Made by a program: the position numbers and the translations under genes. Below the pieces are notes generated by a model. It was not told the origin of the DNA and searched no databases. It worked only from the letters and a program-made list of their open reading frames with translations. A stretch of 64,000 bases of DNA from a virus: the IMG/VR virus record IMGVR_UViG_3300002092_001548, positions 64,001-128,000 of that record. The stretch is one strand, 5' to 3'. Below, in pieces: positions 1-64,000 of the stretch (its first letter is position 1; each line of letters starts with the position of its first letter).

Positions 1-11
1 CCGTACCGGGC

Positions 12-620
12 ATGACAATAACTCTTCCCGTGGGGGCTTTTGGGACTTCTGACAGTCCAAACATAACTGCGGCCGCAATGGGAAGTTGGAGTAATCAATC
101 TTCATCAAGTCCTACTTATACAGTGTTTGTAAATGCTAGCCAATCATTTAAAAAGGTTCTTCCAAAGATTGAAGTTAGCGCGGGATGGGCAGCAGAAACA
201 ACAAATGTTGCGCAAATAGATTATCATTATAAGGAGGCAAGAGAAGACAACTTGGATTTAGTCAATGGTGGTAAATTATGTACGCCAGCAAATGATAATA
301 TTTATAAATACTTTGAGCCATTAGCTAACAATGCAGTAACTTCGCAATCCAGTCCTCAAAGAAAAATGTCGTTTAAGCTGCCGGGCATATTTCCAGCACA
401 ATATTCAGTAGGAGAAGGTTTGGTTGGAATACAAATATCTTTAACAAGTAATGGATTTTTTACTAGCTATTCTTTTGAAGATAGGATAATTCAGCCACCT
501 AGTGATGAATATATTATGGAAAGCGTTATTGCGAAAACTATTGCTAGGGGGCATAAGGGCGATAGTCATGTCGTGGGAAACAATTCTCAAATGGTTGGGA
601 GGTCTCTAGGGTTCGCATAA
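12..620 (+). CDS. Hypothetical virion/tail protein, possibly 5'-truncated by the window edge
   Basis: 202-aa ORF coupled to the next gene (TAATG) in a structural-type block; no recognisable motif. Confidence 0.45.
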   Translation: MTITLPVGAFGTSDSPNITAAAMGSWSNQSSSSPTYTVFVNASQSFKKVLPKIEVSAGWAAETTNVAQIDYHYKEAREDNLDLVNGGKLCTPANDNIYKYFEPLANNAVTSQSSPQRKMSFKLPGIFPAQYSVGEGLVGIQISLTSNGFFTSYSFEDRIIQPPSDEYIMESVIAKTIARGHKGDSHVVGNNSQMVGRSLGFA

Positions 621-3619
621 TGATAACAATCAATACGAAAAGATATAGGTCATTTTATCCACAAACTGGTGTTTCGTGGGGTGCGAATTTATTGCCCCAA
701 AGTATTAATAATAGCTTTTCTTTTTCTTTTTCTGGTTCTAGTGGAACATGTAATATTTTTAACTTTGTTGGTAATAAAATATTTTCTCCAGATAATCTGT
801 TAATTGGTTCTTACTCACAAAACCAGTCGTTATATTTTTCTGGAAACGTTGGAACGCAAACTGCTGACCTATATTTGAATTCTTCCCCTTTGTATCTTGG
901 ATTACCGGTAAAAAATAATCAAGTTTTATCTGGAGTTTATTTGAATTCTAGCAATGGCGCGCCAATTAATTTAGTTAATTTAACAGTTAATGGTCAAACA
1001 ACTGCACCTTACTCGACAACCAACTCGTATAATTTATCTTATGGTCAATCATTTGTTCCTGTTAATTTTGTTAATAGCGGAAGTTATCCTGTTATTATCT
1101 TTTCGGGGTCTAGTTCCAATAGAAATTATGTAATAACCGGGACGTTTCCATTGTTATCTGTCGCTCCCGGCAAAACTGGAATTTTTAATTTAACCAATAC
1201 TGGACTGTTTGATTTAAGTTTATTAAGTAGTAATATTCCTATTACGCTTTCTACTAATTTAGGTGTATTGACTGGTCAAGTAAATGCCATTGGGGGAAGC
1301 ATTCCCTTGGGTTCTTCTTTTATTAATTTAATTCCAGAAGTTACTCTCTTACCAAGCGGTGGGGCCAATATTGTAACTCTTGTTATGCTGAATAATAGTG
1401 GTTCAGCATTAAATGTTAGTTTAAAATATGTTAGTGGATACACTGGAGTGGTTTATAATCCAGTTCAAGTTACTCAATATTATACTGAAAATATAAACGG
1501 AACTATTACTGGTGCTGCATATTTTGTTAAATATGTCTCTAGCCCAACAACTGGTGCTGGCCTTCCTCCATATTATGTTACTCAATATAATTCACTTTTA
1601 GGCGCAAATGAAACAACTGTAGCTAGTGGTATTTTAACAAGTGATATAATTTATGCTCCAGATATGGCTGTGGCTGGAACTGCAATTTTAAACTCATCTG
1701 GAATAGGAGATTTATATACTGGTTTTAATGGTCAAATATTTAATGGTAAAATAACTGGAAGTGGTATTACTGATGTTATACCATCATATGGTTATACTAA
1801 TTATATAACTGGAGGAATTTTGACCGGATACCTTTCGCCTGGCATGCCTCTTTATACTAATTTCTTTGGGCAGGCGTTATCTGGAATATATCAGTCTGGA
1901 GTAACTTTGTATAGCGTATATCAACCAAGTAATTATATATATTCACCTTTATCTGTATCACAGTATACTTCACAAGTATTATCTGCAACAAATAGTGCGT
2001 ATATAGTGGGAAGCTTCCTAGGTCTCTGGTCAACTACTGGTGTTGCTTCAGTAACGGGAGTTTTGGGCGCTGGAAATACAACTGGTACTATTAGTATTCC
2101 GATTACCATAACTGGAGCTTATCCTTATACAATCACTTCACAGTCTCAATCTGGAAGTTATAGTGTTACAAATGCTAAAGTTTCTGGATTCTTTCCAGCA
2201 AGTACATTTGTATCATATAATTCTCTAAATAATAATTTATTACAATATAATAATTCTTTCACAGTGGGTAATCCATGGTTTTATTCAAATGTTAATACGG
2301 GCTTAAGCACGGGTGTTGCCGGGCCATTTGTTCGTACTAGTGGTATACAATTTCAATCATCTGGAGATGGTGGAGGATATTTACAATCCATATCACTAAC
2401 AAGTGGTACTCAATATACTTTTTCAGTATATGCTAAATATATTTCTGGAGATAGTCGTGTTTATATTGGTAGAGATGGTTATGCTAGTATATATGATTTA
2501 GTTGCAGCTACTGGCAGTGATTCATCGGGCGTATCTTCAACTATTACACCAATAACAAATGGGTGGTATAATATTGCAAGTACTTGGTTAGAAAATATTG
2601 GGGGGAATCAAAATGTAGATATTTATGCATACCGTTCTGGTTCTGCTTTTCAAATTTTTAATGCGCAGTTGCTCTCCTATTCTAATTTATATTCTGCATA
2701 TGATCAATACGTAACTGGTATTATAACTAAAACATTTAACCCTATAGGGTCTTATACATTTTATAATACATTTACTGGTTATTTTTATAGTCCTAGCTAT
2801 CCGAATGTAAATAGTATTTATTTTAACGAGTCTATAACTTCTGTTGGGACGGGTATTGGGTTTATCACACATACTTCTACTAAAAATGTATATGTTGTTA
2901 TAGATCCAACAGCTATAGCTGCATGTTCAGGTCAGATTAATTCTAATCCATATATACAACAATTTATTTATTATCCTATAACTGGATTAATTTCAGCAAG
3001 TTTAACTGGAACAATATCGGGTGCCATAATTAATCTAAACGTTCCTATTACTATTACTGGAATGACTACTAATGGATACTATTCTGAAATAAATTCAAAA
3101 TATGTTACAACTACTGGAACAAGCATTGGACAAATATCAGCTTCATGTACAGACTCTAATGGAAATATTTTTTATCTTAATGATGGCAGATCTTTTAGTG
3201 TGACTGGTAATGTAACAGGAAGTTATTCTGGACTATTGGCAAGCACGATAGATGGAAGTTGGCCAGTTGCTGGTATTTTAACTGGAACGCTTTATCAATA
3301 TCAAGGCATTAGAACATATACTGGGAATTGGACTTTATCGAGTGGGTCAACTATAGTTAATCTAAATTATTTAGCAAATAGCGGCACAACTTCATATAAT
3401 AGTATATTAGGAACTGGTGTGGGATATAAATACCCATATGTTTCGCAATTACTTGTAGGATATAATGATATGTTTTCTGTTTCACTAAATAATGCAGGAC
3501 TTTCTGGATACTATCCGGGATATGATATTGTTAAATTAACGGTAACTGGGGCTAACTTTATTGGAATTGGTCGCGGTAGTGGATTAAATTTATTACTTTC
3601 GGGAGTGGGCGCAGTATGA
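620..3619 (+). CDS. Large Ser/Thr/Gly-rich virion (tail) protein with beta-sandwich/carbohydrate-binding-like segments
   Basis: 999 aa, very rich in TG/SG dipeptides with few charged residues; segment NNLLQYNNSF...YTFSVYAKY...GWY resembles CBM-like domains of phage tail proteins. Confidence 0.6.
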   Translation: MITINTKRYRSFYPQTGVSWGANLLPQSINNSFSFSFSGSSGTCNIFNFVGNKIFSPDNLLIGSYSQNQSLYFSGNVGTQTADLYLNSSPLYLGLPVKNNQVLSGVYLNSSNGAPINLVNLTVNGQTTAPYSTTNSYNLSYGQSFVPVNFVNSGSYPVIIFSGSSSNRNYVITGTFPLLSVAPGKTGIFNLTNTGLFDLSLLSSNIPITLSTNLGVLTGQVNAIGGSIPLGSSFINLIPEVTLLPSGGANIVTLVMLNNSGSALNVSLKYVSGYTGVVYNPVQVTQYYTENINGTITGAAYFVKYVSSPTTGAGLPPYYVTQYNSLLGANETTVASGILTSDIIYAPDMAVAGTAILNSSGIGDLYTGFNGQIFNGKITGSGITDVIPSYGYTNYITGGILTGYLSPGMPLYTNFFGQALSGIYQSGVTLYSVYQPSNYIYSPLSVSQYTSQVLSATNSAYIVGSFLGLWSTTGVASVTGVLGAGNTTGTISIPITITGAYPYTITSQSQSGSYSVTNAKVSGFFPASTFVSYNSLNNNLLQYNNSFTVGNPWFYSNVNTGLSTGVAGPFVRTSGIQFQSSGDGGGYLQSISLTSGTQYTFSVYAKYISGDSRVYIGRDGYASIYDLVAATGSDSSGVSSTITPITNGWYNIASTWLENIGGNQNVDIYAYRSGSAFQIFNAQLLSYSNLYSAYDQYVTGIITKTFNPIGSYTFYNTFTGYFYSPSYPNVNSIYFNESITSVGTGIGFITHTSTKNVYVVIDPTAIAACSGQINSNPYIQQFIYYPITGLISASLTGTISGAIINLNVPITITGMTTNGYYSEINSKYVTTTGTSIGQISASCTDSNGNIFYLNDGRSFSVTGNVTGSYSGLLASTIDGSWPVAGILTGTLYQYQGIRTYTGNWTLSSGSTIVNLNYLANSGTTSYNSILGTGVGYKYPYVSQLLVGYNDMFSVSLNNAGLSGYYPGYDIVKLTVTGANFIGIGRGSGLNLLLSGVGAV

Positions 3620-5286
3620 GTGTTAATCCTTCTTTAGTTTGTACTGGTAAGACTTACTGGAATAATTGCTGGAATTATTGTGTATCATGCACTGGCCAGT
3701 GGAATGTTACTGGATGTGCGTGTCAGGGTAGTCCTGCCTCAATGTCTTATTCATCATACAATGGGGTAACAACCTTAACAGAAATTCCTGTTCTTAATTA
3801 TACAACGGTAGATACTACTGTTCCATCAATAATCACGGCGCTTCCTAATTACGAATATTTTCCTCCCGATATTCTTTTAATGGCAACTACAAAATGCGTA
3901 GTAATAAATGGAATCACTGGCGCGCAAACATTTCCATCATATATGATAAATGGCGGTGCTCCAAATATTAAATATAATGTTCAGTTAAATGGTATTGATG
4001 CAAGTAATAATTCTACATTTACATATCAAGGCTCCGTATCACCAAGCCAGACTGTTCAGGTTTTATCCGGATTGAGTTTTATTACAAATACAGCGGCCGC
4101 TGGAGGAAATTATCAATATGAGAATGAACAATTAAATGTTAGTGCTACATATGTTGATCCTACTTATGGGTATACATATCCAATGGGATATAACATTCCC
4201 TTACAAAATGTTACTTGGCTACCAGATTGTGCACATACTGGAGCAACATCGCAGACAACGGGTACTGGTGGTTTTATTTTTACTGCAAATAGTGGTATAT
4301 GTATTGGACCAGGTGGTTGTACTTATAGTGGGCAATTTAGTTTTGGCGGAAGTGGTAATGCTGCTAAATCTTATAGCGTGTCTATTACTGCTAATTACTC
4401 AAATGGTACATATGCTACTTTAACGTATCCTCGTGCAAATCCATCTATTTATAATTTTGAAGTATATACCGCTAATAATATTTACGACCAATATAATAAT
4501 TTATATGTTACAGGCAATCCTCCTAAAGTGCAATTAACTTTATATTATATAAATAATAGTGATTCTAACGACTATGGATATTTAGTAACTGGAATTATGC
4601 TTCCTATGTGTCAGGGTAATCCATATACTGTTACCGGTACGAGTACTAGTAATATTGCTTGTACTTATGGTTGTGGGGCATATAAATATCCTTATTATTA
4701 TTTAAATAAAACTTCTTTTAGAAAAATTAATTTTACAACCGGATGGACAGGATATAATAGTAGTTACAATATAGATGCTTACGCGAACATTTCTGGCAAA
4801 TACCAGTCTTTGGAAACTGATGTTTATACTCCAAATGGAAACTATTGTCCCGGTGCCTCAATTACATATTCTGGAACTTCTAATTTTAGCGGAGATTATT
4901 TGGCGGTAGATACTAGTGCCGGATATCCACAGCCAGGAACCATTGAATATTCATTTAATTGCTATAGCGCACAAAAATCAAATGGAACTTGGACTGGACA
5001 TCTTACAATATTGAGTTATGTTGACGGGGGTGGGTACTTAACATATCCAACAGTGGTAGCCTCGCAGGATAGTAGTATTCTTCATCCTTGTCATTTATAT
5101 ACTGATTCTAATTGGAATGGGGTTAATTATTTAGAATCCTTCCAGGATAGCAATTTTGTTACACAAACTGTTGCGCCTTATCCTATAACTACAGCCCCTT
5201 CTATTGATACCTATACAAATCCCTGTCCATGCTTATGCCCCTCGCAATATACTGCAAGTGCTGGGCAATGTGTGTATGTTGGTTAA
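3616..5286 (+). CDS. Cys-rich, T/S/G/Y-rich putative virion protein
   Basis: 556 aa; Cys clusters at the N-terminus (CWNYCVSC, CAC) and C-terminus (CPCLCP); ATGA overlap with the upstream gene. Confidence 0.55.
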   Translation: MSVNPSLVCTGKTYWNNCWNYCVSCTGQWNVTGCACQGSPASMSYSSYNGVTTLTEIPVLNYTTVDTTVPSIITALPNYEYFPPDILLMATTKCVVINGITGAQTFPSYMINGGAPNIKYNVQLNGIDASNNSTFTYQGSVSPSQTVQVLSGLSFITNTAAAGGNYQYENEQLNVSATYVDPTYGYTYPMGYNIPLQNVTWLPDCAHTGATSQTTGTGGFIFTANSGICIGPGGCTYSGQFSFGGSGNAAKSYSVSITANYSNGTYATLTYPRANPSIYNFEVYTANNIYDQYNNLYVTGNPPKVQLTLYYINNSDSNDYGYLVTGIMLPMCQGNPYTVTGTSTSNIACTYGCGAYKYPYYYLNKTSFRKINFTTGWTGYNSSYNIDAYANISGKYQSLETDVYTPNGNYCPGASITYSGTSNFSGDYLAVDTSAGYPQPGTIEYSFNCYSAQKSNGTWTGHLTILSYVDGGGYLTYPTVVASQDSSILHPCHLYTDSNWNGVNYLESFQDSNFVTQTVAPYPITTAPSIDTYTNPCPCLCPSQYTASAGQCVYVG

Positions 5287-5298
5287 CTTTTAAATTTT

Positions 5299-6141
5299 AT
5301 GGCATACTTCAACGCTATTAGTGTAAATAATCAAGTCTCCTCAAGGGCACCCTTTACTTTATATTATTCTTCTGATGCTCAAGGAAATCCTGCTGTTGGT
5401 GTAACATATGGTCAGGTTGATGGTTTTAGTCCGAGGGCAACCAAACTTCCAAGTGCGGCAATAGATGCTGTTAATCCGGATTATATTCTTCCTGAAATAA
5501 ATGCAGACGGATTGTGGTCGGTGATTCTAGAAATTGACTTTATAAAATTTGGTATTGGTGCGTCTTCTAGTTCTGGCTCTACTAATGCCCCCTCTGCTAG
5601 TCCAAATTCAAATCAATCTAACCCCGAAAATCAATCGGTTAAAATTTATGCCCTCTTGACTCCTTTGACTAGTAATCTAGTAGACTCAAAGGGGACCGGT
5701 GTTAAGTATATTATACTTGGGACTGTTAAGGCAGTCAAGAATGTTCCAGGTGCTACTAATACCAATCCTACCTATACCTATACTTTTAAACAGTATTTTA
5801 CTGGAAATATTTTTACTGAACAGGCAATATATTTAGCTAATAAGCCTGGCACTACAGATACTTCAACTTTCTTTGCGGATCCAGAAAATATATCTATACA
5901 AGCAAAAGATAAGAGTGGATTAAATTATAATAATGCAAAAGGTCAACTCAATATATTTAATAAGGATGGGGCTTATATAATTTTAGATCAAAAAGGGCAG
6001 TTGCTGATGGGAGATGGAAAGGGCAAAAATTTAACTTTAGATTTTCCAAAAACTGATGGGACTGTTGGGTGGCAGGCGCTACAGGTATGTAACGGGTCTA
6101 GTACTCAAACTATGTATGTTTTTGGTACTGCTCCTATGTAA
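5299..6141 (+). CDS. Putative tail-tip/spike-like structural protein
   Basis: 280 aa; C-terminal short beta-strand repeats (LNIFNKDGAYIILDQKGQLLMGDGKG) resemble spike beta-helix ends; inference only. Confidence 0.4.
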   Translation: MAYFNAISVNNQVSSRAPFTLYYSSDAQGNPAVGVTYGQVDGFSPRATKLPSAAIDAVNPDYILPEINADGLWSVILEIDFIKFGIGASSSSGSTNAPSASPNSNQSNPENQSVKIYALLTPLTSNLVDSKGTGVKYIILGTVKAVKNVPGATNTNPTYTYTFKQYFTGNIFTEQAIYLANKPGTTDTSTFFADPENISIQAKDKSGLNYNNAKGQLNIFNKDGAYIILDQKGQLLMGDGKGKNLTLDFPKTDGTVGWQALQVCNGSSTQTMYVFGTAPM

Positions 6142-6145
6142 TTAA

Positions 6146-6631
6146 ATGGCTTTTTTATTACCACAATATTCTACTATTAAAAGTAATTGCGTGTGTTGTT
6201 GTGTGCAATGTGGTAGCTTGGGGTATTTAGATAAATGTCCAGATAACGTAAAAAATACTACCCCCAAAACTGCCGCAATTAAAGTTAACGGTACGGATGT
6301 CAATCTATCCCAAGAGGAGATTGATAATACTGATTTTGCTTATGGTAAGCAGCCTGGGCCAAGGGGTACAGATGAGACTCGCCTGATTCCAAGTATTGGA
6401 GATAATTTTGTTGGGGGCGGATCATCTACGGGGCCATCTGACAGTGGTGGGGGTGGTACCAAGCCTAAGGGTGGAGGAAATGTTCAGTCTAATACTATAA
6501 CATGTAAATCAATTTCAGTTGCTTGCCCCACAAACCCAAGTTACCAATTAACGTGCTGCGCATGTACTCCCTCTAATAACTCTGAGGGTGGCGGTGGCGG
6601 TGTGGGTCCAGTTCCTTTTTCCTACTATTAA
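6146..6631 (+). CDS. Small Cys/Gly-rich protein
   Basis: 161 aa with CVCCCVQC, CCAC and Gly tracts; bracketed by a 68-bp direct repeat. Confidence 0.6.
   Translation: MAFLLPQYSTIKSNCVCCCVQCGSLGYLDKCPDNVKNTTPKTAAIKVNGTDVNLSQEEIDNTDFAYGKQPGPRGTDETRLIPSIGDNFVGGGSSTGPSDSGGGGTKPKGGGNVQSNTITCKSISVACPTNPSYQLTCCACTPSNNSEGGGGGVGPVPFSYY
6171..6238 (+). repeat. 68-bp perfect direct repeat, copy 1
   Basis: ctactattaaaagtaattgcgtgtgttgttgtgtgcaatgtggtagcttggggtatttagataaatgt is identical to 6622-6689. Confidence 0.95.
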
Positions 6632-6689
6632 AAGTAATTGCGTGTGTTGTTGTGTGCAATGTGGTAGCTTGGGGTATTTAGATAAATGT
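6622..6689 (+). repeat. 68-bp perfect direct repeat, copy 2
   Basis: Identical to 6171-6238 but in a different frame of the ORF, where it supplies the TAA stop. Confidence 0.95.
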
Positions 6690-6729
6690 ATGATTTTAGA
6701 TTAATTAAAATTCTAATTATATAATAGTT

Positions 6730-7206
6730 ATGTGCAACCTTACTGATGACCAATTAATGCAAATTGTTCATGCTCTTACAGCAAAAAGAAAACCACAAAA
6801 TTATCAGAGGTGGATTCAAGGTGGGTTTAGAAAAGTAAGTGCAGACCGTCTTTTTATTTACTGGAAAAACAAGATTTCCCAATCATTACAAATGCACGAA
6901 TTAGCCTGTAAGATATTTGAGGAATATAAGAAAAATTTAGAACAAAATAAGTTGAATCAGCCTTCTCCAGCAGAAATGGCAAGAAACCTCGCCGCAAGTA
7001 TGGCTAACTGGGTTAAATCTGGTTTTAAAGTAGTATCAAAAGAAGTTTTTGAGCAGCGGATGAGTGTCTGTAATACGTGTGAATTTTGGGAACAAAATGC
7101 AATTGGTGGCCGATGCTTGAAATGCGGGTGTTCAACTCAGGCAAAATTACGTCTCGCGCACGAAAAGTGTCCAGAAGGTAAATGGCTTCCGGATTCTAGC
7201 GACTAA
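6730..7206 (+). CDS. Cys-rich protein with C-terminal DUF6171-like domain
   Basis: R-x-x-x-CxxC...RCxxCGC...KLRLAHEKCPEGKW pattern common in phage proteins. Confidence 0.65.
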   Translation: MCNLTDDQLMQIVHALTAKRKPQNYQRWIQGGFRKVSADRLFIYWKNKISQSLQMHELACKIFEEYKKNLEQNKLNQPSPAEMARNLAASMANWVKSGFKVVSKEVFEQRMSVCNTCEFWEQNAIGGRCLKCGCSTQAKLRLAHEKCPEGKWLPDSSD

Positions 7207-7430
7207 ACACTTTTAAATTTGTCGCAATTTAAGCAGTGCTTCTCCATTAATAGGGGATAAATATCTTTTAATTCGCACTTAAAAGCATAGGTTTGTTGTG
7301 TTGAGCAACAGCTTTTCGAAACTATCTCACTAGTTGATCTATGCGCGCAGTTATTAAACCTATTGAGAGCTTCCTCATTAACAGGATTATAGTTATTTAT
7401 AACTGGCGGCGTTAAACTATTTTTTTGCAT
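7203..7430 (-). CDS. Small Cys-rich putative metal-binding protein (likely start MQKNS)
   Basis: CAHRS...CC...FKC...CLNC; same Cys spacing as 19759-19953. Confidence 0.55.
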   Translation of the reverse strand: MQKNSLTPPVINNYNPVNEEALNRFNNCAHRSTSEIVSKSCCSTQQTYAFKCELKDIYPLLMEKHCLNCDKFKSV

Positions 7431-8202
7431 TTTTACTTTTAATTCCGCTAATAATTGAAAAGATTGACAGGGGCGCAATATCATCACAATCATTCCAAAT
7501 TTCTGCTCCGCCAATGCCTTTCTTTATTGCCCCTTCTTTAATTTGAAGGAAGGTTAAACCATAATCTTTCATTGTTTTCTGCAGTAGGGCTACTGGGTTA
7601 GAAGATCCAGCGACTTCTTCTTCTGCGGCCTGTGGCGATTTGGATCCACCACCCATTTCATCACTACCAACAATATTCACCTTTAGGAAGCTTCTTACTG
7701 CGCGAACAAAGGCGCGATTCTCGGCAATTGCCATTAAGAAGTTCTTTGCAAAGTTGTGCGTATTATCCCAATGGGCATCTGCTAGTGCTGAAAAAGTCAC
7801 TGGTTGAAAACCAGTTTCATAATTAGGGGTGAAATTAATAGTACATTTTACAGAAACGTAATCAGGTCTTGATTCGAGAACATCATAATTTACAGAAGAA
7901 AATCCTCTAATTTGCGCTAGTTCTTTAATTCCAGCCAAAAGAATTAGGAGTTGGTTATCGGCCAGAGTTGTTACATCGAGTTCTTTTAGATTAAGATCTG
8001 GTTTATTCTTAAAGGAGTCACGGTTTGGAACAAGGTAATCTGGACGAATCATCGCGCGCCAGTTAATTGTATTGTCCTCATTAAAGACGTACTCTACCGA
8101 GTTAATAAAACCATTTAAATCCCTAGAAAACCCAGATACCCTGTCGATATACCTTGGGGCATTTAGGATTTCTACAGTTTCTATTTTCTTTTCTTTTACC
8201 AT
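7417..8202 (-). CDS. Rad52/Sak/ERF-superfamily-like single-strand annealing protein
   Basis: LLAGIKELAQIRG and AIAENRAFVRAVRSFL helix followed by GSDEM, typical of phage SSAPs. Confidence 0.55.
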   Translation of the reverse strand: MVKEKKIETVEILNAPRYIDRVSGFSRDLNGFINSVEYVFNEDNTINWRAMIRPDYLVPNRDSFKNKPDLNLKELDVTTLADNQLLILLAGIKELAQIRGFSSVNYDVLESRPDYVSVKCTINFTPNYETGFQPVTFSALADAHWDNTHNFAKNFLMAIAENRAFVRAVRSFLKVNIVGSDEMGGGSKSPQAAEEEVAGSSNPVALLQKTMKDYGLTFLQIKEGAIKKGIGGAEIWNDCDDIAPLSIFSIISGIKSKNAKK

Positions 8203-8233
8203 TTATTAATGGTATTAGAATTTGTATACTCTG

Positions 8234-9421
8234 TCAAGACTGTTCTGAGTAAATATAGCAATACTCTATATCTTCTTTAAATTCTTCCAGTTGGACTATT
8301 TTAGATAAATCTTGTCCAGTTGTAGAATCCGTAACTGAAAGGTCTAAAAGTTGCGCCGCCCTGCTAGGGTAAATTTTTTGATTAGCTAAGATGATTCTAT
8401 TGCTTCTATACTTTAAATTACTATCGGTTAAATTTTGTGGAATATCTTTTGGAACTGTATTTATTTCTTGCACATCACAATATTCCATTAACTGCTCGCG
8501 AACCTGTTGGACTGTTGATTCTTTCTTTTTTGAAGAATTGAATATGCAAACATATTTAATCCCTAATTGTTCCATCTTTTTAATAAATTGAATATCACAT
8601 CCTGAAGTCACATCATAAATAACACATGATAAGTTTGCTTTATATTGTGCAAGAAGTTCTATTGAAAATGATTTTTCGGTAACTATTGAGCAAGGCCTTA
8701 GTGATAAATTTTGCGCTGCATGATTTAAATCAATTTCTTTCTCTGCAAAGTCAAAACGAATATTTAATACTGACCCTTTAAAAAATTCAGGATGTATAAC
8801 CTGATCTGGCATTGTTTCAATAACTTTATCTAGATAGCGTTTTCCCAAGTATATAGTTGAAAGCTTCTGAACTGACTCAGGAAAAAGAATGCTTTCACAG
8901 GCGTTAACTACATCTTCAATTTTAATTTCATTTACTTTTTTGGGTGATTCGTTTGGATTGAAGCTGGGCTTCCAATTTGGAGGAATTAAAGTAATTTGTT
9001 TTTCATTTTTCCAATAAGGCCCGGCAATTTCTGGTGAAGTAATGTTATAAAGTGCTACTAATGGAATATTAAAAGCACTAGCCATATGTACAGCAAAGCT
9101 ATCATTTCCAACGTGTAAGCATGAATTATCAATAATATATGCAGTTTGATTTATTGTTGTTTTTCCTTGTAAGTGAATTGCTCCCTCTATTGGCTTATCT
9201 TCTGCGCCGCCAATTTGAACTACGCTGAATCCATTCTCATTTAATTTATAAGAAAGAAAATTAATAACTTCTTGAAAATAATCATATGACTTGCCCGGCA
9301 TACCGCTACTATTTTGTAGGGTAATATATTTCTCACAAGGAACTGGGAAGAACTTTTTTAAAATTTGTGGCTTTGCAATTTTGCTACCCGTAGATAGCGC
9401 GTATTTTTCTATAAGATGCAT
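8234..9421 (-). CDS. GT9 (heptosyltransferase-like) C-terminal half plus extension
   Basis: VVQIGG, LQGKTTINQTAYII, HVGNDSFAVHMASAFNIPLVALY motifs. Confidence 0.75.
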   Translation of the reverse strand: MHLIEKYALSTGSKIAKPQILKKFFPVPCEKYITLQNSSGMPGKSYDYFQEVINFLSYKLNENGFSVVQIGGAEDKPIEGAIHLQGKTTINQTAYIIDNSCLHVGNDSFAVHMASAFNIPLVALYNITSPEIAGPYWKNEKQITLIPPNWKPSFNPNESPKKVNEIKIEDVVNACESILFPESVQKLSTIYLGKRYLDKVIETMPDQVIHPEFFKGSVLNIRFDFAEKEIDLNHAAQNLSLRPCSIVTEKSFSIELLAQYKANLSCVIYDVTSGCDIQFIKKMEQLGIKYVCIFNSSKKKESTVQQVREQLMEYCDVQEINTVPKDIPQNLTDSNLKYRSNRIILANQKIYPSRAAQLLDLSVTDSTTGQDLSKIVQLEEFKEDIEYCYIYSEQS

Positions 9422-9422
9422 T

Positions 9423-11351
9423 TTAATTATTTAAGTTAAGGTCAATTTTGTCAATACTATTATGCATGTAATCTAATAATCTTTGAGTACCAAAGTATGG
9501 GTAATAGGCAATATCACAAATACCCTTTTCATCCCCAACACCCTCCATGAATATAATATTATCCATCTGTTGGTCATATGGTATCCACTTGTCAATATAA
9601 GGATTACCGTCAATAATTTCTTGATACTGTGGTTTTGTTGCTACATATATTTTATGTGTTTCTTTCGGGTATCTATTTCTCAGCGATTCAAATAGTGATG
9701 TGATTAAAAATACGTCACCAAGGCTTTCTGGTTGAATTAAGACCACTCTTTTAAAATTCTCATCTTTGTCCATCAAATCATTAATTGATATTTGTGATTT
9801 TTTAGCTATATCTTCTTTAGCTACGTTTCTGAAGTAGTCTTCAATGTTTTTTCTGGGAATATTTGCTGCTAACTGTTTTTCCCAATGATGTAATCCTTCA
9901 TCTTCATCGGTAACTTCTCTATTTAGAATAAGGCTATATAAAGATTTAACCCATTGTCTATTATCTTTAATATCTAGAATAATAGCGTTTGGGTTTGAAT
10001 TACTTTCTTGAGATTTAAATTCAAAAACAGATTCGTCCAATAAATGTAAAGAGTCAATAAATTCTTCTATTTTACTTCCATTGACTTTTATTGAATAATT
10101 ATCTAAAGCCCATTGTCTAGATAGCGCGCCCAACTTTTGTCTATTATCTAGAGACATTTCATAAACTTTTTTAAACACATTCGCCATTGCTGAAGTGGAT
10201 GGTTGGGACTTTAAGAACTGTGTTCCATGTTCGGTATAAAAACTAAATTTATAATCAAAGCTGCCCTTATTAAGTTCAATAATATCCTCACCAAACGAAT
10301 AGGGACAGGTTGCTACTATTTTTTCTGTTAGAGCGGCTTCTACGCATGGTAGCTCACATGCCCCAGATGTTGCTGGGTGCGAATAAAGGCTAAAAATATT
10401 GTAAATTTCATTTAATTGTTCGTCGCTTACTCCATAACCAATATTGGGTGTTATGAGGGTTTTTTGTTTTGTCCTAGGATTTTCAATATCTTGGCCTCCA
10501 AATGGCGCAATAAAATATTCTCTTGTCTCTTTACAGACATATGTACAAAGAACCTCTTTACGGTCTACTCCATACTGGTCACAAAGGCGAAGAATATCCC
10601 ACCCCTCTCCGTAGTGAGTATGAGTATAAAGAAAGGTATTTTTTACATGAGGATTCTGTTTTTTAAATTGTGCATACGCTTCAATCTGACTATTGATTAA
10701 CTTACGAAGTTGATTTCTAAAAACAAAACCAATAATAAAGCTATCTTGTGGTAATCCAAATTTGTTTAAAATTTCAGATATTTTTTCTTTTGGCAGTTTG
10801 TAAAAATTATCCGTATTAACAAGTGGATACTGGTTTTTAACGTGAGTATGTCCAAGTTTATGTAGTTCTTTTCTTGCGAAATCGCTCCAAGTCCAATAGT
10901 GTTTAATTTTTGTTGCTTTTTCTATCGTATCTGGAAGCAGTGGTAATGAATCAAACGTGTTCCAACATACAGTAGGAACTTTATCAAAGAAATTTTTTTC
11001 AGAAACAAATTGTGACCCCCATGTATCATTTACGGAAAATACGACATCAGGCTTAAAATCTTTGACAATATTTTCAATTTCAAGAGCTCCATATGCAGCC
11101 AACCTTCCAAGATTAGGGTCTTGGTTCATCATTGCAATTTTTTGTGGATCATTTGGAACTACTCCTACTGTTTTCCAAGGGTATCTGCGATTATTTTCCG
11201 TACCGATTTGTACACCCTGCGCTGCATTACAAATTTCGTATTTTCCAGTATCATAAAGATATTTCAATAGAAATTTACACTGCTTGCCGAATCCAGTAAA
11301 GGCTCCGGCGTAATCACTTAAAAATAATACGCGTTTCTTTCTTTCTGACAT
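9423..11351 (-). CDS. Multidomain glycosyltransferase: GT4-like, DUF4214-like and GT9 N-terminal half
   Basis: AFTGFG, FRNQLRK, GACELPCVEAA (GT-B); WVKSLYSLILNRE..DEGLHHW; SLGDVFLITSLFESLRNRYP...GNPYID. Start taken at MSERKK. Confidence 0.75.
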   Translation of the reverse strand: MSERKKRVLFLSDYAGAFTGFGKQCKFLLKYLYDTGKYEICNAAQGVQIGTENNRRYPWKTVGVVPNDPQKIAMMNQDPNLGRLAAYGALEIENIVKDFKPDVVFSVNDTWGSQFVSEKNFFDKVPTVCWNTFDSLPLLPDTIEKATKIKHYWTWSDFARKELHKLGHTHVKNQYPLVNTDNFYKLPKEKISEILNKFGLPQDSFIIGFVFRNQLRKLINSQIEAYAQFKKQNPHVKNTFLYTHTHYGEGWDILRLCDQYGVDRKEVLCTYVCKETREYFIAPFGGQDIENPRTKQKTLITPNIGYGVSDEQLNEIYNIFSLYSHPATSGACELPCVEAALTEKIVATCPYSFGEDIIELNKGSFDYKFSFYTEHGTQFLKSQPSTSAMANVFKKVYEMSLDNRQKLGALSRQWALDNYSIKVNGSKIEEFIDSLHLLDESVFEFKSQESNSNPNAIILDIKDNRQWVKSLYSLILNREVTDEDEGLHHWEKQLAANIPRKNIEDYFRNVAKEDIAKKSQISINDLMDKDENFKRVVLIQPESLGDVFLITSLFESLRNRYPKETHKIYVATKPQYQEIIDGNPYIDKWIPYDQQMDNIIFMEGVGDEKGICDIAYYPYFGTQRLLDYMHNSIDKIDLNLNN

Positions 11352-11352
11352 T

Positions 11353-11799
11353 TTACTTTGAAAATAAGTTTTGGAGTGCAAGTTTCAAATATTCTCTTAA
11401 TTTGATTGATTCTACAATATTAAAAGCAATGCCTACCCCATCTATTTTAAGAACGTGTCCAATAAATGCACCGTCTTTGATATAAGGCTCAAAGAAAATA
11501 GGCGTTGTTTTTTCTCCATTTTTATGAACAGTAGAAAATTTCTTCTCACCACCAGACTCTAGTACGTAAAGAAAATTACAAAGCTCTAGATCATTAAGTT
11601 TGATTTTCTTGTGTTTTTCTGGGTTATTGACATTTTCTTTAAATGAGCCATTTTTTGTCTTATCGTCCCACGAATGCTGCTTTAGCAAGTTTACATAAAA
11701 GCCATTCTTTTTTGGATCCTCAAGAGAGGTTACGCAATCAAAAGTTGCGCAAGTTCCCGTACCAGACTTTTGGGGCTTATAAAATTCAATTCTTTTCAT
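11353..11799 (-). CDS. Putative ssDNA-binding protein (Whirly/PC4-like fold, tentative)
   Basis: IEFYKP, KIKLNDLELCNFL, FSTVH and AFNIVESIKLREYL suggest a duplicated beta-sheet plus helix pattern. Confidence 0.35.
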   Translation of the reverse strand: MKRIEFYKPQKSGTGTCATFDCVTSLEDPKKNGFYVNLLKQHSWDDKTKNGSFKENVNNPEKHKKIKLNDLELCNFLYVLESGGEKKFSTVHKNGEKTTPIFFEPYIKDGAFIGHVLKIDGVGIAFNIVESIKLREYLKLALQNLFSK

Positions 11800-11817
11800 C
11801 CTACATAATCGGAGATA

Positions 11818-12213
11818 TTAGAACTGTTTTAAAAAAAACTTTAATAAATTATCAACTAGTCTAGAAAAAAAGAAAATTACCCCCATATAAAGAAGGTTGC
11901 CACAGGCTATAGATGCAAATAATGATAACCAAGTAGTAAAGCAAATTGGGCATGATACCAGCTTTAAGAAAAAAAGTAATACTTTATTATCTGAGAATGA
12001 ATATTTCTGATAAAGATAAAAAGAATAACTCATTTTCAACTCTTCTCCTGATCTAAAATTAAACTCGTCTATCAAAAGGAAAGAATAAATTGATTTTGGT
12101 ATGAATTTCTTGAACAGCGTGGCATAAAGCGTAAAGAAGTCAGTAAAATACCATAGGTGGCATAAGAGACCAATTAAAAATACTTCCTGAATTAATAAAA
12201 TTAAAATTGACAT
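11818..12213 (-). CDS. Small membrane protein with CxxC (DUF1360-like)
   Basis: Hydrophobic segments; KLVSCPICFTTW. Confidence 0.5.
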   Translation of the reverse strand: MSILILLIQEVFLIGLLCHLWYFTDFFTLYATLFKKFIPKSIYSFLLIDEFNFRSGEELKMSYSFYLYQKYSFSDNKVLLFFLKLVSCPICFTTWLSLFASIACGNLLYMGVIFFFSRLVDNLLKFFLKQF

Positions 12214-12227
12214 GGGTTTAAAAATAT

Positions 12228-12339
12228 ATTCATAATTACCGAAGCGGAAACAGCCATTGCGAACTCCGTTCCTTCGTTCACAATATTTACTCGTAAACTC
12301 GTAAATGTATTTTTATTCACTGCGTTCATAAATATGAAT
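12228..12339. other. Cluster of DNA hairpins in a divergent intergenic region (candidate origin/ssDNA signal)
   Basis: Three stems (12256-12284, 12285-12306, 12312-12332) inside an outer attcata/tatgaat pair; minus-strand loops all read GA...GA; GAAGCGG at 12241. Confidence 0.5.
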
Positions 12340-12375
12340 TATTATATTAATTGTAAAAAACAAATCAAATTTAAT

Positions 12376-12404
12376 TTGACTATTATATAAAAATAATATA
12401 CTCT
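12376..12404 (+). promoter_or_regulatory. Sigma-70-type promoter for the sigma factor gene (leaderless)
   Basis: TTGACT-17 nt-TACTCT, ATG 7 nt downstream. Confidence 0.55.
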
Positions 12405-12411
12405 TAATAAG

Positions 12412-13014
12412 ATGAACCCAGAATATAAAAACTGTGAAGATGAAATGCTTATACAGAATATAAAAAACAACTCTTGCAACTCTAGCCTATTAGAGCTAAT
12501 AACTCGACACAGTGGAATCTGTTTTAGTATAGGAAAAAAGTTTTCTAATTATGGAGGAGTAGACCTAAACGAGATTAATGACAATAAAGATTGGATAATT
12601 TATTCTGCCGCACTATCGTTTAAAGGCGATAAAGGGTCAAAGTTTTCAACTTGGCTTGGCAATCAGGTAAAGTATTACTGCTTAAATCTAAAAAATAAAA
12701 CCTCAAGATATATAGGTGCAGAGGATTCAACCATTGAATTTTTAATTAACCAATACTACAATGATACAAAATCTTCGGACTCTAAAAAAGAAACCTTAAA
12801 CACAATTAGTGACCTACTAGACCAAGTAAAAGATAAAAATATTAAGCAAGCCATTCATTATAGATATTTTTCAAATAAAAATAGAATTTTAAATTACTCT
12901 GAAATAGGTGAGATTCTGAATGTCACGCCACAAACAGTACTGAATTGGCACAATAAATTTATTGATCTTGCGAAAAAAAAGTTGACATCCTCTACCAATA
13001 CCGATATAATTTGA
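12412..13014 (+). CDS. Phage sigma-70-family RNA polymerase sigma factor
   Basis: Region-2-like GSKFSTWLGNQVKY and region-4 HTH LNYSEIGEILNVTPQTVLNW. Confidence 0.8.
   Translation: MNPEYKNCEDEMLIQNIKNNSCNSSLLELITRHSGICFSIGKKFSNYGGVDLNEINDNKDWIIYSAALSFKGDKGSKFSTWLGNQVKYYCLNLKNKTSRYIGAEDSTIEFLINQYYNDTKSSDSKKETLNTISDLLDQVKDKNIKQAIHYRYFSNKNRILNYSEIGEILNVTPQTVLNWHNKFIDLAKKKLTSSTNTDII
12982..13010 (+). promoter_or_regulatory. Consensus sigma-70 promoter
   Basis: TTGACA-17 nt-TATAAT preceded by an A-tract; lies in the 3' end of the sigma gene, upstream of the SSB gene. Confidence 0.85.
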
Positions 13015-13020
13015 TACGTT

Positions 13021-13299
13021 ATGGAAAACACAAACACACAAGGCGACAAGCCAAAGCTAGAAGAGGCTGGAGCACTTTGGAAGCGCACCAGCAAGGCCGG
13101 TAACACCTACCTAAATGGTAGTTTCAAGACAAAGACTGGAGAAGAGGTAAAGGTTCTTATCTTTAGTAACTCCTCAAAGCCAGAGGGCTCTAACCAGCCA
13201 GACTATAGGGTTTATTTCGATAAGCCGCTTGATGGTCAGGCACCGACCGCCTCGGTCAAGAAGGCAGTAGTAAACAAGAACGACGAGATTCCCTTCTAA
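13021..13299 (+). CDS. Small SSB-like protein (DUF736-like)
   Basis: GALWKRTSKAGNTYLNG, NQPDYRVY and an acidic SSB-type tail DEIPF. Confidence 0.7.
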   Translation: MENTNTQGDKPKLEEAGALWKRTSKAGNTYLNGSFKTKTGEEVKVLIFSNSSKPEGSNQPDYRVYFDKPLDGQAPTASVKKAVVNKNDEIPF

Positions 13300-13301
13300 T
13301 C

Positions 13302-14393
13302 GTGAGTATCGCCCTACATCTGCCGCTTAATTCAACGTCATTAGGGCAAGTATCCTTTTCTATCCTGCGAGAAATTTACTCTCGCGGGATAGAGACGGTT
13401 CTTTTTCCAATTGGAGATGTTGATGCATCTACGCAACAACAAGATCCAACTTTCTTTGCGTGGATTCAGCAATCCATCCAATCTGCGCAAAAAACCCATA
13501 ATAGAAAAAATCATATTTTTAAACTTTGGCATCTCGCGGGAAGCCTAGAAAGTTTTTCTGAAAAACAAGTTCTTCTTAGTTTTTATGAGCTAGACTCTCC
13601 AACCCAAACCGAAATCAATATTGTAAACAATAACGCAAAGGTTCTTCTTTCTAGCAACTATGCTATTAGTGCATTCAATAATTTGGGGTGTACAAATTTA
13701 GAATTCATACCCCTTGCTTTTGATTCTACACACTTTAATGTAGACCCTAATCGTCCTAAAGACAGAACAGATATCCATTTTGGACTATGTGGAAAGCTTG
13801 AACCACAACGCAAGAGACATTTAAAAGCACTTCAAGCTTGGGTAAAGCAATATGGAAATAAGCCGGGCTATTTCTTAAATTGTGCCATCTTCAATAAATT
13901 TTTAGATCCGAATGTTCAGTCTAACATTATCGGACAAGCCCTACAGGGGCAAAGATATTGGAATCTAAACTTCTTGCCCTTCATGGAAAGCAATGAGGCT
14001 TATAATAAATTTATTAATAATAATGATATTATTCTTGCAACTAGCGGTGGAGAAGGCTGGGGGCTTCCAGAATTCCAAAGCGTAGCGATTGGAAAACACT
14101 GTGTTGGTATAAATGCGCATGCGTATAAAGATTGGATGACAAATGAAAATTCTGTACTAGTCAATCCTAATAGCAAAATTCCAGTTTACGATGGAATGTT
14201 TTTTCACCAAGGGGCAGAAATAAATCAAGGTAATATATTTGATTGGGATGAGAATGACTTTATTAAAGGCATGCAAGAAGCCGAATCTAGATTCAGAAAA
14301 AATCCAGTAAATACAGCAGGACTAGAACTTCAGTCTAAATTTACTTATCCTAAAATGGTAGATTCGATTCTACAAATTATGAATAATCTATGA
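13302..14393 (+). CDS. GT4-like glycosyltransferase
   Basis: GKLEPQRK and SGGEGWGLPEFQS GT-B motifs. Confidence 0.8.
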   Translation: MSIALHLPLNSTSLGQVSFSILREIYSRGIETVLFPIGDVDASTQQQDPTFFAWIQQSIQSAQKTHNRKNHIFKLWHLAGSLESFSEKQVLLSFYELDSPTQTEINIVNNNAKVLLSSNYAISAFNNLGCTNLEFIPLAFDSTHFNVDPNRPKDRTDIHFGLCGKLEPQRKRHLKALQAWVKQYGNKPGYFLNCAIFNKFLDPNVQSNIIGQALQGQRYWNLNFLPFMESNEAYNKFINNNDIILATSGGEGWGLPEFQSVAIGKHCVGINAHAYKDWMTNENSVLVNPNSKIPVYDGMFFHQGAEINQGNIFDWDENDFIKGMQEAESRFRKNPVNTAGLELQSKFTYPKMVDSILQIMNNL

Positions 14394-14554
14394 GTGACGA
14401 AGATTTAAAATTAATTAATGGAGCTAGCGCAGAATTAAATAAACTAAAATTCAGTGATGGAACAGAATACTTTAGAATGCCAAACGGTACTCTAATAAGA
14501 TCAACTCCTCGTGCCCATAAGATTAGAAAAAGAAATAAATTAAATAAAAAGTAA
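14390..14554 (+). CDS. Small basic hypothetical protein (54 aa, not in the ORF track)
   Basis: MSDEDLKLINGASAELNKLKFSDGTEYFRMPNGTLIRSTPRAHKIRKRNKLNKK; ATGA and TAATG coupling on both sides. Confidence 0.6.
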   Translation: MSDEDLKLINGASAELNKLKFSDGTEYFRMPNGTLIRSTPRAHKIRKRNKLNKK

Positions 14555-14991
14555 TGCCGCTTTATACATTCGAGCATCCAGAAACCGAAGAAACTCGTGA
14601 TGTCTTTTTTAAGATGAACGATGAAAAGAAGTTTATTGACCAAGAGGGGGTTGAATGGAAAAGGGTATTTTATCCCCCTACTTTTGCGTTTGATACCATG
14701 ATTGATCCACATGATGAAAAAGCTTTTACGCGTAAAACAGAAAGAGGTGGAACCGTAGGTGAGCTTTTTGATATGTCAAAAGACATGAGTGAAAGGCGCG
14801 GTGGAGCAAAAAATGATGAAATTAAAGTCAAATATGACAATCAAAAGAAAAAAGAACTTGATGCTCAAGCTTTAAACAATTTAAAAACAGAACGTAAAAA
14901 ACAATTTGAAGAGTTTAAAAAATTAGATAAATCAAGAGTAAAAGTAAAAAAAACAGCGCGGCAAACCACAAAAACTAAACGCGCCAATTAA
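14554..14991 (+). CDS. FmdB-like N-terminal domain protein lacking Cys
   Basis: MPLYTFEHPET...WKRVF pattern with a basic tail. Confidence 0.5.
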   Translation: MPLYTFEHPETEETRDVFFKMNDEKKFIDQEGVEWKRVFYPPTFAFDTMIDPHDEKAFTRKTERGGTVGELFDMSKDMSERRGGAKNDEIKVKYDNQKKKELDAQALNNLKTERKKQFEEFKKLDKSRVKVKKTARQTTKTKRAN

Positions 14992-15065
14992 ATTTTCATT
15001 TCTGAATATTTTAGTTTTAATGGGGCACAAGATGTTGTAATATACTAGCACAACGCTTTTAAATT

Positions 15066-16037
15066 ATGATATTCGAAGAACAAATTTCACGCAAACCTAA
15101 CTCATACCCTTGGACAGAAGAATTCATTGAGGCAATGCATAATGGCTTCTGGACGGATAAGGAGTTCTCTTTTAAATCGGACATCCAGCAGTTTAAAGTT
15201 AATCTTAACGATCAAGAAAGAGAAATTATTGTTAGAACTCTTTCTGCCGTTGGTCAGATTGAAGTAGCAGTTAAAACCTTTTGGGCAAAACTTGGTGAAA
15301 ATTTGCCGCATCCGGCACTACAAGATCTTGGGTACGTTATGGCAAACGTAGAAGTTATTCATAATAATGCCTATGAGCGACTATTATCTGTTCTAGATTT
15401 GGAGGAAGTTTTTGAAGAAAACCTTAAACTTGAATGGATTCAAGGCAGGGTAAACTATCTGAGAAAGTATACCCATCGTTTTTACAAAGATTCTAAAAAA
15501 CAATATCTTTATGCTCTTATCCTTTTTACGCTTTTTGTTGAAAATGTTAGTTTATTTAGCCAGTTTTATGTTATTAATTGGTTTGCAAAGTTTAAAAATG
15601 TTCTTAAAGATACCGACCAGCAAGTTAGATATACAAGAAATGAAGAAAATATTCATGCCCTTGTTGGTATTAAAATAATCAATACAATTCGTCAAGAATA
15701 TCCAGAGCTATTTGACGCAGAACTAGAAGAAAAGATTATTTTTGAGGCAGGAGAGGCGCTTAAATCCGAATCTAAAATTGTTGACTGGATGGTAAATGGA
15801 ATTCAAGAAGATGGATTAAATGCGCCGCTTCTCAAAGAATTCATTAAAAATCGTATTAATGATTCATTAACTCAAATTGGTTTTAGAAAAGCTTTTGAGG
15901 TTGATAAGGAACTATTAAAGAAAACCTTATGGTTTGAAGAAGAGCTATTGGGTAATAATATGACAGATTTTTTCCATTCTCGTCCAGTAGAATACTCAAA
16001 GAAAAGTCAATCATTTGATGAATCAGACTTGTTTTAG
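15066..16037 (+). CDS. nrdB: Ribonucleotide reductase beta subunit, class Id-like
   Basis: QIEVAVK, EVIHNNAY, VENVSLF, EENIH ferritin-like ligands; DFF and acidic C-terminus. Confidence 0.92.
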   Translation: MIFEEQISRKPNSYPWTEEFIEAMHNGFWTDKEFSFKSDIQQFKVNLNDQEREIIVRTLSAVGQIEVAVKTFWAKLGENLPHPALQDLGYVMANVEVIHNNAYERLLSVLDLEEVFEENLKLEWIQGRVNYLRKYTHRFYKDSKKQYLYALILFTLFVENVSLFSQFYVINWFAKFKNVLKDTDQQVRYTRNEENIHALVGIKIINTIRQEYPELFDAELEEKIIFEAGEALKSESKIVDWMVNGIQEDGLNAPLLKEFIKNRINDSLTQIGFRKAFEVDKELLKKTLWFEEELLGNNMTDFFHSRPVEYSKKSQSFDESDLF

Positions 16038-16068
16038 TTTTCAAATAGTATTATAGTTATAATAACTT

Positions 16069-17742
16069 ATGAGTGAGACGACAGAGACTGATATTTATTG
16101 GCTTAACAAAGATTCTCGGAAGTTCCTGCAAAGGGGCTATCTTTTAGAAGGGGAGACACCAGAACAGAGAATTAGTGATATTGCAAAATCAGCGCAAAAA
16201 CTTTTAGTGGATTTTACTGGAGACACAAAGTTTGCAAAGAAGTTTGAAAATTATATGCATCGTGGATTTTATTCACTAGCTTCTCCAATTTGGGCAAATT
16301 TTGGCAGAGACCGTGGGTTGCCAATTTCTTGTTTTGGGTCTCACATTCCAGACACTATGGAAGGCATTCTAGAAAAAGTTTCCGAAGTTGGAATGATGAC
16401 AAAAGGCGGCGGCGGAACATCTGCATATTTTGGAGAATTACGTGGCCGTGGAGAGCGTATCTCTTCTGGCGGAGAGTCAACTGGCGCAGTTCACTTTATG
16501 GAGCTTTTTGACAAGCTAATGAATGTAGTTTCTCAGGGAAATGTTCGTCGTGGTAGTTTTGCCTCCTATCTTCCAGTTGACCATAAAGATATCGAAGAGT
16601 TCTTAAAAATTCGGTCGGAAGGCAATAGTATTCAAGATTTATCCATTGGGGTAACAGTAACAGATGAATGGATGAAGTCAATGATCGAAGGAGACAAAGA
16701 AAAACGCCGAATTTGGGGGTTAGTTGTGAAGAAACGTTTTGAAAGTGGGTATCCGTATATTTTCTTTACAGATAATGTTAATAATAACGCCCCAGAAGTA
16801 TACAAGAAAAAGAAGATGAAAATTAATCATTCCAATCTTTGCACTGAAATTATGTTGCCCAATAGCGCAGATGAATCATTTGTTTGCGACCTCTCCTCTA
16901 TGAACCTTGATCGTTGGGAAGAATGGAAAGATACGGACGCAGTAGAAACAATGATTTATTTCTTAGATGCCGTAATGACTGAGTTTATTAATAAAACTGA
17001 AGGAATGCAGTTTATGGACGCACCTAGGAAGTTTGCAATGCGCCATCGTGCCCTAGGGCTAGGCGTTCTAGGCTGGCACTCTTTACTACAATCTAAAATG
17101 ATACCATTTGAATCAATGGAAGCAAAATTCCTTAATTCTACCGTATGGAAGACAATTCGCGAAAAAGCAGATAAGGCCACTACCGAGCTTGCAAATTTGA
17201 TTGGAGAACCAGAAGTATTAAAGGGATACAATCGTAGAAATACTACCACCCTAGCCGTTGCACCCACAACATCTTCTTCTTTTATTCTAGGGCAAGTTTC
17301 TCCAAGCATTGAACCGCTTGAAAGTAATTACTTTGTTAAAGACCTAGCTAAAGGCAAGTTTACACACAAGAATCCTTATCTTAAAAAGCTTTTGAAAGAC
17401 AAGGGCAAACATAATGACGATATTTGGATGGATATTTTAAAACATGGCGGGTCAGTTCAACATTTAGACTTTTTAACTCAAGATGAAAAAGATGTATTTA
17501 AAACATTCGCAGAAACTTCGCAGCGTGAAGTTGTAATTCAAGCGGCCGCTCGTCAAAAGTATATTGATCAAGGACAGAGCTTGAACCTAATGATCCCCGC
17601 CGGGACTGCCCCTAAAGCTGTTAATGAATTAAATATCTTTGCTTGGGAACAAGGTATTAAGAGCCTTTATTACCAACGCTCAAGCAATCCGGCAAAAGAT
17701 CTAGCACGTTCAATCATGACCTGTAAATCTTGCGAGGCGTAA
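16069..17742 (+). CDS. nrdA: Ribonucleotide reductase alpha subunit without ATP cone
   Basis: PISCF, SNLCTEI, FVCDLSS, APTTSSS, KSLYY and C-terminal CKSC. Confidence 0.95.
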   Translation: MSETTETDIYWLNKDSRKFLQRGYLLEGETPEQRISDIAKSAQKLLVDFTGDTKFAKKFENYMHRGFYSLASPIWANFGRDRGLPISCFGSHIPDTMEGILEKVSEVGMMTKGGGGTSAYFGELRGRGERISSGGESTGAVHFMELFDKLMNVVSQGNVRRGSFASYLPVDHKDIEEFLKIRSEGNSIQDLSIGVTVTDEWMKSMIEGDKEKRRIWGLVVKKRFESGYPYIFFTDNVNNNAPEVYKKKKMKINHSNLCTEIMLPNSADESFVCDLSSMNLDRWEEWKDTDAVETMIYFLDAVMTEFINKTEGMQFMDAPRKFAMRHRALGLGVLGWHSLLQSKMIPFESMEAKFLNSTVWKTIREKADKATTELANLIGEPEVLKGYNRRNTTTLAVAPTTSSSFILGQVSPSIEPLESNYFVKDLAKGKFTHKNPYLKKLLKDKGKHNDDIWMDILKHGGSVQHLDFLTQDEKDVFKTFAETSQREVVIQAAARQKYIDQGQSLNLMIPAGTAPKAVNELNIFAWEQGIKSLYYQRSSNPAKDLARSIMTCKSCEA

Positions 17743-17750
17743 TATCAGTA

Positions 17751-18119
17751 ATGGATCCAAATAAAGAAAATAGGGATGGACTTGATTCTACAATAGAAGA
17801 AAAACTAATGGGAAACCTTCAGTGGTCTCTATTATTTTTCATGTTTAATACCCTTTGTGAATCTAGAAAGGACTCAAAACTAGATAAAGAATTTTTTAAA
17901 GGATGGAAGAAATTTGCATCACAGAACCTAATAGCAAAAGATTTAGAAACTATAAATACTGTATTAAACTCTCCTAAAAACATGTTTAACTCTCTTTTGA
18001 GAAATAAGGATGAGACTATAGAAAGTACAGAGATATATCAAGAAAAATACAATACAATAATGAAAGGTATTGAAAAATTTTACTTTAATAGCTTAAAAGC
18101 ACAAAATGACGATGATTAA
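17751..18119 (+). CDS. Hypothetical protein
   Basis: ORF from ATG 17751; no motif. Confidence 0.5.
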   Translation: MDPNKENRDGLDSTIEEKLMGNLQWSLLFFMFNTLCESRKDSKLDKEFFKGWKKFASQNLIAKDLETINTVLNSPKNMFNSLLRNKDETIESTEIYQEKYNTIMKGIEKFYFNSLKAQNDDD

Positions 18120-18141
18120 TAATATAGTGTAATATACTGTT

Positions 18142-18633
18142 ATGGAAATCGTTAAGTCACAAAAGTTTACAACTGAAGAGGCTGCCATTGTTGACAGGGC
18201 GGTTAGTTCTGTTTTTAATGCTCACAACCAACCTCAAAGTGCATATTTTCCTAATGTTTCCCTATTCATCTCTTGCGATGTCAATGAACACCCTGATTAT
18301 ATAATAAATATAAATAGCTTAGTAGGTGACGCTAGAACACAAATGGTAGAATTATTAAGACTATCTAATTATATTTTTAGAGGCGCATATGTAGAACCAA
18401 GATATCTCCTTGCGTCATATGAACAACCACAAATCGATACGCCAATTACAATTCCCGCTGTAATAGTTGAGCCTATAGCAACAGAAACAATAGAAGAAAA
18501 AGCAGAAGAATTAAAACATGAAGTAACAGATGGGGAACAAGAAATTGCGCCACATACGGAAGTTAGCGATACCGAGCAATCATCGGTAGAAACATTTGCG
18601 CCAATTTCAGAAGGTTCAGTACAAACTAGTTAA
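18142..18633 (+). CDS. Hypothetical acidic protein
   Basis: 163-aa ORF with GTGTAAT at 18127. Confidence 0.55.
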   Translation: MEIVKSQKFTTEEAAIVDRAVSSVFNAHNQPQSAYFPNVSLFISCDVNEHPDYIININSLVGDARTQMVELLRLSNYIFRGAYVEPRYLLASYEQPQIDTPITIPAVIVEPIATETIEEKAEELKHEVTDGEQEIAPHTEVSDTEQSSVETFAPISEGSVQTS

Positions 18634-18680
18634 TTTAAAATATTTTTTGATTGATCGATATCTGGTATATAATACTAGAT

Positions 18681-19742
18681 ATGGACAATAATGTTAAAAA
18701 AGTCATTGTTACCGGAATTACTGGTCAAGATGGTAGTTATATGGTTGACTACTTATTAGAGAATACTGACTACCAAATTTACGGAATGGTTCGACGTTCT
18801 TCTACTATTAATACAATCAATATTAATCAATTTTTAAATAACCCAAGATTTACGTTAGTTACTGGCGATCTTTCGGACAGTCAATCAATTGATAACTTAG
18901 TTAGGGAAATACTTCCAGATTATTTTATTAATTTGGCGGCACAAAGTTTTGTTGGAAGCAGTTGGCAGATTCCAGAGCAAACATTTGATGTTGGCGCATT
19001 AGGTGTTTTAAGGTGTTTAGAAGCCATTCGGAAACACGTACCAAAATGTCATTTTTACAATGCAGGATCTAGTGAAGAGTTAGGAGATGTAGACTATTTT
19101 CCCCAAGACGAAAAACACCCACTAAAACCAAGGAGTCCTTATGGCGCAGCAAAGGCAGCGGCCCGGCACCTTGTAAAAGTTTATCGTGAGAGTTATAACC
19201 TATATGCAATCCAAGGATTACTATATAATCATGAATCAGAACGCAGGGGCGAAGAATTTGTTACTCGAAAAATTACGAAGGCAGTTGCAAGAATTAAAAA
19301 AGCAATAGATAATAACCAACCGTTTCAACCTTTAGAGTTAGGTAATCTTGATGCAAAAAGAGACTGGAGTCACGCTCAAGATTTTGTAGACGGCATTTGG
19401 AAAATGCTAAATCAAGAAAAACCACTGGAACACCTTCTTTCGTCTAATGAAACTCACTCAGTAAAGGAATTTGTTGAACTAGCCTTTAAAGAAGCAGGAC
19501 TGTTTGGAAATTGGGATTTTATAAACGGTAGAGAGAGTATAAATGAACAATATCTATATATTAACCATGATAGCCTAGCTTGCCTTGTTAGAATTAATCC
19601 AGAATTTTATAGACCAGCCGAAGTTGATTTTTTATGGGGTAACGCAGAAAAAGCAAGAAATGAATTAAATTGGCAACCTAAAATTAATTTTAATGAACTA
19701 GTATCACGAATGGTTCGTAATGATATTGCGCTTGAAAAATAA
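18681..19742 (+). CDS. gmd: GDP-mannose 4,6-dehydratase
   Basis: VTGITGQDGSY, NLAAQSFV, PRSPYGAAK, NHESERRGEEFVTRKIT, LGNLDAKRDW, FYRPAEV. Confidence 0.95.
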   Translation: MDNNVKKVIVTGITGQDGSYMVDYLLENTDYQIYGMVRRSSTINTININQFLNNPRFTLVTGDLSDSQSIDNLVREILPDYFINLAAQSFVGSSWQIPEQTFDVGALGVLRCLEAIRKHVPKCHFYNAGSSEELGDVDYFPQDEKHPLKPRSPYGAAKAAARHLVKVYRESYNLYAIQGLLYNHESERRGEEFVTRKITKAVARIKKAIDNNQPFQPLELGNLDAKRDWSHAQDFVDGIWKMLNQEKPLEHLLSSNETHSVKEFVELAFKEAGLFGNWDFINGRESINEQYLYINHDSLACLVRINPEFYRPAEVDFLWGNAEKARNELNWQPKINFNELVSRMVRNDIALEK

Positions 19743-19758
19743 ATAAAACCATAGTAGT

Positions 19759-19953
19759 ATGGAGTCTGAAAATGCAAAGTCAAAAATTGAAACATGTAGA
19801 TTCAGATCAGAAACAGAACACTCTAGATCTATTTCAAGATGTGCATGTCAAGGCGGCCCGTATACAGAAACGGGATTCCTTTGCTCTAAAAGACAAATCT
19901 TTAAAGTCTCAAAAGAAATCTGTAAAGCCTGCCCAGTCTACCAGCATAAATAA
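19759..19953 (+). CDS. Small Cys-rich protein, apparent paralog of 7203-7430
   Basis: CRFRS...CAC...FLC...CKAC; overlaps 19772-20293 in another frame. Confidence 0.5.
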   Translation: MESENAKSKIETCRFRSETEHSRSISRCACQGGPYTETGFLCSKRQIFKVSKEICKACPVYQHK

Positions 19954-20293
19954 GCGAGAATTTGTTTTAAAATTTGTAAAAGACTCAACAGCCATAGTTT
20001 GGCCTAAAGAGATGAAAATGGTTAATACACTATTTAAAATTGCTCCCAATGATGATTTTTGGAGATCATTAGATCTTGGATTTAAACTCAATAGTCTTTG
20101 CTGGTTCTTATCAGATGATGGCCGTAAATTACTCAATAAAGAATACAAGAGATTTAATTTTGAACCACAAAAGCCAGAAACATTCGAATTAGAAAATAAT
20201 AATATTGTAACTAGTGGCAAAATAGGCGAGACTGTAGGAGCGCCCCTAACAGTGCGAGAATTTTTAATATTATGGCAAAAGAAGACTCAGTAA
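19772..20293 (+). CDS. Hypothetical phage protein upstream of recA
   Basis: Globular-looking C-terminal part WPKEMKM...DDFW...LNSLCWFL; start uncertain. Confidence 0.55.
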   Translation: MQSQKLKHVDSDQKQNTLDLFQDVHVKAARIQKRDSFALKDKSLKSQKKSVKPAQSTSINKREFVLKFVKDSTAIVWPKEMKMVNTLFKIAPNDDFWRSLDLGFKLNSLCWFLSDDGRKLLNKEYKRFNFEPQKPETFELENNNIVTSGKIGETVGAPLTVREFLILWQKKTQ

Positions 20294-21366
20294 CAAGCAA
20301 AACAATCCTAGCATCCTTTCTCAAGGATACGAAAGGAGAACACTATAATTTTGAAGATGAAAAAATCTTTAATGTATCTACTGGATCATTATTACTTGAT
20401 TCTGAGATGGGTGGTGCCCTAGAGGTTCCAGCAATCTTGCGTTTTACCGGAGTAAGTGGCGGCGGCAAAACAAGCTCTGCGCTTCTTATTATGAAGAACT
20501 TCCTCAATACAGTTCCAAAAGGAAAGGGGTTTTTGGTTAAGGCAGAAGGACGTTTAAATTCAAATGTTAAAAATGTTTCTGGAGTAAAGTTTGTAGACAA
20601 ACCAGAAGACTGGCAAGAGGGTACATGTTTCGTTCTTCGTACAAATATCTATGAAAATGTAGCCACTATTATCATGGAGTTAATTAAAAATAATCCAGAA
20701 AATTCTAGGTATTATTTTCTTATTGACAGTATGGATGCGCTAATTGCAAAAAATGACTCACTTAAAGGTTTTGAGGATAGTCAAAAAGTAGCAGCCGGGG
20801 CCGTAATTAGTTCACATTTCTTAAAGATGATCATGCTACCACTATCAACCTTTGGTCACGTTTGCGCATTAATCTCACAAGTTCGTTCAAATGTTCAAAT
20901 TAATCCTTATGCAAAGTCAGACCCAAAGCTAACTAATAGTTCTGGTGGAAATGCGCTACAGCACTATGCGGATTGGATATTTGAGTTTCAACCGAGATAT
21001 AAGGCAGATCAAATTGTTGAGGATGGAAAAATCATTGGTCACTGGGCAAAAATTCTTTTACGCAAGACTACCAATGAAAAAGAAGGAACTGAAATTCTTT
21101 ATCCTATTCGTCATGGCAGAACTGGTGGAAATTCTATTTGGATCGAATACGAAGTTGCAGATATGTTAATTCAGTGGGGCTTTGCAAAGAAAGCTGGCGC
21201 TTGGATCAACTTTGATTCTGGGCTCCTAGCTGAAATTACAAAAGACACAAAACTAACTATGCCAGAAAAAATTCAAGGTATGGAACAGCTTAGAACGTTT
21301 CTAGAAGAAAATAAAGAAATTTGTTTATATCTTTTTAATAAATTTAAAGGGGCACTAGCAAAATGA
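20272..21366 (+). CDS. recA: RecA/UvsX-like recombinase
   Basis: VSTGSLLLD, Walker A GVSGGGKTS, Walker B LIDSMDAL, ISQVR, SGGNALQHYAD, KKAGAW. Confidence 0.9.
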   Translation: MAKEDSVTSKTILASFLKDTKGEHYNFEDEKIFNVSTGSLLLDSEMGGALEVPAILRFTGVSGGGKTSSALLIMKNFLNTVPKGKGFLVKAEGRLNSNVKNVSGVKFVDKPEDWQEGTCFVLRTNIYENVATIIMELIKNNPENSRYYFLIDSMDALIAKNDSLKGFEDSQKVAAGAVISSHFLKMIMLPLSTFGHVCALISQVRSNVQINPYAKSDPKLTNSSGGNALQHYADWIFEFQPRYKADQIVEDGKIIGHWAKILLRKTTNEKEGTEILYPIRHGRTGGNSIWIEYEVADMLIQWGFAKKAGAWINFDSGLLAEITKDTKLTMPEKIQGMEQLRTFLEENKEICLYLFNKFKGALAK

Positions 21367-21725
21367 AACGTCCACTAGAAAATATTGTAGAAAAATCTTG
21401 GGGTAGAGAGCTTTGGATAGTTAATAATCAAGAATTTTGTGGTAAAATTTTGGAATTTAATGCTGGATCTAAATTCTCAATGCATTTTCATATAGAAAAA
21501 AAAGAAACATTCTACGTATTCAAAGGCAGATTACTTTTAAATTATTTTAATTTGGAAAACGCAGACAAACATCGCGAAGAACTCAACGTCGGAGACATCG
21601 TTGATATTAATAGATTTTTCCCGCATCAAATTTCTGCTATAGAAGATAGTACTATTATTGAGTTTTCAACACAACATAAAGATTCAGATAGTTACAGGAT
21701 AGGAAAGGGAGATAGTCAAATATGA
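21363..21725 (+). CDS. Cupin-domain sugar isomerase-like protein
   Basis: VEKSWGRELW, FSMHFHIEKKETFYV, PHQI, IEFST. Confidence 0.8.
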   Translation: MKRPLENIVEKSWGRELWIVNNQEFCGKILEFNAGSKFSMHFHIEKKETFYVFKGRLLLNYFNLENADKHREELNVGDIVDINRFFPHQISAIEDSTIIEFSTQHKDSDSYRIGKGDSQI

Positions 21726-22663
21726 ATATAGCAGTAAGGCTGGAGGGAGGATTAGGTGACTGCCTGCTAGGTAACAGATTTGTTTCTGCTATTAAAGATA
21801 AGTATAAAAATGCTCAAGTTACTGCCTATATTGATAGCGAAGGAAAAACCTTCCAAAAAGAAGGCCTAGAGATTCTTTATCCATCGATGTATAAGGAAAT
21901 TAAGGTTATTGCAAATAAAAAATACAAAGAATTTTGGGTTGACTGCCAGTTTGGAATAGATAATTATTACGGCGCACTAGAAAACGTGCCCGATGATATT
22001 AGGAGTGAGATGGAATCATACGATAAATTCTACGATTTGCATATAGACTCTTTAAAGTGGACTAACTATGATTTTGATTGGTTAAAATATTATAAATTTT
22101 TTCCGACACCCGATCTAAAGTGCCCTAACGAACTAGGCGAGTATGTTGTCTTTCATTTAATTTCGTCAACATCAGTTGGGCATCGGCTAGAAAATTGGTA
22201 TATAGAATCTCTAGTAAAAGAAACCGCTAAAACACAGGCAGTATATATCATATCTACTGCAGATACTAATCACTTTTATAATAGCGTAAAAGAGCTAGAA
22301 AATGTCCATATAGTAAATGGAAGCATTGAAGATATATGCAAGCTCATCTCTAATGCAAAATTTATGCTGTCTACAGATAGTGGCTTCAGATATATAGCGT
22401 ATGGTTATGGAATTCCCACATTAACTTTTTCCAAGCATTCTGTCCAGCCTTTTACATCAATTCCCAGCCACCAAATTAGATGGCTAATGTTTCCAGAGAC
22501 ATGCTTCCCATTACATACGGACTATAAATTCATATGTGCATTAATTGATAAAATTATGATAAATAAAGCATATATTTTACTACCGTATTTAGAAAATTTT
22601 GAATTACAGGCAGTAAAAAGAGAATATGTTATCAACACGGAAAAATCTATAATAAATATATGA
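21722..22663 (+). CDS. GT9-like glycosyltransferase
   Basis: GGLGDCLL and STDSGFRYIAYGYGIPTL. Confidence 0.75.
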   Translation: MNIAVRLEGGLGDCLLGNRFVSAIKDKYKNAQVTAYIDSEGKTFQKEGLEILYPSMYKEIKVIANKKYKEFWVDCQFGIDNYYGALENVPDDIRSEMESYDKFYDLHIDSLKWTNYDFDWLKYYKFFPTPDLKCPNELGEYVVFHLISSTSVGHRLENWYIESLVKETAKTQAVYIISTADTNHFYNSVKELENVHIVNGSIEDICKLISNAKFMLSTDSGFRYIAYGYGIPTLTFSKHSVQPFTSIPSHQIRWLMFPETCFPLHTDYKFICALIDKIMINKAYILLPYLENFELQAVKREYVINTEKSIINI

Positions 22664-23307
22664 ACTTAGAAAAATATGCTTTTGAAAACTTTATTAAAAA
22701 TAATACGGTTGTATATGATATCGGCGCACATATTGGTGAATTATCATTGGAAGCGGTAAGATTAAATGCAAAAATAGTACATGCATTTGAGCCATCAAAT
22801 TTTAATACTAACGAATTAATAGAAAATACAAAACAGTACGCAAATATTTATGTCCATAAAGTTGGCTTGCATGAAAAAATTTACGAATGCGATACTAGAT
22901 TTAAAGACTGTGCGGATAATCGTTTACCAGTTCAGCTAGATACTGAACAACATATAGTCTATACGGTTTTGGAAGAGTATATAAAACAAAATCAACTAGA
23001 ATTACCAGATTTTATTAAATTAGATATAGAAGGAATGGAGAGTATTGTTTTAAAAACATTTGAGTTCCTTTTTAAGGAAAAACGCCCAGTTATCTATACT
23101 GAAATTCATGCGGCAAAAAGAGGCAATTTAATTCAAAATTATGCAGATAATCCACACTGGGTATGGCCAGAACAAGGAGGGTTTGACTTTAATATATTAA
23201 AACAGTATAATTATAAAATCTCAAATACCACTGGAGAGATTGACGGATCTATAGATTGGAATCCTGCAGAGGAGACACATTCTGGACTACTTTTAATTCC
23301 AAATTAA
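22660..23307 (+). CDS. FkbM-family SAM methyltransferase
   Basis: VYDIGAHIG, AFEP, IKLDIEGME. Confidence 0.9.
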   Translation: MNLEKYAFENFIKNNTVVYDIGAHIGELSLEAVRLNAKIVHAFEPSNFNTNELIENTKQYANIYVHKVGLHEKIYECDTRFKDCADNRLPVQLDTEQHIVYTVLEEYIKQNQLELPDFIKLDIEGMESIVLKTFEFLFKEKRPVIYTEIHAAKRGNLIQNYADNPHWVWPEQGGFDFNILKQYNYKISNTTGEIDGSIDWNPAEETHSGLLLIPN

Positions 23308-23308
23308 T

Positions 23309-23983
23309 ATGAATACAAAAATTTGCGTTTGCTCTATTGCAACTCCAGACATGGAGGAATTAACTAAGATAACTTGGCCGAATAAACAAGACTACTGCCA
23401 GAAACACGAGTATCATGGGGTACTGCATGTTCAAACGAAGGACTACCTTGGCTTCGATAAAATTATCTTTATTGAGTCACTACTATATACAAATCAATAC
23501 AACTGGATTTTATGGCTAGATAATGACACTCTTTTTACTAATTTTGAGAAAAAAATAGAAGAAATAATAGATGATAACTATGACTTCATTATTTGTGCGG
23601 ACTATGGTGGAGATGTAAATGCAGGAGTATTTTTAATTAAAAATTCAAATGGCGGAAGACAGTACTTACAGAAGATAAAGGAAAAAATGTATGAACTAGC
23701 CCCAGTTAATAAATTTTTATTTGGAGAAGAACAAACGGCTATACACGCTACATACAAAGAAGAACAATTCAAGGAAATTATAAAAGTTATTCCACAGAAG
23801 GTTATGAATGCGTATCCATATAGTGGGGTATATGGACACCCAAACGGCCTAAATGATTGGCTTGGGGTAAATGGAGACTGGCAAGAAGGAGATTTTATTA
23901 TTCATATACCAGGATTTGGCCCCGATCTTTTTCATAAAAGATTAGAACATTTTAGAAAATATAGCCAATTGGTTATAAAATAG
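23309..23983 (+). CDS. GT34-like (GMA12/MNN10) glycosyltransferase
   Basis: NKQDYCQKHEY, WILWLDND (DxD), NAGVFLIKN, EQTAI, WQEGDFIIH. Confidence 0.8.
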   Translation: MNTKICVCSIATPDMEELTKITWPNKQDYCQKHEYHGVLHVQTKDYLGFDKIIFIESLLYTNQYNWILWLDNDTLFTNFEKKIEEIIDDNYDFIICADYGGDVNAGVFLIKNSNGGRQYLQKIKEKMYELAPVNKFLFGEEQTAIHATYKEEQFKEIIKVIPQKVMNAYPYSGVYGHPNGLNDWLGVNGDWQEGDFIIHIPGFGPDLFHKRLEHFRKYSQLVIK

Positions 23984-23985
23984 TT

Positions 23986-24573
23986 ATGAATCCGGTAAAC
24001 AATCTATTAGCGTCATTAGAAGAAATATTAAAAAGTCGTGGACATATATACACAGCCTCTGTCGATCTATGTCATGGTCTATTCTTGTTGGGAGCACTCA
24101 CATCGGCAAAACCCCAAAATGTTTTAGAGCTAGGTATTGGCCCAGCATTTGCGTCCGAAATTCTTTGTGCGGGTGTTAAATATAACGGAATGGGGCAGTT
24201 AACATGCGTAGATAATCTCGCAGATTTAGGTGGAAATTTACCCCAATCTAAATTAGATTACCTAAAAGACAATGGGGTTAAGGTTGTTGCACCAATAGAT
24301 GAAAAAGATTTTGTCGAACAAGCGAGCGTTGAAGAATATGATTTTTTAGTCTCGGACGCAGATCATGGCAGGGCACATCTTTGGGCAGAAAGAGTATTCG
24401 ATATCATGAAGCCAAATTCGTTTATGTTTTTTCATGATGTTGGCGAGCACAGTAACCTTTTAAGATATAAACAGATAGCAGATGAAAGAGGCTATTATAA
24501 CCATACATTCTCCGGATCGTCTCGCTCCGACGAAAATTGTCATCGTGGGTGGCAATTTATTATAAAAAAATGA
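23986..24573 (+). CDS. Class I SAM methyltransferase (Methyltransf_24-like)
   Basis: VLELGIG, YDFLVSDADH, FFHD. Confidence 0.8.
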   Translation: MNPVNNLLASLEEILKSRGHIYTASVDLCHGLFLLGALTSAKPQNVLELGIGPAFASEILCAGVKYNGMGQLTCVDNLADLGGNLPQSKLDYLKDNGVKVVAPIDEKDFVEQASVEEYDFLVSDADHGRAHLWAERVFDIMKPNSFMFFHDVGEHSNLLRYKQIADERGYYNHTFSGSSRSDENCHRGWQFIIKK

Positions 24574-25238
24574 TCAACTTAGATACATTTTTCAAAAGAT
24601 ATTCAAACGGTGATAGATCTTTAGGGTCTAGACTATCTACAATGAAGATAGCCGTCTCTCTCCTTAATCCATACATTCAAAATAATTTTGTAGAAACTGG
24701 AACGACAAGAAAGAATGAACTCACACACCCCCGGATACAAGATCGCGCCGCTGACGGATGTTCTACAGTTTTATTTGCCCACTATGCGTCCTTAACTGGT
24801 GGTAAAATCTGGACTTGTGATATCGATCCCCAGAACATAGAAAATTGTAAAATTGCGACAAAAGAGTATGCCGAAACTGCAACCTATGTAGTTGACAATT
24901 CCCTTGATTTTTTAACTAATTTTACCCAACCAATAGATTTTCTATATTTAGATTCTGTAGATAGCCATGTACCATTTGCGGCAGACCATCAATTAAAAGA
25001 AATTCAGTTTGCAATGAAAAATTTACATAGCAGATCAGTTATTGTTCTTGATGACCTAGGAGCCAAGACAGTTCTCTCGATACCCTTCCTCCAAAAAAAT
25101 AATTGGTGTCAAATTAGTTTAAATGTTCCATATCCCTCTAATTATAATGATATTAATCAAGCAGTATTTGTACATGAAACATTCCTATATACAGATCACT
25201 CTAAACTGCCGGAAAAGGAAAGATTTACAGAAAGATAA
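24570..25238 (+). CDS. Class I SAM methyltransferase (Methyltransf_24-like)
   Basis: FVETGTTR, IDFLYLDS, HQLKE, VIVLDD. Confidence 0.75.
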   Translation: MINLDTFFKRYSNGDRSLGSRLSTMKIAVSLLNPYIQNNFVETGTTRKNELTHPRIQDRAADGCSTVLFAHYASLTGGKIWTCDIDPQNIENCKIATKEYAETATYVVDNSLDFLTNFTQPIDFLYLDSVDSHVPFAADHQLKEIQFAMKNLHSRSVIVLDDLGAKTVLSIPFLQKNNWCQISLNVPYPSNYNDINQAVFVHETFLYTDHSKLPEKERFTER

Positions 25239-25942
25239 TGAAAGTAGCAGTACAATTAGCGGCTAACCCAAGATCCTTTAATAGGAATTACGAGTCTTTC
25301 AAAAAAAATATTCTACATACACTTCATCCAGATGTATTTATTCATACTTGGAGACTAGATGGAAATGAACGGCCAGAAGTCACAACAGATGGTACATGCG
25401 AAGAATATATAGAATTATACAATCCAGTTGCGCATAAAATAGAAGATTTAAAATATAACTACCAGCCACTACAAACCATGATTCCACATTTTACATCTAG
25501 ATATAGAGTAAATGAATTAAGAAAAAAATATCAAGAAGAAAATAATATTAAATATGATGTTATTATTATGGGCAGACCAGATATAAGATTAACAAATCCA
25601 ATTCCCAATAATAATTCTGCGGTTATAGGATCTGAATTTATGCCAGAATATGCAGCGAAAGTAAAAGAAGATGAAATATGGATACATCATTTTAAAGATG
25701 GACTACCAGCAGATTATTTATTTTACTGCTCACCAAAATGGATGGATATTGGAATTGAAGGGTGCTTCAATAATCTAGATAAATTAAATATCTACAATCC
25801 CGGCTCTGAGAGGTTATGGTGGCATGTTCTGAAAGAGAAGGGTTTTAATAGAAATGGATTTAAATATTATGGAAATTCCATTCATGATACGGAGCATGTG
25901 GACAATTCTTTTAGATTTTTTGATATCGAATGCGTACGATAA
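25238..25942 (+). CDS. Putative glycosyltransferase-like protein
   Basis: MKVAVQL, DVFIHTW, YDVIIMGRPD pattern recurrent in phage and giant-virus sugar clusters. Confidence 0.55.
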   Translation: MKVAVQLAANPRSFNRNYESFKKNILHTLHPDVFIHTWRLDGNERPEVTTDGTCEEYIELYNPVAHKIEDLKYNYQPLQTMIPHFTSRYRVNELRKKYQEENNIKYDVIIMGRPDIRLTNPIPNNNSAVIGSEFMPEYAAKVKEDEIWIHHFKDGLPADYLFYCSPKWMDIGIEGCFNNLDKLNIYNPGSERLWWHVLKEKGFNRNGFKYYGNSIHDTEHVDNSFRFFDIECVR

Positions 25943-25945
25943 TTT

Positions 25946-26593
25946 ATGGAAAATATTATAACAGAATTTTATAATGAGAATATTGGTCAAGGGTTTAATG
26001 ATTATGAAAAATCGCATCTTGCGCGCTTTAATTTTCTTGTTGAAGATTTGAAACTAAATGAAATAAAGAATTCATCCATTTTAGATGTGGGTTGCGGTTA
26101 TGGCCCAATTTTCCAAAGGTTAGATAAAGAAAATAATAACGAGCTTGTTGGTATAGATGGGGCTGGACTGAGTAATGATTTTGAATATCATATTGCAGAT
26201 TTACAGTACGATTTTTTCTCCGAAAAATTTCGGGAGAAGAAATTTGATTATATTTTCTCTTTTGAGACTTTTGAGCATTTAAGCAATCCATATCATTGCC
26301 TTTTAGAGATTAAAAAATTGATGCATAAAGATTCAATATTTTATTTATCAATTCCACACCAAGATATTACGCATAATACGATATATCCATCCCTACTTTA
26401 TCCGGTTGATAACTTTAAAACATTCCTAGATCAGTGCGCAATGGAAGTCGTAGCACAGACGGTGCATGACAAGGCTTTTAAACAGAACGTGTTTACACTA
26501 AAAAGTTTAGATTGGAATAACTCAAAAATGCTTTGGTATAAGCAAGAGGATAAATTTAGAAATATACCCCCACATATTGCTATTAATTTGTAG
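25946..26593 (+). CDS. Class I SAM methyltransferase (Methyltransf_23-like)
   Basis: ILDVGCGYG, FDYIFSFETFEHL, LSIP. Confidence 0.85.
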   Translation: MENIITEFYNENIGQGFNDYEKSHLARFNFLVEDLKLNEIKNSSILDVGCGYGPIFQRLDKENNNELVGIDGAGLSNDFEYHIADLQYDFFSEKFREKKFDYIFSFETFEHLSNPYHCLLEIKKLMHKDSIFYLSIPHQDITHNTIYPSLLYPVDNFKTFLDQCAMEVVAQTVHDKAFKQNVFTLKSLDWNNSKMLWYKQEDKFRNIPPHIAINL

Positions 26594-27399
26594 TGAAAAA
26601 GATCATTGGTTTCAATCAGGGTCAATACGGAGACCTCTGCATGAATGTAGTGGCATGTCGTGCGGTAAAAAGAGACCATCCAAATTCAGATCTTTATCTT
26701 GGGATAAATAAACGATATCAGTCGTTAAAAGAAATTTTTCTCTATAATAATTTAATAGATAATATTCATATTTGGGATCAATACAATAATTGGCCATCGG
26801 ATATAGATAAAGAGTATTTACGGGAGCAAAAATTTGATATGGCATTTAACCCGATGCCGAAACATTCAAGTGAGGACTGGTATTTATATCGACATCAAAC
26901 GGAAGAAGTTTGCCTCATGCATGGCATTATACCCCCAAATGACTTAACAGTAACATTTAATAAATATTTCGAAACAAAACGATATAATAAATATGTCGCT
27001 GTTAATCTTTTTGCGGAAACCAGATCTTCAGATAAAACACCAGATTTACAACAATCTATAAATATTGTTAATTTAATTAAATCACTTGGATATATTCCAG
27101 TTCAAATAGGGTTACCGGAACAGCCGCAAATATGCGACAATCAATTTTTTGGATCATTTTTCGAAACCATTAAATTTGTTTTATCTTGTAATTTTCTCGT
27201 TACCGTAGATTCGGCAATTGCTTGGATTGCCTCTGGGTATTCATTTCCAGTAGTTGGAATCTACGCTTACTCATACTATACTGGAGCTACGACTTCAAAA
27301 AACTGGCAGCCTATCAATAAAAATGCCCTTTATATCGAAAAATATAGAATATCAGATATTACAACATATGATATAGAACAGGCTATACAACTTATATGA
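26593..27399 (+). CDS. GT9-like glycosyltransferase
   Basis: GQYGDL, VQIG, LVTVDSAIAWIASGYSFPVVGIY. Confidence 0.75.
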   Translation: MKKIIGFNQGQYGDLCMNVVACRAVKRDHPNSDLYLGINKRYQSLKEIFLYNNLIDNIHIWDQYNNWPSDIDKEYLREQKFDMAFNPMPKHSSEDWYLYRHQTEEVCLMHGIIPPNDLTVTFNKYFETKRYNKYVAVNLFAETRSSDKTPDLQQSINIVNLIKSLGYIPVQIGLPEQPQICDNQFFGSFFETIKFVLSCNFLVTVDSAIAWIASGYSFPVVGIYAYSYYTGATTSKNWQPINKNALYIEKYRISDITTYDIEQAIQLI

Positions 27400-28196
27400 T
27401 TATAGATTGCTTTCCATTTTTCAATGAATTAGATGTACTAGAGTTAAGACTAAATATTTTAGACTCAGTTGTCGATAAATTTGTTTTAGTGGAGGCCTCT
27501 AAAACACAATCCCTAATAGATAAACCATTTTATTTTGAGGACAATAAAGATCGATTTGCGAAATTTTTACATAAAATAGTTCATATTAAAGTGCAGGATT
27601 ATCCAAATGAGGGTGGATGGGCAATGGAAAATTTTCAAAGAAACTGTATATTAAGAGGGCTAAAACATCTAGACTTGAATACACATGATATAGTTGGAAT
27701 TTCAGATGTAGATGAAATTTGGAATCCCGATATAATTACCCATATACAAAAATCGATGAATGGGCTAGTTGACCGTCTTGCCATTGAGATGAAATATCTA
27801 GTTTTCTATTTAAACCTAGAGACACAAAATAAAAGCTGGATAGGAACTGTTTTTTCTACATATGAAAATATATTAAAAACTAGCCCACAAAATATTAGGG
27901 CATCTAAAGACAATTGCGCTAAATATATAAATGCGGGTTGGCATTTTGGATACCAAGGCGGCGCAAATAACATTTATCAGAAATATTTATCTTGTATCGA
28001 ACCAATCGATAAGTCGCTACTACCAACAAGAGAAATTTTCACACAGGAATTCCATCGCAGAATTAAAGATGGGGGTTCATTTATATTTTCCGACAACCTA
28101 TCAGACGAGTCAATCAAACTAAAAAAAATTGATACGGATCTATTGCCAGACTATATCACGAACCATATCGACGAGTATAGACATATGATTTATTAG
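27396..28196 (+). CDS. GT17-like glycosyltransferase
   Basis: IIDCFPFFNELDVLELRL, VDKFVLVEA, ENFQRN, ISDVDEI, AGWHF. Confidence 0.88.
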   Translation: MIIDCFPFFNELDVLELRLNILDSVVDKFVLVEASKTQSLIDKPFYFEDNKDRFAKFLHKIVHIKVQDYPNEGGWAMENFQRNCILRGLKHLDLNTHDIVGISDVDEIWNPDIITHIQKSMNGLVDRLAIEMKYLVFYLNLETQNKSWIGTVFSTYENILKTSPQNIRASKDNCAKYINAGWHFGYQGGANNIYQKYLSCIEPIDKSLLPTREIFTQEFHRRIKDGGSFIFSDNLSDESIKLKKIDTDLLPDYITNHIDEYRHMIY

Positions 28197-28241
28197 GATA
28201 AAAACCTTGACTTTATATTAATATTGTTTTATAACTTATTT

Positions 28242-29546
28242 ATGCCCAGTAGAAAAGAAAAAATATTATCCTTTATCTCCACGCTAGAATCAGAAGAAAA
28301 TTTATCAATACCACAGTTTTGTTACAATACCAAGACTAATTCTGATCCTAAAAAAGTTTTTTATGGCGGCCCTTCTTACAGTAAAGAAGAAATCACGGAA
28401 GCTATCGATAGCCTGTTATTTGGTAAGTGGCTAGTTAGCGGAGAAAAAGTAGCTAAATTTGAAAAAGAATTTTCTAGTAAAATAAATCAAAAACATTCAG
28501 TAATGGTAAACTCTGGCAGTTCTGCCAATCTGGTTATGATTGCGGCACTCAAAAAATATTTAAAATGGAATGAAAATGATGAAATATTAATTTCCGTAGT
28601 TGGTTTTCCCACCACATTGAACCCAATCATTCAAAATAACTTAAAACCAATTTTTGTCGATATTGAATTCAATACATTGAATTTTTGCCTAAAAGATTTA
28701 GAATGTAAAATTACAAATACGACCAAAGCAATTTTTATTTCTCCAGTATTGGGCAACCCCCCAGATATGGATCTATTGATTAGCATATCACAAAAATATA
28801 ATATTCATCTAATTTTAGACGGATGCGATAGCTTCGGTAGTAAATGGAATGAAAAGTATTTAAATGAATATTGCATTGCATCCAGTTGCTCATTTTATCC
28901 CGCCCACCACCTAACTACTGGCGAAGGAGGTATGGTATCATCAAATATTGAAGAGATTGTTAATATATCGAGAAGCCTAGCTTGGTGGGGTAGGGACTGT
29001 TATTGTATTGGTAGCTGTAACCTACTAGCAAATGGATCCTGCAATAAAAGGTTTTCCAACTGGATTGCAGAAATACCGTATGAAATAGACCATAAATATT
29101 ATTTTACTAATATTGGCTATAATTTAAAACCCCTTGACCTACAGGGCGCAATAGGATTAGTACAACTAGCAAAAATGGACGAATTCGAAACAATTAGGAA
29201 AAATAATAAACAAAGAATTCAACATATCTTATCAAAGATTAATGGAATTTCTTTCCCCAATACATATCCACAATCAGATGTTTCTTGGTTTGGGGTTCCT
29301 ATTATTTGTGAATCGTTTGCAATTAAATGCAAACTAGTATCATTTTTTGAAAAGAATGGTTTACAAACAAGAAATTATTTTGCTGGAAATATTTTACTAC
29401 ACCCCGCATATAAACATTTAGACAACTATGTAAATTATCCTAATGCTAATCAAGTTTTAGAAAAAGTGTTTTTCATTGGTTGCTCGCCAACAATAAGTAC
29501 TGTAAATATAAATTATATTGCAGATCTTATTAAAACTTATGAATAG
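28242..29546 (+). CDS. rfbH: NDP-4-keto-6-deoxyhexose 3-dehydrase (E1/RfbH/DdhC-like, DegT superfamily)
   Basis: VNSGSSAN, SFYPAHHLTTGEGG (His at the usual PLP-lysine position), WGRDCYC...C Fe-S-type motif, DHKY, GYNLK, FAGN. Confidence 0.88.
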   Translation: MPSRKEKILSFISTLESEENLSIPQFCYNTKTNSDPKKVFYGGPSYSKEEITEAIDSLLFGKWLVSGEKVAKFEKEFSSKINQKHSVMVNSGSSANLVMIAALKKYLKWNENDEILISVVGFPTTLNPIIQNNLKPIFVDIEFNTLNFCLKDLECKITNTTKAIFISPVLGNPPDMDLLISISQKYNIHLILDGCDSFGSKWNEKYLNEYCIASSCSFYPAHHLTTGEGGMVSSNIEEIVNISRSLAWWGRDCYCIGSCNLLANGSCNKRFSNWIAEIPYEIDHKYYFTNIGYNLKPLDLQGAIGLVQLAKMDEFETIRKNNKQRIQHILSKINGISFPNTYPQSDVSWFGVPIICESFAIKCKLVSFFEKNGLQTRNYFAGNILLHPAYKHLDNYVNYPNANQVLEKVFFIGCSPTISTVNINYIADLIKTYE

Positions 29547-30372
29547 TAAAATAGATCTTTTTGGTGGCACGGGATTTATTGGAACAAAGTTTCTTGACCT
29601 GTATGGGACTATAACACATCTTCATGATCGTGAAGACAACGTGCCGTTAACTGGGGAATATGAAAATTTACTATACATGATAAGTACTACTGATAATTAT
29701 AATGTACTAACTAATCCACATCTTGATATAGACACCAATCTTACTAAATTAATAAAAGTACTAAATAACTGTAAAAATTCTGGCATAATATTTAATTATA
29801 TTAGCACATGGTTTGTATATGGGGACTCAGAGGTTCCAGCGAGAGAAGGCTCACCCTGCAACCCAAGGGGGTTTTACTCTATAACAAAAAAATGTGCTGA
29901 AGATTTAGTTATTAGTTTTTGCAAAACTTTTGATATAAAATATAAAATATTACGCTTAGGAAATGTTTATGGCACAAATGACAAAAACGTTTCGAAAAAG
30001 AAAAATGCGCTTGGTTATTTAACCAATGAAATAAAAAACAATAGAGATATTAATTTATATTTTAATGGAAACTTTATTAGAGACTATATACACGTAAGCG
30101 ACGCATGTAGAGCTATTAAGCTGTGTATAGAAAAAGGAGAAGTAAATTCTATTTATAATATTTCAAACGGAGTACCATTAGTATTCAAAGACTTAATAAA
30201 TTATATTATATCAAAAACACAATCTACATCGAAAATAACCCCTATAGATCAACCTAAATTTCATAAAATTGCACAAATTAAAGATATGTATCTTAATTCT
30301 GAGCGTTTATTTAGTCTGGGATATAAACCTAAAATTGATATTTTTAAAGGATTGAATATGTTGTGTAAATAG
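29539..30372 (+). CDS. NAD-dependent epimerase/dehydratase (SDR)
   Basis: GGTGFIG, YSITK (YxxxK), RLGNVYG, RDYIHVSD. Confidence 0.9.
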   Translation: MNSKIDLFGGTGFIGTKFLDLYGTITHLHDREDNVPLTGEYENLLYMISTTDNYNVLTNPHLDIDTNLTKLIKVLNNCKNSGIIFNYISTWFVYGDSEVPAREGSPCNPRGFYSITKKCAEDLVISFCKTFDIKYKILRLGNVYGTNDKNVSKKKNALGYLTNEIKNNRDINLYFNGNFIRDYIHVSDACRAIKLCIEKGEVNSIYNISNGVPLVFKDLINYIISKTQSTSKITPIDQPKFHKIAQIKDMYLNSERLFSLGYKPKIDIFKGLNMLCK

Positions 30373-30387
30373 ACTAAAATAAAAGTC

Positions 30388-30801
30388 ATGAAATTCAAAA
30401 ACATTTACGGCAGAGAAGTAAATAAAAATATTACTCCTTATATTACAGACTGGAACGAAGTAAAAGGAAGCAAAGCGCAATTTAACGTAAAGAAATTTTT
30501 TGAACAATATTGGTCTGGACAAGTTATTTGTGAAGAATTTCCCGTGGCCGGGTCGAGAATGCGTTGTGACCTCATTAATTTTACAAAAAAGATTGCCGTA
30601 GAAACGCACGGACAACAGCACGACAAGTTCGTACCCTTCTTCCACAAGAACAGAACAAACTTTAAAAACAGCTTTAAACGCGACCTAGTCAAATATAACT
30701 GGCTGGAATTAAATGGTTTTACAGTAATAGAAATATTTGATAATGAAATCAAGGATTTGTCTCGTGAATGGATAAAAGAAAAGTTTGGTATTGAAATTTA
30801 A
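30388..30801 (+). CDS. Vsr/DUF559-like PD-(D/E)xK endonuclease
   Basis: EEFPV, RCD, IAVETHGQQH, RDLVK..WLELNG. Confidence 0.75.
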   Translation: MKFKNIYGREVNKNITPYITDWNEVKGSKAQFNVKKFFEQYWSGQVICEEFPVAGSRMRCDLINFTKKIAVETHGQQHDKFVPFFHKNRTNFKNSFKRDLVKYNWLELNGFTVIEIFDNEIKDLSREWIKEKFGIEI

Positions 30802-30825
30802 TTAAAAATATTGTACTATAGAAGG

Positions 30826-31434
30826 ATGAGTACCTTTTATATTGGAGTAAGTGGGGTAGCAAGGGCTGGCAAAGATAGTTTTACAAACGCTCTTCTGCAA
30901 ATCATTAATAATGACGGTTTTAATGCAAAGCGTTTTGCTCTGGCTGAACCTCTGAAAAATGATTGTAAACAATTTATACACGACAAATTAGGCCTAGATG
31001 TCTGGACGGACAATACGGAAGAAAAATCTATTTTCAGAGAACTTCTAGTCTGGTACGGAAAAGTTAAACGCCAACAAACCCAAGGAAAGTATTGGACATC
31101 GCTTTTAGATGAGCATGTAAGTCAAGTTAAACCAAAGGTTTGTATTATCTCTGATATTCGTTACCAACAATATGACGAAGATGAGGTTCACTGGCTTAAG
31201 AATAAAAAAAATGGAATTTTAATTCATATTGAAAGAACAGATATTGAAGGTAAGGTTATTCCCCCGGCCAATATGGACGAAACAATTAATGATTCGATTG
31301 TAAAAGAACACGCCGATTACAAAGTATGTTGGCCTACAGTTGGTGTAGAGGATCTTTATCTTCTCGACACTTACGCAAAAAACGCTTATGATTCAGTAGT
31401 CCGAGAAAAACTATATGCAACAAAAAATTCGTAG
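30826..31434 (+). CDS. Deoxynucleoside monophosphate kinase
   Basis: IGVSGVARAGKDS, FALAEPLK, RELLVWYG, IISDIRY. Confidence 0.85.
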   Translation: MSTFYIGVSGVARAGKDSFTNALLQIINNDGFNAKRFALAEPLKNDCKQFIHDKLGLDVWTDNTEEKSIFRELLVWYGKVKRQQTQGKYWTSLLDEHVSQVKPKVCIISDIRYQQYDEDEVHWLKNKKNGILIHIERTDIEGKVIPPANMDETINDSIVKEHADYKVCWPTVGVEDLYLLDTYAKNAYDSVVREKLYATKNS

Positions 31435-32899
31435 TGTCAATGTAGAGAAGCACGTTCTAGCGGGGTTCATCAAGCACCCGCAGTCGTATCACGATGTAGC
31501 TCATTTTATCAATGAGCAAGACTTTACTAATGGTCATAAGACTATTTTTGGGGTTATCAAGAATCAGATTATTCACAATCAGCCGCTTGACGCAGTTATT
31601 ATTGCCGAGAAGATGAAGAATCTTGGTATTAACTTCAATAAGCCTGATTTTAATATTTTTGACTACGTTGAGAGTCTTACTTTCCTCAAGATTAGTGAGA
31701 AGTCACTACTGGCATCATGTAAAGAGCTAAAAACCGTAACGATCAGAAGAGAAATTTCCGAAGTTTCCTCGCAAATTCAAGAAGCGATGGCTGGCGCTGG
31801 CGACCAGAGTCCAGATAAGATTATTAGTCTTGCTGATAAAATGTATAATGATAAGATTAGTGCATATGATTTAGATGTTAAACCTGAGGATTTATTTGCT
31901 AATATCGAGCAGATGATTGAAGAGAGGGCTAACGCGCCAGTTAGTGAATTAGGATACGTAACCCCTTATAAGAACTTTAATCAGATGTATGGTGGGCTAA
32001 GACCGGGAGAGCTATACGCTTGGGTTTCTCGACCAAAACATGGTAAGTCAACAATTCTTAATGATATCGCGACAAAGGCCACGATCATTAATCCAAAAAT
32101 GCGATCATTGGTTCTCGATACAGAAATGCAGACCAATGTAATGAAGTTCCGTATTGCAAGTGCCATCACAGGAATTCCAATGTGGTATCTTGAGACGGGT
32201 AACTTTAAAAATAATAAAGAGCTTTGGGCGAGATGGAACAGCAAGAAGACAGAACTATCAATGATTCAAGGTCGCGTGAATCATATGCAAGTTGCCGGAA
32301 AGCCAGTTGAAGAAATTGAATCAATTATTCAGCGTTGGTATTTGAGTGAAGTCGGCCGTGGAAATCCAGCCATTGTAGTTTACGATTATATTAAATTAAC
32401 TGGTGAATCTGGTAATGGAAATAAACAGGAATATCAATTGATTGGAGATAAGGTTGACTCGTTAAAGAACGTATCAGTTCGCCTTAACATTCCACTACTA
32501 ACTGCCTGTCAGTTAAACAGGAGCGCAGAGAACGGAACGGATGATAGCTCTGCAATCGCACAGAGCGATCGTCTTCAGTGGTTTGCCGCTTATGTTGGTA
32601 TATTTAGAAGAAAAACCCTAGATGAACAGGCAGAAGATGGATTGAACTATGGTAGCCACAAGATGATTGAATTAGCTGCCCGTTACCAAGGAAAGCATTC
32701 ACATGGTCATAGCGATCTTGTTAAGATCAAGGAAGGTAATCAGACCAAGTTTAAAAAGAACTTCATTTCTTTTGATGTTAATAATTTTAATGTAACAGAG
32801 AAAGCAACCCTTCAAGAGATTGTTGATTCTAAAAATGGAATTAAAGTCGATGTATTCGACAGAGATTACAAGGAAGAAGACGACGAAGGACTACTATGA
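31415..32899 (+). CDS. dnaB: Replicative DNA helicase
   Basis: EKHVLAG, GGLRPGEL, SRPKHGKS, LDTEM, VYDYIKL, CQLNR, SDRL. Confidence 0.9.
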   Translation: MQQKIRSVNVEKHVLAGFIKHPQSYHDVAHFINEQDFTNGHKTIFGVIKNQIIHNQPLDAVIIAEKMKNLGINFNKPDFNIFDYVESLTFLKISEKSLLASCKELKTVTIRREISEVSSQIQEAMAGAGDQSPDKIISLADKMYNDKISAYDLDVKPEDLFANIEQMIEERANAPVSELGYVTPYKNFNQMYGGLRPGELYAWVSRPKHGKSTILNDIATKATIINPKMRSLVLDTEMQTNVMKFRIASAITGIPMWYLETGNFKNNKELWARWNSKKTELSMIQGRVNHMQVAGKPVEEIESIIQRWYLSEVGRGNPAIVVYDYIKLTGESGNGNKQEYQLIGDKVDSLKNVSVRLNIPLLTACQLNRSAENGTDDSSAIAQSDRLQWFAAYVGIFRRKTLDEQAEDGLNYGSHKMIELAARYQGKHSHGHSDLVKIKEGNQTKFKKNFISFDVNNFNVTEKATLQEIVDSKNGIKVDVFDRDYKEEDDEGLL

Positions 32900-33795
32900 A
32901 CCTATTTGAAGTATTAAAAGGCGCCGGGTGCCAACCTCGTAACTATGGAACGTATTATACATGTACTGCAAAGTATCGTGGCGGTGACGATCCTAGCTCC
33001 GTAGCCGTTTATCTTCAAACGCAAACAGTAAAAGATTTTGTTACTAGTAAAACAATGTCTCTAGAAGAGTTCTTAAAGAGAACCCTTGACTTGAAAACTC
33101 CAGAGCAATTAAAGAAGATAATGGATGGCACGGCGAGTTATTTTTCTTCGGCATTCGATAATGACCAAGATGATCCATTCAATAAAACAACTCGTTATTA
33201 TTCCAGTGATGATATTGTTTCATTAATTCAAGACCCCTCATACTGGGAGGGGAGGGGTGTAAAAGAATCGGCCCTAAAAGATTTCAAGGGAGGGGTTTGT
33301 ACTTCTGGTAAAATGTATAACAGATATGTCTTCCCAATATTTAACTCAAGAAATAAAATCGAAGGATTCTCTGGTAGAGATATATCTGGCAAGTCGCCCA
33401 TTAAATGGAAGCATATTGGTAAAAAAGCAGATTGGGCATACCCTCTTATTTTTAGTTATAAATATATTACAGAACAGAATAGTATTATTTTAGTTGAAAG
33501 TATTGGTGACATGCTATCGTTATGGCAGAGTGGAATTAAAAATTTAGGTGTAACATTTGGCACGGAAATGGGCGCAGGATTATTAAAAGCTATCTTGCGC
33601 TTAGATCCAAAAAGTATTATTATTGCAACTAATAATGATATAAACCAAGCTGGACAACGAGCGGCCACTAAGATCAAAAAGAAATTAGTAGAGTTTTTCG
33701 ACGAGAGCCAGATTAAAATCTGTCACCCACAGAAGAATGATTTTGGAGAGCAGTCTGAACAAGAAAATTTAGCTTGGTTAAAAACTATAAAATAA
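32896..33795 (+). CDS. dnaG: DNA primase (TOPRIM)
   Basis: RYVFPI, GFSGR, KWKH, ILVESIGDMLSL, ATNND, NDFGE. Confidence 0.85.
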   Translation: MNLFEVLKGAGCQPRNYGTYYTCTAKYRGGDDPSSVAVYLQTQTVKDFVTSKTMSLEEFLKRTLDLKTPEQLKKIMDGTASYFSSAFDNDQDDPFNKTTRYYSSDDIVSLIQDPSYWEGRGVKESALKDFKGGVCTSGKMYNRYVFPIFNSRNKIEGFSGRDISGKSPIKWKHIGKKADWAYPLIFSYKYITEQNSIILVESIGDMLSLWQSGIKNLGVTFGTEMGAGLLKAILRLDPKSIIIATNNDINQAGQRAATKIKKKLVEFFDESQIKICHPQKNDFGEQSEQENLAWLKTIK

Positions 33796-33796
33796 T

Positions 33797-34282
33797 ATGA
33801 ACTGGACAGAATACTACATGCGCCATCAATACTTGGCATCTGAAAAAAGCAAAGATCCAAGCACAAAGATTGGGGCATTACTTGTTCGTGACGACAACAT
33901 CGTTTCTTTGGGATACAATGGTTTCCCAAGGGGCATTAATGACTCAAATCAAAGACTAGAAAATAGAGAAGAAAAATACTTTTATGTAGTTCACGCGGAA
34001 CATAATGCAATTTTAAATGCCGCCCGAAATGGCATAGCAACAAAAGGCGCAACACTTTATACATCTGGAATGCCCTGTAGTGAATGCGCAAAAGCTATTA
34101 TTCAAGCGGGAATCAATGTAGTTTATATTCACAAGCAATATCCAAGTCTTTCGCACGGAAAGTGGAACAAATCCGTATCTAAAGCAGAAGAGATGTTTGA
34201 TGAGGCTGGAATTTTTGTAGCTGATTTTGATAAACCATTAAATATTGAATGTTTAATTAACGGCGAGAAGGTCACGGTATGA
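33797..34282 (+). CDS. dCMP deaminase
   Basis: SKDPSTKIGA, GYNGFPRG, HAEHNAI, PCSECAK. Confidence 0.93.
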   Translation: MNWTEYYMRHQYLASEKSKDPSTKIGALLVRDDNIVSLGYNGFPRGINDSNQRLENREEKYFYVVHAEHNAILNAARNGIATKGATLYTSGMPCSECAKAIIQAGINVVYIHKQYPSLSHGKWNKSVSKAEEMFDEAGIFVADFDKPLNIECLINGEKVTV

Positions 34283-35271
34283 GTGAACTAGTTAGACTTT
34301 CCGCAAGTAGGATTAAAACCCTACAGACATGTTCTTGGACATATTACGCAAACTATGTCCTAAAACTTCCACAAAAGAATAACTCTGGCGCGATGAGAGG
34401 TACTATTGCCCACTTGGTTTTTGAAATTCTCTCAAACCCAAGGCACGAGAAATATGTAAAGAAAATCATCAAGGCCGGGACATGCAAGAAAGTTAAATCT
34501 GTATGGAAACTAATTTTCAAGAATGCTAAAAAAATGAACCTTGATTTAGATGAGATAGTCAAGCCTATCAAAAAAGAAGGGGATATGACAAACTTAAAAT
34601 GCATTGATACAATGATTCAAGTTGGTCTAAAATATGATTTTATTAATGAGCAAAAATTAATAGGTAGTGAGTGGGCATTTGATATTACAAACGAAAGCCC
34701 TAAATATCGAATCCTAGGCTTTGTAGATCGACTTGTTGAAGATAATGGTACGCTAATTATCAGAGATTACAAGAGTAGCAAAAAAACATTTAGTGGAGAA
34801 GAGCTAGAAAGCAATCTTCAATCAATGATGTATTCATTAGCTGCCCGAAATAAATATCCAGACTATAAGAATGTTAATGTTAAATTTTTATTTCTAAGAT
34901 ATCCTGATGCCCCAGAGCAATCATCTCCAGAATTCAGCGATATAGAATTAGCAGGATTTGAACATTATCTGGAGTATATCAGTAATCAATTACAAAACTT
35001 CACAGAAGAGAAGGGTAAGGCTAATTTTGCCAAGCATGACTTCAGTAAAAAATGGATGTGCCAAACAAAGTCTGGATGGAAATGTCCATACCTTGAGGCC
35101 ATGCAATACCAAGCCCTTGTAGATAAAGATGATAAGACTATTAAATGTATTTTTAATACTGAAGAATTTAAAGCAGAAGAAATTAAAGAAGGTTATAAGG
35201 TTGAGATTCGTAATTACGAAGGTTGTCCTGCATGGAAGACAAAAGTAATGAAAGATCCATTTGACTTTTAA
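34279..35271 (+). CDS. PD-(D/E)xK (RecB/Cas4-like) exonuclease
   Basis: LSASRIK..QTC, RGTIAH, GFVDRL, IRDYKS, Q..MY and C-terminal Cys residues. Confidence 0.85.
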   Translation: MSELVRLSASRIKTLQTCSWTYYANYVLKLPQKNNSGAMRGTIAHLVFEILSNPRHEKYVKKIIKAGTCKKVKSVWKLIFKNAKKMNLDLDEIVKPIKKEGDMTNLKCIDTMIQVGLKYDFINEQKLIGSEWAFDITNESPKYRILGFVDRLVEDNGTLIIRDYKSSKKTFSGEELESNLQSMMYSLAARNKYPDYKNVNVKFLFLRYPDAPEQSSPEFSDIELAGFEHYLEYISNQLQNFTEEKGKANFAKHDFSKKWMCQTKSGWKCPYLEAMQYQALVDKDDKTIKCIFNTEEFKAEEIKEGYKVEIRNYEGCPAWKTKVMKDPFDF

Positions 35272-35289
35272 CAAAAGTTATAATAGAAT
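35261..35289 (+). promoter_or_regulatory. Sigma-70-type promoter (leaderless)
   Basis: TTGACT-17 nt-TAGAAT, ATG 6 nt downstream. Confidence 0.7.
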
Positions 35290-35295
35290 GGTGGA

Positions 35296-35856
35296 ATGCA
35301 ATATATATGCGTTAACCAAATCAATGAACAGGGTCTCCGTAGGTTTCGTCAGGAATTTTGGAATCTAGATAGAAATTCAGCACAACCGATAATTCCCATT
35401 ATTATTGACAGTTATGGGGGCGATGTTTATTCAGTTTTCGGAATGATTAGCTTGATTAAATCAAGTCATAAGAACATTGCTACAATTTGCGACTCAAAAG
35501 CAATGAGCGCCGGGGCAGTTCTTCTATCTGCCGGAACGAAGGGGTTAAGATTCGCAAGTGAATATGCTCATATCATGGTTCACGAGGTTCTAACGGGAAA
35601 CCCCCACGCTAAAATCAGTGATATTAATATTGATACAAATCATGCGATGTCACTAAACAAGCAGATTTTCTCAATGCTAGATAAGAATTGCTCTCAGAAG
35701 CCCGGCTTCTTTTTGAAGTTGGTTGATACAAACAAAAATAGCAATTTATATTTAACTTCCAAACAGGCCAAAAAATATGGTATAGTTGATCATGTTGATG
35801 TTCCCAAGCTAGAAGTTAATACGGAATTTTCAATCTTGCAGTCCTCACTAAAGTAA
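35296..35856 (+). CDS. ClpP-like (S14) protease
   Basis: IDSYGGDVY, AMSAGAVLL, IMVHE, YLTSKQAKKYGIVD. Confidence 0.85.
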   Translation: MQYICVNQINEQGLRRFRQEFWNLDRNSAQPIIPIIIDSYGGDVYSVFGMISLIKSSHKNIATICDSKAMSAGAVLLSAGTKGLRFASEYAHIMVHEVLTGNPHAKISDINIDTNHAMSLNKQIFSMLDKNCSQKPGFFLKLVDTNKNSNLYLTSKQAKKYGIVDHVDVPKLEVNTEFSILQSSLK

Positions 35857-36603
35857 ATGACACTTCCAATCTTCAGATCTAACTATTCTCTCACCTCCAT
35901 ACTGACTCTCGATCAGTATAAGAAGACCGAAGATAGAAAGCTAAATCGCGCAGATTCTATTTTCAATATTTGTTCAGATCTGGGTTTGAAGGATGTATTT
36001 ATTGCAGATAATAATCTAAGCGGTCTTGTTGAGGCGTATGAGAACGCAAGCGATGCCGGATTAAATTTGAGATTTGGATACAGAGTGACTGTTTGTGAGA
36101 ATATAGAAGATAAAACTGAAGCCTCCAAGAAAACAGAAAGCAAACTAATTCTCTTTGCAAAGAAGGATAGTTTTATTGATTTAATTAAACTTCATAACCT
36201 TTCTACTAGCGAGGGCTTCTACGACGGAAGGGCGCGACTAGATTACAAAACAATTCGTAATAATTGGACTAAAAATCTCATGATGGTCATACCATTTTAC
36301 GATTCTTATATATTTAATAATTTACTATATGGTAAGGAATGTATTCCAGATATCGACTTTGCGAATCCATATATTTGCATTGAGAATAATAGCTTACCAT
36401 TTGACGGTCTAGTCAAAGATCAGATTCTTTCGAGCGTAAAATATAATCAGATTGACACGAAAACAATTTACTATAAGGACAAAAAAGACTTTAATGCATA
36501 TATGACGTATCGCTGTATTTTGAACCGAACAACATTCCAGAAGCCAGAACTGGCCCATTTCGGAAGTAACGAGTTTTGTATGGAGGCTATTTATGCAGGA
36601 TAA
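35857..36603 (+). CDS. Stand-alone PHP domain of DNA polymerase III alpha
   Basis: FRSNYS..SIL, IADNNLSG, LILFAK, LIKL, GFY..ARLD. Confidence 0.8.
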   Translation: MTLPIFRSNYSLTSILTLDQYKKTEDRKLNRADSIFNICSDLGLKDVFIADNNLSGLVEAYENASDAGLNLRFGYRVTVCENIEDKTEASKKTESKLILFAKKDSFIDLIKLHNLSTSEGFYDGRARLDYKTIRNNWTKNLMMVIPFYDSYIFNNLLYGKECIPDIDFANPYICIENNSLPFDGLVKDQILSSVKYNQIDTKTIYYKDKKDFNAYMTYRCILNRTTFQKPELAHFGSNEFCMEAIYAG

Positions 36604-37225
36604 TCTTTTAAGATTTAAAAAAGACCAGAAGTATATAACCTGGGACACAGAAACGGAATCGTTGAACTTGGTTAACTCTAGACCTTGGCAAATTTCTTGG
36701 GCAATCTCCAAAGGAGACAAAGTTCTTAAGCATGAAGACAGATTCTTACATTGGGACGATTTAAAAATGTCCGATGGCGCGGCAAAGATTACTCGTTTTG
36801 ATCGCACAAAGTGGGCTAGTAGGGCAGAGGATCCGAAAAAGGTTCTTGCGGATTTTGATAAGTATTTATATGATCCAGAGTATCTTATCTTAGGCGCGAA
36901 TCTATTTGGTTTTGATATATACCAACATAACAATGCTCGTAGAGAGGTTGGACTAAAAACTGATTATTCTTATATTAATAGAATTATTGACGTTCAAGCT
37001 ATACAGAAGGGGATCTATCTTGGGCTGAAGTCTATTCCAGAAAATAGAACCGCCTGGCACTATCAAATGCAAAATTTCCGACAGAGAGGAATGAAGACCT
37101 CAGTAAAACACCTTTGTTCAGTATATGATATTGACTATGATGAAAATAAAGCACATGATGCTGTATATGACAACAATCTAGTTTTTTCTATTTTTAGAAA
37201 GCAGATCCTTACAATCGAAATATGA
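36593..37225 (+). CDS. DEDDh 3'-5' exonuclease (DnaQ-like)
   Basis: WDTETE, GANLFGFD, IDVQ, AHDAVYD. Confidence 0.88.
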   Translation: MQDNLLRFKKDQKYITWDTETESLNLVNSRPWQISWAISKGDKVLKHEDRFLHWDDLKMSDGAAKITRFDRTKWASRAEDPKKVLADFDKYLYDPEYLILGANLFGFDIYQHNNARREVGLKTDYSYINRIIDVQAIQKGIYLGLKSIPENRTAWHYQMQNFRQRGMKTSVKHLCSVYDIDYDENKAHDAVYDNNLVFSIFRKQILTIEI

Positions 37226-39759
37226 ACGAACAATTTTTAAAAGAATTCTCAGAAGTTAAAATCGAACGGGTTAATCTTGTTCGCTTACCAGAAATTTCAC
37301 TAAACGAGGAAGAGAAGCAAAGCGTAACAAAGAAGGTTAAGTCTAATGACGAGTTTCTCCAACAATTAATTAATGATGGCTGGAGGAAGTTTAGAGACAA
37401 GGTTTCAGAAGATAAAAAGCAAGTTTATTTAGACCGCCTAAAGGAAGAATTTGAAATTGTACAGGATCTTGGGTTTGTTGACTATTTCTTATTGGTTTGG
37501 AGGGTTATTAATAAAGCACGAAAACTTGGGGCATTTATTGATTGGGGTCGCGGCAGTGCTGCTGGTAGTTTGATTTTCTTCCTATTGGGCGTAACAGGAG
37601 TAGATCCAATTGATAAGAAGCTATTCTTTACGCGATTCATTTCAAGGGTTCGCGCTAAGAAGGAAGTTATTGATGGAGTTACTTATATTCAAGGAGATCT
37701 TGCTCCCGACGTTGATATTAACTTGGGCGGAGTTCGTGAAGAAATTATTCAATGGTTAAAAGTTTGCTATCCAAATAAGGTTGGTAAGATTGCCGCACTT
37801 TCAACATTTTCCGGAAAGATTCTAGTTAAAGATGTTTATAAAATCATTAATGAGGCAAATGAGGATATGGCTGTTGATCTGGCGGACACAATCGGAAAAA
37901 CTTTCGGCGTAGTTGAGGATATCGAGGACTCTTACAAGAATAGCGAGAAGTTCAAGCAGTGGGCAGATACCTATCCAGAATCTTATGCAATTGCCCTAAA
38001 GTTGCGCGATCTTATTCGTGGAAAGTCAACCCACGCAAGTGGGTACTTTATTTCATATTATCCCCTAAATGAGTTTGTTCCAACCGAATTAAATAAAGAC
38101 GGTGAAATTTCGATTGCCTATGAGATGAATACCGCCGCAAAGTTTGGTATTAAACTTGATCTACTTGGCTTGACAAGTAATGAAATTATCAAAGATGTTT
38201 TTGAGAGGATTTCTGAAAAGCTAGAAGATATTGATTTAGACTCTAATCCAGATGTTTATACCCATCTTCAGAGCGATAATCTAAAACCATACGGCCTGTA
38301 CCAGATTAGCGCAGATTGCGCCTATAGGGTATGTCAAAAAATCAAGCCAGCGAATATTCAAGAATTGAGCGATGTGAATGCTATAGCCCGACCTGGCGCC
38401 TTGGCGTACGAAGATAAATATGTTTGTATGTCTGGCGAACCTCCACATGAGAAGTTAGCACATATCTTCAAAGACAGCCGAAATCTTCCCCTATATCAAG
38501 AGCAGTTGATTCAGTCTCTAGTTGCCGTTGGGTTCACGCCAGATGAGGGCGAATATATCCGAAGAATCGTTGGTAAAAAGAAGAGAGAAGAAATGCCAAA
38601 GTGGAAAGAAAAAGTTTTCGAGACCTGTAATAAAAATGGGTTTGGAGATGCGGTTGCAGAGGCAATTTGGAAGGTCATGATTGATTCCGCAGATTATTCG
38701 TTTAACTTGAGTCATAGTTATTCTGTTGCCTATCTTGGCGCTCTAACTGTTTATTTAAAGTATAAATATCCATTAGAATTCTATACGGCATGTTTAAATG
38801 CAAGCCAGAGACTTCCCGATCCAATGGACGAAATTAGGCGAATCCAACAGGAGCTTCCACATTTTGGAATCAAACTCCTACCGCCGCACTTATTAAAGTC
38901 TGACATGAACTTTAAGACGGATGGAAAGAATATTCGCTATGGACTTAGCGCTGTTAAGGGTATTTCTGATAGCGCTATGGAAAAGCTCGTTAATTTCCGT
39001 GGAGAATATGATAGCAAGATTGATTGTTTAGTTGCGGCAAAACAAGCCGGACTTAACATTGGAGTTCTATCTGCCCTAATCCAAGCTGGCGCATTAGATG
39101 AACTAGGAACAAAGAGAACCCGACTTGTTCTTGAAGCCCAGACTTATAATCTACTAACAGATCGTGAAAAGCGTTTAGTTAAGACCGTCCATGACGACAC
39201 AGAAGAGAAAGATATCCTAAATATTATTAAAATGTTGAACGAGAAGCAGCAGATTAAGGATAGCCGTTTTGATACGATCAAGGGTAAGTACAATACTTAC
39301 AAGGATATTTACCAGTTAAATTCGCGTAACGAAGAGATCACAAACTATTTTTATGAGAAAAATTGCTTAGGATTTAGCTATAGTCAGAACCTAACAACTA
39401 TTTTCAAGAAGAAGAATCCAGATTTTACCACTATCCGTAATATAATGGATCACAAGCAAGAAAATGACAAGGTTATTATGATTGGTCAGATCATTGAAAC
39501 AAAGATTTCAAAGTCAAAGAATAATAATAAATTCTTCAGAGCAGTCGTTTCTGACGATACCGGAACGATAACAACCCTCATGTTTGACGGAAAACAGGGG
39601 CTATTTGAGGAATGTAAGCATGATAATGGTGGAGTTTTCCCAGAAGAGAATGATATCGTAGCAATTAAAGGAAGAAGAAAGGGTACAGATGCTATTTTTG
39701 CAGATAAAATCGTAGTTCAAGATTGTAAGATATATAAGAACATGCGTGATTTAAAATGA
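37222..39759 (+). CDS. dnaE: DNA polymerase III alpha catalytic core lacking the PHP domain
   Basis: DYFLLV, GRGSAAGS, PDVDI, HASG, KLDLLGL, YQEQ, SFNLSH, IRYGLSAVKG and a C-terminal OB fold. Confidence 0.93.
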   Translation: MNEQFLKEFSEVKIERVNLVRLPEISLNEEEKQSVTKKVKSNDEFLQQLINDGWRKFRDKVSEDKKQVYLDRLKEEFEIVQDLGFVDYFLLVWRVINKARKLGAFIDWGRGSAAGSLIFFLLGVTGVDPIDKKLFFTRFISRVRAKKEVIDGVTYIQGDLAPDVDINLGGVREEIIQWLKVCYPNKVGKIAALSTFSGKILVKDVYKIINEANEDMAVDLADTIGKTFGVVEDIEDSYKNSEKFKQWADTYPESYAIALKLRDLIRGKSTHASGYFISYYPLNEFVPTELNKDGEISIAYEMNTAAKFGIKLDLLGLTSNEIIKDVFERISEKLEDIDLDSNPDVYTHLQSDNLKPYGLYQISADCAYRVCQKIKPANIQELSDVNAIARPGALAYEDKYVCMSGEPPHEKLAHIFKDSRNLPLYQEQLIQSLVAVGFTPDEGEYIRRIVGKKKREEMPKWKEKVFETCNKNGFGDAVAEAIWKVMIDSADYSFNLSHSYSVAYLGALTVYLKYKYPLEFYTACLNASQRLPDPMDEIRRIQQELPHFGIKLLPPHLLKSDMNFKTDGKNIRYGLSAVKGISDSAMEKLVNFRGEYDSKIDCLVAAKQAGLNIGVLSALIQAGALDELGTKRTRLVLEAQTYNLLTDREKRLVKTVHDDTEEKDILNIIKMLNEKQQIKDSRFDTIKGKYNTYKDIYQLNSRNEEITNYFYEKNCLGFSYSQNLTTIFKKKNPDFTTIRNIMDHKQENDKVIMIGQIIETKISKSKNNNKFFRAVVSDDTGTITTLMFDGKQGLFEECKHDNGGVFPEENDIVAIKGRRKGTDAIFADKIVVQDCKIYKNMRDLK

Positions 39760-39795
39760 TTTTTTAAACCGCTTGGGGACAAAATGGAATGCGGA

Positions 39796-39802
39796 GTGTA
39801 AT
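39796..39802 (+). promoter_or_regulatory. GTGTAA(T) motif, candidate late promoter (representative copy)
   Basis: The same motif precedes starts at 18142, 61195, 61535 (+) and 45052, 48676, 56639, 59202, 60420 (-). Confidence 0.55.
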
Positions 39803-39825
39803 TAGAGTATAATAACTTTAAATAT

Positions 39826-40608
39826 ATGAATAGCCCACTTAACACCGCAATTCCGAAGGTTGATGCCGAGCTTCCAGCCAATATTGTTCTTCCGCAACCA
39901 AAGGCATCAGAAAGAAGGGGTGACTTCGTAAAACGTTGTTGTGGCGTGGGTAGTAAAATTGGAGAGTATAGTAAATGGGCAGATCCCAATCGCATTATTG
40001 TTGATTGTATGGGCGAATGGAGCAAAGCAAAGCTACACGCCGCCGCAGTTGTTGGAAGCGGAGATAGTGAAGTTATTATTCCAGTTATAAATATGGAACA
40101 GCAAAAAGAGGCTGGTACACCGGTTTCCACAGCCCCAATTGATAATACCGCAGTCTATACAGAAAGAACTCAAAATAATCTCAAATTAAAAGCTTCCCTC
40201 CCAGAAGAAGATGAGAAGAACGAGGCTCCAGATAATGAAGTCACAGAAGCGGCTCCAGATCTTTTCGCAACACTTTTAAATTCCGCAACAACAGCACATA
40301 TTCTGCACTTGCAAACAAATAGTTACGCACAGCACAAAGCCCTAAATACTCTTTATGCCGATCTTCCAGACCTAGCGGATGATTTAATTGAGGCTTACCA
40401 AGGTAAATATGGAGTTGTAAAGGATTACCCAGCACAGTCTGTAACAACACCTTCTGATGCACTGGGTTTCGTTCAAGAACTGAGAGCATATGTAGCCGCA
40501 AATAGATATGTGGCACTCAAACAGTCTGATTCTGAACTACAGAATATCACAGATAATATTGTTGAGCTTCTTGACAGCACTATTTATAAGCTAACTTTTC
40601 TCAAGTAA
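39826..40608 (+). CDS. Modular protein: shared leader domain plus ferritin/Dps-like (DUF5856-like) domain
   Basis: LPQPK..DFVKRC leader; AHILHLQTNSYAQHKAL..LY..DDLIEAYQGKYG..ELQNITDNI..YKLTFLK. Confidence 0.75.
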   Translation: MNSPLNTAIPKVDAELPANIVLPQPKASERRGDFVKRCCGVGSKIGEYSKWADPNRIIVDCMGEWSKAKLHAAAVVGSGDSEVIIPVINMEQQKEAGTPVSTAPIDNTAVYTERTQNNLKLKASLPEEDEKNEAPDNEVTEAAPDLFATLLNSATTAHILHLQTNSYAQHKALNTLYADLPDLADDLIEAYQGKYGVVKDYPAQSVTTPSDALGFVQELRAYVAANRYVALKQSDSELQNITDNIVELLDSTIYKLTFLK

Positions 40609-40616
40609 ATAATAGT

Positions 40617-41702
40617 ATGCCCCTACCAACACCAAAAGGAAAAGAACAGAAAAAAGATTTCGTTTCGCGTTGCATAGCCACGGTAAGTAACGATAAAGCT
40701 TTTAAAGACCAAAAACAGATAATTGCAGTTTGTTATTCTCAATGGGAAGAAGCAAAAGCTTCTGCAGATGTTATCGTTGGCAGCGGAGATCAAGAGACAA
40801 TCCTTAACATTCAAAGTCGCAAAGAAGAAAATGTATTTCCAGCCCCAAAATGGACAGCAGGAGCAAAGGGTCAGCGTTTTGGCGGCAAAAAGAGGAGCGA
40901 CTTAAAAGATAGTGATTTCCTCTATCCAGAAGAGCGTAGTTTTCCAATTGTAACCCCAAAAGATGTACATGATGCTGCTAGAAGTTTTGGTCGCAGTAAA
41001 GGTAAGAATTACGAAGAATTCAAAAAGAAGCTAGTTCGCAAGGCGCGTTCTAAAGGCCCGGCTTTTGTAGCTGAACTTCCAGACACAATCAAGCAGGAGC
41101 ATAATATCAAAGCATCTGAAGGCGAGTCCCTTATTAGCCAGTATGCAGATAAAGCGGCAGAGATGCTGTCTGAATTAGCAGTATGCTCATCAGTTATCCT
41201 AGCTGCGACACAAGATGAGTCTTACCATGCTAAACTAACTGAGCCTTGGGTATTTACAAAGATTACTATTGCAAAGATTAGCTCATGTGCCGCACGTTAC
41301 CATCTTGAATTTGGTGACATCAAGGCAAGTGAAGAAGATATTCGCGAAGAATTCGTGGATATGATTCAAGAATTCGCAAAAGAAATTTACGCAAATGCCG
41401 AAGCATCTTTAGCTTTAATCCAAAATGAAGATAAAAAAGTAGAAGTAGCCAAACCTTGGGTATTCGAAAAGATTGTAGTTGCTAAATCAATGGCATGCAT
41501 AGTTAAGAACCATCTTCTTTATGGTGAAGACCCAGAGGCGACCGAATACCCAGTAGAACAAGATCCTACAAATCCAGAAGTTTCCGTCGCAGATGATGAG
41601 ACAAACATGACTGGTGACACGGGAGAAGATGCGAATGTAAAAAGAGAAAAATATCTACTCCACAATGTTTTCGATAACAAATGGGGCGCAGATACCTATT
41701 AA
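40617..41702 (+). CDS. Modular protein: shared leader domain, DUF6582-like domain and two helical repeats
   Basis: MPLPTPK..DFVSRC; RSDLKDSDFLYPEERSFPI; two PWVFxKI repeats, each preceded by IKASE. Confidence 0.65.
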   Translation: MPLPTPKGKEQKKDFVSRCIATVSNDKAFKDQKQIIAVCYSQWEEAKASADVIVGSGDQETILNIQSRKEENVFPAPKWTAGAKGQRFGGKKRSDLKDSDFLYPEERSFPIVTPKDVHDAARSFGRSKGKNYEEFKKKLVRKARSKGPAFVAELPDTIKQEHNIKASEGESLISQYADKAAEMLSELAVCSSVILAATQDESYHAKLTEPWVFTKITIAKISSCAARYHLEFGDIKASEEDIREEFVDMIQEFAKEIYANAEASLALIQNEDKKVEVAKPWVFEKIVVAKSMACIVKNHLLYGEDPEATEYPVEQDPTNPEVSVADDETNMTGDTGEDANVKREKYLLHNVFDNKWGADTY

Positions 41703-41711
41703 TTATTTAAA

Positions 41712-42371
41712 ATGTTTGAAGTAATTTCATCTGTAGAATATAAAGACCGCTCTCTTCACGATAGGGTAAAAGAAAAGGCAGATAAATTATTTCCTAAAAA
41801 TAGTTATGTAAAAAGCCTCTGGATTCTCCGCGAATATAAAAAGCGCGGGGGTACAGTTAGCTATAAGGGGGAGAAACCCAAAAATGGCACTATCAAAAAA
41901 GAAGTTAAAAGTGAAAGTTATGATGGCAGAAAACAAGAATATCTTTTCAAGGTTCGTTTTGAAAACTATGAACTAGCAAGCGAAAACAAGAAAAAGGTTC
42001 GCCTAAATAAACCATTCAGAACACCGGGCGCCGCAAAGAAATTTGCCGTATATGTTAAGAATGAAAGCGGTAAGATAGTTATTGTTCGATTTGGTGATCC
42101 ACATTTAAGCATTAAAAGAGATAATCCCGCACGAAGAAAAAACTTCAGAGCGAGAATGAGATGCGACAATCCGGGGCCAAAGTGGAAAGCTCGTTACTGG
42201 GCATGTCAGACTTGGAGGGCAGATAAAAGCGTTAAAGAGGTAACTGGAGAAGAAGAGATTAACTGGTTTATGTTACCAACACAAGAGGAACTATTTGGTC
42301 ATGAACTACCTCCTTTCGACATAGAAGAAATTGAAGAAGATATCTGCTTTGATTGTGACGAATCAATTTAA
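41712..42371 (+). CDS. Modular basic protein (DUF5872-like plus DUF6321/DUF5754-like)
   Basis: SLWILREYKKRGG; KVRLNKPFR..KKFAVYV..VRFGDP..RRKNFRARMRC..ARYWAC. Confidence 0.65.
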   Translation: MFEVISSVEYKDRSLHDRVKEKADKLFPKNSYVKSLWILREYKKRGGTVSYKGEKPKNGTIKKEVKSESYDGRKQEYLFKVRFENYELASENKKKVRLNKPFRTPGAAKKFAVYVKNESGKIVIVRFGDPHLSIKRDNPARRKNFRARMRCDNPGPKWKARYWACQTWRADKSVKEVTGEEEINWFMLPTQEELFGHELPPFDIEEIEEDICFDCDESI

Positions 42372-42400
42372 TTGACATATTTATAAAATATTGTTATATT
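42372..42400 (+). promoter_or_regulatory. Sigma-70-type promoter
   Basis: TTGACA-17 nt-TATATT. Confidence 0.75.
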
Positions 42401-42411
42401 AGTAAGTAACG

Positions 42412-42702
42412 ATGAATGTTACTTGGAAAGTTGAGGGCGCAATCGATTGGTTTAAAACAATTGTAGAAGATGTCTCGTGCTCTCCAATGGAGATCGCAAC
42501 TAAAGTTATTGAATCCCTAACCACATCTGAATTATCAGATAATATAGGATTAATCTTAATGGTTACCCATGACCAGATGGAATCTATAGATCAAACCTAT
42601 GTGTGCCATACTCCAACCGTTTTAGCCAATGCTGGATTTTACAAAGAATCAAAATACCTCCAAGATATGATTGACATGATTACCAAAAGTAATATAGAAT
42701 GA
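42412..42702 (+). CDS. Hypothetical protein
   Basis: 96-aa ORF directly after a promoter. Confidence 0.55.
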   Translation: MNVTWKVEGAIDWFKTIVEDVSCSPMEIATKVIESLTTSELSDNIGLILMVTHDQMESIDQTYVCHTPTVLANAGFYKESKYLQDMIDMITKSNIE

Positions 42703-42708
42703 TCATAT

Positions 42709-42957
42709 ATGAAAAACATAATTCTTGCATTATTGCTAATTTGCTCATCAGCAAATGCTAATAAAGTTGCCGTCTGCGAAACACTATTTACAGGAACGGG
42801 AGATTCTCCGGCAGAATCAAACGATAGAGCAAGATTAAATATGTCTTTTGCAAAAGAAAGCGTAGAATTTCTTACTAGCGATACCCATCAAGTTAGTACT
42901 AATTGTTATATAACCATAATTCGTGCACGTTATTTGGCCGATGTTCATAGTTACTAA
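42709..42957 (+). CDS. Small protein with a signal-peptide-like N-terminus
   Basis: MKNIILALLLICSSANA. Confidence 0.55.
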   Translation: MKNIILALLLICSSANANKVAVCETLFTGTGDSPAESNDRARLNMSFAKESVEFLTSDTHQVSTNCYITIIRARYLADVHSY

Positions 42958-42959
42958 AG

Positions 42960-44207
42960 GTGAATAATAGGCTTCCATACGAAGAATACCAAGCAATCAT
43001 GAACTCCCTAGTGGAGCATCATGCAGTATTCTATCAATTTTGGCGTTTAGTAAAACCTCAATACTCTGAAGAAGTTGATACTGCTTGTGTTTTCTTTAAT
43101 AAAGAAGGTAAATGTATTGATTTTTTAATTAACCAAGCTTATTGGAACTCAGTAGATGACATAAGAAAAAAATTCATTATTTGCCATGAATGTATGCATG
43201 TTCTAAATTCGCATGGCAAACGAATTGGAACAAAATTCTCACAATACGGAGACCAAGCAAACATTGCTATGGATATAGTTGTCAATGAAGGGCTCACAAA
43301 ATTCTTTGGGTTCAATCGCGCCAAAATAGATCCAGATGATGAGTATATATGGTTAGATAAAATTTTTAAAGACGACCCATCCGTTGTTGACGATAATAGT
43401 TTTGAGTATTATTTAAATAAATTGATAGAAAATAATATTGGCCCGGCGCCGTCAAAATCACTAATCAATCAACATTCTGGACTTGGAATTCCCGACGAAC
43501 TAGTTCAAGAAATCATTAACCAACTCTCGGATGAGGAAGGAGAGGTACTAAAAAATATTGCCGAACGTTCCGAACAAGGAAAAAAGAAAGATAATGGCCA
43601 AATAGCAGGAAAATCAGGTGGGCAATTAACTAAAAAACTAGATAAAAAACCCGCAGTATTTAAAAGTAAATGGGAAACCATTATTAAAAAATTCGAAAAA
43701 AGCTTTGGTAAAGAAGAAACCAATGAGGCGCATTGGATAAACAAAGATAGGAGGATGTATAATTTAAATTTTGATATGTTCTTACCATCTGATATTGAAC
43801 ACGAGGTAAGAAAAACAGAAAAAGAAAAAATTAAAACTTACTTTTTTATGGATTCAAGTGGATCTTGTCAAGACCTAGCGCAAAGATTTTTTGATGCAGC
43901 TAAAAGTATTAACCCTAATAAATTCGATGTTGAATACTATTGTTTTGATACGGCAGTTTATAAAGTTGACATAGCTAAAAGAAAACTGTTTGGATTTGGC
44001 GGAACTAGCTTTAAATCAGTAAGTGATTTTATTTACAAAAAAAACAAAGTCAAACCGCATGTTTGGATTTTAACGGATGGTCATGGTGATTATCCCGATA
44101 TTCCAGAAAATGAAGAAAAAAAATGGAGCTGGTTTTTAATTCAAGGTGGGAGCAAAAAATTTGTTCCACAAAATAGTAAAATTTATAATTTAGAAAATTT
44201 CGAGTAA
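42960..44207 (+). CDS. DUF2201-like metallopeptidase fused to a VWA domain (MoxR partner)
   Basis: DTACV, HECMH (HExxH), NIAMDIVVN; MIDAS DSSGS, GGTSF, ILTDG. Confidence 0.85.
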   Translation: MNNRLPYEEYQAIMNSLVEHHAVFYQFWRLVKPQYSEEVDTACVFFNKEGKCIDFLINQAYWNSVDDIRKKFIICHECMHVLNSHGKRIGTKFSQYGDQANIAMDIVVNEGLTKFFGFNRAKIDPDDEYIWLDKIFKDDPSVVDDNSFEYYLNKLIENNIGPAPSKSLINQHSGLGIPDELVQEIINQLSDEEGEVLKNIAERSEQGKKKDNGQIAGKSGGQLTKKLDKKPAVFKSKWETIIKKFEKSFGKEETNEAHWINKDRRMYNLNFDMFLPSDIEHEVRKTEKEKIKTYFFMDSSGSCQDLAQRFFDAAKSINPNKFDVEYYCFDTAVYKVDIAKRKLFGFGGTSFKSVSDFIYKKNKVKPHVWILTDGHGDYPDIPENEEKKWSWFLIQGGSKKFVPQNSKIYNLENFE

Positions 44208-45052
44208 CCAGATAAATGTGGATAATATTTATTCCATTCATCTTTTTTAAATTCCCAAATAAACTTTCTTCTCGCATCTATTGCTTGGTATAGACAGTTA
44301 AAACTCCCAATTTTTCTTATTATAAATTTTTTATTCTTATAGTTCTCTATGCCGATACCTTGTTTTTCTTGCTCCGTATAAAAGCAAACTGCAGACTTGA
44401 ATTTATCAAATTTTCTAGAAAGACCAATATTATCCAAGTCTCTATCTTTATAAATAAAGTGTAAAAATTTATATACATTTTTCTTTCCCACTAAATAGAA
44501 GTGACTATTAGCATGCGTATTATCTTTATGAGTTTTTGAATGGAATTCAATATTTAATTTTCCACATAATTCCTCGCAAAATTTCCAGTCCTGATTATAA
44601 TTTGATGTTATATCCACACAATGCGCTCCAGTTTTGGGGTTTGCGCTCAAATACCCATCTCCGTCAAAATAACCTCTCCACCAATAATGCTTTAGATCAT
44701 TAGGAATAATATTTAAAATTTTAACTGGAGAAACTTGTGACTTTATCAAAAAATCATTGTCACATAAAAATTGATATAAGTATTTATTAGAATATCTAAG
44801 ACAAGCATAGGTTCTATTAGTAATTTTATTAGTAGAACAGTAATACTTCCAATCACCAGTTTTACATAGAACGGGAAAAATCTCCTCCGCATCACATATT
44901 TGTATATTTACTTTTATATTATAGTCATATTTTCTTCTATTTTTTTGCACATATCCATCGGCCCATAAAAAACCCAAAACATAAGCCGAAATTGGAGACA
45001 TATTGTCAGTAAAATTTAAAGCAGCTTCTTTTTTTCTTGCTTGTATCGTCAT
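44183..45052 (-). mobile_element. Free-standing double-motif LAGLIDADG homing endonuclease
   Basis: AYVLGFLWADG and WWRGYFDGDG motifs, LSRK; antisense between the VWA and MoxR genes. Confidence 0.85.
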
Positions 45053-45082
45053 AATAGTCTATAGTTATTACACACAATATAT

Positions 45083-46123
45083 ATGATTACCTCTCAAGAA
45101 TTAGAAATTAAGCTTCGAACTTATTTAAAATCTAATAAAAATGTCTTATTAGAAGGAAAACATGGCGTTGGCAAAACAGCACTAATTCAAAAAATTTTTA
45201 ACGAAGAATTTGGAGAAAACAACTGGATATATTTTTCATCTAGTACTCTAGATCCATGGACGGACTTAATTGGCGTCCCAAAAGAATCTAAAATAAATAA
45301 TGAGCCATGCCTAGATTTTATTTTACCAAAACAAATGATAAATACAAATTTAAAAGCCATGTTTTTTGACGAATACAATCGTAGCCATAAAAAAGTTCGT
45401 AACGCCACAATGGAATTAATTCAATTTAAAAGCATTAATGGACGTAAGTTTCCAAATTTAAAAGTAATATGGGCGGCAGTAAACCCAGCCGATGATGAGG
45501 AAGATACGTATGACGTAGACAACCTTGATCCAGCGCAGCTAGACAGGTTCCAAATCTATATAAAAGTGCCATACTCTCCAGACTACGAATACTTTAAATC
45601 AAAATTTGGAGTTAAACATGCAACTTCCGCTATTGAATGGTGGAATGGGCTTCCCAAAGAAGCTAAAAAATTAGTATCGCCCCGCCGTTTAGATTATGCC
45701 CTAGAGCTTTACAAAGAAGGCGGCGACCTATTTGATGTCCTGCCAGATAAAACCAACCCTACAAAGTTACTGGTAACTCTACAAGTGGGAAGTCTAGAGG
45801 CAAAAGTTAAGGAATTATTTGAACAAAAAAATGGAAAAGAAACTAAAAAATTCTTTTTATCTGAAAATAACTTCCAAGGCGCGCTACCAATTATAAAGAA
45901 AAATAAAGAATACGTTCAGTTCTTTTTGCCCCTATTAAATAATGAAAGACTATCCTCAGTCTTTTTTACCGAAACAAAACTTCAAGAATTTATTCTACAA
46001 AACTCCCAATTATTTAAAGAACCCCTAGAAGAGATCTCTAAATTAAAAGCCATTGATCCTCACCTTTTAGGTAATATCAATAATGCACTCAAAAAAATTG
46101 GAACTGTTACTTACTTTCCTTAA
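45083..46123 (+). CDS. MoxR-like AAA+ ATPase
   Basis: LLEGKHGVGKT, DLIGVP, FFDEYNR, WAAVNP, LDPAQLDRF, SPRR. Confidence 0.88.
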   Translation: MITSQELEIKLRTYLKSNKNVLLEGKHGVGKTALIQKIFNEEFGENNWIYFSSSTLDPWTDLIGVPKESKINNEPCLDFILPKQMINTNLKAMFFDEYNRSHKKVRNATMELIQFKSINGRKFPNLKVIWAAVNPADDEEDTYDVDNLDPAQLDRFQIYIKVPYSPDYEYFKSKFGVKHATSAIEWWNGLPKEAKKLVSPRRLDYALELYKEGGDLFDVLPDKTNPTKLLVTLQVGSLEAKVKELFEQKNGKETKKFFLSENNFQGALPIIKKNKEYVQFFLPLLNNERLSSVFFTETKLQEFILQNSQLFKEPLEEISKLKAIDPHLLGNINNALKKIGTVTYFP

Positions 46124-46539
46124 TTTGATACAGTGGGAACAATAGAAGCAGATCCAGTTTTTCTTTCGATATAGATCAGGCGTTGATCTAAATTGTCCAT
46201 TCTTTTGTCTAACCCAGCTTCTGTTTGGTTGATATGTTTTAAATCCTCCGAGAAAATACTCTGATTATTGATAATTGTTTCTAATTTTTGCTGTGTTACT
46301 TCAAACCTTTTTACAGATTCCGCCGCTACGATTTTATCATTTTCAATCTGTCTTTCTACATATATTGCAAATTTATCTTGCGTTACGAAATGTTGACTCA
46401 TCCAGAGTGTTGCATAGCTAAACATCATAAACGCAACTAGCATAATAGCTGGTTTAACATAGGCCTCATACCATTTCATACCAACTTTATGATCTGGAAG
46501 ATTATTTAATGGATTTAATGCCGTTAATGGATCAATCAT
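46120..46539 (-). CDS. Single-TM coiled-coil protein (holin/lysis-accessory-like, tentative)
   Basis: One hydrophobic helix followed by heptad repeats (LDKRMDNLDQRLIYIE). Confidence 0.45.
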   Translation of the reverse strand: MIDPLTALNPLNNLPDHKVGMKWYEAYVKPAIMLVAFMMFSYATLWMSQHFVTQDKFAIYVERQIENDKIVAAESVKRFEVTQQKLETIINNQSIFSEDLKHINQTEAGLDKRMDNLDQRLIYIERKTGSASIVPTVSN

Positions 46540-46673
46540 AGCAAGTATATTTACATTTAATTTTTATTTAGCTACATATAAAATGTCTATAGATCGTCTA
46601 TTTATCAAGATTGTAACACAACTGGCGGTATATTTTAATTGATTATGAGCACAATAAGTCTTATGATTTCTGA

Positions 46674-47207
46674 ATGAGCTACCAAACTAAAGTTAAAGAA
46701 TTTATGCTAACCTTTGGACAAGAATGTCCTCCAAAACCAGTAGTAATTGATAAAAAGAATAGGATTTTAAGGGTCAAGTTGCTTCTAGAAGAGGTTTTAG
46801 AGCTTGCCGAGGCAAGCGGCGTAGAAATTGCAGTTGGTAATGACTGGATTGTAGATACTGATTGTGTCAAAAATGGCGTTATTTCTTTTAAAACAAATAA
46901 TAATAATGTAGACCTAATCGGAGTAGCAGATGCGATTGCAGACATTTCTTACGTTAATTACGGCGCGGCAAATGCCTACGGAATTGACATTGAACCAATC
47001 GAGAACGAGGTTCACGCATCTAACATGACAAAGTTATTTACCACAGAAGAAGTAGATAACCTACCTAGTGGTGAATTTACCTATAATCCAGTTAGCTTAA
47101 CAGGAAAATGTCTTCTAGTTAAGAATAGGGATGGCAAAGTTCAGAAAAGCCCTTCTTACACACCAGCTAACGTCGCCAAGTATATTGAACAACAAATCAA
47201 TGGATAA
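46674..47207 (+). CDS. MazG-like (PRA-PH family) NTP pyrophosphohydrolase
   Basis: VKEFM..FGQ, LRVKLLLEEVLEL, VADAIADISYV, EVHASNMTK, DGKVQKSPSY. Confidence 0.85.
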   Translation: MSYQTKVKEFMLTFGQECPPKPVVIDKKNRILRVKLLLEEVLELAEASGVEIAVGNDWIVDTDCVKNGVISFKTNNNNVDLIGVADAIADISYVNYGAANAYGIDIEPIENEVHASNMTKLFTTEEVDNLPSGEFTYNPVSLTGKCLLVKNRDGKVQKSPSYTPANVAKYIEQQING

Positions 47208-47823
47208 TTCAGTTGAACTTATTGGTTGGTATGGTGGTGATACGGTTAATGCTTGTAGCGCATGGACTTCTACTAGCCGAGAGCTTACGGAAGATAAAAA
47301 AAACCGAATTCCAGCACTATTAAAAATGTTAGCAGAAAATGGGCACGAAACACCATTTGAAAAGTCATCGCTTCACTTCCTAGTAAATACTGAGATCGCA
47401 AGTCATATTCATCTCCTAAAACATAGAATCAGTTCCCTTAATGCCGAAAGTGCAAGGTATAAAGAGTTAAAAGAAGATAAATACTTCGTTCCCGAAGACT
47501 GGCCCACAGAGTGGAAAGAAAAGTTAGAAGAATATACTAATATTGGTAATGAACTTTATCATGAATGCCTCGCCGGATTGGAATCGTATGGTATTGACAG
47601 GAAGCGCGCAAAAGAATCTGCACGTTTTTTTAAAACATATAATTCTCAAATTCAAGCCGATGTTCAGTTTAACTTTCGTAGCTTTGTAAATTTTCAAAGG
47701 CTTAGAAACTCAGAACATGCACAGGTAGAAATCCGAGACATTGCCTCGGAAATGTTAAATGCAGTTAAAAATATTGAAGGAAATCCATTTCAACACACGT
47801 TAGCCGCATTCAATCTTGATTAG
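47200..47823 (+). CDS. thyX: Flavin-dependent thymidylate synthase
   Basis: GHETPFE, HLLKHRISSLNAESARY, KESAR, NFRSF..F..LR..HAQVEIR. Confidence 0.9.
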   Translation: MDNSVELIGWYGGDTVNACSAWTSTSRELTEDKKNRIPALLKMLAENGHETPFEKSSLHFLVNTEIASHIHLLKHRISSLNAESARYKELKEDKYFVPEDWPTEWKEKLEEYTNIGNELYHECLAGLESYGIDRKRAKESARFFKTYNSQIQADVQFNFRSFVNFQRLRNSEHAQVEIRDIASEMLNAVKNIEGNPFQHTLAAFNLD

Positions 47824-47849
47824 TTTAACTAATTTCACTATAATAAATA

Positions 47850-48323
47850 GTGGACATGTTAGATAAAGAGCTCAATTCTGGAGTTAGTGACTTAAGTGTA
47901 ACTATAATGTTTTGCGCCGGGCCCAAAAGCTTGGTTAAATTTAACGATAACCCAAAAGATAACGTGTTTTATAACATCTTCTGTTTTCATATTAACGAAA
48001 CAGGTCATTATATAGTTTTTATCAAAATTTTCAAAGCCCTAAAAAAGAAAAATAAAGATGGTAATTATTTTAATTTAATAGATACACAAAGTAAAGTAAT
48101 GACTTCACAGAAGGAAACCTACCAATTTCTTGATGGTTTTTTAAATATTATTGAAGAACACCATAGGTTCGTCAATGATGAAGTTTTAACCGAAGGGGTT
48201 CTTAACGCGGTAGAAGCCATACAGTCCATACAGGAATGGGAGACATCAATGATTAATTATTTTAATGACTTGATACCCGACCAGTTCCCCAAAAGAAAAC
48301 TGACTTTAAAAAACTTATTTTAG
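47850..48323 (+). CDS. Hypothetical protein
   Basis: 157-aa ORF; no motif. Confidence 0.5.
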   Translation: MDMLDKELNSGVSDLSVTIMFCAGPKSLVKFNDNPKDNVFYNIFCFHINETGHYIVFIKIFKALKKKNKDGNYFNLIDTQSKVMTSQKETYQFLDGFLNIIEEHHRFVNDEVLTEGVLNAVEAIQSIQEWETSMINYFNDLIPDQFPKRKLTLKNLF

Positions 48324-48676
48324 TTTTGTAATAATGCGTAGGAAAAAATAGTCCCACTACCACCCGTTGCGACAAGTCTAACACTTGTAACTGGAGCAGT
48401 TATCAAAGCTGGAGATTGATATCCCGGTGTCATACCTGTAAAAGAATAAAGAGTAACACCTTCATTTCCAGAACCTCTTTGGAATGATGGGTCATATGCG
48501 CCTAGATAATATGCGGCGGAAGTTTGAACATTGATTGTTGTTCCAGTTGTTGCCGATCCACTGGCAAACGCGATAATTAAAGTATTTCTTGAGTTAGTGA
48601 TATCTAACCAAGTGCCCGTAAAGGGGACTGACTGTCCCGTAGCTAAAACCATCGCACTATTCCACTGTGAATTCAT
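48320..48676 (-). CDS. Small TG/SG-rich putative virion protein
   Basis: Start MNSQW with GTGTAAT 7 nt upstream; beta-rich, TG/SG-rich. Confidence 0.5.
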   Translation of the reverse strand: MNSQWNSAMVLATGQSVPFTGTWLDITNSRNTLIIAFASGSATTGTTINVQTSAAYYLGAYDPSFQRGSGNEGVTLYSFTGMTPGYQSPALITAPVTSVRLVATGGSGTIFSYALLQN

Positions 48677-48696
48677 AACTAAAATTACACGTAAAT

Positions 48697-48725
48697 TTGA
48701 CAAGCAGACCAAAAACACCTACAAT
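48697..48725 (+). promoter_or_regulatory. Sigma-70-type promoter
   Basis: TTGACA-17 nt-TACAAT, ATG 8 nt downstream. Confidence 0.75.
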
Positions 48726-48733
48726 CACTTATA

Positions 48734-49087
48734 ATGAAGAAAATAATTCAACCAGAACAAGCAGAAGAATCCATTTATTTTTCTGATTTTACAGGTAAAC
48801 CATTTATTGATGGGCTACCACCATCAATAGAACTTAAATTTAATTTTAATTATGGATCAAAATATGATGGCGCAAACCTAAACTTCCATCTTTCCGATCA
48901 GGATTTTGAAAGCCTTCTTCCAGTTTTGCGTGACAGGTTATCTCAAGATGCTAAAAAAGAATTGGGTAAAACACTTCACGAGTTAGATCTCCAGCTAGAA
49001 GATGGAATACAATCTAAATCTTATTCAGTTTGTGAATATGCCTCTAATGCCAGATTAGTAATTCTGAATCTTTTAGGGCTAAACTAG
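48734..49087 (+). CDS. Hypothetical protein
   Basis: 117-aa ORF after a promoter. Confidence 0.55.
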   Translation: MKKIIQPEQAEESIYFSDFTGKPFIDGLPPSIELKFNFNYGSKYDGANLNFHLSDQDFESLLPVLRDRLSQDAKKELGKTLHELDLQLEDGIQSKSYSVCEYASNARLVILNLLGLN

Positions 49088-49389
49088 AGAGAAATTAAAG
49101 TTGGCTTCTCTTCCTGTTTATAGTTGCGAGTCTGAAGGATCAAATCCAAGATCGTTAGCTTAAAATCTTCACGCTTGTCTTCGGGGATAGAATTAGCAAA
49201 GAAATCAATAATTACTTGGCACATTCCATTTACCATAAACCCATTAAATTGAATTTCTGTAAGTTGCTTGCAAGCTAAATTTTTACCATCTTCTGTAAGG
49301 CCAATCTCTAAAATTGGATTAATTTTAGGCCTCACATTCTCGTTAATTACTTCTGCGTCGATATCAATTGTTACGGGTTGTTCACTCAT
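49084..49389 (-). CDS. Hypothetical protein
   Basis: 101-aa ORF in a minus-strand operon. Confidence 0.5.
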   Translation of the reverse strand: MSEQPVTIDIDAEVINENVRPKINPILEIGLTEDGKNLACKQLTEIQFNGFMVNGMCQVIIDFFANSIPEDKREDFKLTILDLILQTRNYKQEEKPTLISL

Positions 49390-49396
49390 AATAATA

Positions 49397-49690
49397 TTAC
49401 TTCTTCTTCGCTTTTAAATCTAAATTATCAAGACCCTGTTTCAATAAACCACAGATAACATCATTAACAGAAACGTCTTTCTCGCAAGATTCTTTAACTA
49501 ATAGCCGAAGAAGCTCGACGGGCCAATCTTCAGTGTCAAGTTCTAGCCGAACATATTTTTCTAGCTTAATAGAGCCATCTTTTTGTAGCTTTACATCGAA
49601 CTTATCGCCGGGCACAATATTTAGTTCTGCCAACTCTTCTTCGGTAAATTGAAGATACAGATCATTCGTGGGTATCAGTTCTTTTTTCAT
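49397..49690 (-). CDS. AbrB/SpoVT-like plus ribbon-helix-helix-like small regulator
   Basis: LQFTEEELAELNIVPGDKFDVKLQKDGSIKL followed by LVKESCEKDVSVNDVI. Confidence 0.5.
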   Translation of the reverse strand: MKKELIPTNDLYLQFTEEELAELNIVPGDKFDVKLQKDGSIKLEKYVRLELDTEDWPVELLRLLVKESCEKDVSVNDVICGLLKQGLDNLDLKAKKK

Positions 49691-49844
49691 TTGTTTTTAT
49701 TAGTTGAGGATTATTTTCTAGAATTCTAGAGATTATTCCGACAATCTCCATTGGCCCAAAACCAGTAACCCAATCACACTCTTGCGTAATCTCTTCCACT
49801 TTTTTCATGTATAGCTCGTATAGCTTTTCTTTATTTATTTTCAT
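49662..49844 (-). CDS. Hypothetical protein
   Basis: 60-aa coupled ORF. Confidence 0.5.
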   Translation of the reverse strand: MKINKEKLYELYMKKVEEITQECDWVTGFGPMEIVGIISRILENNPQLIKTNEKRTDTHE

Positions 49845-50155
49845 TGATTTATATTGTGTTGGGCCTTTAAATAATCTTTGATAACATCACCTTTTACTTC
49901 TTTCTTGTAATAATTAAATTTCTTTCCAAAGCTAGTGGAGTCAATAAAGTCATGAAAGGTAAAATTATATTTATTATTTGACTTTCTAATCGTATCTTTA
50001 TGAAAGTATGCAGTATAAGTAAAAAAGCCCAAAGCAATTATTACCCCAATAATAACAGTTTTAAATGCTCCGGCAATAATTCTTTCTACAAGAAAAATAG
50101 ACAAGATAGAGAGGAATACTACAAGCGCAATTTCTAGTGGGTTATTAAAGTTCAT
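49841..50155 (-). CDS. Small membrane protein
   Basis: Two hydrophobic helices and a basic tail. Confidence 0.55.
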   Translation of the reverse strand: MNFNNPLEIALVVFLSILSIFLVERIIAGAFKTVIIGVIIALGFFTYTAYFHKDTIRKSNNKYNFTFHDFIDSTSFGKKFNYYKKEVKGDVIKDYLKAQHNINQ

Positions 50156-50526
50156 CTACCTAATTGTAGTAACTTCCCCTCCATTATTTCTAATCTTTCT
50201 AAAGTTGTACTATTCAAATGCGCCCACTCCCTTATGAGACAATTGGTATAGAGATCTTTTTTAATTTGAACTGGATCAAAACCGAACTGATCTCCAGTTA
50301 AGTCTATATAGTAATTATCAATCTTATTGAACCAATGTTTAATACCATTAACATACGCACTAACTAAATGCCCACCATATCTTTTATAAATAATCGCCGC
50401 CACAATAGCGCAATGTCCCGTACTAGGAATTTCTTCGTTAAAGAAATAAACAGTTTCGGCCGCAAAGCATTTGTCGAGATCTAGACGAAGATCCCTTAAC
50501 TCTTTTTCTATTATTAATTTTGGCAT
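50152..50526 (-). CDS. YunG-like protein (transglutaminase-like Cys/His/Asp)
   Basis: GHCAIVA, YGG, HWFNKI, IDLTGDQF. Confidence 0.65.
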   Translation of the reverse strand: MPKLIIEKELRDLRLDLDKCFAAETVYFFNEEIPSTGHCAIVAAIIYKRYGGHLVSAYVNGIKHWFNKIDNYYIDLTGDQFGFDPVQIKKDLYTNCLIREWAHLNSTTLERLEIMEGKLLQLGR

Positions 50527-50544
50527 GGGTCATATATATTACAT

Positions 50545-50658
50545 TTAATTATTAATAATATCAGAAAATACCCTTGGAATAATAACATTATCAGGAAGGT
50601 CTTTAAAAAGTGGTGCGATATGTTTTGGAGAATGTCCCGCCAAACCGCAACCAATTTT
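50545..50658 (-). pseudogene. C-terminal remnant of a macrodomain-like (A1S_2505-type) phage protein
   Basis: KIGCGLAGHSPKHIAPLFKDLPDNVIIPRVF with no own start; begins at the stop codon of the upstream phosphoesterase. Confidence 0.55.
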
Positions 50659-51499
50659 AAAGAAATGGTAGATCTTTATAGATACTATCATAAGCACCAA
50701 ATTTTTCAATAAGTTTCTTTCTTCTTTTTTCTTGGGCAACGAGATAGAAATTATCCATACCAGTATCAATAGCAGAGCAATCACCAGTTTCATCAATCTC
50801 AAGAACCTGACATAGACCACAATCAATGTTGGCATTAATACCACCATTCTCATTCCAAATATTAGTTTTACCCATTGTAGGAGTATGACCATAGACTTGT
50901 TTTAATCCTTTGGATACATGACCTTCTTGGAAGTCATCACACCAAAGGATACCACCAACTTTTTGCATACCACCACGACAACGACCTACCGCACCAATGG
51001 TTTCATTCCATTTACGATTAAGATAATCATCAGTAGCTTTTGCAAGTTTATCAAGAATAACATCATTGCTCATACCTTTAATGGGATGTTCAAACCAATG
51101 AGGATGAATACCAGCATGAGTAAACCAAACACCATTACCATAATGAGCAAACTTGATCTTATCCCAGTGCGATTCAGTCATTACACGATTAATGGCATCA
51201 TCTTTCTTCATATCATAACCAGAGCAGTTATAGATATTCTGAAGACTACCAAGCGAATCCTTGATATAATTTAGATAAGAATAATTGATATCATGATTAC
51301 CCATCAAATGGATACGATTAGGCTTATCAAGCGATTCCTTGAGCCAAGTAGCAGTTTGAATTGCATCTTGCGCAGTATCGCCAAAATCATCAAAGTAATC
51401 ACCAGTAAACACGACAAGATGAGTCTTATCGTAAAGGCTCGCGATTTGTTCCGCCTCAACCCAATGATTGTGTACGTCTCCTATGGCTATGATGTTCAT
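50657..51499 (-). CDS. Calcineurin-like metallophosphoesterase
   Basis: IGDVHN, TGDYFD, LMGNHD, FTHAG, VYGHT. Confidence 0.9.
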   Translation of the reverse strand: MNIIAIGDVHNHWVEAEQIASLYDKTHLVVFTGDYFDDFGDTAQDAIQTATWLKESLDKPNRIHLMGNHDINYSYLNYIKDSLGSLQNIYNCSGYDMKKDDAINRVMTESHWDKIKFAHYGNGVWFTHAGIHPHWFEHPIKGMSNDVILDKLAKATDDYLNRKWNETIGAVGRCRGGMQKVGGILWCDDFQEGHVSKGLKQVYGHTPTMGKTNIWNENGGINANIDCGLCQVLEIDETGDCSAIDTGMDNFYLVAQEKRRKKLIEKFGAYDSIYKDLPFL

Positions 51500-51505
51500 T
51501 CTATA

Positions 51506-51534
51506 ATTATATTCTATTCTTTATATCAAGTCAA
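51506..51534 (-). promoter_or_regulatory. Sigma-70-type promoter (leaderless)
   Basis: Minus-strand TTGACT-17 nt-TATAAT, ATG 6 nt downstream. Confidence 0.8.
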
Positions 51535-51547
51535 TTCCAAAATACCG

Positions 51548-51576
51548 TTGACTCACCCTTCAAAAAACTGTAAATT
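51548..51576 (+). promoter_or_regulatory. Sigma-70-type promoter (leaderless), divergent from 51506-51534
   Basis: TTGACT-17 nt-TAAATT, ATG 6 nt downstream. Confidence 0.7.
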
Positions 51577-51582
51577 ATATAG

Positions 51583-52167
51583 ATGGATCATTTGAAAAAA
51601 GAAAACGTTCTGGTTTTAAACCGAAACTGGCAGGCAATTCATGTAAAGAACCCGGCCGAAGCAATATCAATGATGTATTCCGATTCCGCAACTGGACTTG
51701 ATGTTCGCGGGGAAGATAATATGGTTCCATTAAAATGGAAAGATTGGCTTAATTTAGACATCGGTGAAAATGATGATTCTATTCAGACAGTTAGTGGAAG
51801 AATTAAAATTCCAAAAGTTATTGTTCTTTGCACTTACGATAAAGTACCGAGAAAACGCCCCAAGTTTTCAACCAGAGCGCTTTGGGAACGTGATAATGGG
51901 ACTTGTCAATACACCGGGCGCCAACTTGTAATTGGCGAGGCAAATGTTGACCATGTAATTCCAAGATCCAGAGGCGGAAGGACTGATTGGACAAATTGCG
52001 TTATCACTCATAAAGAAGTTAATTCAAAAAAAGCAGACCGAACCCCACAAGAGGCCGGACTAAAACTAATTCGTCAACCTCTTCCCCCAAGAGATTTGCC
52101 ATCTACTTTCTATATCCGAAATAAACACAATGTAGAAGAGTGGAATATATTCTTGACTTATAATTAA
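51583..52167 (+). CDS. HNH endonuclease (McrA-like)
   Basis: VLVLNRNWQ, RDNGTCQYTG, NVDHVIPRSRGG..W.N, N..KADRTP.EAGL. Confidence 0.9.
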   Translation: MDHLKKENVLVLNRNWQAIHVKNPAEAISMMYSDSATGLDVRGEDNMVPLKWKDWLNLDIGENDDSIQTVSGRIKIPKVIVLCTYDKVPRKRPKFSTRALWERDNGTCQYTGRQLVIGEANVDHVIPRSRGGRTDWTNCVITHKEVNSKKADRTPQEAGLKLIRQPLPPRDLPSTFYIRNKHNVEEWNIFLTYN

Positions 52168-52181
52168 AAGATTCTTATTAT
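52153..52181 (+). promoter_or_regulatory. Sigma-70-type promoter (leaderless)
   Basis: TTGACT-17 nt-TATTAT, ATG 6 nt downstream. Confidence 0.7.
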
Positions 52182-52187
52182 TCTTTA

Positions 52188-52928
52188 ATGCAAGTTAAAA
52201 TGTTCAAACGGGATCCATCAGATAAAATTCTTGACCGTTATTTTGGAAAGCGTAACCTTCTTCCGTATGCCAGCGTTCAGTCTGTTGATGCATATTTTGC
52301 ACTACCAAAAAATGAGCGCGAACGGTTTGGGCTATATCTTCGTCCACTAGCGCTTCCCGTTACTGGCTTTTGGTCATCTAATCCAGATATTAAAGGATGG
52401 GCTTTATGGGAAAAAGAAATTAAAAAACAATATCCAATTCAAGCCTATATTCGTGAATTTCTTTTATCTTACGATAATCCAGTTTACGCATTTCTTTCAC
52501 TAAAGAAAACACAATTAAATGACCTTAAGTGGAAAATTAACCGTTTAATTAAACCACTTCACCCACGAATTCATAAGGCATATCGCCGCCACGAAGTAAA
52601 AGACGTTTCATCTGCGCTCATAGATGTAAACTTTGCTCTTATCTTAGATTTTTGTCACGAGGAGGTTACAAATAGCGTTGTATGTTGGACGCACGATAAG
52701 AATCATAGGGATTTTCATAATCAATTAAAGAAAGCTGTTAAATATATCGAAGTAGAGCGCCCGGCGCTACAGGTTCGGGCCGATAAGGAATTAACAAGGG
52801 GAACCTTTTCAAAAAAAAGTGGTGTTAATAAATATGCAAAGTATTACCAACTAGAACAAAAAATTGAACAGCGCGATACCGCAACAGTTCTTTGGGCAAT
52901 TAACAATCGCGGTTTCTTCTGGACATGA
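52188..52928 (+). CDS. Hypothetical phage protein
   Basis: 246 aa, helical, ends RGFFWT. Confidence 0.6.
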   Translation: MQVKMFKRDPSDKILDRYFGKRNLLPYASVQSVDAYFALPKNERERFGLYLRPLALPVTGFWSSNPDIKGWALWEKEIKKQYPIQAYIREFLLSYDNPVYAFLSLKKTQLNDLKWKINRLIKPLHPRIHKAYRRHEVKDVSSALIDVNFALILDFCHEEVTNSVVCWTHDKNHRDFHNQLKKAVKYIEVERPALQVRADKELTRGTFSKKSGVNKYAKYYQLEQKIEQRDTATVLWAINNRGFFWT

Positions 52929-53929
52929 GTTCACCTAAAATTCTTATCGTAGAGTCTACGAGTAAAACAAAACCACTCTGCCAAAATTTCAGCGATACGA
53001 GTATTGTTCACTGCCGAAACTCAATCATTTTAAAGAACTATTTGGGTGCAGACCTTCTTGATGGAGAGTATGCACTAGCATCAATTTTAAAGAATAAATA
53101 TGACGTAATCATATGTTGCTATGCCTCGCCATATATGCCGCATATTCCATATAGGAAGGTTATAGATCAAAACCCCGGCGCCCGACTTGTTTGGATGGTT
53201 AACGATCACGACCTAGAGGATAATCAACTCTTACGCTACGCCATCACACAAGGTCGCAGCTATGATATGATCTGCAATAATCCAAGAAATGGATACAGGC
53301 ATTGGATCTTGGGTAAGAATATTGAAGGCAAAAAACTAAATGACTTTATTATTGATTGGCACACAACTAATTTAAATTCATTAATTTTTAGAGATACTAG
53401 ATCGATACAGAATCCAGAAGGTAAGAATGGAACGGTTTACTATGGAACTTATAGAAAGCATCGCGCCGATGATTTTAAACTATATTTAAATCGCGGTATT
53501 ACCGTATCTAGTTCTATTAAACACTGGAAGAAGTTTGAGGCATTAGGTTGTACGGCTAATTTTATTCGCCCCCTTGGGTGGGAGAAAGATAAGGAGAACC
53601 TTAGAGATTTTAAATATTCAATTTATTTAGAAGATAAGCATACTCACGATAACTTTGCTTTTATGGCAAATCGTTACTATGAAGCCCTAATGTGCGATGT
53701 TGTTCCCTTATTTGCCCCCAATACGAGCAAAACACTAAAGGGAAGCAATTACGGTTCTGATATCGCGACCAGTCAGATTCTTCCAGAAGGCCTATATGGT
53801 GATGCACTATTAGAATATACTTCCAAGCTAGACCACTCTTATTATATTAAGAATCAACGTTTGCAGTTTGATAATATTCTTGGAGAAAGACAAATGGTAC
53901 TACAGGGAATTAAAGATTTTTTATTTTGA
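52925..53929 (+). CDS. T4 beta-glucosyltransferase-like (GT-B) putative DNA glycosyltransferase
   Basis: KYDVIICCYAS, LVWMVNDHDL, VYYGTYRKHR and IYLEDKHTHDNF..NRYYEALMCDVV parallel recalled T4 BGT segments. Confidence 0.6.
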   Translation: MSSPKILIVESTSKTKPLCQNFSDTSIVHCRNSIILKNYLGADLLDGEYALASILKNKYDVIICCYASPYMPHIPYRKVIDQNPGARLVWMVNDHDLEDNQLLRYAITQGRSYDMICNNPRNGYRHWILGKNIEGKKLNDFIIDWHTTNLNSLIFRDTRSIQNPEGKNGTVYYGTYRKHRADDFKLYLNRGITVSSSIKHWKKFEALGCTANFIRPLGWEKDKENLRDFKYSIYLEDKHTHDNFAFMANRYYEALMCDVVPLFAPNTSKTLKGSNYGSDIATSQILPEGLYGDALLEYTSKLDHSYYIKNQRLQFDNILGERQMVLQGIKDFLF

Positions 53930-54670
53930 AATAATCTTGCAACTATTATTTAGAGAAGTGCTAACTACTGTTAGCGGAAAAGTAAGCCCCGCGCCACTAT
54001 TATATAAGAATCTAATTTCAGTAGTTGTTAATGCTCTATTCCAGACACCAACCTCATCAATTTTAGCGCCATTTGAATTTGCTACATATGCCCCGCCTGG
54101 TACAGCTAATAGTGCATAGTTTCCGCTATAACCAGTATTACTATCTGTACCATTAGCAACCAAATTACCATTATAATATATACTTATTGTAGACCCTTTT
54201 CTTATAAGTGTTGCCATGCACCAATTACTAGTAGATATCCCACCAGAAGGATAATAGGATAAATTTACAATAACATCTGGAACACCATAATAAATACTAT
54301 CATGAGTAACATTGAAATTTATTCCATTTCTATCGGGGCCACAAAATTGTTGAACCGTTCCATCAGTATTAGGAATAGTCCAATAATTGATTGTGAAATC
54401 TCTAGAAAAATCAAGCGAATTAGTTGTTTGTAACCATCCCGAACCATTTCCCAAAACACAACTATTAATGAGTCCAGTTGCCGTTGGTACAGTATTATGT
54501 AATATTAAAGTATTAGCATTACTTGTACTATCTAAACGATTACCACTTGCTTCATCTAATTTCCAATAAGCAATTAAATTACTAACTAAATTAAGAATAT
54601 AATAATTTAATTTAATAGAGCAAGTATTATATTGCCCTAAAATAACACTCGATATTCTTACTAACGACAT
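53921..54670 (-). CDS. LamG/concanavalin-A-like virion protein
   Basis: LIAYWKLDE, DFTINYW, IYYNG, IDEVGVWNRALT. Confidence 0.85.
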   Translation of the reverse strand: MSLVRISSVILGQYNTCSIKLNYYILNLVSNLIAYWKLDEASGNRLDSTSNANTLILHNTVPTATGLINSCVLGNGSGWLQTTNSLDFSRDFTINYWTIPNTDGTVQQFCGPDRNGINFNVTHDSIYYGVPDVIVNLSYYPSGGISTSNWCMATLIRKGSTISIYYNGNLVANGTDSNTGYSGNYALLAVPGGAYVANSNGAKIDEVGVWNRALTTTEIRFLYNSGAGLTFPLTVVSTSLNNSCKIISK

Positions 54671-54672
54671 TT

Positions 54673-54909
54673 TTAAAGGAATGTATATTGACCACTTGCT
54701 AATAGGTCAGAAGCCCTATTTTGCGCACTTTCATTTGTCCAATTTGCGGCCTCAGTATATTGTTGTTCGCCACTCCATAGTATTAATGGCTTAGGAAGTC
54801 CGGCGACTAAACCCATAATTCTATAAGCTTTAAATTCATCTATTACATTTATTAGATTAATAGAATTAAGACTAACCTGTTGTGATGGTAATGTAACTTG
54901 TATGCTCAT
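54673..54909 (-). CDS. Small tail-associated protein
   Basis: 78 aa; LILWSGEQQY..WT, within the fibre cassette. Confidence 0.5.
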   Translation of the reverse strand: MSIQVTLPSQQVSLNSINLINVIDEFKAYRIMGLVAGLPKPLILWSGEQQYTEAANWTNESAQNRASDLLASGQYTFL

Positions 54910-54911
54910 AA

Positions 54912-56639
54912 TTAGTATTGGTAAATATTGAAAGTTCCGTCGGTATTTATATTAATTGACCAAGCAACCCCGTCACCATCATATAAAATTAAACCATCCG
55001 GCCCGGCTGATAAATTATTAGCCGTATTTGCAGTATTTGCATAAGTAGCGATACTAGCAGAAACGGCTGCGACATTACTAATATTAGCCCCATCTCCGTG
55101 TATTCCTCCAGAAATATAAACACCATTAGTAAAACCTAAAGTAAGCGATCCGTAACCTTGACCTCCAGTAATACTACCATCAGAAATAATCATTTCATTT
55201 CCATAACCTGAAATTAATGACCCACCATTACCACTTAGGGCTAGGGTTCCATTAATATTAACATCCGTGTTAAAAGTTTTTGTACCACTTATTGTTTGAG
55301 CGCCAGTTGTGTAAACCGTATTAGGAACGGAAGATATAAAACCGCTCGGATTTGATTTCGGATAGAGCGATGCCAATGAAGACGTTAATCCTAAAATTTT
55401 ACTCTGTTGAATTTGTGCGTTAGCATCAACATCTGAATCGAAAATACCAGTGGCCGGGCTCTGATAAACACCATTTATCACCTTAACAACACCATTCCCC
55501 GCAACGGCGGGAATTGTTGTATGACAGTGCGATGGGCGGTAAGAATCATAATAGATAGTAATAGTTCTTGCGGTGTTCGTATTTTTAACCGCAAACATTT
55601 GAACGTAAAGACGTTCGTTCGTAGAAATACCAGTTTGAGGTACTGTTACGTTCAATAAATATTGAGCTACTGCTGTTGCATCATAAAGATAAACATAATC
55701 AGAAGCGCCCAAGAGACGATAGCTTCCAGCACCACTAGGGTTATATATATTAACAACTACTTTAAGTGCTGTTTGCGTTGCATTGGTACTATTTGTACTG
55801 GCCCAAATGTTAAAATCCCAAAGTCCGGCTGGAATATTACTAATATTAGGATCACCACTGGCAGTTAAGAAACTAGATACTAATATGTCCGATCCTTTCG
55901 GCGAGAGGTCGGGAGTTGTATATTGCCCACTTCCCACTGAATAAGTTTTACCCCAAAGAGATACCGGAGTTAAACCTGTATTTAAACCTCCAGACGGTGC
56001 AAGTCCAGACTGGTTTAAAAAATCAAAATAATATGTTATTCCACCACCACCATTCCCACCCGCCGCAACAGCGCCAGGCGCCCAAGCCGAACCATTCCAT
56101 TGTAGCGTTTGACCAAGTCCGGGTGCCGATGGCTGAATTGGGAGACCCTGAATACTTGTTACAGTTGGAGAGAGTAAGGATCCACTTACGTCATAACCAG
56201 TAATATAACTAAACTGAGAAACGCCCGTAATATAATTAGATGGATTATTGAGAGGATAATAACTTCCAGTTAAAGTTCCGCTTAAAGAAGAAATAGAAGA
56301 GGCAAGAGTCGAGCCAGTTAATCCTAAATTCGTAATTGTTGCATACATTAGTGCATCATAACCGCTTAAGCCAGTAAGCTGTATGTAGGTAGCATAGGAA
56401 GAAAGATTTACGCCCGTAATATAACCGCTCGGATTAGATGCGGCGTAAAATACGCCAGTTTGCGCTGTAGTTACAAACGAACCAGTTTGTGATTTCAAGG
56501 CATATCCAGTCAAAGACCCACTCACCCCACTAGCTAAACTATACCCAAGATTCCACTGCGTGGAATTACCACTAGGATCATAAATAACCCCAGACCCACT
56601 CAGGGTTCCATATACTGTTGTATTTCCTAGTAAAGCCAT
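54912..56639 (-). CDS. Tail-fibre-like SG/TG-rich protein
   Basis: YYPLNNPS repeats, GQTLQWNGSAWAP, VYTTGAQTISGTKTF. Confidence 0.7.
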   Translation of the reverse strand: MALLGNTTVYGTLSGSGVIYDPSGNSTQWNLGYSLASGVSGSLTGYALKSQTGSFVTTAQTGVFYAASNPSGYITGVNLSSYATYIQLTGLSGYDALMYATITNLGLTGSTLASSISSLSGTLTGSYYPLNNPSNYITGVSQFSYITGYDVSGSLLSPTVTSIQGLPIQPSAPGLGQTLQWNGSAWAPGAVAAGGNGGGGITYYFDFLNQSGLAPSGGLNTGLTPVSLWGKTYSVGSGQYTTPDLSPKGSDILVSSFLTASGDPNISNIPAGLWDFNIWASTNSTNATQTALKVVVNIYNPSGAGSYRLLGASDYVYLYDATAVAQYLLNVTVPQTGISTNERLYVQMFAVKNTNTARTITIYYDSYRPSHCHTTIPAVAGNGVVKVINGVYQSPATGIFDSDVDANAQIQQSKILGLTSSLASLYPKSNPSGFISSVPNTVYTTGAQTISGTKTFNTDVNINGTLALSGNGGSLISGYGNEMIISDGSITGGQGYGSLTLGFTNGVYISGGIHGDGANISNVAAVSASIATYANTANTANNLSAGPDGLILYDGDGVAWSININTDGTFNIYQY

Positions 56640-56693
56640 TTCTTATATTACACCTTTTTATTTTTATTATTTATTATTTAGATACCAAACCCA

Positions 56694-57602
56694 CTAACTA
56701 ATACCAGTTACCTCATCAAATTGTCCAGATACTAGAAGACGACCATCACTAGTTTCTCTTTTGGCTATACTGCCGTCCTGAAGAGTAACCTCATCAAGCC
56801 CAGCAGTAAAAATAGTAGATATAGTTACTTTATTGGCGCTAGGATTTCCTCCAGTAAAGGGGAGTAAAGAAGAACTCGTCGCGCCGTTAACATTTGTAAC
56901 AGTAAAATTATTTGAACTACTATCTTTTAAATAATTTGAATTATTAGCCATGTTCAATAATAGTTTAGTATTTGTTATTGCTGTTAATCCGGTAGTAGGT
57001 ACGGTGAGAGTTGTTAGAGTTGGATTATAAACTGCTGTACCATTAATAAATCTAAAGTTAGATATATAACCCCCAAATGGGGCACTACTACTCGTTGAAG
57101 CACCAATATTCATTACTCCAGCCTGTGCAGCAATATTAACTGTAATATGAATTGTACTCGCTACTTTTACCCCATCTATGAATACTGCCCAGCTCGTTCC
57201 TTGGCGTACAATAGCATAATGATGCCAAGCATTTAATGCTGGTAGCGCACCTAAACTAGGTATCCACGCCCAAGTATTAACACCATTAGCAATTGCAAAA
57301 TTATGACCGCCCAACCCTACCGTAACATACATTAATTTAGTTTGCCAAGTAACAGCGCTATTATCATAACACCAAGGGCTATCATATGCCCCCCGGGTTG
57401 TTTGATATTGCCACCACTCAATAGTAAAATCATTAACTCCCAAAGTAAATGCTGCGTTAGCCGGAACTGTTAGATATTGTGTTGACGCCGTTACAAATTT
57501 GATACTTCCATTCGTTGCACCAACAGCATACGTTACCTCATCAAAAGTACCCGCACTGCGATAAGTACCATTACTAAGTAGTCGTGCCGCTGTTATTGCC
57601 AT
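56694..57602 (-). CDS. LamG-like virion protein
   Basis: DFTIEWW, WHHYAIVR, FIDG, GYISNFR..GTAVY, TAITNTKLLL. Confidence 0.85.
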   Translation of the reverse strand: MAITAARLLSNGTYRSAGTFDEVTYAVGATNGSIKFVTASTQYLTVPANAAFTLGVNDFTIEWWQYQTTRGAYDSPWCYDNSAVTWQTKLMYVTVGLGGHNFAIANGVNTWAWIPSLGALPALNAWHHYAIVRQGTSWAVFIDGVKVASTIHITVNIAAQAGVMNIGASTSSSAPFGGYISNFRFINGTAVYNPTLTTLTVPTTGLTAITNTKLLLNMANNSNYLKDSSSNNFTVTNVNGATSSSLLPFTGGNPSANKVTISTIFTAGLDEVTLQDGSIAKRETSDGRLLVSGQFDEVTGIS

Positions 57603-57611
57603 TTTTTTTAA

Positions 57612-58784
57612 TTAATTAAAAACTGTATCTAAACTCTGTGTCCCAGTATTATAGAACTGGTAAACTTTAACAAGACCACTTATACCAGTATAGTTTAGGG
57701 TTCCAACTGTTACCCCACTAAAAGAAGGGGAATTAGTTGTATTAAGTTGCTGGTTATAACCACTGATAAAACCAGACGGATTATTTAAGGGATAATAACT
57801 TCCCGTGTCCGCCGCACCAGTTGAAACTGCGACACCATTATATTGAAGCGTCCCAGTAAAATTATAACTTCCACCCAATGTTTGAGTTCCAGTTGTATAA
57901 ACTAGTCCACTAGGAAGTACCACAGCAGATGCCTCGCCACTCAAAAGAACGCCAGTTCCATTAACAGTTGGGCGAACTGTAAATGAGGCACTAGAAGTTG
58001 TTACGAAGCTGCCCGTATTAACACCCGTGATAAAACCAGACGGATTGTTAGACGGATAATAAGAGGCCAACTGTCCAGTCGTAGCGAAAGAACCAGTTTG
58101 TGCAGTTGTAACATAACTAGAAAGATTAACACCAGTAATAAAACCGCTAGGATTATTTAAAGGATAGTAACTTGTAAGTTGCCCAGTAGTTGCAAAAATT
58201 CCAGTTTGCGCAGTTGTTACAAACGAACCAGTTTGTGATTTTAGTGCATAAGTTATTACATCATAACCACTTAATCCGGTCAGTTGTGCGTATGTGGCAT
58301 AGTTATTGGTTAAAGTCCCACTTAAAGAAGAAATTGAGCTAGCAAGTGTTGATCCCGTTGTCGCAAGATTTGTAATTGTAGCATAATTCGCAGTAACTGT
58401 TCCGCTCAAGGAATTAATTCGTGAATTTAAAGTTGACCCCGTAGAAGCGAGATTTATAGTAGTCGCATAAGTCGTTGCATCGTAGCCACTCATTCCAGTT
58501 AGTTGCGTATAGGTAGCATAATTTCCACTCGAAGCGGTCAACGAATTGATTTGCGACTGAAGAACGCCACTTGTTCCGGTAATACTATAGTTACCGACAT
58601 TACCTAGCCCAACATCTGATGCGCCCAAAGTAACATAGCCAATATATCCATTTACGGCCAAAACTGGAGAAGAATTCTGTGGAACTGTTACATTAACAAC
58701 AGGTTGTGTGGGCGGCTGTACAGTTACGTTCGTTTGAACGACTGTCGGCGGATTCGCTGTAACATTTACATTAATTTCAGCCAT
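57612..58784 (-). CDS. Repetitive SG/TG-rich fibre protein
   Basis: YYPxNNPSGFI three times, YATY.QLTG.SGYD twice, TGSTL..I.SLSG twice, PTVNGTGVLLSGEA; start MAEIN. Confidence 0.7.
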   Translation of the reverse strand: MAEINVNVTANPPTVVQTNVTVQPPTQPVVNVTVPQNSSPVLAVNGYIGYVTLGASDVGLGNVGNYSITGTSGVLQSQINSLTASSGNYATYTQLTGMSGYDATTYATTINLASTGSTLNSRINSLSGTVTANYATITNLATTGSTLASSISSLSGTLTNNYATYAQLTGLSGYDVITYALKSQTGSFVTTAQTGIFATTGQLTSYYPLNNPSGFITGVNLSSYVTTAQTGSFATTGQLASYYPSNNPSGFITGVNTGSFVTTSSASFTVRPTVNGTGVLLSGEASAVVLPSGLVYTTGTQTLGGSYNFTGTLQYNGVAVSTGAADTGSYYPLNNPSGFISGYNQQLNTTNSPSFSGVTVGTLNYTGISGLVKVYQFYNTGTQSLDTVFN

Positions 58785-58785
58785 A

Positions 58786-59202
58786 TTAAAGTGCGTAAGA
58801 TCCAACTACATTAACATTATCATAAACATTAAGATTTCCGGCGATATAAGTATTTGCCGCCTGACCAGAAACAATTTGAACTGCATAGTAATAGGCCCCG
58901 GCCCTGAAGTTCATCTGTGATCCTGACAATTGATTCAAAACTGCATAATTTCCACTAGTACCAGTAATTGAAATTGTTCCATTTGAGGTACTCCAAGTAT
59001 TTGCGATTGTTTGCCATTGGCTGTCATAATCAACAATATCTTGATAAGTATTTGTCTCGTTATATTGAGTTCCCAGAGTGGCATTAATAGATACTCCACT
59101 CAAATTTATTGGATTATTACTCGAATCTGTAAAGATAAAGGTAATTGGGCCGTAACTATCTCCTCTGTAGGCATCAGGTAAATTGTAGAGCGTGGGAATC
59201 AT
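58786..59202 (-). CDS. Baseplate-upper (BppU)-like adaptor protein
   Basis: YNL..YRGDS...PINLSG...YYYAVQI...TYIAGNLNV; start MIPT. Confidence 0.55.
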   Translation of the reverse strand: MIPTLYNLPDAYRGDSYGPITFIFTDSSNNPINLSGVSINATLGTQYNETNTYQDIVDYDSQWQTIANTWSTSNGTISITGTSGNYAVLNQLSGSQMNFRAGAYYYAVQIVSGQAANTYIAGNLNVYDNVNVVGSYAL

Positions 59203-59304
59203 AAGTAGGAATTTCTTATAATTACACCGAAAAGCATAAAATAAGGGGGTGATTCCCATTAAAAAGTTCTTGCCAAACTATTAAAATACTTCCAATATAC
59301 GAAT

Positions 59305-59823
59305 ATGACAACTGTAAAAACACAAAAAACGTACAAGCTAAGTAACTTTGAGGCTGGTGATCGTTTTGAGATCCCCTCTGTAACAGAGACAATGAGGAAT
59401 TTAGTAGTTATTTCTTCCAATATCTCCTCAACTCTGGTCGAAGGTGAGCGCCGAGATACGGTTTCCGACACTTGGAAGCCATTTCGGTTCCCAATTTCAA
59501 ATGATGTAAATGCCGTTTTAGTAACTAAGGGCGCGCCAAAGATCACAGACTCTGTTAAGACTAACGCTACAGATTCTACTACACAAACGGAACCTACTGA
59601 GGCCCGGCGCCGTGGTCGTCCTGCAAAGCAGTCGAAACCCCTAAATGAACTGGGTGGAACAAAAGGCGAGTTCACTGTAAAAGATTTGGTGGCAAAGAAC
59701 GACTTAAAAGAGTACGATGCCCATAATTTGGTTCGCTCGGCTATCAAGAATGGCTCCATTAAGGTTGTCAGAGAAGAGTCTGGTGGCCGGGGCAAGCCAA
59801 GAAAGGTTTATTGTCTAGTTTAA
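59305..59823 (+). CDS. Putative DNA-binding protein (AT-hook-like plus winged helix)
   Basis: RRRGRPAK, FTVKDLV...GGRGKPRKVY. Confidence 0.55.
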   Translation: MTTVKTQKTYKLSNFEAGDRFEIPSVTETMRNLVVISSNISSTLVEGERRDTVSDTWKPFRFPISNDVNAVLVTKGAPKITDSVKTNATDSTTQTEPTEARRRGRPAKQSKPLNELGGTKGEFTVKDLVAKNDLKEYDAHNLVRSAIKNGSIKVVREESGGRGKPRKVYCLV

Positions 59824-59830
59824 AGTTTAT

Positions 59831-59902
59831 TCCCGATTAGCTCAATGGTAGAGCGGCGCACTGTTAATGCGTATGTTGTTGGTTCGAGTCCAGCATCGGG
59901 AG
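59831..59902 (+). tRNA. tRNA-Asn(GTT), CCA not encoded
   Basis: Acceptor TCCCGAT/ATCGGGA, anticodon loop CTGTTAA, T-arm GGTTCGAGTCC. Confidence 0.93.
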
Positions 59903-59918
59903 CTTATAATTAATTTTA

Positions 59919-59994
59919 TACGGTGTAGCTCAACTGGTAGAGCATCAGAATTTGGATCTGATGGTTGTAGGTTCAAGTCCTACCGCCGTAGCCA
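59919..59994 (+). tRNA. tRNA-Gln(TTG)
   Basis: Acceptor TACGGTG/CGCCGTA, G73 and CCA, anticodon stem TCAGA/TCTGA with loop ATTTGGA. Confidence 0.8.
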
Positions 59995-60420
59995 CAAAAG
60001 CTTCTTTATTTCCTCAAGTTCTGCTTTTAGCTCCGCATGTTCCATTTCTAATTTTTTATGATCTGCTAGGGCCTTTTTATCCAATCGTATATCTTCTTTT
60101 AATTGTATAATAACTTCCTGTAAAGATACTAATAAAAGATAAGAATTTTTATCAATCTCTATATCACTTAATAAATGCTCCCGATCTTTTTCGCCTTGTC
60201 TACTAGATGACATTAAAATTAGCGGCGTTGCATACGCCGCCTCAAATGATAAAAATAGATTTAAAAGAATAAAAGGATATGGATCAAAATGAACTAATTG
60301 CAGGGCATTAATAGTAACCCAAATTGTTAGCAATACTGACTGAATAATTATAAAAGTCCATGACCCAATAAAACTAGTTATAATATCAGCCAATTTTATA
60401 CTATAATCTTTTATATTCAT
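59980..60420 (-). CDS. DUF1003-domain membrane protein
   Basis: LADIITSFIGSWTFII, FDPYPFILLNLFLS.EAAY.TPLILMS..RQ..KDR. Confidence 0.9.
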   Translation of the reverse strand: MNIKDYSIKLADIITSFIGSWTFIIIQSVLLTIWVTINALQLVHFDPYPFILLNLFLSFEAAYATPLILMSSSRQGEKDREHLLSDIEIDKNSYLLLVSLQEVIIQLKEDIRLDKKALADHKKLEMEHAELKAELEEIKKLLWLRR

Positions 60421-60473
60421 ATTGACTATTTTATAAATATATTTTACACTTGAATCTTATTGGATAATTAATA

Positions 60474-61151
60474 ATGTACGATCTAAAAGAAATTTATCCA
60501 AGAGTTTTTTTGGTCACAATGGATAATTCATACGATTTGGCAATGACCTTTTGTCGGGCACAGGAGTTTTACGAATCTCCATATAAAGAAATTAGGGGTA
60601 AAAATTTTAACATGGTAGAGTTCCAAAGACTTTACACCATGCGCCGGGGCGAATCATGTTTCGCATATCCCGAAGACTGGTGTGGGTTCAATGTTCCTAG
60701 TAATGCAATTTGGAATCTTTATTACTCTAATAAGATAGAAGACTTAAACCAATACGATACTATTTTCCATAAAATAATTGATAAAATAACTTGTGATACT
60801 AACAAAAATGAATATAGGTATTACCTAATAGGTGCCGGGACCGGAGATGAACGAACAAAAAATCATGAGATTGCCCATGCATTTTATTATCTTCACCCAT
60901 CATATAAAAAAGCTGCTAATAAGATTACAAGTCAACTTCCAGAAAAACTTTACAATAAATTCAAAAAACACTTGCTTGGTATCGGGTATTCTGATAAATC
61001 CATTAAAGATGAAATTCAAGCATACCTATCCTCTGACCCAGAAAATCTCACAGAGATAAACGGAACTTCTGAAAGGGAAAACAAGATCATCAACAAAATA
61101 TCTGAACAGTTAAAAAATCTAAACAATGAATATAGAACACGCAAAGGTTAA
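60474..61151 (+). CDS. Hypothetical protein with HExxH motif
   Basis: FCRAQEFYESP, WCGFNVP, HEIAHAFYY, DEIQAY. Confidence 0.6.
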   Translation: MYDLKEIYPRVFLVTMDNSYDLAMTFCRAQEFYESPYKEIRGKNFNMVEFQRLYTMRRGESCFAYPEDWCGFNVPSNAIWNLYYSNKIEDLNQYDTIFHKIIDKITCDTNKNEYRYYLIGAGTGDERTKNHEIAHAFYYLHPSYKKAANKITSQLPEKLYNKFKKHLLGIGYSDKSIKDEIQAYLSSDPENLTEINGTSERENKIINKISEQLKNLNNEYRTRKG

Positions 61152-61194
61152 AAAAGTATTCGAAGAATATATCTAATAGGGTGTAAAACCCTGT

Positions 61195-61398
61195 ATGGAA
61201 GCACCCGACCACAACACTGAAAAATGGACTGCATTTTGCAAAGATGACGAAGCGGCCGAAGAGCTTCTTCAACAAAAGTGCCTAATTCTTTCACAAAGAA
61301 AGCTAATTATTAGCGCGAAAAAGCAGTTAATGGAATCAAAATCACATCCACATGGATTATTCATTTATAAGTTTGTGATTATTACTTCTCCTAAATAA
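61195..61398 (+). CDS. Hypothetical protein
   Basis: 67-aa ORF with GTGTAA 8 nt upstream. Confidence 0.45.
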   Translation: MEAPDHNTEKWTAFCKDDEAAEELLQQKCLILSQRKLIISAKKQLMESKSHPHGLFIYKFVIITSPK

Positions 61399-61439
61399 AG
61401 ATTGATTTAATAACCAATTTTGTCTAGTATACTTATAGT

Positions 61440-61515
61440 GCGCAAGTAGCTCAGGGGTAGTAGCGTTTCTTTTACACGGAAAATGTCGGGGGTTCAAATC
61501 CCTCCTTGCGTACCA
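61440..61515 (+). tRNA. tRNA-Val(TAC)
   Basis: Acceptor GCGCAAG/CTTGCGT plus ACCA, loop TTTACAC, GGTTCAAATCC. Confidence 0.92.
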
Positions 61516-61534
61516 AAAAAGTGTAATTAATCCT

Positions 61535-61963
61535 ATGCCTATTATAACTGTAGATTTTGACCATACTCTTGCCCACGAGGAGGCAACAGCGCATGGGGCG
61601 TGGTTATATATTAGCAGTGGAGCACTTGTTCCTATTCAAAAAATTTGTGATCTTGTAATTGAAAAAGCAAAAGAAGGAAACCAAATTGATATTGTTACCT
61701 TCCGAGAGGATAAAGATATTGCAGAAGTTCGCGCATTTGTTAAACGTCAAAAACTCCCAATTACCGATATCTATAATACGGACAGCAAACCAAAGACTCA
61801 TATTTTAAAACATTTAAAGTCCACACTACATATTGATGATTCCCTAGCCGTAGTTGTATCGGCAGAACAGGCAGGAATTCCTTGTCTTTTAGTCAATGGT
61901 AATGGTGAATATGACAATAATTCTACGGCAGACCTGTTTAATCAGATCAAAGTTAATTATTAA
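61535..61963 (+). CDS. HAD-superfamily phosphatase-like protein
   Basis: VDFDHTL, IVTFR, K, LHIDD. Confidence 0.8.
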   Translation: MPIITVDFDHTLAHEEATAHGAWLYISSGALVPIQKICDLVIEKAKEGNQIDIVTFREDKDIAEVRAFVKRQKLPITDIYNTDSKPKTHILKHLKSTLHIDDSLAVVVSAEQAGIPCLLVNGNGEYDNNSTADLFNQIKVNY

Positions 61964-62023
61964 ATTAATAGTTATTTAATTATTTAAATAGAATTCGTTC
62001 CAAAATTTGAATAGAATTTGGTA

Positions 62024-62266
62024 ATGGAAATCAAATCTCAATCATCCGAATCAAATCCAGCACCACAAACTATTTTTCCATGGATTGGTAGGCATATCGA
62101 CAAGAATGGGCCGATTGTATTTTTTCATTCCGAATTTAAAGGAATTGTTATTGATGGCGGAGTAACGAACGACGGTCTAGTTTGCGCAGTTGGACAATAT
62201 AGTGAGGCATGGTCTATGGTCAAATTTAAAGAATTTAAAGGCATTGTAAAAATTGTTTCAGAATAA
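62024..62266 (+). CDS. Hypothetical protein
   Basis: Short ORF. Confidence 0.45.
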   Translation: MEIKSQSSESNPAPQTIFPWIGRHIDKNGPIVFFHSEFKGIVIDGGVTNDGLVCAVGQYSEAWSMVKFKEFKGIVKIVSE

Positions 62267-62268
62267 GT

Positions 62269-62610
62269 GTGCGGCCCGTAGAAGCCCGTGTAATCAAGGT
62301 GTCGGGGGTATGCCTCCATTTTTTTCTTGAAACTAACGACAAAATATCGCAAGATGTAATCATGTTGAAAAGAACTGGATGGACAAATGAAGAGGTTATT
62401 TCTTTTATTGAGGGGAATATGATTTCGTTAGATCAGTCAGTATCAGACGAGGATCGCGACTGGATTACTGAACACAATTCTATTATTGAAAAATGCACTG
62501 TTCAGTTTTATGACTTTATGGCAGATCCAGAAAAATCATATAGTGCAATGTCTTATGATACCGAAGATAAACAGGTATATGTTATAAGTGACAACAGACT
62601 TCCCCAGTGA
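62269..62610 (+). CDS. Hypothetical protein
   Basis: 113-aa ORF. Confidence 0.45.
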   Translation: MRPVEARVIKVSGVCLHFFLETNDKISQDVIMLKRTGWTNEEVISFIEGNMISLDQSVSDEDRDWITEHNSIIEKCTVQFYDFMADPEKSYSAMSYDTEDKQVYVISDNRLPQ

Positions 62611-62798
62611 CTAAAAGGGAATACAAGAAAAAACTCAACGCCCTAACAAATGAGCGTGATAAATTATCAATTTTAATTCAAAAATCAAATACCTATTTGG
62701 ATAACCTCAAACAAAATTACAACATGTTGGGTTTTAAAATAAAAGAACTTAATAATAAATATGAAAAAAAGCCCGACCAAACAAGTAGAGATGATTGA
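62607..62798 (+). CDS. Small coiled-coil protein
   Basis: 63-aa coupled ORF with heptads. Confidence 0.45.
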   Translation: MTKREYKKKLNALTNERDKLSILIQKSNTYLDNLKQNYNMLGFKIKELNNKYEKKPDQTSRDD

Positions 62799-63270
62799 GA
62801 TCCTAGACATCCCGCAATATATTCTTGTTGACGCAATTAAACGCTCCAAAAAATTAGGAAGGCTACATAACAGTATTACTAAGGGCGCGGGTAATATAAT
62901 AGGTTATATTGGTCAAGCATTAGTGGCCCGGCACCTCAAGGCGCAAGATGCGGATACTTTTGAATATGATGTTGTAAAAGATGGCGTTCGTTACGAAGTA
63001 AAAAGCAAAAGTTGTACTAGTAGACCCCGACCGGATTACGACTGTTCAGTCTCAGGTGCAAATGCCGAACAAGAATGCGACTACTATGTTTTTGTGCGTG
63101 TTATGCAAGATTTCTCAAAAGCATGGATATTGGGAAAGAAGAAACCAAAAAAGTATTTTAAAGAGGCGCGATTCTGTAAGAAGGGAGAGAAAGATGAAAA
63201 AAGTCATTTAGGTTGGAAATTTAAAGGTGATTGTTACAATTTAGATATCGCATCTTTAGATCCCATATAA
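62761..63270 (+). CDS. PD-(D/E)xK-like nuclease-fold protein
   Basis: GYIGQ, YDVV, YEVKSK, CDYYVFVRV, AWILG. Confidence 0.6.
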   Translation: MKKSPTKQVEMIEILDIPQYILVDAIKRSKKLGRLHNSITKGAGNIIGYIGQALVARHLKAQDADTFEYDVVKDGVRYEVKSKSCTSRPRPDYDCSVSGANAEQECDYYVFVRVMQDFSKAWILGKKKPKKYFKEARFCKKGEKDEKSHLGWKFKGDCYNLDIASLDPI

Positions 63271-63275
63271 TAATT

Positions 63276-63401
63276 ATGAGTGAACAAAAATCAACAGGCG
63301 CCGGGAAAGGAGACAAGTTACGCCCAACGGATAAAAAGAAATGGGATGCAAATTTTGATTCAATTAAGTGGCCCTCGAAAGAAAAGAAAAATAAGTCTTG
63401 A
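63276..63401 (+). CDS. Small basic phage protein (41 aa, not in the ORF track)
   Basis: MSEQKSTGAGKGDKLRPTDKKKWDANFDSIKW; GKG..RP..NFD.I motif common in small phage ORFs. Confidence 0.6.
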   Translation: MSEQKSTGAGKGDKLRPTDKKKWDANFDSIKWPSKEKKNKS

Positions 63402-63435
63402 TGATACATACAAAAAGATCTAAAATCGTATAAAT

Positions 63436-63512
63436 GGAATCATAGCTCAGTTGGTTAGAGCATCGCACTGTCACTGCGAGGGTCAGGGGTTCAAGTCCCC
63501 TTGGTTCCGCCA
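63436..63512 (+). tRNA. tRNA-Asp(GTC)
   Basis: Acceptor GGAATCA/TGGTTCC plus GCCA, loop CTGTCAC, GGTTCAAGTCC. Confidence 0.95.
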
Positions 63513-63523
63513 CTTTCAAAAAC

Positions 63524-64000
63524 ATGCACAATGCCTTTTTAATAGCTGATCCTCATTTTTCGCATGAGGGTGTTTGTAAGTTCCTAAGAGATGACGGAAC
63601 GAAGCTACGCCCGTGGGATAATGCCGCCGAAATGGACGAGATCATGATTGAGAACTGGAACAAGGCTGTAAGGCCTGTTGATAAGGTTTATGTTTGCGGC
63701 GACGTAGTAATGAAGGCGAAGAAGCAAATTCCAATTTTGAATAGACTTAATGGAAAAAAGGTTCTAATCAAAGGAAACCATGACATAGGTGAGCTAAAAG
63801 TTTATCTTCCCTATTTCTACGATATCCGGGCCTTTCATATTCTTGATAACTTTTGTATTACTCATATTCCTATTCATCCAGATTGTTTGGGTAGGTTCAA
63901 GGGCAATATTCATGGACACATTCATCAGAGGACTATTATGATGGAGCATGCTGGCTTTAGAGTACCTGACCCTAGATACTTCTGTATTTCTGCCGAGCAG
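63524..64000 (+). CDS. Metallophosphoesterase, truncated by the window end
   Basis: IADPHFSH, NWN..V...DKVYVCGD, IKGNHD, THIP, NIHGHIH. Confidence 0.9.
   Translation, partial: MHNAFLIADPHFSHEGVCKFLRDDGTKLRPWDNAAEMDEIMIENWNKAVRPVDKVYVCGDVVMKAKKQIPILNRLNGKKVLIKGNHDIGELKVYLPYFYDIRAFHILDNFCITHIPIHPDCLGRFKGNIHGHIHQRTIMMEHAGFRVPDPRYFCISAEQ

Follow-up and report, generated by a model that had tools for sequence, protein, structure and literature searches.

What can a relative of the T4 β-glucosyltransferase (BGT) glycosylate in a phage in which no route to a hydroxylated base is found? The question is raised by one gene, hereafter named GT, in a 64,000-nucleotide stretch of DNA (the window) that spans positions 64,001 to 128,000 of the IMG/VR virus record IMGVR_UViG_3300002092_001548. 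The full record is 138 kb long, linear and estimated to be 89% complete. GT and the features upstream of it are as follows.

51548..51576, + strand: TTGACT-N17-TAAATT, sigma-70-like promoter match by consensus only; its end lies 7 nt ahead of the HNH start codon
51583..52167, + strand: HNH endonuclease, 194 aa, heading the run HNH, 246-aa ORF, GT
52153..52181, + strand: TTGACT-N17-TATTAT, sigma-70-like promoter match by consensus only; its end lies 7 nt ahead of the start codon of the 246-aa ORF
52188..52928, + strand: 246-aa protein with no assigned function; a 4-nt overlap (ATGA) joins its stop to the start of GT
52925..53929, + strand: predicted GT-B glycosyltransferase of the T4 BGT lineage, 334 aa (ATG-started ORF, exact bounds)

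The ORF has the bounds, ATG start, strand and 334-aa product given in the initial annotation, and its length is indeed close to that of T4 BGT (351 aa). As also claimed there, GT lies away from the glycan cluster, which occupies about 12–42 kb of the window and encodes Gmd, DegT, GT17, GT34, GT9 and methyltransferases. Its surroundings are rather nucleotide and DNA-metabolism genes, and the ThyX, MazG-like PRA-PH protein, dCMP deaminase and P-mevalo_kinase-like (dNMP-kinase-like) protein listed earlier for the window are all present. The HNH endonuclease matches PF13395 (E 5e-9), PF01844 (E 3e-8) and phrog_16726 (E 1.6e-22), and its gene is kept upstream of the 246-aa ORF and GT pair in five loci (70–74% identity). 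The 246-aa ORF is probably co-transcribed with GT; it is no constant partner of it. The host-type promoter proposed for this run holds in part: TTGACT matches stand 7 nt before both upstream genes, but the 12 sigma-70-like sites of the GT region are not in excess of the number found in shuffles (10.2 ± 2.4). Downstream, LamG-type and BppL_N-type tail-fibre genes (53921–57602) converge with GT from the opposite strand. Nine sequencing runs carry the sequence, each a freshwater or lake metagenome kept as contigs, in which base modification leaves no trace; no RNA run was among those listed.

The sequence evidence supports GT being a true if remote homologue of T4 BGT, in which the catalytic and donor-binding residues are kept. 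Using hhalign, the family alignment A2 matched the T4 b-gt product with Prob 95.1 and E 2.9e-8 over 251 columns (BGT 35–342), which cover both domains. In addition, T4 BGT was the sole glycosyltransferase match (E 0.0038) of the A1 profile among 177,635 PDB sequences. The structural model of GT has a predicted GT-B fold with two Rossmann domains, and BGT is its top match and nearest solved structure. Since BGT is both the only glycosyltransferase matched by A1 in the PDB and the top structural match, the likeness exceeds chance. The two solved structures nearest to the model are both T-even DNA glucosyltransferases, BGT and AGT, and small-molecule, lipid and protein GT-B enzymes trail them by 3–5 Z units; hence, non-DNA GT-B families did not match the model better. 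Profile and structure searches thus bear out the resemblance first noticed by eye. The four segment pairs named then were also recovered, KYDVIICCYAS/DYDRLIVVNSS and LVWMVNDHDL/IYYLFTDIRL in the A2-BGT hhalign, VYYGTYRKHR/IYGGSFRSGQR and LEDKHTHDNF..RYYEALMCD/IGDKNYNDNF..RVWETMASD in objective BGT alignments.

At the residue level, R177, R180, R250 and E253 of the C-terminal domain align to BGT Arg191, Arg195, Arg269 and Glu272, which we take to be UDP-binding residues. Together with E236 and D237, these four GT residues are invariant in 89/89 family members. In the N-terminal domain, D94 aligns to BGT D100 and the position is D or E in all 89 members; the role of Asp100 as catalytic base is supported by the title of the D100A entry and by the legend of Fig. 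S1 of bioRxiv 10.1101/2023.12.21.572611. In the available part of the same study, experimentally active phage GT-B DNA glycosyltransferases have Foldseek matches to T4 BGT with E values of 1e-5 to 1e-7, and the match of the GT model falls within that range.

Weaker results came from searches with the GT sequence by itself. It matched no Pfam family at E≤1, the GT-B donor-domain models (GT4/GT1, Glycos_transf_1 and relatives) included, its PHROGs search was blank, and phmmer against the PDB returned nothing. The BGT N-terminal domain model PF09198 had no match in the genome at E≤10, with a control value of 1e-99 for T4 b-gt. Despite its significant hhalign match to BGT, the broader alignment A2 also retrieved no PDB sequence at E≤10 by hmmsearch. 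The computed pI of GT (8.63, net charge +5) is near that of T4 BGT (9.05, +6), a weak and uninformative likeness because T4 AGT, a retaining enzyme, is acidic.

To our knowledge, every characterised phage DNA glycosyltransferase uses a hydroxyl installed by the phage, as hmC, hmU or 5hoC, by way of a ThyA homologue or TET. The ThyA-type family PF00303, whose model detects T4 gp42, was surveyed in 31 IMG/VR records carrying the GT family, seven of them 90–100% complete. It was found neither in the GT record, nor in any of the 10 own-clade relatives, which include G005 (terminal repeats, 100%) and G006 (98%), nor in any of the 20 ParB-linked-clade records described below, five of which are at least 90% complete. 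The cultured Cronobacter phage S13 has one ThyA homologue with thymidylate-synthase-type residues, the diagnostic positions being read as in section 28 of PMC13326640, in the part available. The initial annotation had noted no dCMP hydroxymethylase or TET/JBP in the window, and this extends to the 138-kb record, in which PF00303, PF12851 (TET/JBP) and PF00145 (C5-MTase) are unmatched; the PF12851 search is of unproven sensitivity, its model having stayed below the cut-off in every control. TET/JBP, C5-MTase, Radical_SAM, 2OG-FeII_Oxy_3, TGT and HMUDK were likewise absent from the records tested, save for one C5-MTase in 1/20 ParB-linked-clade records, and the hmU DNA kinase PF18723 is absent from the genome of the GT phage. 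The seven relatives of at least 90% completeness likewise gave no ThyA-type hydroxymethylase, TET/JBP, radical SAM enzyme or hmU kinase. Searches by tblastn with T4 gp42, S13 Td and the ThyA-like protein and hmU kinase of Escherichia phage vB_EcoM_IME392 (IME392) gave nothing in 1.2 Mb and 0.77 Mb of loci. In the complete carrier phages of 33–62 kb, every known hydroxylated-base route is absent. The portions consulted of the literature on S13 and LPCS28, another cultured carrier, hold nothing on DNA chemistry.

The median observed/expected ratio of six-base palindromes is 0.82 in the GT genome (p 4e-15), 0.54 in G005 and 0.91 in T4, and the GT genome and G005 look exposed to restriction. Such strong and persistent avoidance argues against a blanket protective modification; the test is suggestive only, because T4 itself mildly avoids these sites. 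The initial annotation is thus supported in part: the homology to BGT holds, and DNA hypermodification stays putative in view of the complete 33–62 kb carriers without a known hydroxylated-base route and of the continued avoidance of palindromes. Its suggestion of phage-made deoxysugars as donors found no support, as 0/30 non-structural ORFs of G005 match sugar-nucleotide families. For the family, a common host NDP-sugar would thus be a more economical donor.

The family comprises 655 clusters at 50% identity and 186 + 311 IMG/VR contigs, and three phages in culture carry it, S13 and LPCS28 of Cronobacter and Ci1 of Citrobacter. A related-locus search from the single protein P0261 gave no match. 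With T4 BGT and IME392 as outgroups, the clade of GT is monophyletic (99/100) and falls among the ParB-linked rows; the node that nests it in the ParB-linked radiation is weakly supported (81/63) and both outgroup branches are long. In this divergent sister clade, a gene of about 185 aa lies directly upstream of the glycosyltransferase gene in 72/80 loci, on the same strand and with overlapping stop and start, and three of four representatives match ParB_N PF02195 (E 2e-10 to 1.5e-5). Genes for an HTH protein and the large terminase follow downstream. According to the available part of PMC13229309, experiments have shown that ParB-like proteins activate phage DNA thymine dioxygenases. ParB_N is absent from 12/12 own-clade records, the GT genome included, and tblastn with 58 ParB-like partners gave no match in own-clade loci; hence, the strongest link of GT to DNA is borrowed from relatives.

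Other members also lie among DNA-handling genes. The IME392 member (AXY86080.1; hhalign Prob 99.3, E 9e-21) is flanked by a 5-hmdU DNA kinase (PF18723, E 3e-35), a ThyA variant (E 5e-12), an HD nucleotidase and a PIG-L deacetylase, in a cluster that adjoins topoisomerase, helicase and PolA genes. In 62-kb phages, the gene is set between the RepO-like replication initiator and DnaB or DnaC, with ERF or RecT and a DUF2800 nuclease in the same stretch, and in S13 the homologue (S13_057) is found between uvsY and uvsW. No conserved partner emerged: by hhalign, no relation was seen among neighbour families from three lineages, with the exception of two small downstream ORF families that are alike, and the only gene common genome-wide to G000, G005 and S13 is GT. 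An 87-aa protein common to G000 and G005 was considered as a partner and rejected, being adjacent to GT in four loci of a 64%-identity group but 5 kb away in locus L013 and 100 kb away in the GT genome.

Overall, we give about even credence to GT being an active BGT-related GT-B enzyme that acts on a nucleobase of double-stranded DNA, in a modification that is sparse or free of a precursor. The C-terminal domain would bind the donor, a nucleotide-diphosphate sugar that is most likely one of the common UDP-hexoses of the host; D94 would deprotonate the acceptor group in the inter-domain cleft, and the sugar would be transferred with inversion. The acceptor is placed on a nucleobase of double-stranded phage DNA, presumably reached after replication, because of the ParB_N coupling before the terminase, the 5-hmdU cluster of IME392 and the positions in replication and recombination modules. 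Given that no hmC, hmU or 5hoC route is found and that palindromes are avoided, a T4-type wholesale base replacement is probably not at work; the modification in the clade of GT is probably sparse, sequence-specific or on an acceptor that needs no phage-made precursor. A bolder extension, which we regard as doubtful, is that the whole family, with or without a ParB_N partner, glycosylates DNA that carries no hydroxymethyl- or hydroxy-pyrimidine, either at a canonical base or at a site chosen by the ParB adaptor near the packaging genes. If true, phage DNA glycosylation would gain a new chemistry and a new logic, with sparse, directed sites instead of blanket replacement, in hundreds of uncultured phage lineages from freshwater and elsewhere.

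Among the alternatives, the use of the BGT scaffold on a non-DNA acceptor survives best, and we hold it possible, if clearly less probable than a DNA nucleobase. The target could be a host or phage protein, a hydroxyl-bearing RNA or tRNA base, or a small molecule derived from a nucleotide, for instance an immune signal, and GT would serve host takeover or counter-defence. This would fit a family that travels in at least four unrelated phage backbones without a base-modifying partner, the missing hydroxylated-base pathway in seven records at least 90% complete and the persistence of palindrome avoidance; moreover, a common fold does not fix the identity of the acceptor. About 65% of phage GT-A/GT-B contigs have no neighbouring base-modification enzyme, and the authors of that survey judged such partnerless contigs less obviously DNA-related (bioRxiv 10.1101/2023.12.21.572611, in the part available). 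On the other hand, the two structures nearest to the GT model belong to the only DNA glucosyltransferase families, 3–5 Z units ahead of other GT-B enzymes, the pre-terminase ParB_N coupling of the sister clade and the IME392 cluster are typical DNA-modification contexts, and nothing seen pointed to a signal peptide, a membrane or a protein substrate.

A classical glycosyltransferase of hydroxymethylpyrimidine DNA is improbable. Its installer would have to lie in the missing ~11% of the genome, be too divergent for detection or be supplied by the host, which the linear, 89% complete record, the many ORFs without a family match and the uncontrolled TET search leave room for, and the IME392 member shows a ThyA variant to be a workable partner in the wider family. 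However, PF00303 was found in 0/31 IMG/VR carriers by a model that does detect T4 gp42, ThyX and dCMP deaminase in the window indicate an ordinary dTMP supply, and palindrome avoidance argues against full replacement. Finally, it is very improbable that GT is one of the tools for virion glycosylation, with the tail-fibre or LamG proteins next to it as targets: it converges on LamG-/BppL_N-type fibre genes in a window with a large glycan toolkit, but this neighbourhood is common to only 3/80 related loci, other lineages carry the gene in replication modules or before the terminase where the tested ORFs include no glycan genes, GT stands on the strand opposite to the fibre genes behind early-type promoter matches, and it is unlike the GT9, GT17 and GT34 proteins of the window in having no Pfam glycosyltransferase match.

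The interest of this abundant family lies in a BGT catalytic apparatus that is kept in DNA-handling contexts, yet with the installer consistently absent even in complete genomes of 33–62 kb. Either DNA holds an undescribed acceptor, which would bear on how phages evade restriction, on artefacts in sequencing and on new enzymes for labelling DNA, or a non-DNA target has taken over the BGT scaffold. With three carriers in culture and the two-gene ParB-GT module, the choice is open to direct experiment.

Comparison with known systems places GT closest to BGT-like enzymes. The phage GT-B enzymes associated with 5mYOX/TET or ThyS (GT53, GT66, GT94), compared by description only, also come from uncultured phages, with BGT-like models and a catalytic Asp aligned to D100, and ParB-like, terminase and helicase neighbours were noted in that survey too (bioRxiv 10.1101/2023.12.21.572611, available part); they adjoin a C5-MTase and TET, or ThyS, none of which was matched in the GT record. 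T4 AGT (a-gt; PDB 1xv5, 1y6f), named as PF11440 in PMC13216743, has no sequence similarity to the family alignment A1 (hhalign E 0.37). A 5-hmdU cluster of the Lee et al. type has a ThyA-type dUMP hydroxymethylase and a 5-hmdU DNA kinase near the transferase; IME392 has the kinase and a ThyA variant together with the HD nucleotidase and PIG-L deacetylase, none of which occurs in the GT phage. AXY86080.1 itself retains the acidic position along with three motifs, R..R, ED and NRYYE, on a very long branch and without the N-domain HxRN motif. The ParB_N-coupled members (loci L123–L202) belong to the same HMM family (A2, A7), with invariant N, R, R, S, E, D, R and E, and likewise have no ThyA or TET match; they differ in the translational coupling to ParB_N and the position before the terminase, the clade of GT being in other modules. 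T4 BGT (b-gt, NP_049658; PF09198; PDB 1bgt, 1qkj, 1j39, 1nzd), presumably CAZy GT63, shares about 13% identity with GT, which has no PF09198 match. BGT binds duplex DNA, flips the target base into its cleft and acts on 5-hydroxymethylcytosine supplied by a phage dCMP hydroxymethylase; the GT phage lacks that enzyme, a dCTPase-type pathway and hmC. Unlike BGT, the clade of GT has specific invariant N-domain residues (H29, N32, Y66, S68, Y70, N118, N149, N151) and an insert at 121–131, which together suggest a different acceptor pocket.

The source record, a linear IMG/VR virus of 138,208 bp with an estimated completeness of 89%, holds the window as its positions 64001-128000. The gene of the glycosyltransferase resembling T4 DNA beta-glucosyltransferase (hereafter GT and BGT) lies in a short run:

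51583-52167, HNH endonuclease gene, preceding the 246-aa ORF
52188-52928, 246-aa ORF, whose stop overlaps the GT start by 4 nt
52925-53929, + strand, GT ORF of 334 aa with an ATG start

A convergent LamG-type gene overlaps the 3' end of GT. No recognisable fold was found for the 246-aa ORF, which occurs together with GT in only 5 of the 14 loci encoding it. Just upstream of the run, on the opposite strand, are genes for a YunG-family protein (50152-50526, -) and a calcineurin-like phosphoesterase weakly linked to RNA ligase/PNK-type PHROGs (50657-51499, -). Elsewhere in the window, a LAGLIDADG homing-endonuclease gene (44183-45052, -) sits on the opposite strand between its two flanking genes, a DUF2201-like or vWA-partner gene (42999-44207) and a MoxR-type AAA_3 ATPase gene (45083-46123).

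The GT protein had no match in Pfam (E<=1), PHROGs or a single-sequence PDB search, nor was it matched by PF09198, the Pfam model of T4 BGT. A metagenome protein collection contained 157 unannotated homologues. The profile of 50 of them retrieved T4 BGT as the sole glycosyltransferase among all PDB sequences (E 0.0038, C-terminal domain); by hhalign, this alignment matched BGT with a Prob of only 58. An exhaustive HMM search delineated a wider family of 655 clusters at 50% identity (E<=1e-3). An 89-sequence alignment of this family found no PDB sequence by hmmsearch, and was aligned by hhalign with the T4 b-gt product over 251 columns covering both domains (Prob 95.1, E 2.9e-8). The AlphaFold2 model of GT is confident (pLDDT 93.1, pTM 0.91), and in a Foldseek search the first four ranks were T4 BGT entries (E 4e-7 to 4e-6), in line with the initial annotation. 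All four motif pairs given there between GT and BGT were recovered in the hhalign and other alignments. GT D94 is aligned with BGT D100, and R177, R180, R250 and E253 with R191, R195, R269 and E272, respectively, the UDP-binding residues of BGT. All 89 family members have D or E at position 94, and the other four residues are invariant. Both the PDB title of 1nzd and the Fig. S1 legend in the supplement of a preprint (bioRxiv 10.1101/2023.12.21.572611) support a catalytic role for D100 in BGT. Taken together, the homology between GT and T4 BGT is real but remote.

Most likely, with about an even chance of being right, GT is an active inverting GT-B enzyme. It would move a sugar from a host NDP-sugar onto DNA, with inversion; the acceptor in DNA would be none of the hydroxylated pyrimidines that phages are known to make, and modified sites would probably be sparse. 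That the acceptor is something other than DNA is less likely, if still deserving of weight. The DNA link of GT comes from the wider family, namely Escherichia phage vB_EcoM_IME392 (IME392) and a sister clade linked to ParB_N.

A scan with 60 divergent family members yielded 311 further viral contigs. Of the 80 loci fetched, 72 have a gene of ~185 aa immediately upstream of GT, in the same orientation and with its stop overlapping the GT start; of four representatives of this gene, three match ParB_N, two of these above the cut-off. The ParB_N gene and the sister-clade GT are translationally coupled. Downstream come an HTH protein (small-terminase-like) and then the large terminase. This pair of genes recurs widely among small uncultured phages (L123-L202; e.g. 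L148:1494-2051, with GT just downstream). Recent work has shown that phage thymine dioxygenases can be activated on DNA by ParB-like proteins (PMC13229309). The 2023 preprint mentions in passing that phage GTs can have ParB-like, terminase and helicase genes nearby, and also reports ~65% of phage GT contigs without a neighbouring base-modifying enzyme (bioRxiv 10.1101/2023.12.21.572611). Among 20 whole sister-clade records, of which five are 90% complete or more, none matched PF00303 (ThyA and hydroxymethylases) or PF12851 (Tet_JBP), and one had a C5-methyltransferase.

A maximum likelihood tree was computed from 45 dereplicated sequences (164 before removal of rows under 250 aa and of those with 75% or more identity to a retained row), with T4 BGT and IME392, both long-branched, as outgroups. 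The close relatives of the window GT (own clade) are monophyletic (99/100) and branch among ParB-linked rows, through a weak placing node (81/63). Cronobacter phage S13 falls within the ParB-linked radiation, grouped with a row that lacks ParB.

The initial annotation had seen neither dCMP hydroxymethylase nor TET/JBP, and this extends to the whole record (138,208 bp, ~89% complete): no match was found to Thymidylat_synt, Tet_JBP or C5 DNA_methylase, nor to Radical_SAM, 2OG-FeII_Oxy_3, TGT, HMUDK or ParB_N. The PF00303 absence is meaningful because the model detects T4 gp42 (E 3.9e-17); the Tet_JBP absence is weaker evidence because no control ever rose above that model's cut-off. PF00303 was also unmatched in 10 whole own-clade IMG/VR records, among them G005 (terminal repeats, 100%) and G006 (98%), and 30 non-structural ORFs of G005 matched only MazG, intein, small terminase, sigma region 4 and PATR. 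A hidden conventional pathway supplying the GT acceptor is improbable. The nucleotide enzymes named earlier are indeed present (ThyX, MazG-like PRA-PH, dCMP deaminase and a P-mevalo_kinase-like, dNMP-kinase-like protein), together with ribonucleotide reductase, RecA, DnaE-type Pol III alpha, DnaB and primase. The genome is also equipped for glycan synthesis (two Gmd-type enzymes, DegT, GT9, GT17, GT34 and methyltransferases). That GT serves virion glycosylation is very improbable.

Close GT relatives are encoded by 186 IMG/VR contigs, and only 3 of the 80 loci fetched have the window neighbourhood in common. In 62-kb phages (GT 64% identity), GT is surrounded by genes for ERF or RecT, a DUF2800 nuclease, a RepO-like initiator (phrog_678) and DnaB or DnaC; in the largest group (56-58% identity), GT has a deaminase-like gene upstream. 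No partner family common to different GT lineages was found. In the 64%-identity group, four loci have a conserved ~85-aa protein (motif ADGF...EYFEFN..GAY.GENTP) immediately behind GT; in the own genome it is encoded 100 kb from GT (G000:15172-15435, -, outside the window; G005:26490-26741, -). Phage contigs of the 56-58% group (L016:12948-18204) encode, downstream of GT, CsgF- and CsgG-like proteins of curli secretion, a FecR-domain protein and a CHASE2-adenylate/guanylate cyclase, an unusual phage cargo.

Among 50,697 phage records, only three cultured phages were found to carry this part of the family: Cronobacter phages S13 and LPCS28, and Citrobacter phage Ci1. In the T4-like S13, the GT gene is flanked by uvsY and uvsW. 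Its one ThyA homologue (L083:1501-2349) has residues QRS-N-D...N, which fit thymidylate synthase rather than dCMP hydroxymethylase or 5hodCMP synthase (residue criteria in section 28 of PMC13326640). S13 lacks both a gp42-like hydroxymethylase and a PF09198 BGT. Its cytosine is probably unmodified despite the orphan GT.

Avoidance of six-base palindromes, strong in the own genome and in G005, was expressed as the median observed/expected ratio under a Markov expectation. This ratio is 0.82 in the own genome (p 4e-15), where CTCGAG, GCCGGC and GTCGAC are absent from 138 kb, 0.54 in the 62-kb relative G005 (L085-L088), with 24 of 49 testable palindromes below half of expectation, and 0.85 in S13. 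The ratios suggest that GT carriers are still under Type II restriction, and only suggest it because T4 itself shows some avoidance (0.91, p 2e-3).

GT-B enzymes resembling BGT have already been published from uncultured phages, many without partners (bioRxiv 10.1101/2023.12.21.572611); no published characterisation of this GT family or its acceptor was found in the main texts of the open-access literature. A divergent family member pointed to the E. coli phages IME392 and EP_H11, and the IME392 protein is a clear GT homologue (Prob 99.3, E 9e-21). It belongs to the following locus:

L122:2078-12911 (MH719082), putative thymidine hypermodification cluster of IME392, annotated as hypothetical proteins only

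There, the GT homologue stands beside a 5-hmdU DNA kinase, a divergent ThyA, an AAA_28 kinase, a YfbR-like HD nucleotidase, a PIG-L deacetylase and a methyltransferase, and the cluster adjoins topoisomerase, helicase and PolA genes. The product suggested is a glycosylated, possibly de-N-acetylated, 5-hmdU derivative. The IME392 polymerase has been grouped with those of the thymidine-hypermodified phages YerA41, Carin-5 and SP-15 (PMC12686479).
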